Positions 1 to 28,263 of a stretch of DNA of 28,263 nt are shown piece by piece. Position 1 is the stretch's first letter. The number at the start of each line of letters is the position of its first letter. A program made the position numbers and the translations under genes. The stretch comes from a virus. Lineage: Duplodnaviria; Caudoviricetes. The stretch is taken from the IMG/VR virus record IMGVR_UViG_3300044728_000153, positions 1 to 28,263 of that record; one strand, given 5' to 3'. The notes beneath the pieces are model-generated. The model ran no database searches. It saw only the letters and a program-made list of their open reading frames with translations, and had not been told where the DNA came from.

Positions 1-1138
1 TGCCTGCTGTACCCATCAGGTTAGTAGAGTTAGTAGTCTGTCGCTTTATTGCGCTGCCCCATGCATTAGGAACGGCAGGGGTAGTCTCCTTACCACCAAG
101 ACCAATACCTAATACCACTCCATGAATGTTGGTCTTCTCCCATGTTCCTGTCGTGTCGCCAGGAACAGTTCCAGTCAGCCACTGCCATGTTGCTGCAACA
201 ACTGTGTGTTCTCTGAAGTAGTTACGATCTTGTAGGTTATTAGAAACGCGAACGTAAATAACGCCTGACACCAAAGGATAAAACCAGAAGCCATAAGTCA
301 GTGGTGACGCGCTTGACAAACCCCAATTCAATCGCGCTGCACGATAGCCTTCAATGCTTTGTTGCAAGAACAAATAGTCACCGCTAGTTGCTGCCGTAAA
401 CGCATTGATAGCATTTACCTGAATGCAGTTTTGCAACACAAAGTTGGCAGCAGTAGTGCGCGTTACTGCCGTATTCATTGCACCAGAAGCTTGTGAACTC
501 CAACAAACCCATCCATCACACGGACGGACATTTGTTGCTGGTGCAGTGATGAATTGACCAGTACTACCAACCTCTTGACTAACCTCCATGCTGCCGTTGA
601 TCTGCATGCCGCTGTAGGCGATCGCATCATAAGGCGCAGCGTAGGCGCGCACGGCGTCGACATACTGCTTGGGGGCGGCTTGCAGCGCGACCGCGGGATC
701 GCCGGGCAGCGTCAGCGCGCCGCCCATCGTGTCGCCGGCCTTGTTGACGAACACAGAGCTATCGATCGCCGGCGTAGCGACCGCCTGCACCCACTGCGAG
801 GGGCCGGCGCCGTCGTTATAGCGGATGTAGAGCAGGCCATTGTCGCTATCCCACCACATCGAGCCGTCCGGTGGCGTGACGGGCGGATTATCGCTGATAT
901 AGAGCGACGACTTGGCGTCGACGTATTGCTTGGTGGCGGCTTGCAGAGCCGCAGCGGGGTCGGCCGGCAGCGTGAGCGCGCCAGACATGGTATCGCCGGT
1001 GCGCTTGACGAAGGCGAGCTGGTCCTGCGACTGCGCCACCCAGGCGGTGCCGTCCCAGCGATACTGCGGGACGCCGGCCTGCGGCGGGGTGGGGTGCAGC
1101 TCGCCGACCGCGGGGGCGTTGGGGAAGTTGATGCCCAT
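1..1138 (-). CDS. Tail fibre/receptor-binding protein, paralog B (C-terminal end runs off the window; absent from the ORF track)
   Basis: ATG at 1138, 2 nt after the stop of 1141..2982. Manually translated: MGINFPNAPAVGELHPTPPQAGVPQYRWDGTAW...GDTMSGALTLPADP...TKQYVD...SMWWDSDNGLLYIRYND...AYSGMQINGSMEVSQE...IEGYRAARLNWG...VPGDTTGTWEKTN; the frame is open to base 1. Collinear homology to 1141..2982. Confidence 0.88.
   Translation of the reverse strand, partial: MGINFPNAPAVGELHPTPPQAGVPQYRWDGTAWVAQSQDQLAFVKRTGDTMSGALTLPADPAAALQAATKQYVDAKSSLYISDNPPVTPPDGSMWWDSDNGLLYIRYNDGAGPSQWVQAVATPAIDSSVFVNKAGDTMGGALTLPGDPAVALQAAPKQYVDAVRAYAAPYDAIAYSGMQINGSMEVSQEVGSTGQFITAPATNVRPCDGWVCWSSQASGAMNTAVTRTTAANFVLQNCIQVNAINAFTAATSGDYLFLQQSIEGYRAARLNWGLSSASPLTYGFWFYPLVSGVIYVRVSNNLQDRNYFREHTVVAATWQWLTGTVPGDTTGTWEKTNIHGVVLGIGLGGKETTPAVPNAWGSAIKRQTTNSTNLMGTAG
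653..997 (-). repeat. Two 84-bp intragenic module copies (653-736 and 914-997)
   Basis: They encode GDTMGGALTLPGDPAVALQAAPKQYVDA and GDTMSGALTLPADPAAALQAATKQYVDA. A third, interrupted copy lies at ~2215-2526. Confidence 0.85.
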
Positions 1139-1140
1139 GC

Positions 1141-2982
1141 TCAGAGCCTCGCGTCCGCTGTCCAATGGAATTGAATGAAGTTGCCGGGTAAGGTCAGACT
1201 TATTCCAGAATTATTACCGACGTGAAATCGTGCGTCTCCAGGATTACTAATAAGTCCTGAATTAGCAGCTAAATCATTCCCAGCTCCATCTGAAATCTTC
1301 GTTGCACCCCCATGATAACCATAAATGGTGACAGTAGGTGTTGCTCGCATTTTTATTGGTAAACTAACTGATGCGTATACCTGACCGTGTGGCGCTGGAC
1401 TTGCTATATACCTTGCCTCTAGCCCGCCAGCCGAAGCATCGGCGCCAACGTTAACTCCCGCACTATAACTCTTTTGATAATACCGCTGACACGTCAGCAA
1501 CTCTTGCTCATACGGCCGCATCAGCAGCGGCGACTGCGCGGCGGTGGGCGCCTGAGTGCCGGGGAGGACAACGACACCACCTAAGCGCAAATAGTTTGCA
1601 GCAGAAACGCAAGCGTTAACTTGACCTGCTACTGCTTTATAGTTTCCAGCATTCCATGTGTTCGCAGATGGCGCGAGATACGTCGTCCCAGCAGCCATAG
1701 GAAAAGCTATAACAAGTCCTATGGTATTATCCTTATTCCACGTTCCTGTCGTATCGCCAGGAACAGTGACTGTTTTATATTCCCAAGCACTCGCCACGTT
1801 CTGGGTATAGGTCGCAACGTAGCTGCGAGTACCCGTAGCAGTCTGCACCGAAACACAATACGTGCCGGGAAGAGTATGCGCTGACCAGAACGCAATCGTA
1901 ATCGGAGTGGCTATACTAGTACCCCACCGCAATCGTGACATGCGGTAGCCTTCGATATTCTGGTATATTATTTCCAAATCGGCGGTGGCTAATGACGCAT
2001 GTGCAGCCGTCGTATTCATTGCAACATGTTTTATTACTTCGTTACCAAAAGCGCCGGTCTGTCCCTGTCCATCAGCGAAACCGCCATAAAACCTCCAGCC
2101 GTCACAGATAAAACCCGCCGCGCCAACCACTGCGGTGCCGTGCGCAACTTCCTGACTAACCTCCATGCCGCCGTTGATCTGCATGCCGGAGTAGGCCATC
2201 GCATCGCCGGCGCGGGCGTCGACGTATTGTTTGGTGGCAACGCCGAGCGCAGCAGTGGGATCGGCCCACATACTGACCATTCCTGTCGAACGGTCGATCG
2301 TTATGGGGTCGTCAATTCCAACTCCAACATCGTTGTAACGTGAGATGATGAAGTTAGAACCTACGTTGCCGCCACTCTCAGCTGCCGGGTTGCCAAACGA
2401 CATGCGCCAACGTGTCAGCCCATTCACGCTGCCGATGATTGCCGCACGTTGACCTACCGCGGCTCTATTAAGTGTTATAAATGGATCGACCTTAGCAATG
2501 GTCAGATCGCCGGTCATGGTATCGCCGGCCTTCGCCACAAACGCCGAGGTATCGACCACCGGCATCGCCGTCGCTTGCACCCACTGCGAGCTGTCGCCGT
2601 CGTTGTAGCGGACGTAGAGCATGCCGTTGTCGCTATCCCACCACATGCTGCCGGCGACGGCGTTGGACGGCGGGTCGGCGGCGATGGTCACCTGCGAGGC
2701 GGCCAATTCCCACTGCGCGGCATTGAACGCGCCCGGCCCGTTGGCGACGATCGCCCGCCAGATCTTGTCGGCGTTGGTGACGATGTCGCCGATCGCATAG
2801 ATCGCGGCAATGTCGAAGAAGCGGATCGCTAACAGGGGTTTTGGCGTGCCGAGCGTCGGCGTGGCGGCATCGCCAACCGAGATCTGGCGGTTGGCGGTAT
2901 TGACCGCGATCTCGCCAGGCTCAAGCGTCGGAAACGGTGTCGCCGGCGTGGATGTGCGCCGGTGGCGGTATTGGGATGTCAT
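1141..2982 (-). CDS. Tail fibre/receptor-binding protein, paralog A (Mtd_N-like N-terminus, CBM-like module, ELxxCQRYY motif)
   Basis: 613 aa; GAGGG RBS. N-terminal RHRR...LEPGEIAVNTANRQISVGD resembles the Mtd N-terminal/hyaluronidase-type head. YAIGDIV...W resembles a CBM5/12-like module. TKQYVD and ELLTCQRYY motifs are typical of phage fibres. Confidence 0.8.
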   Translation of the reverse strand: MTSQYRHRRTSTPATPFPTLEPGEIAVNTANRQISVGDAATPTLGTPKPLLAIRFFDIAAIYAIGDIVTNADKIWRAIVANGPGAFNAAQWELAASQVTIAADPPSNAVAGSMWWDSDNGMLYVRYNDGDSSQWVQATAMPVVDTSAFVAKAGDTMTGDLTIAKVDPFITLNRAAVGQRAAIIGSVNGLTRWRMSFGNPAAESGGNVGSNFIISRYNDVGVGIDDPITIDRSTGMVSMWADPTAALGVATKQYVDARAGDAMAYSGMQINGGMEVSQEVAHGTAVVGAAGFICDGWRFYGGFADGQGQTGAFGNEVIKHVAMNTTAAHASLATADLEIIYQNIEGYRMSRLRWGTSIATPITIAFWSAHTLPGTYCVSVQTATGTRSYVATYTQNVASAWEYKTVTVPGDTTGTWNKDNTIGLVIAFPMAAGTTYLAPSANTWNAGNYKAVAGQVNACVSAANYLRLGGVVVLPGTQAPTAAQSPLLMRPYEQELLTCQRYYQKSYSAGVNVGADASAGGLEARYIASPAPHGQVYASVSLPIKMRATPTVTIYGYHGGATKISDGAGNDLAANSGLISNPGDARFHVGNNSGISLTLPGNFIQFHWTADARL

Positions 2983-3039
2983 CTATCCCTCGTAATCAGT
3001 GCGTAATCTCGGCGAACGAGCGCCAGCGCGACAGTACTC

Positions 3040-3468
3040 TCAGAAAGTGCCGCCGTCGATGACCGCGGGCATCGAACTCACCGTCGCCCAGACCATCGAG
3101 CCGCCGGGCGGGCTGGCCATGCGGGCATACTGCGATCCATCATTGGGCGCGTCCGGGAAGGTGCCGCCGGTCAGGCCGATCGGCCCCTGCGGGCCGGTGA
3201 GACCCTGCGGACCTTGCGTTCCCTGGATTCCCTGCGGGCCGGTCGGCCCCATTGGGCCGGGACCGCCGGAGGGGCCGACATTGCCGACCGGACCCTGCGG
3301 GCCGATCGGTCCCTGGATCCCTTGTGGGCCGGGCGGGCCGCCGCCGGTCGCGAACGCGGTCGGAATCACCTTGCCGAGGCCGGAGACGCCGGTGGCGGTG
3401 ACGACTTCGGCCGGATCGGCGTCATCGGTGGTCGGCAGCCACAGGGCAACGCGGGCGTTCTGGGTCAT
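3040..3468 (-). CDS. Collagen-like (Gly-X-Y) virion/tail protein
   Basis: Long run of G-X-Y triplets ([16 protein letters not shown]...) and a C-terminal IDGGTF. Start placed at ATG 3468, which overlaps the upstream stop (ATGA). Confidence 0.85.
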
Positions 3469-4856
3469 GGGATGATGATATCCGAGGCGTGCCAAGTTCC
3501 CCACATGCGGCAGCCAAGTTGAGGTGCCGTTGAGAACGTCAGGTTGGCGCCGGAGCTGGAGAAGTCGACGGCCGGCTCCTGGACGATGCCGTCGATCGAG
3601 ATTGCTACTTCAGCCACCTGCGTGGCGGCGACCGGCTGGTCGCCGAGGGTCGGGTTCGGATAAGTCATGGTGAAGTTCTTATTGGTGCCATCCGGCGCAG
3701 GCGTGATCTTGATCTTGAAGACCGAGATCGCGCCGGGCGCGAGGGCGCTGGCTTCAACTAAGAGATCCCACTGCACCATGCTGTTGGCGGTGGCGCCGAC
3801 CGCGAGCGTGAGGCTGTTGGTGGCTTTATCGACCGTGTAATCGGTGCCGCCGACCAATCGGATGCCGTTGAGATGCACGTCGGTGTCGTTATCAGACAGG
3901 AGAGGGATGTTGCCGTGATAATCTGCGCCGGTGAAGACCTTCTGCCCGGCGGTGGCGACGTAGACGTAATTGGACTGGTAGGCCGGCGTCAGTTTGATGG
4001 GACTGACCCACTGCGTGCCGTCCCAAATGTACAATTGGTTGACATCGGTGTTGTAGTAGAAGCTGCCGGGCAATAACGGGCTTGGCGTGGTTAAACCGGT
4101 CTCAGGATTGGTACTGCCCGGCATCGGCGGCTGCGCCCAGGCGCCGAGATAGTAGAAATTCCAGTGGCCAACCAGCTGCTGGGCGTAAAGCGCCCACCAC
4201 TTGGCGCTCCAGAGGCCGGCGAGGCCACCCTCGACCGGCTGATAGTACAGTCCGTGGCCAAACGGGTGGTTTTGGATGTAGGCCGGCGCGTCGTTGGGGT
4301 TCACCACCGGCCCGGCGAGGTATTCGGCCCACTGCGTGGCTTCATTCTTCGCCGCGATCGCGTTATCGGCCTGGGCGTGGCTGTAATTGGCGTCGTTCTT
4401 GGCATCGATCGCGGCGGATTCGGCGCGATCGGCGGCATTTTCCGCGTCGGAGGCGCTGTCGAGCGCGTTGATGTTGCCGTGCGAGATGGCGCTGAGCATT
4501 TTCGCCGCCGAGACGGCCGCAGCCTCGGCGTCACGAGCGCGTAAATCGATATCGCGCGCGGCCGCGATCACCTGCGCGGCCGATTGCGCGGAATTATCCG
4601 CTGCAAGCGTCGCGCGACGCTCGACGCTGTCGATTTCGGTGCGACTGTGCTTTAATTCGGTCTGCAATTGCTCGCGGCCGACGCTGTTGCTCTTCAATTT
4701 TCCGTCGTCGCGGCGGATATCCTCCAACGCCAGTTGCGTGGAATGGATCGCTTCGATCAAATTGTGGATCTGCGCGTCCAACAGGTCGGCCTGGACCAGG
4801 CCGCGCGGGCGGTCAGAGAATAAAATTTGCTGCTTGGGCCGGACGATCGCTGGCAT
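3465..4856 (-). CDS. Virion tail protein / fibre adaptor
   Basis: 463 aa. N-terminal [13 protein letters not shown] motif, Ala-rich coiled coil, YIWDGTQW, and beta-rich C-terminal repeats ([28 protein letters not shown]). First gene of the leftward tail cluster. Confidence 0.7.
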
Positions 4857-4917
4857 GGCGGCGTTTCCATCGCGGACGATGACAATTATCGCACTGAACC
4901 GCAGAAAGGGAAAGCCA

Positions 4918-5463
4918 ATGATCTCTGCCGAAGCCTTGGCAGCGCTGTCCGGCCTCGAGCATGGCGCGCGCTACAACACGATGCATTCGATCGCCCGTGA
5001 ATTGATCGAGGCCGGCTACGCCTGCGAGGATTGGGGCAACCTTGGCATCACCGAGAGCGGCCGCAGCTATCTGCGGCGCGGGCAATTTCGGATCAAGATC
5101 TCCGGCGACGAGCAAGCCTGCGATCTGTCGGTGCATCAGATGCAGATTCCCGATGCGCCGATCGCGCGCAAGCCGCTGCCGTTCTGGACCAAGGATTCGC
5201 CGGCGCGGCCGCGCAATCGCGGCGAGTGGGATCCGGCGCCGGATACAACGGGCGCTGCGCGGAAGCCACTCGAGCTGGTGGAAGAGGCGCCGGCCGAGCC
5301 GCTGCCGGCCGCAGAGACGCGCATGCAGGCGATGCTGCGGGCCGCGGGCGTGGCATCGGGTGTGACCGGGATCTGGCCGGACGAGCAGTGGGTGCTCGAG
5401 TTCGTGAAGGCGCTGGACGGGGTATTTTCCGAAGCGAAAACGGAGCCGGAAAATACCCTGTAG
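4918..5463 (+). CDS. Hypothetical protein (possible winged-helix N-terminus)
   Basis: ATG at 4918 after AAAGGGAAAG; GC-rich codon usage. ARELIEAGY...GITESGRSYL resembles the end of a winged helix. The 4387 start in the track overlaps a real antisense gene. Confidence 0.65.
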   Translation: MISAEALAALSGLEHGARYNTMHSIARELIEAGYACEDWGNLGITESGRSYLRRGQFRIKISGDEQACDLSVHQMQIPDAPIARKPLPFWTKDSPARPRNRGEWDPAPDTTGAARKPLELVEEAPAEPLPAAETRMQAMLRAAGVASGVTGIWPDEQWVLEFVKALDGVFSEAKTEPENTL

Positions 5464-5468
5464 GGGGT

Positions 5469-5508
5469 ATGGTAATCGCCAAGGAAGATTCTTCGGCGTG
5501 ATTACCAT
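5469..5508. other. Imperfect hairpin immediately after the stop of 4918..5463
   Basis: ATGGTAATC-GCC...GAAG-ATT-CTTC-GGC-GT-GATTACCAT. Confidence 0.5.
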
Positions 5509-5590
5509 GCTCCGAATCGCGAAAATTTTGCCACGCAGCATTGCGGACGCCGGCGCCCAAGCAACCCGGCCCGGCCAGGGGGCAGCACTG

Positions 5591-5707
5591 CTAAGCCATT
5601 GATATCATTGGTCTTTTCACGCTGATGGTTACTCTTAGTAACTAGTGGCGCGCGCCTACCATCTGTTTGGTAAAGAGATGGTAGGCTCAACAATATCAAG
5701 GGCTTAG
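5591..5707. promoter_or_regulatory. Inverted pair of IHF-like sites flanking nested palindromes; candidate packaging/terminus region
   Basis: CTAAGCCATTGATAT (5591-5605) and ATATCAAGGGCTTAG (5693-5707) form a 14/15 inverted repeat, and each matches WATCAANNNNTTR. Internal perfect 11-bp inverted repeat at 5654-5664/5676-5686. Confidence 0.6.
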
Positions 5708-5744
5708 GTCAATGTTGACACTGTCTGGGATGTAATTGGGATGC

Positions 5745-6008
5745 TTATTCGCTCAATCCAGCGATCATGGAATCCAATTCAGCGGCTGTCATGTCTGCCC
5801 CGCGTCGCCCGCTAAGTGTTTGATTATCCTCACGAAAAAACTGCATTAGGGTGCGGCACGCGCTAGCCTTTGCCGCGGCGCTGGCATCGCTGTCATCTAG
5901 GATCGCTAGCAGGGCTTTGCGTACGATTCCCTTAAGAGTGGCTTGCGGCTTGTCTAAATCGGCGAGCGGCTTGTCGTCCGACTCGATTGCCCGCAACTTG
6001 CTCTGCAT
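5745..6008 (-). CDS. Small helical protein, possible terminase small subunit-like
   Basis: 87 aa with C-terminal DMTAAELDSMIAGL, like the LSDEEL-type tails of TerS. Lies beside an HGGxSTG-like gene and IHF-like sites. Confidence 0.5.
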   Translation of the reverse strand: MQSKLRAIESDDKPLADLDKPQATLKGIVRKALLAILDDSDASAAAKASACRTLMQFFREDNQTLSGRRGADMTAAELDSMIAGLSE

Positions 6009-6261
6009 TGCGCTTTGCTTCCCTGATTCGCTTTGCGGCTTGCATCATATTGCCCCCATGCCAGCGGCAGCAATTGACGCCAGACATGGCCAATTGTCCG
6101 CAGGGCTTCCCACTATGCCTTGCAATGGCAACACACCGCATGCGGTTCGCATACGCGGGCTTTATCGCATGCTTGGCCATTGCCGCGCGCCAAGCTGCGT
6201 TTCCCCATTGCGGTTTACGCTTTAAATTATTTTTCAAATTATTTGAATTTAGCTCTTGCAT
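5932..6261 (-). CDS. HGGxSTG-like Cys/His domain protein
   Basis: RCVAIARHSGKPCGQLAMSGVNCCRWHGG fits the RCxA...SGxPC...C..HGG pattern. Start uncertain (6261 or 6180). Confidence 0.6.
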   Translation of the reverse strand: MQELNSNNLKNNLKRKPQWGNAAWRAAMAKHAIKPAYANRMRCVAIARHSGKPCGQLAMSGVNCCRWHGGNMMQAAKRIREAKRNAEQVAGNRVGRQAARRFRQAASHS

Positions 6262-6283
6262 TATGTCCCGATTGGGATATGTT
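6256..6283 (+). promoter_or_regulatory. Putative sigma70 early promoter
   Basis: TTGCAT-16 bp-TATGTT with an AT-rich upstream tract (6221-6250), about 50 nt before the GP88 start. The spacer contains an imperfect palindrome (TGTCCC/GGGATA). Confidence 0.45.
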
Positions 6284-6332
6284 GCGGTTAACCGGAAACG
6301 CCGGCCCACAACGTAACAGAAACGGACATGAC

Positions 6333-7139
6333 ATGAAATATTCCGCTGAAACCATCATTTACAACTTGGATCGGATCGATCCGGCAACGCGTGCCGCAAT
6401 CCTGGCATCGCCGAAATATCTCAAATGGTTTTCACAAAAGCCCGACGCCATGTTGCGCCTCGATGGTTCAACGAAAGTTATCAAGGGAAACAAGTTGGGC
6501 TTTCGAACCGCGATTCTCTATCTCGCCCCTTACACAATGTCGGGCTTCAATGTCTGCCCCATGGCCAAGCTGGCCAAGTGTCATGACGGATGCCTGAATA
6601 CATCCGGACGCGGCGCAATGAAGAGCGTGGCCATGTCACGTTTGCGCAAGACTCTCTTTTTCCTGCAATTCCGCGATGAATGCATTGCGATGGTTAAACA
6701 TGAAGTGGCCAACGCCGAAAAGCACGCGGCCAAGCATGGTTATGTTTTGCTCGTACGCTTGAACGGAACCAGCGACATACGTTGGGAGAATTACGGCATC
6801 ATGCAAGCCTATCCCGGCGTGCAATTCTACGATTACACCAAGCTTGCGAATCGCAAGCATATCCCGGCCAATTATGATTTGACGTTTAGCTATTCTGGCG
6901 TTCCTGAGTTTCAGACTCAAGTCCGGTTAGCTATTGCCGCGGGCATGCGGTTAGCCGTGGTATTCCGCAATCGTGCCATGGTCGAAAGCATGATTGACGC
7001 CGGCGCATCATTCCAAGGGCTTCCTATCGTCGACGGCGACGATACAGACGTCCGGCACATTGACCCGTTGCACAGTGCAGTGGCGCTCTATGCCAAGGGC
7101 TTGGCCAAGCACGATAACAGCGGATTCGTAGTGGGATGA
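6333..7139 (+). CDS. GP88-family phage protein (Cys-rich)
   Basis: 268 aa from ATG 6333. Motifs LYLAP...NVCPMA...C...CLNTSGRG, RLNGTSDIRWE, FYDYTK, YDLTFSYSG, GDDTDVRHID, AKGLAKHDNSGFV. Confidence 0.8.
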   Translation: MKYSAETIIYNLDRIDPATRAAILASPKYLKWFSQKPDAMLRLDGSTKVIKGNKLGFRTAILYLAPYTMSGFNVCPMAKLAKCHDGCLNTSGRGAMKSVAMSRLRKTLFFLQFRDECIAMVKHEVANAEKHAAKHGYVLLVRLNGTSDIRWENYGIMQAYPGVQFYDYTKLANRKHIPANYDLTFSYSGVPEFQTQVRLAIAAGMRLAVVFRNRAMVESMIDAGASFQGLPIVDGDDTDVRHIDPLHSAVALYAKGLAKHDNSGFVVG

Positions 7140-7204
7140 TTGCAGCTTATGCCGCGCGGTTTATCCGCGCGGCATATACGGCAAACATGCCGAAAACAGG
7201 AAAG
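7137..7204 (+). repeat. Intergenic double-hairpin element, copy 1
   Basis: 12-bp stem TATGCCGCGCGG/CCGCGCGGCATA, then CGGCA-AACA-TGCCG, then AAAACAGGAAAG before an ATG. Confidence 0.85.
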
Positions 7205-7212
7205 GACATAAC

Positions 7213-7380
7213 ATGCGAGTCTCTACCACACTAGCAGTCAAGCTTTCACGCGGCGCGCCACATACGACCTGGGACAACTTGCGCGAATGGCTCGACACTA
7301 AAACGTGCGGTGAATTGGATACCGTCCGCCTCGATATCTTAACCGACATGGTTCAATCAATCGTCAAGGCGGAGGTTTAA
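7213..7380 (+). CDS. Small hypothetical early protein (55 aa)
   Basis: MRVSTTLAVKLSRGAPHTTWDNLREWLD...KAEV; AGGAAAGGA RBS; abuts the next ORF. Confidence 0.7.
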   Translation: MRVSTTLAVKLSRGAPHTTWDNLREWLDTKTCGELDTVRLDILTDMVQSIVKAEV

Positions 7381-7381
7381 T

Positions 7382-7564
7382 ATGCGCGACCATACCAGCG
7401 TTTATGTAGTACTCCGCGGCGACCATGGCGGAGAATTGGACCGCCAGCGGATCGATACCCGTGAAGACCAGGATCAAAGCGCCGTCATAAGCAACGCACT
7501 AATCCGCATGATTGGCGAATGGACCCTAAACCCTGGCGATAGCATCGCAATCGAAGAGGTTTGA
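7382..7564 (+). CDS. Small hypothetical early protein (60 aa)
   Basis: GGAGG RBS immediately upstream; tightly packed with neighbours. Confidence 0.75.
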   Translation: MRDHTSVYVVLRGDHGGELDRQRIDTREDQDQSAVISNALIRMIGEWTLNPGDSIAIEEV

Positions 7565-7627
7565 TCGCAGTGCATGCCGCGGGCAATACCCGCGGCATGA
7601 GCGGCAATCATGCCGAAAACAGGAAAG
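7562..7627 (+). repeat. Intergenic double-hairpin element, copy 2
   Basis: 11-bp stem CATGCCGCGGG/CCCGCGGCATG, then CGGCA-ATCA-TGCCG, then AAAACAGGAAAG. Confidence 0.85.
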
Positions 7628-7636
7628 ATCAGAAAC

Positions 7637-7831
7637 ATGGCCTCTTCTATTCATAAGCCCGACGGCGGATTGCAGATTATCTTAGTTGGCAATCCCCGCG
7701 ATGGTTACCGCGCGTTAGGTCCATTTCGAACCCGCGACGCAGTTGAAGAATACATCGCCCGCGAACCCGCGGATTGCGATTCGATGACAGTCATCCCACT
7801 GGAAGCCCAAGCCGAATGGAAAGGACTCTAA
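7637..7831 (+). CDS. Small hypothetical early protein (64 aa)
   Basis: ATG 7637 follows the AGGAAAG of the repeat element; MASSIHKPDGGLQIILVGNPRDGYRALGPF... Confidence 0.7.
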   Translation: MASSIHKPDGGLQIILVGNPRDGYRALGPFRTRDAVEEYIAREPADCDSMTVIPLEAQAEWKGL

Positions 7832-7837
7832 TCATCA

Positions 7838-8017
7838 ATGATCGACATCGCAGTAACCCAAAACGATGACGGGAGCGTGCTAGCGCACGCTCCCGCCTGC
7901 CCAATGGTGCAACGCCATCGCCAGGAAGGACGTCCGATCATGACCATGTTCGGCTGCGACGAACCGCTGCCGGCATACCTCGAGCAGCACGAATGCTTAA
8001 AACCTAACAGGAAATGA
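7838..8017 (+). CDS. Small hypothetical protein (59 aa, His/Cys-containing)
   Basis: MIDIAVTQNDDGSVLAHAPACPMV...HECLKPNRK; AAGGA RBS; fills the gap between neighbours. Confidence 0.6.
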   Translation: MIDIAVTQNDDGSVLAHAPACPMVQRHRQEGRPIMTMFGCDEPLPAYLEQHECLKPNRK

Positions 8018-8039
8018 AAACCCGCAAAGCAGGCAAATC

Positions 8040-8447
8040 ATGAAAAATCATACCAGAATCGGCTACGACAAAGTGGCGGTAAACCGGGCGATTGCCGGAT
8101 CGAGCCGGCATGGCGCAGCAATCGACAGAGCCGAGGCCGCGCAGATCCACCGGATATTATCCGGCCGGTGCGGCGACGCCCTGGAGGTCACCCAGATCGT
8201 GGAGATTCCCAGGAAGGGACCAGGGGGTAAACTCGGCCGGCGGGCCAAGCCCGCCATGTCCAAGGAACGGTTCCTGGCGGGGATCGCCGCGCTCGGCCAC
8301 AACATCAACACCGCCAACCAAATCCTCGGCGTTGGCCGGTCGACCATCTATCGGATGGCCAGCGGCCGCGCCGCAGTGCCGGCAGTGATCGCCCGCCTGA
8401 TGGACATGTACGAGCGATTTGGCATCCCACCGGAGCACCGCCCATGA
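8040..8447 (+). CDS. Protein with C-terminal Cro/XRE-type HTH
   Basis: MSKERFLAGIAALGHNINTANQILGVGRSTIYRMASGRAAVPAVIARLM is an HTH pattern. Confidence 0.75.
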   Translation: MKNHTRIGYDKVAVNRAIAGSSRHGAAIDRAEAAQIHRILSGRCGDALEVTQIVEIPRKGPGGKLGRRAKPAMSKERFLAGIAALGHNINTANQILGVGRSTIYRMASGRAAVPAVIARLMDMYERFGIPPEHRP

Positions 8448-8497
8448 TCTGGATCGTAGTCCTATGCGTGATCCTGCTCCTGCTCATCAGCGAGTAG
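8444..8497 (+). CDS. Possible 17-aa hydrophobic peptide
   Basis: MIWIVVLCVILLLLISE; ATGA overlap with the upstream stop. Confidence 0.35.
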   Translation: MIWIVVLCVILLLLISE

Positions 8498-8507
8498 ACA
8501 CCGCACT

Positions 8508-8541
8508 CTGCCGGCCGGGAGGATTCTTAGCCGGCCGGCAG
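8508..8541 (+). terminator. GC-rich hairpin ending the early operon
   Basis: CTGCCGGCCGG/CCGGCCGGCAG 11-bp stem; no U-tract. Confidence 0.4.
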
Positions 8542-8544
8542 GGT

Positions 8545-8781
8545 GGGTCACCTAACCGTTAAATTCAGGGGGGTAAGGCTATATATAAATATTTTAAAAA
8601 TTCCCCTATAGTTTTATAGCACGTGACCCACTGACCCACATAACCTAACACCTTGATATAAAACACATCTGCCTGGGTCACCTGCTGGGTCCGGGTCACC
8701 TCCCCGAGGTGCGATGGAACTTTTTCAAGGTTTGTTTTCCTAGGCTTCGGCGTGGGTCACCTCGACTTTGCAACGTGACCC
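8545..8781. other. Putative replication origin (GGGTCAC iterons, AT-rich tract, IHF-like site)
   Basis: GGGTCAC at 8545(+), 8623(-), 8675(+), 8693(+), 8754(+), 8775(-). AT tract ~8580-8618. TATCAAGGTGTTA on the minus strand at 8646-8658. Directly downstream of the helicase gene. Confidence 0.75.
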
Positions 8782-8785
8782 ACCC

Positions 8786-10246
8786 CTACGGACCCGGCGA
8801 GACCGTCTTCAGCACCGTCTGGATGCTGTCGATTTCGCCCCACTTGGCAACCTCTGCCCGGCGCTCGGTCTCGGTCAATTTGGCTGCCGCCTTGGCGTGC
8901 CGGCCAAAGCAATACAGCCGGTAGCGTTCGCCGTTGATCCTGATCCGTGCCTTGCTGCCCTGATCCGGCCGCACCGTGACGCAGTGCTCTTCGAATGCCC
9001 CGGCCAGTTGCCCGCGCCAGGCGTTACCAGCACCACGATGCTCGCCGCCGCCGGTCAGGTGCCGCTCGACCGCCTGCTCGAGGAACAGCCGCGGAAATAC
9101 CAGGCCGCGATCCTCGTCCGCCGCGAAGTCCTCGAGAATGTTATCCATCTCCGACAGCGACTGCTCGGCCATCCGCTGCTTGGCCTCGGTTTGCAGCGGC
9201 GCATACATATTGAACCCGGCCAGGTCGACATCGAGGTAGTGCGCCAGCGCCGCGATGTTGGCCGGCTTGTTCATCCAGGCGTTGAGCGCCACCGCCTCCT
9301 CCGGCAGCATCGGCCGGCCGTTGCGCAGCACCGAGAAGCGCCGATCGTTCTCGGGGATCGCCATCGCATTGGTGTGGTTGGTCGCCACTGTTATTGAACA
9401 ATATGAGATGCCGTCGAACGCCGGCAGCCCTTTCACCTTGAACGACCGCCGCTTCGGCGCTGGGTCGACGCAGTTCTTCAGCGCCGTGTACACGCTGCGC
9501 TTCTCGCCGCGGCGGTAGGCTGTTGGGGAAACGTGCGCCTCATCGACCGTGACCAGGATGCAGTAGGCCATCCAGTCGGTGTACACCGCTTGCGCCGAGG
9601 TGCCGGCCAGGATGTCGAAGTCCTCGGCCCGGCAGTATTCCTCGCCGAACAGCTTGGCCAGGATCCGCCCGACCATGCCGCGGCCGGTGCCGAAGTTGCC
9701 CTCGCGCGGGCCGTCCTCATCCGCCGCGATGTACCACAGCCCGGTGCCGGGCACTTCCGGGTAGCGCCACTTGTGCGACACCCAGTCCAGCCAGAACTCG
9801 CGATCGAGCGCCGCCGGGATGAACCGCTCGAGGAAGTCCAGAAAGGTGCCGACCTCGCCGGTGCCGTCGTCGACATGGATAGGCCGGCGGTAGGTGTTCT
9901 TGAACACCTGCCCGTCCTCGACATAGACCGGGAAGCCGCGGTCCGGCCGCATCCGCGTGCCGGCGATCGATAACCGGCTGGCGCTGCGCGCCCACAAGTC
10001 GGTTGCCAGCACCAGCTTCGGCGCCAGCGGCCCCTTCGCCCCCATCCGCGGCATCATCTCCGACCAGGCCGCGAACTCCAGCTGGAACGACTGCACCGTC
10101 ATCATGCAGGCGGCGCGCGGCTCGTACAGCACCACCACCTTGCCAGCGTAGGCATCGAAGCCATGCGTCTGCACCAGCCAGGCCACCTTGCGGTCCAGCG
10201 AGTCTGTGTCGGCCGGCCGTACCGGCATTGTATAGACCTCGGCCAT
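8786..10246 (-). CDS. Primase-associated helicase (SF3/DUF5906-like)
   Basis: 486 aa from ATG 10246 (GGAGGA RBS). P-loop GTGRG, Walker B LVTVDE, ATNH sensor, IPENDRRFSV. Confidence 0.8.
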   Translation of the reverse strand: MAEVYTMPVRPADTDSLDRKVAWLVQTHGFDAYAGKVVVLYEPRAACMMTVQSFQLEFAAWSEMMPRMGAKGPLAPKLVLATDLWARSASRLSIAGTRMRPDRGFPVYVEDGQVFKNTYRRPIHVDDGTGEVGTFLDFLERFIPAALDREFWLDWVSHKWRYPEVPGTGLWYIAADEDGPREGNFGTGRGMVGRILAKLFGEEYCRAEDFDILAGTSAQAVYTDWMAYCILVTVDEAHVSPTAYRRGEKRSVYTALKNCVDPAPKRRSFKVKGLPAFDGISYCSITVATNHTNAMAIPENDRRFSVLRNGRPMLPEEAVALNAWMNKPANIAALAHYLDVDLAGFNMYAPLQTEAKQRMAEQSLSEMDNILEDFAADEDRGLVFPRLFLEQAVERHLTGGGEHRGAGNAWRGQLAGAFEEHCVTVRPDQGSKARIRINGERYRLYCFGRHAKAAAKLTETERRAEVAKWGEIDSIQTVLKTVSPGP

Positions 10247-10247
10247 C

Positions 10248-11219
10248 TCAATCCTCCCACGGGTGTTTGATGCTGTTGAGCATGCGGCGCAGCTCGACAT
10301 CCTCGGCCGGCGACAGCGCCGCCCAGCGGTGCGACACGCTGTGCTTGGTGTCCCACAGGGTCAGGCCCATCGCCCCGGACCTGTTCACCAGCACCCGGTC
10401 CGGTGTTTTCGACCCTGGATCCCAGATGTTGGCGAAGCCCCTGATCCGGGTAGGCCCGGCCCGCTTCTCCAACTCGCGCAGTGTGATCCGCTCGCCGTCC
10501 GCCAGTATCATCACGTCGTCGGGCTTGAGATCATACACCCGCTCGCCCGGCGTGTGCGCCTGCGCCACCGCTATCCGTTCAAGCCCCAGCCCGCGCATCA
10601 CCCGCTCGCACTCGGCGAGCATCTCCGGGATGTCGGCATCGGGAAAGCACGGCAGGTCGCCGAGCTTGGTATTGAGAATGTCGCGCGTGCCAACGTAGTC
10701 GTACTCGCGGCCCTGCGAGTGCCAGCCGTGTACGCCCACATATCGCTTGTCGTTGCCGGTGAAGTACTCGACCAGGTGCGGCTTGTCGCCGATGCCCGGC
10801 TCCGGCTTGAACCGCGCCGTCCAGCTGCGCTTGCGCACGGTCAATACCTGCCCGATCAACGCCAGCGTGGTCGAGCCGGAGCGCCGCCTGAGACAGCCTT
10901 TCATGAACGCCGGCCACTGCTGCCACAGCATCTCCAGCAACGCCGCCCGCACCCGGTCCGAGCGCACGTCCAGGTCGATCACGAACGCCGTGCTGCCGAA
11001 CATGCGGATGCCGGCGGTCTTGCCGCGCCAGGTCTCGATCGCCGCATCGTCGTTCGGCTGCTTCGGCCAGCCCTTGAACGGCCCGTCGCGGCCGCGCAAC
11101 GGTATGACATCGTAGCCATTGTCGCGGATTCGCCGCCACACCTTGCGATACGAGTGCTCGGCCTTGGGTTGCAGCGGTATGGCTTGCGCTGTCTGGCCGG
11201 GATGGTATTGGTTGGTCAT
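10248..11219 (-). CDS. Bifunctional primase-polymerase (Prim-Pol, AEP family)
   Basis: ATG 11219 after AAGGAGGA. GYDVIPL...GW, GIR, VIDLDV and YVGVHGWH motifs. Confidence 0.8.
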   Translation of the reverse strand: MTNQYHPGQTAQAIPLQPKAEHSYRKVWRRIRDNGYDVIPLRGRDGPFKGWPKQPNDDAAIETWRGKTAGIRMFGSTAFVIDLDVRSDRVRAALLEMLWQQWPAFMKGCLRRRSGSTTLALIGQVLTVRKRSWTARFKPEPGIGDKPHLVEYFTGNDKRYVGVHGWHSQGREYDYVGTRDILNTKLGDLPCFPDADIPEMLAECERVMRGLGLERIAVAQAHTPGERVYDLKPDDVMILADGERITLRELEKRAGPTRIRGFANIWDPGSKTPDRVLVNRSGAMGLTLWDTKHSVSHRWAALSPAEDVELRRMLNSIKHPWED

Positions 11220-11280
11220 CGTGTGGTCCTCCTTTGGGGTTGCATGGTCACCTAGGGATGGGTGGGACTGGACTTGAAGA

Positions 11281-11312
11281 CCGGCAGGGATTTCGCCCCC
11301 TGCCGGCTTTTT
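11281..11312 (+). terminator. Hairpin with T-tract between the VRR-NUC and Prim-Pol genes (terminator orientation is antisense to them)
   Basis: CCGGCAGGG-N8-CCCTGCCGG-CTTTTT. Confidence 0.45.
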
Positions 11313-11602
11313 CATTTCAGCAGTGCATCAATATCCTTTGTGTTTTTGATCAGCACAACCGCTGCCCCTAGTGCCACATACTCGTCACGGTACATCTTCT
11401 GGTGTGCGCTCAGCCGCCCGCCGCGCGGCCGCTTCAGTTCTGCAAATATGACGCGGCCGCCCGGCAACAGAATCAGCCGGTCGAAGAACCCGCGCGACCC
11501 GAGCACCGTCACCTTCTCGCAGCGGCCGCCGCGATCGCGCACCCGCTGCGCCAGTTCGCGCTCGACCGCGCTTTCTTTTTCATAAGATTTGACAGACCGC
11601 AT
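11312..11602 (-). CDS. VRR-NUC domain nuclease (Holliday-junction resolvase-like)
   Basis: ESAVE...GGRCEKV...GFFDRLILLPGGRVIFAELKRPRGGRLSAHQ, a PD-(D/E)xK pattern. Confidence 0.88.
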   Translation of the reverse strand: MRSVKSYEKESAVERELAQRVRDRGGRCEKVTVLGSRGFFDRLILLPGGRVIFAELKRPRGGRLSAHQKMYRDEYVALGAAVVLIKNTKDIDALLK

Positions 11603-11654
11603 CAGCTGTGCCCATTATCGCGCTTCGTCATCGAGACATGGAGATTATCAAATC

Positions 11655-12227
11655 ATGACCGCGGTTACTGAACAAGATGCTAAAGAGGTTGTGCGGCCGC
11701 TCAAGCTGCTCACGGCGTTGATCAAGACCGACATCGAGCACGGCGACGAGGCCGCCGAGCGCGCCGGCATGGAGTTCTATCGGCTTGCCGGCGCCAAGCT
11801 GGCCGAGGCCAAGCGCGACCACTTCGCCGGCCACACCGCCGAGTTCTACGCCTGGGCCGATCGGAATTTCCATAAATCCCAAGCAAGAATAAGGGCTTGG
11901 GTCCAGTTGTCCGGACATGACGACGTTAAGTCATTGAAAAGTATACGCGAATCCGAAGGCGCGGCGCGCAAGCCGGGCGGCTCGGTGTACCGGCCATGGA
12001 CTGCCTCGGTCGACGCCATCGCCGAGCGGGCACAGCGCGAGGCGATCCGGCTCGGCGAGGAATTGACCCGCAAGCAAGAGCGCGACGCCGAGGCCCAGCT
12101 CGGCCGCCGGTTGATCGACATCGGCTACCGCGTGCTCGCCAAGGAACTGCACCCCGACAAGGGCGGCTCGAAGGATGCCATGGCCCGGCTCGGCCGGGTC
12201 CGCGATCGTCTGCGTTCAAACGTATAG
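11655..12227 (+). CDS. DUF3102-like protein with C-terminal J-domain-like HPD segment
   Basis: ATG 11655 after GGAG. AGAKLAEAK...FYAWADRNF, and C-terminal YRVLAKELHPDKGGSKDAMARL. Confidence 0.7.
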   Translation: MTAVTEQDAKEVVRPLKLLTALIKTDIEHGDEAAERAGMEFYRLAGAKLAEAKRDHFAGHTAEFYAWADRNFHKSQARIRAWVQLSGHDDVKSLKSIRESEGAARKPGGSVYRPWTASVDAIAERAQREAIRLGEELTRKQERDAEAQLGRRLIDIGYRVLAKELHPDKGGSKDAMARLGRVRDRLRSNV

Positions 12228-12237
12228 GGAGCCAACC

Positions 12238-12663
12238 ATGTCCAATAACATTGCCAAGATCCGCAAGGTCGAGCCGCCGGCCATCCACCGCGCCAAGAAC
12301 GGCCAGGAACGCCTGATCGGCGGCCGCTGGAATATGCTGCGGGTTACCGAGTTCCTGCTGGCCAAGAAGACTTGGCAGACCATGGATGAGATCGCCCGCT
12401 TTGTGTACGGCAGCACCGGCGAGAAGCATCGCGACAACACCCGCAAGCACATCCCCTCGCAGCGCCGCTACATGCTCGACAAGGACGCGCCGATCGTTAC
12501 CGACTACGGCCCGCGCGGCATGATCATGCGCGTCAAGGTCTACGACCAGGCCAAGAGCGACGACCAGATGAAATTCGAGACCGAGATCAGCAAGGCGCGC
12601 GACAAAAAGGAAATAACCGAACGGCGTTACGAGGATTTAGTAAGACTGTTTCTGCCGCGGTAG
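12238..12663 (+). CDS. Hypothetical protein (possible winged helix)
   Basis: ATG 12238 after AGGGAG; 141 aa; high GC3. Confidence 0.7.
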   Translation: MSNNIAKIRKVEPPAIHRAKNGQERLIGGRWNMLRVTEFLLAKKTWQTMDEIARFVYGSTGEKHRDNTRKHIPSQRRYMLDKDAPIVTDYGPRGMIMRVKVYDQAKSDDQMKFETEISKARDKKEITERRYEDLVRLFLPR

Positions 12664-12672
12664 TCAGATAAT

Positions 12673-12701
12673 TTGACAACTGTCAAGATCTGTGCTACAA
12701 T
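12673..12701 (+). promoter_or_regulatory. Near-consensus sigma70 promoter of the replication operon with an overlapping palindrome
   Basis: TTGACA-17 bp-TACAAT with extended -10 TG. TTGACA-AC-TGTCAA palindrome over the -35. Confidence 0.8.
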
Positions 12702-12736
12702 GATTTCATTGAACCGAACAGAACAGAGGATGACAC

Positions 12737-12943
12737 ATGCGGCTCTCTGCCAAGCAGCTTCAGATGCTGCGCGACTACGACAATGATCTGGAAGCCACCG
12801 ATATCTGCGCCTTCAACGGTCCGTTCGACTGGCACAATCGAGAGAAAGTAATCTGCGCCTTGATCCGCAAAGGCTTGCTGGTTGAAGACCGCGTCACCGA
12901 AGCCGGTCGCAAAGTGCTCGAGCAAAACAAGGTGCCGGCATGA
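12737..12943 (+). CDS. Small hypothetical protein (68 aa)
   Basis: GAGGA RBS; ATGA overlap with the next gene; ALIRKGLL...VTEAGRKVL resembles a winged-helix tail. Confidence 0.75.
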   Translation: MRLSAKQLQMLRDYDNDLEATDICAFNGPFDWHNREKVICALIRKGLLVEDRVTEAGRKVLEQNKVPA

Positions 12944-14211
12944 GCCGCCATTCCACCATTGTCGGCGGCTCGACCGCCGACCGGCTGCTGAATTGTCCCG
13001 GCAGCTTTCAACTGCTGCAACGCATCCCCGAGCAAGCCGAGATGCCGAGCGAATACGCCGACTACGGCACCGCCATGCATGCGGTGATGGACCGTTTGAT
13101 GTCGATGTATGCCGACGGCTTCCCGTCCGGCAACGAGGATCCGCTGATCTTTGCCGCCCGCGATATGCTCGGCGACACCTTCTATGACCGGGTGCTGGAA
13201 AGCCATCACCTCGAGGATTCGATCTATCCGGCGATCGTCACCTTGTACGACCTGATGCGCGAATACGGCGGCGGCTTCCGCGTCGTCGCCAACGAGTTGA
13301 AGGTAAAATTTCCGGGGATTCCGGGCGCCTTCGGTACCACCGACTTGTTACTGGCAAGTAAGAAGTTCGTGCTGATGGTCGACTGGAAATTCGGCGCCGG
13401 CGTGCCCGTTAAAGCTGTGTACAAAGACGAGCACGGCGAGAAGGTGAACCCGCAGCTGTTGTTTTATTTTGCCGGCGCCATGGAGGAGCTGCCCTCCATG
13501 TTCAATAAGAAGCGGTATGCCGTGGCGGTGATCCAGCCGCGCACCGCCGAGCGGCTCACCCACACCATAATAACCCGGGTTGAGATCGACATGTTCATTG
13601 AGGACATGGACCTCGCCATCATCGCCGCGCTCGGCAAGAACCCGCCGCTGCACGCCGGCGAGCACTGCCGCTGGTGCCCGGCCCGGCCGTTCTGTCCCGA
13701 GCACACCGGCCCGCTGTTTGAGTTAGCCGAGCTAGAAATCCTGCCGGCGCAATTGCGCGCATCCGAAGTCAACGACGGCAACGCGGCTGCTTACGGTGAG
13801 TTTCTCGCCAAGGCCAAGCACCTCGCCGACCTGGCTGCCGATTACAAAAAGCAGGTCGACGAGGCGGTCCACAGCTATCTGGAGAACGGCGGCACCGTGC
13901 CGGGCTGGAAGCTGAAGCAGAAAACTAAACTTCGCCAGTGGATCGACGAGGACATCGTCAACAATGAATTGACCAAGCTCGGCTTCGGCCAGGACGACAT
14001 CTGGCAGCACAAGCTGCAAACCTTTGCTGCTGCTGACAAGGCGGCCAAGCGGCTCAAGGTTAAGATCCCCGAGCACCTGCGCGTCGCGCCGGAAACAGAT
14101 GAGACCGTGATTGCGCCCGAGAGCGACCCGGCCCCAGCGATCGATCGTGCCCAGGCAACCCTCGAGTTTGCCGCGGCGCTGAAGCAATTGCGTCACGAAC
14201 AAGGTTCGTGA
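12940..14211 (+). CDS. Cas4-like PD-(D/E)xK exonuclease (DUF2800 family)
   Basis: HS...GS.A.RLLNCPGS, GTAMH, GTTD, VDWKFGAG, NPQL, IQPR and HCRWCPA...C motifs. Confidence 0.88.
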   Translation: MSRHSTIVGGSTADRLLNCPGSFQLLQRIPEQAEMPSEYADYGTAMHAVMDRLMSMYADGFPSGNEDPLIFAARDMLGDTFYDRVLESHHLEDSIYPAIVTLYDLMREYGGGFRVVANELKVKFPGIPGAFGTTDLLLASKKFVLMVDWKFGAGVPVKAVYKDEHGEKVNPQLLFYFAGAMEELPSMFNKKRYAVAVIQPRTAERLTHTIITRVEIDMFIEDMDLAIIAALGKNPPLHAGEHCRWCPARPFCPEHTGPLFELAELEILPAQLRASEVNDGNAAAYGEFLAKAKHLADLAADYKKQVDEAVHSYLENGGTVPGWKLKQKTKLRQWIDEDIVNNELTKLGFGQDDIWQHKLQTFAAADKAAKRLKVKIPEHLRVAPETDETVIAPESDPAPAIDRAQATLEFAAALKQLRHEQGS

Positions 14212-14268
14212 CACAATACCTGGCCGGCCCCGTCGGGGTCGGTCACCTGTAACATGAAAGGTCTGAAG

Positions 14269-15045
14269 ATGAACGATATCGTCAAACGCAGCTTAGGTTC
14301 GACTGCCCTGTCGGACGACCTCGCCGACCGGCTATTGGCCGGCATCGAGGACAGCCAAGCCACCACGCTCGTAGCCGGCGGCGGCAAGGATCTCATCAAG
14401 CTCGGCAAGTCTGATGGCAACTGGTCGATCGGCCAGGCCGACGAACCCATGCAAGTGGGCAGCAAGTGGCTGATCAACATCGTATCGATCTGCCACGGCT
14501 ACATCTGCTGGTCGAAGTATGAGGGCAGCCGTAAAAATGAGAGACTCGGCGAGGTGATGGTGCCGATGTATGAGCCGAAGCCGAGCAAGCCCGCGGCGAT
14601 CGACGGCTTTCCCTTTGCCGAGCAGCGCAGCTTCGAAGCTGTGTGTCTGAACGGCGAGGACGCCGGCGCCGAGGTGCTGTTCAAAAACGGCTCGGTTGGC
14701 ACGATGAAGGCGTTTAAGAAGCTGGAAGACGCCGTCAAGGCGCAGCTCCGCACCGACCGCGCCTACCCCTGCCCGGTGATCCAGTTCAAGTCCGACAAGT
14801 ACAAGCACCCGGAATACAACTGGATTTGGAACCCGATCTTCGAAGTGGTCGATTGGGCCAATATGGCCGGCGAGCTGAAATCTGGCGCCGGCCCCGACCC
14901 GGAGCCGAAGTCGGCGCCGGCCGCGGCGGCACCGCGGTCGCGCACCAAGCCGGCCCTGGTCGACGACGCGCCGGATACCGCTCCAGACGACGAGGCGGTG
15001 ACGCCCATGCGTCCGGCGCAGCGGCGCAGGCCACCGGCTAGCTAA
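14269..15045 (+). CDS. Putative phage single-stranded DNA-binding protein
   Basis: Lies between the exonuclease and PolA genes. GYICW...GEVMVPM, YKH...IWNPIFEVVDW, and a flexible acidic/basic tail. Start 14269 (GAAAGG RBS) or 14254. Confidence 0.65.
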   Translation: MNDIVKRSLGSTALSDDLADRLLAGIEDSQATTLVAGGGKDLIKLGKSDGNWSIGQADEPMQVGSKWLINIVSICHGYICWSKYEGSRKNERLGEVMVPMYEPKPSKPAAIDGFPFAEQRSFEAVCLNGEDAGAEVLFKNGSVGTMKAFKKLEDAVKAQLRTDRAYPCPVIQFKSDKYKHPEYNWIWNPIFEVVDWANMAGELKSGAGPDPEPKSAPAAAAPRSRTKPALVDDAPDTAPDDEAVTPMRPAQRRRPPAS

Positions 15046-15060
15046 CTGCCCGCGAACTTA

Positions 15061-15084
15061 CCCAGGCCCTTCCCAGGGCCTGGG
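15061..15084 (+). other. Hairpin between the SSB and polymerase genes
   Basis: CCCAGGCCCT-TCCC-AGGGCCTGGG, perfect 10-bp stem. Confidence 0.5.
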
Positions 15085-15115
15085 CCTTCCCCCTCATCCC
15101 AGGGAATGCCCAACC

Positions 15116-17269
15116 ATGTCTGCGCGCACCTTCGATACCGACAAAATCTGCTGGTTCGACTTCGAAACCAGATCGGGTGTCGACCTGCAAAAGGTCGGCG
15201 CCATGCGCTACGCCTGCGACCGCGATGCCGCGGCGATCATCCTGACCTACGCCATCGGCCATAGTCCGACCAAGCTGATCCTCGCGCCGGAGCCGGGCGC
15301 GCCGCTGTCTTGGCACCACCTGCCGCTGGATTTCACCGAGTTCTACTACCGGGTCGAGGCCAGCGCCGCCGCCGGCACCTTTGCGGCGTTCAACGCCGGG
15401 TTCGACCGGGCGATCTGGAACAATGCGCTGCGCGACGCACCGCAGCTGTTCCCGGACATGTGCATCGACCCCTCGGTGCAGGCCACCGCCGCCGGGCTGC
15501 CCCCCGACTTGTCGGGGGCCTGCAAGGCGGCCGGTTCGATCCTCAAGGTCGAGAACGGCAACGAGTATATCAAGCTGTTCTGCATGCCGGACTCCACCGC
15601 TACGCCGCGCAGTCATCCCAGGCAGTGGGCGGCGTTCTGCGGCTACGCGATCGGCGACATCGACGCCATGCGCAGTTTGTTTCTGCGCACCTGCCAGCTG
15701 CCGTTGCGCGAGTGGCAGGAATACTGGGCGGCCGAGGCGATCAACGACCGCGGCATCGGCGTCGACGTCAAGTTCGCCCGCAAGGCGGCCCGGCTGGCCG
15801 GCCACGCCAAGCACCGCGCCGGCAACGAGCTGCGCGAGATCACCACCGGCCACGTCACCGGCGTCACCCAGGTCAGGCCGCTGACCACCTGGCTGTGCAA
15901 TCACCTGCCGCTGGAAGGCATCAACATGCTGACCAAGCGCGAGGAAGAGGAGGACGAGGACGGCAAGATCACCAAGCCGGCCAAGTACTCGCTGACCCGC
16001 GCCAGGATCGAAAAGCTGATCCCCTACTGCCAGGCGATCGGCCACCACAAGGAGTTGCGGGCGCTCCAGATCCGTTTGTATGGCGGCTCGACCACACCGG
16101 CCAAGTACAGCAAGATTCTCGCCCAGCAGGTGCAGGGCACCATCTACGGGCAATATGTCTTTAACGGCGCGCCGCAGACCGGGCGCTTTTCATCTCGGGG
16201 CGTGCAGATCCAGAACCTGGCCCGGGCCTATCTGCCTTACGAGCACGATGCGATCGAGACGATCCTGGCCGGTGCCGACTATGACGAGCTGGCCCGGCTT
16301 GGCGACGACACGCCGGTGCTGCGCAAGCTGGCGTTGCTGATTCGTCCTGCTTTTGTTGCCGCTGACGCGAATCAGTTCGTGGTCAGCGACTTCAGCCAGA
16401 TTGAGGCGCGAGTATTGCCGTGGCTGGTCGGTCCAAAAAGTAAAGGTGCGCTCAAACGGTTGCAGATCTTCCGCGATATCGATGCCGATCCGTCGCTGCC
16501 GGACCTGTACACCCGCACCGCCGCCGATATGTCCCGCGTTGCCGTTACCGATATCAGCAAGATGTTACGGCAGCGCGGCAAGGTGGCCGAGCTGGCGCTC
16601 GGCTTCGGCGGCGGGGTCGGCGCCCTGGCGGCGATGGGTGCCAATTACGGATTGTACCTCCCCGAAGGGGAGGCCAAGCAGGTGGTCGACCAGTGGCGCG
16701 CCGCCAATTCCTGGTGCGTCCGGTTCTGGGGCCGGCACACCGAGGATGAATCCTACGGGTTGTGGGGTGCCGCCAACCGGGCGCTCGAGCAGCCCGAGAC
16801 CAAGCAGACCGTCGGCCGGCTCACCTACATCTACATGCCGCAGATCCTGTACGGCACGCTGTACTGCCAGCTGCCCAGCGGCCGGTGCCTCGCTTACCGC
16901 GGCATCAAATACGAGATGGTCGACGAGCTGGACGACGACGACAAGGTGATCGGCCGCTCGTCCCAGCTACGGTTCTCCAAGGGTTATGGCCGCTCCAAGA
17001 TCTGGCACGGCACCTTGACCGAGAACGTGGTCCAGGCCACTGCCGCCGATATCTTGCGCGGCACGCTGCGGCGGCTTGAACAAGCCGGCATGGGCGTCAG
17101 GCTGCACAGTCACGATGAGGTGTTGATCGAGTGTGCCGAGGAGGATGTGCCGGGCGTGGCGAACTCGTTGCGCCATATCATGCGTAAGGGCTTCGACTGG
17201 ACCGACGGTCTCCCGCTCATGTCCGAGGAAACCATCCAACCTTACTATTCCAAGTGGGAGGGCAAGTGA
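15116..17269 (+). CDS. Phage DNA polymerase, family A, with 3'-5' exonuclease domain
   Basis: ExoI DFET, ExoII FNAGFD, ExoIII YAIGD, TGRFSS, motif A SDFSQIEAR, motif B RQRGKVAELALGFG, motif C HDE. Confidence 0.95.
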   Translation: MSARTFDTDKICWFDFETRSGVDLQKVGAMRYACDRDAAAIILTYAIGHSPTKLILAPEPGAPLSWHHLPLDFTEFYYRVEASAAAGTFAAFNAGFDRAIWNNALRDAPQLFPDMCIDPSVQATAAGLPPDLSGACKAAGSILKVENGNEYIKLFCMPDSTATPRSHPRQWAAFCGYAIGDIDAMRSLFLRTCQLPLREWQEYWAAEAINDRGIGVDVKFARKAARLAGHAKHRAGNELREITTGHVTGVTQVRPLTTWLCNHLPLEGINMLTKREEEEDEDGKITKPAKYSLTRARIEKLIPYCQAIGHHKELRALQIRLYGGSTTPAKYSKILAQQVQGTIYGQYVFNGAPQTGRFSSRGVQIQNLARAYLPYEHDAIETILAGADYDELARLGDDTPVLRKLALLIRPAFVAADANQFVVSDFSQIEARVLPWLVGPKSKGALKRLQIFRDIDADPSLPDLYTRTAADMSRVAVTDISKMLRQRGKVAELALGFGGGVGALAAMGANYGLYLPEGEAKQVVDQWRAANSWCVRFWGRHTEDESYGLWGAANRALEQPETKQTVGRLTYIYMPQILYGTLYCQLPSGRCLAYRGIKYEMVDELDDDDKVIGRSSQLRFSKGYGRSKIWHGTLTENVVQATAADILRGTLRRLEQAGMGVRLHSHDEVLIECAEEDVPGVANSLRHIMRKGFDWTDGLPLMSEETIQPYYSKWEGK

Positions 17270-17694
17270 TGCCCTCACAAACCCATGTCCGCCCGCTGCC
17301 GCCAGGCGTCCGCGCCCGGCTCGACAAGCTGATGCTCATGCTCGGCTCCGTCAATGACAACGAACGTGCGGCGGCGTCGGGGCTGATCACCAGCCTGCTG
17401 CGCGAGCACGGCTTGGATTGGCATGACCTGGTCGGCTCGATCGGCCAGCCGGCGCCGGCGGCGACGCCAAAGCCGCCACCAGCCAAAGCGAAACCGCAGC
17501 CTGGCCCACAGGAGATGACCGCGGTCGAGGTCAAGCAGCTGGTGCATCTGATCCTGCGCAGCCCGCTCAACGATCGCGCGCGCCAGTTCCTGGCCGGCAT
17601 CATGGACCGGGCCGAGATCTACGACGTCGTCAGGTTTTCCGACAAGCAATGGATCTGGATCCGCGATCTGGCGAGAAGGGCAGGTGCAATATGA
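17269..17694 (+). CDS. Hypothetical protein (DUF2786-like N-terminus)
   Basis: TGATG coupling with the polymerase gene; KLMLMLGSVNDNERAAA...GLDWHDL, SDKQWIWI. Confidence 0.7.
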   Translation: MPSQTHVRPLPPGVRARLDKLMLMLGSVNDNERAAASGLITSLLREHGLDWHDLVGSIGQPAPAATPKPPPAKAKPQPGPQEMTAVEVKQLVHLILRSPLNDRARQFLAGIMDRAEIYDVVRFSDKQWIWIRDLARRAGAI

Positions 17695-18179
17695 AATACC
17701 CAGACGAGCCTGGATATAAAGAGGGCGACACGTCGCGCGAAGCGGCCGAGAGCATGAGCCTGCGCGCCGTTAGATTGCGGAAGCGGTGCTATGATTTAAT
17801 ACGCAAATATCCTGGCCACACCGCTGACGAGATCGCTGACCTGGTAGGCGAAAGCCTGCTGGCGATCAGGCCGCGCATCTCCGAGCTGCGGCGTATGCAA
17901 TACGTTCGCAACCACGGACGCGGCAGCAACCGCTCCGGTATGGCGGCCCACCGCTGGGTGGTCTGCGAGGATGTGGATGTAACGACGGAAGCGATTGATG
18001 AAAGATGGGCGGACCTGCGGAGGGACAGTGCCAGGCAGATCCGACGGCGCTACGTCGCGGCCCTTAATGTGTTCATGGATCGTATCGAGTGCGGCGACAA
18101 GCACGCCGCCGGAGAACTTAAGGCCGAACTGGATGAGATGCGGCTGGTGCTGGATCAATCATACGAATGGGTGCGATAG
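17691..18179 (+). CDS. Winged-helix DNA-binding protein
   Basis: ATGA overlap; DTSREAA...TADEIA...IRPRISELRR...SG..A..W. Confidence 0.75.
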   Translation: MKYPDEPGYKEGDTSREAAESMSLRAVRLRKRCYDLIRKYPGHTADEIADLVGESLLAIRPRISELRRMQYVRNHGRGSNRSGMAAHRWVVCEDVDVTTEAIDERWADLRRDSARQIRRRYVAALNVFMDRIECGDKHAAGELKAELDEMRLVLDQSYEWVR

Positions 18180-18181
18180 CG

Positions 18182-19585
18182 ATGCGCGAGAAATCAGAAC
18201 TGCGGCCGTATCAGAACCGTATCGCTACTTCGCTTTATGAATCCGATGAGAAGATCGCGGTCGCTCGGCCGGGCGGCGGCAAGACCGTCGCGGCGTTGAC
18301 CGCGATCGAGGAGCTGATCCGCGACAAACACATCCGCCACGCCCTGGTGATCGCGCCCAAGCGGGTGGCGCGTATGGTATGGCCGGACGAGATCGCGCTA
18401 TGGGCGCATACCAAGGGGTTGTCATATCAGGTGCTGACCGGCACGCCGCAGCATCGCAGCATCGGTCTGGCCGAGGCGCATGCCGGCGTGTTCGACATCA
18501 CCATCGTCGGTATCGACATCGTCGAGTGGCTGCTCGAGCAGCTGGCCAAGCTGCCGGAGGATTCCCGGCTGTTCGACCTGCTGGTGATCGACGAGGTGTC
18601 CAAGCTGCGCGACCCGTCCGGGGTACGCGCCCGGCGCCTGCTCAAGCATGCCAAGCGATGGAAAATGGTCTGGGGCCTGACCGGCACCTTGCGACCGTCA
18701 GGCGCCGAGGATTTGTTTATGCCGGCGACGGTGGTAACCCGCGCTAAATTGTGGGGCAAGTCGTTCTACTCTTGGCGCAAGCAACGGTTCTACCCGATTG
18801 ACTACCAGGGCTACACATGGGCGCCGTTGCCGGGTGCGGAGGAAAGAATCAACGCCGAGCTGGCACCGCTTTGCGTCACCTTGCGCGACGACGAGCTGCC
18901 GCAGCTGCCGGAACTGTCGATCGTCTTTGACCGGATCGAGCTGCCGGCCGCCGCCCGCAAGCAATACGATGACATGGAAGAGCAGCTGCTGTTGCGTGAC
19001 GGCGACGCCACCGTCATGGCCGCCTCCGCTGCCGTCGCCACCGGCAAGTTGGCGCAGATCGCCAACGGTTTCGTCTACGACGATGGCACAACCATCGCCA
19101 TCCATTCGGAAAAGGAGCAATGGGTTCAAGACGTTATCGACGGCGCGGATGGGCCTCTGCTGCTCGTTTACGAGTATCGCGAGGACTTGGAAATGCTGCG
19201 CCGGTTGCTCGGCGAGGATCTTCCTTACCTCGGCGACGGGGTCGCCGATAAGGCATCTGACCAAAACATCACCCGATGGAATGCCGGCGAGCTACCGTTC
19301 ATGGCGCTGCACCCGGCGAGTGGCGGACATGGCTTGAATTTACAACACGGCGGTTCAGACATGGCTTGGATTAGCCCGACCTGGTCACCCGAACTATGGG
19401 AGCAAACAATCGCTCGCCTACATCGTTCCGGGCAGACTAAACCAGTTATCGTCCGTGTCTGTTCGGCAGCCGACACAGTGGACCAGATGAAGATCGACCG
19501 GGTGCACAAGAAAATGACGGCGCAGCAGGCGTTCGAAGCCTACCTGCGCCGTCATCAAGTCGAAGGGATTCTCGTCAACGCCTAG
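18182..19585 (+). CDS. SNF2-like SF2 helicase
   Basis: LRPYQ, PGGGKT, VIAPKRVA, IDEVS, LTGT, HPASGGHGLNLQ, QTIARLHRSGQ. Confidence 0.93.
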   Translation: MREKSELRPYQNRIATSLYESDEKIAVARPGGGKTVAALTAIEELIRDKHIRHALVIAPKRVARMVWPDEIALWAHTKGLSYQVLTGTPQHRSIGLAEAHAGVFDITIVGIDIVEWLLEQLAKLPEDSRLFDLLVIDEVSKLRDPSGVRARRLLKHAKRWKMVWGLTGTLRPSGAEDLFMPATVVTRAKLWGKSFYSWRKQRFYPIDYQGYTWAPLPGAEERINAELAPLCVTLRDDELPQLPELSIVFDRIELPAAARKQYDDMEEQLLLRDGDATVMAASAAVATGKLAQIANGFVYDDGTTIAIHSEKEQWVQDVIDGADGPLLLVYEYREDLEMLRRLLGEDLPYLGDGVADKASDQNITRWNAGELPFMALHPASGGHGLNLQHGGSDMAWISPTWSPELWEQTIARLHRSGQTKPVIVRVCSAADTVDQMKIDRVHKKMTAQQAFEAYLRRHQVEGILVNA

Positions 19586-19797
19586 AGGTTAGCAGCTTTC
19601 TCCAGGCTGAGCACCAGCTGCATGCCGTCGTCGTCGAACTTGTTTTTGATCAGGACTTCGACGATCTGTTCGTTTAATTGAAACAACTGTTCGCGGTTGA
19701 TCCGGTAGCGGGCATGGCTGTCGCCGTCGTTGATGTTGAGGATGATGTCGTTGTGTTGCGGAATGGTGAGGTAGATGAAACGTAGAGGTGGCGCCAT
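19582..19797 (-). CDS. Small hypothetical protein (71 aa)
   Basis: ATG 19797 after GAGGT; converges on the helicase stop. Confidence 0.6.
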   Translation of the reverse strand: MAPPLRFIYLTIPQHNDIILNINDGDSHARYRINREQLFQLNEQIVEVLIKNKFDDDGMQLVLSLEKAANL

Positions 19798-19842
19798 GGT
19801 GAACCTCTTTCGTTTGCGTGAAGCCACCACCATACGCCTCTC

Positions 19843-20037
19843 TTAATCTTGATCCAGTGCGCGCCGCGCAATCCACATGCTGGTGTCGGCGGCGATGTCG
19901 GGCAAGGCGGCGATCTCGCGCAGGGCTTCGCGCAGCTTCTCATTCTTTTCCGCCAACCGCATAAGCTCGCGCAGGCCAATGTTGAGCTGCCGTTCGATCT
20001 CGGTCAGCGCCGTGTACATTTCCTTTTCATGGGACAT
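19843..20037 (-). CDS. Small coiled-coil hypothetical protein (64 aa)
   Basis: NEKLREALREIA...IARRAL, a pattern common in small phage proteins. Confidence 0.65.
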   Translation of the reverse strand: MSHEKEMYTALTEIERQLNIGLRELMRLAEKNEKLREALREIAALPDIAADTSMWIARRALDQD

Positions 20038-20590
20038 CGCGGCGCATCCACTTCAGTTCTGGGTGACTGCTGTACCCATGTTCGAATACCAGCCAGCAAT
20101 AATCGCTTTTGCCACCGCCCACCTTGCCGCCGGCTTTGATGACATGGCCCGGCGGCATCGACGGCCGCGGGGTCAACAGCCATACGTTTTGCAGTGGCGT
20201 GTCATATAGCCAGCGAGCCGCGTTGAGCCGGGCGGTCGGCATGATCAGTGCAACCTTGCGGTCGGCGAGCACCAGCGCGTGCCGGGTGAAGTCTTCAAAT
20301 ACGTCAAAGGGAGGATTGCTGACGATGTTGCTGTGGTTGCGGCTCTCTTCAAAGAAATCCAGCACGCCGCCTTCAAAGCCGCGGTCGACAATGTCGGAGC
20401 CGTAAGCATTGAGATCGGCGTCCCGCGCACTCTGCACGATCCGGCCGAAGCCGCAGGCTGGGTCGTAGACGCCGCCGATGAACTTTTCTTCCTGGAACAG
20501 CCGCTCGCTGACCCAGTGCGGCTCGACGTAGTGTTCGTCGACGCGAGGAAAAGCGGCGGCGCCGGCGGTGTGAGTCCACGGCTGGCTCAT
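20027..20590 (-). CDS. DNA N6-adenine methyltransferase (short, solitary)
   Basis: 187 aa from ATG 20590 (ATGA overlap). SAM-binding YDPACGFG and catalytic NPPF. Confidence 0.85.
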   Translation of the reverse strand: MSQPWTHTAGAAAFPRVDEHYVEPHWVSERLFQEEKFIGGVYDPACGFGRIVQSARDADLNAYGSDIVDRGFEGGVLDFFEESRNHSNIVSNPPFDVFEDFTRHALVLADRKVALIMPTARLNAARWLYDTPLQNVWLLTPRPSMPPGHVIKAGGKVGGGKSDYCWLVFEHGYSSHPELKWMRRDVP

Positions 20591-20799
20591 CGCACGTCCT
20601 CGTTCCACTTCATCCGGCCCTTTATCCACTTGCCGTTGACCGGGTCGTCGCATTCTGTAGCGCGAACCTCCTTGGCCGAGGTCCAGCGCATTTCCAGGTC
20701 GCGGGCGTAGCCGAGCGCCTCTTCCTTGGTGGCGAACCGGGTGGCGTTGTCGTACCACTTGTCGTCGTTGGCGACGCGCACTTCCGGTTTCCAGGCCAT
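20587..20799 (-). CDS. Small hypothetical protein (70 aa)
   Basis: MAWKPEVRVANDDKWYDNATRFATKEEA...; TGATG coupling with the upstream gene. Confidence 0.75.
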   Translation of the reverse strand: MAWKPEVRVANDDKWYDNATRFATKEEALGYARDLEMRWTSAKEVRATECDDPVNGKWIKGRMKWNEDVR

Positions 20800-21089
20800 C
20801 AGGCATTCCCCTCGGTTCGGAGGATCTTCATGTTGTCTTTCATGTGCTTGTCGATGTCGCGGTAGATCCCGCGCATGGCTGCGGCCAGCGCCGGCAGGGC
20901 GCGGCCCGCGGCCTTGTCGATGTGCGTGAACACCTGCGCGGCGCCCATGTAGTAGGTCGCGCGCATGGCATCGATTTGCTCTTCGTCGGTGCCGAGCGAG
21001 CGCATCTGCGCCACGAACACGTTCCATGAATCTTTCAGCGAGCGATCGGGATCGATATCGCCCTGGATGACCTGAATGGTTTCAGTCAT
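20799..21089 (-). CDS. Hypothetical protein (96 aa)
   Basis: GGAG RBS; coupled to both neighbours; MRATYYMGA motif. Confidence 0.7.
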   Translation of the reverse strand: MTETIQVIQGDIDPDRSLKDSWNVFVAQMRSLGTDEEQIDAMRATYYMGAAQVFTHIDKAAGRALPALAAAMRGIYRDIDKHMKDNMKILRTEGNA

Positions 21090-21504
21090 GCGGCTTCTCC
21101 AGCGCCGATTGCAGCTGCGCGATCGCTGCCGCCTTCAGCGCGTTCTGGTCGGCCACCAGCTCGTCGATTGCCGCGGTGGTCGGCGTCGGTGCAGCGTCCA
21201 ACTCGTTAATGGCGTTAACGTAATCTTCGGCGCGGCGGGTCAGTAGACCGATGTTGGCCATCTGCGTGGTCAGCTCGACCAGCATCTTGCGCAGCCGCAG
21301 CGATTCATGCCGGTAACGATCGCGCTCCTCGACCATCATCGCTACCCGGTCGCGCTCGCGGTTCAAGTCGATGCGATACTGCGTGATGGCGTTGTTGGCT
21401 GAGATCAGGTCGTTATGCATTTGGTTGACCTGCGCCAGCGCCGCTACGCGGTAGTCTTTCTCAACGTCGGTCACCGCGTTCTGTCCGTTCGGTCGAGCGT
21501 TCAT
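21082..21504 (-). CDS. Coiled-coil hypothetical protein (140 aa)
   Basis: ATG 21504 after GAGGA; heptad-rich sequence. Confidence 0.7.
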   Translation of the reverse strand: MNARPNGQNAVTDVEKDYRVAALAQVNQMHNDLISANNAITQYRIDLNRERDRVAMMVEERDRYRHESLRLRKMLVELTTQMANIGLLTRRAEDYVNAINELDAAPTPTTAAIDELVADQNALKAAAIAQLQSALEKPHD

Positions 21505-21536
21505 GGGTTCGTCCTCGGTTATATTTGGGAAAGGGT

Positions 21537-21567
21537 AGCTACTGCGCCGCGGCGCGACGCAGTAGCT
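21537..21567 (-). terminator. Hairpin over the end of the cro-like gene
   Basis: AGCTACTGCG/CGCAGTAGCT perfect 10-bp inverted repeat. Confidence 0.4.
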
Positions 21568-21811
21568 TGGCTGCGGACACAGTACCTTTCGCCGCCTTTT
21601 TCGGAGCCTGGCGCATAGGCCATAGAGTATCCGGCGCATCGTGGCCGATCTCCTGCAACGCATCTTTAAGTAGCCGGTAAGTGTCTGCGGGGAATTGCTT
21701 TCCCGCCCGCCAGTTGTAGACGCCATTGACCGAGGTTCCGGTCAGCTCGGCCATCGTCTCGATGCCGCCGAGCGCGTTGATGATGTCCGAAGTGGTGCGT
21801 AGGGTTGTCAT
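21539..21811 (-). CDS. Cro-like HTH regulator
   Basis: SDIINALGGIETMAELTGTSVNGVYNWRAGKQFP; first gene of the leftward operon. Confidence 0.85.
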   Translation of the reverse strand: MTTLRTTSDIINALGGIETMAELTGTSVNGVYNWRAGKQFPADTYRLLKDALQEIGHDAPDTLWPMRQAPKKAAKGTVSAAKLLRRAAAQ

Positions 21812-21883
21812 GAATCAGTCCTATCTCAACATTTTTGACAATACAAGTTGCATCTCAAAATAGTTGATTTACACTGGTGCGCA
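21812..21883. promoter_or_regulatory. Back-to-back promoters with two TCAA-N5-TTGA operator-like palindromes
   Basis: Leftward TTGTAT-17-TAGGAC; rightward TTGCAT-16-TACACT; palindromes at 21826-21838 and 21855-21867. Confidence 0.7.
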
Positions 21884-22060
21884 ATGGACGATCAGGAAGC
21901 CCAGCTGCGCGAACTGATGCTGCTCGACGCCAAGGTGTTTCGGGTGCGTAATCAGATTGCGGAGAAGACCGACCCACAATCGAAAGAGAAGGCCCGCAAC
22001 CGGGCCAAAGCCGCTAAAGTGAAACCCGCCGATAACCCAACAGAGGAACCACCCCAATGA
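21884..22060 (+). CDS. Small hypothetical protein (58 aa), probably leaderless
   Basis: ATG 8 nt after the TACACT -10 box, no RBS; ATGA-coupled to the next gene. Confidence 0.6.
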   Translation: MDDQEAQLRELMLLDAKVFRVRNQIAEKTDPQSKEKARNRAKAAKVKPADNPTEEPPQ

Positions 22061-22722
22061 GCCGACTTCTTGCCGTCACAGCCGTGGCGGCGCTTTTGCT
22101 TACTGCATCTGCTAAGGCCGACATCGTTCTCGATACCACCGGCCTCGGTGGCACCGGCACGAACGTGGTCTTCAGTTCCATCTTCGACAACCGCCTCATC
22201 CTCGGCCGCCTCAACGGCCAGCATGACGAGGTCGTAAGATTCAGGGACTTAACTCCTACGCAAGATCCGTTGAATCCGTTCACCGGGTCGCAATCCGGTA
22301 ACGATATTAAAATTTTTAACACCGAAGACCTCGATATCACGGTGTTCAACTCGCTGAACTTGACCCAGCTTGCTGTTACCAGGGATGTGTTCAGTTTGGT
22401 GGGAACAGCCGGCGCGACCATCCTGTTCAGGGTGACGGCACTGGAAGCGGATGGCACCTTCAAGGACTTCCTGTTCAGCGATGTCTTGAAATCCGGCCAG
22501 AACGGCTACGACTTCACCGCCATCAACGGTGAAGCGATCTGGGATCTAGACTTGAGAGTTGTCGGCGGGCGGATTAGCGACTTTGAGCACTTCCGCATCG
22601 ACGTGGCTCCCGCCGCTGCGGTTCCCGGTCCGATTGCCGGCGCCGGCCTGCCCGGCTTGGTGGCGGCGATGCTTGGCATGTTCGGTCTGCACCGCCGGCG
22701 ACGGCAGCGGCAGCTGACCTGA
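22057..22722 (+). CDS. Exported protein with PEP-CTERM/VPLPA-CTERM-like sorting tail
   Basis: Signal peptide MSRLLAVTAVAALLLTASAKA; C-terminal VPGPIAGAGLPGL, a hydrophobic helix, then HRRRRQR. Confidence 0.85.
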   Translation: MSRLLAVTAVAALLLTASAKADIVLDTTGLGGTGTNVVFSSIFDNRLILGRLNGQHDEVVRFRDLTPTQDPLNPFTGSQSGNDIKIFNTEDLDITVFNSLNLTQLAVTRDVFSLVGTAGATILFRVTALEADGTFKDFLFSDVLKSGQNGYDFTAINGEAIWDLDLRVVGGRISDFEHFRIDVAPAAAVPGPIAGAGLPGLVAAMLGMFGLHRRRRQRQLT

Positions 22723-22730
22723 CCAAGCAA

Positions 22731-22758
22731 GGCCCCGGCGGTATGTGCTGCCGGGGCC
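22731..22758 (+). terminator. Hairpin after the PEP-CTERM-like gene
   Basis: GGCCCCGGC/GCCGGGGCC 9-bp stem that can extend with G-U pairs. Confidence 0.55.
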
Positions 22759-23035
22759 AGCTTCAAAAATGCAAAAAAATTTTGCGGGGGCTAAACGGTG
22801 CTGTGGGTTTTGTTAATAGGATCGGTTTGAGGACGACCGACTTGGGTTACGTCACACGGTGCGTGCCGATGCAGAGCACCGGCACGGTAGTATCTGGTCA
22901 CCGATGAGCATCCGGCAAATGCTGCCGATCGGCCGGCATCTGCGGGCCTGCGTTGTCTGCGGCTATCCGATCACCGCGATCAGCACCGAGCTGACGGTGC
23001 ATGAACTGATATGTCTCAAGCTAATGCCGGATGAT

Positions 23036-26002
23036 CTACCAGCCGCCGGTACCGAACGACGGCATGGTGAACCCACCACCGCCGCCGAGGTCGAAGCCAC
23101 CACCGCCACCCCAGTCAAGGCCGGCGCCGATGTTGCCGCCGCCCCAGCCCCAGCCACCCAGGGTCTGCATCGGGATCGGTGACAGGCCCATGCTCGGGCT
23201 GCTGCCCGACGCCGCCGCGCTGTTGAGCAGCGGCGACGAAAAGGTGGCGTTGTCGATCGGCGGCAGCATCCCCGCCATCGCGATCGAGCCGCCCTGGCTG
23301 GCGCCCTGGCCGGGTATGGTGCCAGTTGGAATCTGGCTCAAGCCAGACGGTGCGAGAGACAGCCCGCCGGCGGTACCACCGGCGGGCGTGGCAGGCTGCG
23401 CCGGGAGCACCGGCATGGCATCGGCCGGTGGTGGGCTTGGATCCGGCGCAACCCGGCTTTCGTCTTTGTAGACATTGGTCAGGGCTTGGGCCATCTCCGG
23501 CGTCATCGCGCCTTGCTGGCCCTTCGGCTGCTCGCTGATTCGCGCCGCCTCGTCCTGATGCAGCTTCTCCGCGGCGGCGCCGGCCTGCTCGACCGTGTCG
23601 AATTTGCCGAGATGGTTGCCGGTTTCTACATAACGCTGACGTGCGTCGGCGTCAGACATTACGCGGCCACCCTCGGCCGGCACGGTAGGAATATTGACCT
23701 CCTTGCCTTGGTCCTCCACGCCGATCGTTCGCACGGTCGAGATTGAGCCGTCCTCGTTCTGCACTGGCTTTTGTTGCAGCGGGTCTAGCGTCGCCGCATT
23801 GGGATCGACCGCGGGCGCGGCCGCCTCGGCCGGCGCCGGCGCCATCCGCTTGCTGGCGCTGAAGTCGGTGGCGCCCGAGGTGCCGAGGTCAGTACGCTTG
23901 CCCAACGTGGCCGGCTTCGGCGCGCCCTCTTTCACCGCGGCGTCGAACTGCTGCTGGGTGATGCCCATCTTCGGCAGGTACGGCGCCACGCCGGCGGCGA
24001 TTTGACCGCCAATGAACGGCATGCCCATCGCTTCACGTAGGGTCTTGTTGCCGATCATGTCCGGCACCTGGCTGACCTTGCTCGGGTCGCCGCGCTTCAC
24101 CAGCTCGATCACCTTGGTGTCGAGCAGCGCGTGCGCCGGATTGACCGCTGGCGGCGCCGGCTTGGCGACCGGCGGCGGCGCAGGGGGCGGCGCTGCCGAG
24201 GGCTTTACCGGCGCCGCTGCCGCCGCGGGCGCAGGTGGGAGAGGTGCTGCGGCCACAGGAGCTGGCGTTGCGGGTTTTGTGGGTTCTGCGGAGGCTGTTG
24301 CGGGAACGTCCGGTGAATCTTCCGGCAACAATTGTTCCGCTTCGGTCGCCGCGATCGCGGCAGCACCCGGCGGCGGCGCGTTCGGAGTCGCCGCCGCCGG
24401 AGCCGCCGCAGCCTGTGCAGGCTTCGCTTCAGCTTGCGGGGGCTGGGCGGGAGCTTGTGGAGCAGGCTGCGAGCTTGATCCCTTGATAGCGGCCTCGGTC
24501 GAGGCCCGCCACTTCTGGTTATTTGCCACGGTGCCGGCGCCGTGGACCTCCGGGGTCTTGTCCTTGATGAAGAAGTCGTTGCCGCCGACCTTGCCGACGT
24601 GGGTGGAGTTGGTCTTGGACTGCGCCGCGGTGTTGCCGCTGCCGAAGTCCGTTGCGAGGTTTGAGTAGTTGGTGCCTTGCTTGTGGGCCTGATCCATCTC
24701 GGCATAGAGCATGGCTTTGAACTGCGGATCGGTCTGCACCCGCTTCAGCGCGGCGTCGTACTTGGACCGTTGCGCCGGGTCGCTCATCGCCGCGTAGTAC
24801 TTCGGATCAATGATATCGCCGACCGGCCGGCCCGCGGCATTGATCCGGTTGGCGCCGGCCTCATGCACGGCGATCCGGCCCTCCGGCGAGTTGTTGTCTT
24901 CGGTCCAGGCCGCCGCTGCCATCTGCTCCTTGAGGCGGGGGTTGCCGTCGAAGAACTGGGCGATCGGCTTGCGCTGCTCCGCAAGCACCGTGCTGCCGGC
25001 TGCGGACGACGCCGTTGATGTTGCTGCGGTTCCTGGCGCGGCTGCGGACGGTGCGGACGGCGTTGCGGACGCGGCCGGCGGATTGGAGAACGACGGCCCC
25101 TTGAAGCTGCCGTTGACCTCGACGTGCGGCGCGTCGCCCTTGACCGGGAAGTGCAGTCCGAATTGATCCTTGTTGCCGGCGTTCAGCCACTGCCTGAAAT
25201 GGCTGTCCGGCAGGTCGCCGGACCGCCCGACCTGGTGGCCGGAGCGGCCAGGCGGCGCGGCGATGCTCTTGCCGTCGGCCAGGTACTTGTCGTGGTAGAC
25301 CTTCTGCACGTCCTCGCCGCGGGAGAACTCGCCGAACTGGGCCTTCTTGCCGGGGTTGGCTTTCTCGTAAGCTTCGCCGGCGGCGCGCAGCCGCGCGGCC
25401 AGTTCGGGATCGACCGTCTTGTAGGTGCCGGCCGCGTCGACCGGCACGGATACGATCTTGCCGTCCTTCAGCACGCTGTTGTGGCCGCCGCGCTCGTTGA
25501 GGAAGGCGATATCCGCCTTGTAGGTCGGCCCTTCCGGCGATCGCTCGGCACGGGAGCCGAGCCTGGCGCGGTTGGATCCGGGTCCGGGCGGTCGCTCCGG
25601 CATCTGCGGCGGGGTCGGCGGCTGCACCTTCTGCTGCGCTTGCAGCTTCTGTTGCAGGGCCTTGTCCTTGGCCGCGCCGAAGCCGCCCGAGATGGTTTCA
25701 CCGATGCTGTCGTCGCTTTGATTCGTCCGTTGTAGCGACGAGGTGACCTGGCCGACCAACGGCTGCACTTGCAGTGGCTTCTGTTCGTCGACGCGAATGT
25801 CTTTTGCGCTCGGGCCTTTGAGCAGCCCAGCTAATAGCTGGGTCATCTGGCTCGGCGGCGTGCCGGGTGGCACGATCCCGAGGTTGACGCCGAGCGCGTG
25901 CAGCGCGGTCGTGGTATCGGCGCCGAGCAATGGCTGCTTGCCGGCCAATAAAGACTGCCTACTCTTCTCGCGCTCGAGCGCCATTTCGTCCATGTAGGCC
26001 AT
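23036..26002 (-). CDS. Internal virion/ejection protein with M15 peptidase-like and SleB/Hydrolase_2-like domains
   Basis: 988 aa. SR...Q...APPGRSGH......D...DAPHVE; WTED..PEGRIAV...NR...ATDF...VGGNDFF; NEDGSISTVR...IPTV...HLGKF; Pro/Ala-rich linkers. Confidence 0.8.
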   Translation of the reverse strand: MAYMDEMALEREKSRQSLLAGKQPLLGADTTTALHALGVNLGIVPPGTPPSQMTQLLAGLLKGPSAKDIRVDEQKPLQVQPLVGQVTSSLQRTNQSDDSIGETISGGFGAAKDKALQQKLQAQQKVQPPTPPQMPERPPGPGSNRARLGSRAERSPEGPTYKADIAFLNERGGHNSVLKDGKIVSVPVDAAGTYKTVDPELAARLRAAGEAYEKANPGKKAQFGEFSRGEDVQKVYHDKYLADGKSIAAPPGRSGHQVGRSGDLPDSHFRQWLNAGNKDQFGLHFPVKGDAPHVEVNGSFKGPSFSNPPAASATPSAPSAAAPGTAATSTASSAAGSTVLAEQRKPIAQFFDGNPRLKEQMAAAAWTEDNNSPEGRIAVHEAGANRINAAGRPVGDIIDPKYYAAMSDPAQRSKYDAALKRVQTDPQFKAMLYAEMDQAHKQGTNYSNLATDFGSGNTAAQSKTNSTHVGKVGGNDFFIKDKTPEVHGAGTVANNQKWRASTEAAIKGSSSQPAPQAPAQPPQAEAKPAQAAAAPAAATPNAPPPGAAAIAATEAEQLLPEDSPDVPATASAEPTKPATPAPVAAAPLPPAPAAAAAPVKPSAAPPPAPPPVAKPAPPAVNPAHALLDTKVIELVKRGDPSKVSQVPDMIGNKTLREAMGMPFIGGQIAAGVAPYLPKMGITQQQFDAAVKEGAPKPATLGKRTDLGTSGATDFSASKRMAPAPAEAAAPAVDPNAATLDPLQQKPVQNEDGSISTVRTIGVEDQGKEVNIPTVPAEGGRVMSDADARQRYVETGNHLGKFDTVEQAGAAAEKLHQDEAARISEQPKGQQGAMTPEMAQALTNVYKDESRVAPDPSPPPADAMPVLPAQPATPAGGTAGGLSLAPSGLSQIPTGTIPGQGASQGGSIAMAGMLPPIDNATFSSPLLNSAAASGSSPSMGLSPIPMQTLGGWGWGGGNIGAGLDWGGGGGFDLGGGGGFTMPSFGTGGW

Positions 26003-28209
26003 TACTGCGGCTCACTGGGTGGCGGTTGATAGAGCGAGCCGACGCCACGCGGCAGGCCGCGGGCGGCGTCCATGCCTTGCTGGACCGCCGGGGTGATGCC
26101 GTGCTGGAGCAGGTACGGCTTGGCGAAGCGGTTGAAGCCGTATTTGGCGCCCAAGGCGCCAGTGCCGATCGCCGCCGCCGCGTCGCCGTAGCCGGCCTGG
26201 TGCGCGCCATAGAGCGCAGCGCCAGCGCCAACACCAAGCCCACCATACTTGCCGGCGATCGCCATGGTCTGGCCGAGCGACGCCGCGGAGCCGGTGCTTT
26301 GCAGGGCGTTGACTTCGCCGACCCGGCCCATCACCTCGCGCAGTGCCTCGACGTCTCTGCTGAGCCGGGTGCCGGGCGGGAACAGCAGCGCCCGGGCGCT
26401 TTCCGGTATCGCCTCTAGGGCCGAGGCCATCTTCGCCGACGAGCCGCCGGCGTCGTTGACGATCTTGCCCAGCACGCCGCCGCCCAAGGCGACCCGCTCT
26501 TGCGCCGGCAGCGCGCCGATCACTGTGTTGAGGGCATCGATATTGGTGCCGGCGCCCTTCGCGGTGGCAGCGCTATGGATCATGTTGACCACCGCTTCCG
26601 GCCGATCTTTCATCGCGTCGGAGATCGCCCGCTGCACGTCGGACAGGTTGCTCGACTGCTCCAAGTTGCGGGTGAACGTCGCCTCGCCCCACGGGCCGGC
26701 GTCGCGCCGCATGATGCTGCGCTGGTCGCCGCGCAGCCCGGCGTAGATCTGCGCCAGCTGGGCGTCGTCGACCGCCCGCGGTATCGTCGGCGGCAGGCCG
26801 AGCCGTTGGCCGATTTCGGTGGCCTGGTCGGCCATGTTCTCCCAGGTCGAGCCGCCCGGGCCGTAGTGGGAAAACGGTCCGCGCATCGGATCCGGCGGCG
26901 GCCGCGTGGTCATGCCGAGCTGGTCGCCCAAGCCGGCCTGCGGGTTCTCCGCACCCATGCCGGCACGGCGCTCGATCACCTGCTCGGTGGCCTCGCGCAT
27001 TTGCGGCACGTCGTAGCGCACCGCCGGCGGCAGCAGATCGCGGCTCTCGCGCGCCAGTTCGCCCTTCTGGGTTTGCGCGGCATCGATCGCGGTCTCCAGT
27101 GATGGGGTGACGGTGGTGCCGGCTGTGTGTGGCGCCAGCTGCACGTCGGTGGATCCGGCGGCGCGGTTGGCGGTGCCGGCGGCGGACTGCTCGACTGCGT
27201 CTTGGGCGCCGGTCCAGGATCGATTGAGCGGCGAGTCCAGTGAGGTCTGCGCGGTGCGCCGGCCGGCGGCCTGGATGTCCGGGCTGGCGGCTTTGACAAA
27301 GGCCGGTATCAGCCGGTCGATGCCGAGCGCCTCGGCGGCGCGGACCACGTTGTCGGAGGTGATGCCGTAGCGGCCGAGGTTCTTGATCAGGGTGTTCAAC
27401 CCGAGTGACAGCGGCGCGGTGATGCCGGCGTCGACCGCGCCGGCCTTGAGCCGGTCCTGGTTCTGGTCGGCGCCGCCGGCGCCCTGGATCGCCGCGATCA
27501 CCGTGTCGATGCCGGTGTTGGCCAGCACGCCGGCGCCGCGGATGGTGGTGAGCGGCGCCGAGGCGACCGCGCCGCCGATGTTGGCGGCGACATTGCCGAC
27601 CGGATGCTCGTAGGCGAAGCGACGATTGCGCGCCCGCTCGAGCGCGAGCTTCTCCTCGTAGGGCATACCGCCGGCGAACCCGGGCAGTATCGAATGCACC
27701 GCGGCATTGGCCTCGTCGCCCCAGGCGCCGCCCGGCACGCCCTGGGCGACCGCGCGCATCCAGTCGTTGGCGCCGCGCAGCAACCCGCCTTGCGCGTGTT
27801 GCTGCTGTTCCTGGAAGTCGGCCCAGCGATTCCAGCCCGCCGCCCGCGATGGCTCGTTCTGCACGCCGGCCAGCGCCGTGCGGACCTCCTCGATCGGCGC
27901 CCCGTAGTTGATGCTCGGCGCCACTGGTTCCATCAGCCGCGGGTCTTTGCCGACCCGCGGGCCGGGCAACGCGGCGTTGGACTGTGCCGCCGATGGTGTC
28001 ACGGTGATCTGGGTCGGCGCCACTGCCGGCTGCACCCGCGGGCCGCTGGTATTGGCCGGCGGCGACGCCGCGGCGTCGAACGCCTGCTTCATGGTGACAT
28101 AGTCGGCGGTCCCGGCCTTATCCTGGTTGTTGTCCAGCCAGTCCTTGATCGTCTCCGGTGGCGGCATCGCCGGGGCAGCGGCCGGTGCGGCCAGGTCAGG
28201 TTCGGCCAT
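26002..28209 (-). CDS. Internal virion/DNA ejection protein
   Basis: 735 aa, Ala/Gly-rich helical; WGDEANA...YEEKLALER...F..EHP motif; TAATG-coupled to the next gene. Confidence 0.7.
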   Translation of the reverse strand: MAEPDLAAPAAAPAMPPPETIKDWLDNNQDKAGTADYVTMKQAFDAAASPPANTSGPRVQPAVAPTQITVTPSAAQSNAALPGPRVGKDPRLMEPVAPSINYGAPIEEVRTALAGVQNEPSRAAGWNRWADFQEQQQHAQGGLLRGANDWMRAVAQGVPGGAWGDEANAAVHSILPGFAGGMPYEEKLALERARNRRFAYEHPVGNVAANIGGAVASAPLTTIRGAGVLANTGIDTVIAAIQGAGGADQNQDRLKAGAVDAGITAPLSLGLNTLIKNLGRYGITSDNVVRAAEALGIDRLIPAFVKAASPDIQAAGRRTAQTSLDSPLNRSWTGAQDAVEQSAAGTANRAAGSTDVQLAPHTAGTTVTPSLETAIDAAQTQKGELARESRDLLPPAVRYDVPQMREATEQVIERRAGMGAENPQAGLGDQLGMTTRPPPDPMRGPFSHYGPGGSTWENMADQATEIGQRLGLPPTIPRAVDDAQLAQIYAGLRGDQRSIMRRDAGPWGEATFTRNLEQSSNLSDVQRAISDAMKDRPEAVVNMIHSAATAKGAGTNIDALNTVIGALPAQERVALGGGVLGKIVNDAGGSSAKMASALEAIPESARALLFPPGTRLSRDVEALREVMGRVGEVNALQSTGSAASLGQTMAIAGKYGGLGVGAGAALYGAHQAGYGDAAAAIGTGALGAKYGFNRFAKPYLLQHGITPAVQQGMDAARGLPRGVGSLYQPPPSEPQ

Positions 28210-28211
28210 GG

Positions 28212-28263
28212 CTACTTCCCTATGCCAAGGATGCGGTTAACGCTTGCCGGGTCCGGCCCGCCG
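28212..28263 (-). CDS. 3' end of an upstream virion gene (partial)
   Basis: ...GGPDPASVNRILGIGK-TAG, 2 nt before ATG 28209. Confidence 0.5.
   Translation of the reverse strand, partial: GGPDPASVNRILGIGK

Follow-up and report, generated by a model that had tools for sequence, protein, structure and literature searches.

The tail-fibre genes analysed here are mosaics of conserved DNA anchors and AT-shifted cassettes, and the cassettes occur as discrete alleles that are reassorted between genomes and bordered by the anchors. We think, with a probability of roughly 80%, that the cassettes are swapped whole by homologous recombination at the anchors and are drawn from a pool that spans phage types. 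The genes lie in a 28,263-base virus record of an uncultured phage type of soil and sediment, with an estimated completeness of 59% and a GC content of 62%; this whole stretch is referred to as the window.

Tail-fibre genes and phage clade

Domain and family searches identified a DNA polymerase A, an SNF2 helicase, a primase and an exonuclease in the record. Gene A (1141..2982, minus strand) encodes a tail-fibre or receptor-binding protein of 613 aa ending in DARL. It matches the PHROGs tail-fibre family phrog_4492 (E 2e-36), is 26-36% identical to annotated tail fibres in tblastn, and its model retrieves tail fibres as fold matches in BFVD (E 1e-25). Gene B (<2-1138, minus strand) is truncated by the contig end, so that 379 of its 482 codons are present from the 5' side; the rest is visible in the related locus L008, to whose B the protein is 100% identical in amino acids. 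It consists of a resident N-terminus (581-1138), anchor 1 (576-628) and a slot 2 cassette (2-580). Both genes match tail-fibre families, and profile, tblastn and fold searches describe fibre genes with a conserved attachment part and a variable binding part.

In the clade of the window, three tandem, co-oriented paralogs A, B and C are found; in relatives, the rest of B is followed by C and then by a small gene that is also present in G004, a phage type otherwise unrelated to the window. Other phages differ in their N-termini but share the anchors and likewise end in DARL, and DARL or DARF forms the C-terminal end of nearly all complete family genes. Searches for relatives found no close cultured phage. 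A first genome scan for hosts found relatives in 0 of 64 candidates and a second in 2 of 64, namely a prophage-like locus of Bradyrhizobium elkanii WSM2783 (47%) and a short hit in a Microbacteriaceae MAG, both of which are too distant for naming a host.

Slots, anchors and predicted folds of gene A

The three slots of gene A, all encoded on the minus strand, correspond to a shaft unit, a jelly roll predicted to be CBM4/16-like and a tip domain. The resident N-terminal part (2503..2982) includes the motif SMWWDSDNG and carries anchor 0 (KAGDTMTGDL, about 2500-2533) at its end; its first 420 nt are 80-100% identical among 11 clade A genes. The slot 1 cassette (2260..2502), likely the shaft unit, occurs as five alleles among clade A genes. 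Its true 5' border is KAGDTM(T/S)G; SMWWDSDNG, originally listed among the shared anchors, is not supported as a cassette border. Anchor 1 (2155..2262; ADPT..TKQYVD..AYSGMQINGGMEVSQE), a putative crossover zone, coincides with a depth peak of Logan contigs and is followed by the slot 2 cassette (1567..2154), inside which VPGDTTGTW is found as a structural motif. Anchor 2 (1483..1566; LPGTQAPTAAQSPLLMRPYEQELLTCQRY), likewise a putative crossover zone and a site of codon homogenisation, separates it from the slot 3 cassette (1156..1482), a beta-rich tip domain. The 3' anchor (1141..1155), DARL followed by the stop, is continuous with the conserved beginning of the paralog that follows. In the family, a gene has up to four anchors and two or three independently moving slots.

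An AlphaFold model of residues 257-613 of A has a mean pLDDT of 66, with values of 77-95 over model residues ~61-220. The jelly roll of slot 2 is matched by Foldseek to CBM4-2/CBM16 (prob 1.0, TMt 0.56-0.66, 12-15% identity) and had no match in a Pfam search; from this model, slot 2 is predicted to be a sugar-binding domain. Slot 3 was modelled poorly, so that its tip domain is of low confidence. The two-domain tip resembles predicted tail fibres of Ralstonia phiAp1, cyanophages and Xanthomonas OP1h.

Discrete and reassorted cassettes

From a protein scan and three pattern scans, 226 relative loci were obtained, among them 98 metagenome loci of which 80 have full flanks, and the family set comprises 154 distinct genes including those of the window. 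The pattern scans used anchor patterns, which biases this set toward related anchors. Divergence along the genes is not uniform. The 5' parts of clade genes vary continuously between 80 and 100% identity, whereas the slots are bimodal: in slot 2, 14 of 465 clade pairs are at least 90% identical, two lie at 75-80% and 449 below 70%, and in slot 3, 12 of 496 pairs reach at least 95% while 484 remain below 70%. The sample holds at least 95 slot-2 and at least 108 slot-3 alleles. Partial matches between different alleles (at least 88% identity over at least 60 nt) are restricted to a single 69-nt motif among 125 slot-2 sequences, and none was found among 142 slot-3 sequences.

These alleles are combined in many ways. 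Clade A genes show 11 combinations in 12 genes (a count from which the A gene of L197 is left out by the class filter), B genes 8 in 11 and C genes 9 in 13. Gene A of the window is identical to that of L008 from 2982 to 2636 and from 1566 to 1144, with about 40-70% identity in slots 1 and 2; it is identical to L197 from 2249 onward with a different slot 1, and to L009 from 1544 onward with a different slot 2. Its slot 2 is 100% identical to that of L197 and 40-70% identical per window to other alleles, and its slot 3 is 100% identical in L008, L009 and L197.

The borders of such mosaics fall in the anchors. Of the 334 ends of high-identity segments (at least 93% over at least 150 nt) that fall in the stretch from anchor 1 to the stop, 318 lie in anchor zones, which make up 27% of that length, and the 16 ends in slot-2 interiors are mostly found inside same-allele families; the 3' anchor zone alone holds 170 ends. 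The full set comprises 666 non-edge ends; of the remaining 332, 200 are located upstream and 119 downstream, and 13 are unclassified. It has to be read with the caveat that pairs are not independent and that at many ends conserved DNA simply comes to a close. Stronger evidence is that chimeric cassettes are nearly absent. Together with the mosaic borders and the codon homogenisation described below, the segment ends support the original proposal that anchors are crossover zones, but VPGDTTGTW, which had been listed among the crossover points, was rejected as one: it shows neither high-identity segment ends nor a rise in contig depth.

Synonymous base composition

The original hand counts of GC content were all seven reproduced, with 0.75 at 661-720 and 2641-2700, 0.70 at 2161-2220 and 0.72 at 1501-1560 on the GC-rich side, and 0.42 at 181-300, 0.40 at 1201-1260 and 0.37 at 1321-1380 on the AT-rich side. 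The paralog anchors are indeed near-identical in DNA (49/53 at 576-628, 55/64 at 803-866 and 28/32 at 139-170), and the abrupt switch in both genes is real and synonymous. At the fourfold sites of A, GC drops from 86/93 to 51/113 (Fisher p 8e-14), and at those of B from 101/110 to 27/106 (p 5e-25), far beyond chance. Amino-acid composition was rejected as the cause of the AT-richness, as GC12 is nearly flat along the genes (0.52-0.62) and hardly changes where fourfold-site GC drops.

Both N-termini have a fourfold-site GC of 0.92 and the anchors of 0.81-0.94 (0.81 in anchor 1, 0.94 in anchor 2). The values for the cassettes of A are 0.45 (2260-2502), 0.45 (1567-2154) and 0.31 (1156-1482), and 0.25 for the B cassette (2-580). 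The GC-rich island at 1483-1566 stands out from its AT-rich neighbours as had been noticed (17/18 against 69/171 in the flanking slots, p 7e-6), and a third AT-shifted slot of A, at 2260-2502 (20/44), can be added. Since the eight other genes of the window have 0.87 (n=2550 sites), the anchors are close to the genome background, and it is the cassettes that deviate; the contrast between GC-rich anchors and AT-rich cassettes thus stands, while the anchors are not themselves enriched.

The same pattern is found in 63 genes of high-GC loci, which have a fourfold-site GC of 0.78 in the background, 0.80 in anchors, 0.51 in slot 2 and 0.46 in slot 3. The corresponding values in 17 genes of low-GC loci are 0.44, 0.62, 0.42 and 0.44. 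As the low-GC backgrounds average 0.44, the cassettes match AT-richer members of the pool, and G004 has a background of 0.34. We consider it likely that such members supply the low GC of the cassettes. Of the 85 genes whose background could be measured, low-GC phages provide just 17, so that a donor bias large enough to set the cassette GC has to be assumed. The GC of slot 2 tracks the GC of the genome somewhat (rho 0.34).

As alternative, swapping may be real and the AT-richness intrinsic: interiors that do not pair would be spared GC-biased conversion or selection and settle at their mutational equilibrium, while the anchors would be pushed to GC. It is an unlikely account in our view, but a live rival, because low-GC genes are few and cassette singletons show no amelioration, with 63 S>W against 53 W>S changes overall and 32 against 15 without the four longest branches, compared with 52 against 2 singletons in the resident 5' parts. 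These counts are small, and their polarity is uncertain with 3-4 sequences. Anchors exceed the genome background in 16 of the 17 low-GC genes, as this account would have it, but an inflow from high-GC phages accounts for the raised anchors as well, and these are consistent with a two-way flow. Against an intrinsic origin, the cassettes of low-GC phages equal their own background (0.42/0.44 vs 0.44), and cassettes are directly shared with such phages.

A pool that extends beyond the clade

Seven alleles cross the boundary between paralog classes or phage types, which agrees with the original suggestion that domains are exchanged from a shared pool and between paralogs. One slot-2 allele is found in B of L005 and in C of L004 with 99.5% identity, and the more distant L018 type carries a slot-3 allele of C at 100% identity. 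Slot 1 of the window is 98.8% identical over 243 nt to G004/L059. G004 has 49.8% GC, and it shares only 513 bp with the window in total; a 312-nt segment with 96.8% identity to the G004 type begins inside anchor 0 (KAGDTMTG). The flanks of slot 1 in G004 use AT-shifted codons for the same motifs on both sides, and this arrangement with low-GC flanks was found in three contigs. G005, a complete genome, has 246 bp in common with the window, and with clade genes it shares a slot-2 allele at about 91% and a slot-3 allele at 96%. The cassette pool hence extends over unrelated phages with 50% and 62% GC and over paralog slots. A single old horizontal transfer was dismissed in view of the many alleles and of cross-phage identities of 97-100%. 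In the runs X4 and X5, a G004-like phage co-occurs with the cassettes of the window.

Anchors as probable crossover zones

Codon usage supports a separate history of the anchors. At conserved four- to six-fold residues of 94 slot-2 alleles, codon homogeneity is near random in the interiors (0.29, n=23) and 0.52-0.55 in the anchors (n=22; p 3e-6). The anchors even hold fixed AT-ending codons (AGT in 65/79, GAT in 83/88, and also TAT). As anchor codons are uniform while the saturated interiors have random codons, the ancestry of anchors is decoupled from that of cassettes, which would be expected if recombination takes place in the anchors.

Breaks in the Logan contigs are located at 590-611, 1508-1537 and 2169-2200. 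The depth of anchor bins in X4 and X5 is several to tens of times that of adjacent cassette bins, and slots differ in depth within one run (slot 3 21.4 vs slot 2 4.2 in X4; 17 vs 2.8-4.5 in X5), although depth also adds up other phages and is a hint only. Another run, X1, may be the source of the window itself and does not count as independent. This branching of contigs exactly at anchors would also be expected if the mosaics were mainly short-read assembly chimeras joined there, and the recombinant haplotypes of L008, L044, L205 and L018 are known from single assemblies and could be chimeric at anchors. Such an origin of the mosaics is nevertheless improbable. The link between slots 2 and 3 of the window is repeated in L197 and in X3, a different sample, where both slots lie on one unbranched contig of 1,088 nt with 0 differences, and the haplotype of L009 and L010 was found in three contigs. 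Moreover, alleles shared across phages show differences of 1-10%, with codons typical of the partner phage itself in both flanks, and the unequal slot depths inside one run also speak against chimeras.

On this basis, the preferred mechanism of whole-cassette swapping can be outlined. Co-infection of a likely common host would lead to exchange between phages. General recombination, by host RecA or phage annealing functions, would then cross over in the 30-100-nt anchors with their identity of about 80-95%. The interiors (40-70% identical) are probably too divergent for pairing, and cassettes would for this reason move intact. Their AT-richness would stem from the AT-richer phages in the pool and from a turnover that is faster than amelioration, and variable glycans on host surfaces may maintain the many alleles by selection.

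A broader reading is that exchange is community-wide. The common anchors of unrelated soil phages, kept uniform by continual gene conversion, might act as universal sockets for receptor-binding domains across the three paralogs, with recombining anchors driven to GC and, within one reading frame, non-recombining cassettes at mutational equilibrium. We regard this as speculative and quite unlikely; if true, these genes would themselves serve as a test of GC-biased gene conversion in phages.

Search for a dedicated diversification system

Diversity-generating retroelements (DGRs) and the Gin/Cin/Min shufflons diversify tail-fibre tips. It could be asked whether a mutagenic or site-specific system of this kind diversifies the cassettes, as tandem paralogs with common repeats might indicate, but we consider this highly improbable. 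No invertase or reverse transcriptase had been visible in the window, and none was detected in the records searched either: RVT_1 was absent from nine records, the resolvase family PF00239 from ten and the integrase family PF00589 from five. These records include complete genomes of other pool members; the clade genomes are incomplete (59%, 83% and 77%), so that the RVT_1 search covered at most 83% of a clade genome, and among the records searched for invertases and tyrosine recombinases G001 spans both flanks of the array.

The pattern of variation also argues against such systems. The repeats of the paralogs are coding anchors and not a TR/VR pair, and all paralogs of the clade loci are full-length genes in the same orientation, with silent inverted cassettes absent. 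Between same-allele cassettes, no adenine-biased changes were found; the differences are mixed transitions, mostly C/T and A/G with C/T at least as common, and in slot 2 they mostly affect third positions. Many same-allele pairs are 100% identical between assemblies, which, with the ordinary transitions, does not support the proposal that the cassettes are locally hypermutated. In the records searched, there was no sign of machinery dedicated to diversification, nor is any required.

Relation to known exchange systems

The distal tail-fibre locus of T-even phages reportedly recombines between conserved motifs, an observation that is attributed to Tetart and colleagues in 1998. There as here, sub-genic adhesin segments are exchanged at short conserved motifs within tail-fibre genes; the present array differs in its fold family (CBM-like with a tip domain), in its three tandem paralogs with common anchors, and in having partners from unrelated phage types. 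It differs from DGRs and Gin/Cin/Min systems in lacking adenine-specific changes and inverted silent cassettes, and no reverse transcriptase or invertase was found.

Conserved motifs of 20-95 nt that flank the binding domain of tailspikes have been proposed as cross-genus hotspots, and tailspike paralogs are also homologous to each other, according to Pas et al. 2023 (PMC10408124). The tailspike motifs, at 63-81% identity, surround a single complete RBD, whereas a gene of the array has as many as four anchors and two or three independent slots, with homogenised synonymous sites and a GC signature. The flexible gene modules or metaviromic islands of Bellas et al. 2020 (PMC7468147) resemble the array in that divergent variants, including tail-fibre domains, co-exist and shuffle independently and that near-identical variants occur in distant samples; there, this takes place within near-identical core genomes, while the pool of the array covers unrelated phages of 50% and 62% GC as well as paralog slots. 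Smug et al. 2023 (PMC10684548) report domain shuffling in RBPs, with recent sharing across families limited to tail fibres and spikes. De Paepe et al. 2014 (PMC3945230) treat relaxed homologous recombination by Rad52-like recombinases, with traces of homology at mosaic borders; a RecT or ERF gene, by comparison, was not found in the four records searched here.

Because gene A is a fibre gene, near-identical domains occur in new contexts and borders coincide with motifs, the array belongs to the receptor-binding proteins exchanged at conserved motifs. It is a new, unusually clean and multi-slot example of this known modular exchange, in a previously undescribed family: a literature search at the level of listings and abstracts found no description of the fibre family or of a GC contrast between anchors and cassettes in tail fibres. 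The array maps the re-dealing of host-recognition domains to tens of bases in widespread uncultured phages of soil and sediment. Phages with alleles in common are likely to infect the same host, which gives a handle for host assignment, and the contrast inside one ORF separates effects of recombination from translational selection on GC. The array is also a warning that assemblies from short reads are broken or wrongly joined at anchors of this kind.

A candidate annealing helper

An ORF of 263 aa (14254..15045, plus strand) lies between the polymerase and a PD-(D/E)XK exonuclease (12940-14211; Pfam PF10926/PF12705) that adjoins it. Foldseek gave no match at E<=0.001 and Pfam no significant one, an Atlas search returned unnamed viral clusters only, and a homologue was not found in G004, G005 or G008. 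In structure comparison, its model resembles an OB-fold SSB-like protein, with Z scores of 5.4-5.6 to gp32 SSBs and a best VIA-align match to 9teh_I (Z 8.8, rmsd 4.0, 141 aligned), an entry of a phiC31 integrase-RDF fusion in which the matched part is, judging by length, probably the RDF. As a candidate, this protein may aid annealing at the array.

Possible upstream exchange and neighboring genes

In three related loci, L003 (11779-13173), L006 (2856-4250) and L012 (2510-3544), gene B possesses a window-like N-terminus (82-93% to the window), which is joined to a different C-terminal part that is entirely unlike that of the window and contains neither anchors 1 and 2 nor the DARL ending. This combination of a kept N-terminus and a replaced C-terminal part suggests that the upstream GDTM anchor is a further exchange site for gene B. 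Another tail-fibre family member, found in a prophage-like locus of Bradyrhizobium elkanii WSM2783 (L237, 4233-6035), has a high-GC slot 2 and a lower-GC tip.

A small gene starting with MADYQLTATD follows the array in both G001 (C1, 37450-37773) and G004 (C1, 18845-19213), two phages unrelated to each other, and it possibly serves as fibre chaperone and as 3' homology arm of the last paralog.

An additional low-GC region of the window (51-52% GC) contains a GP88-family gene (6120-7139, plus strand), which G001 and G002 likewise carry. The window lacks a lower-GC 193-aa ORF that is inserted directly after the DNA polymerase gene of G001 (C1, 17805-18383) and that, judged by eye, looks like an HNH endonuclease.

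Between exonuclease and DNA polymerase genes, the window encodes an unannotated 263-aa viral protein (14254-15045, plus strand) from a family of 76 homologues. No integrase of the phage was found in the records searched. The top match of the predicted fold of the 263-aa protein is one chain of a phiC31 integrase-RDF fusion structure (Z 8.8), followed by gp32 SSBs, and its PHROGs label is nucleotidyltransferase.
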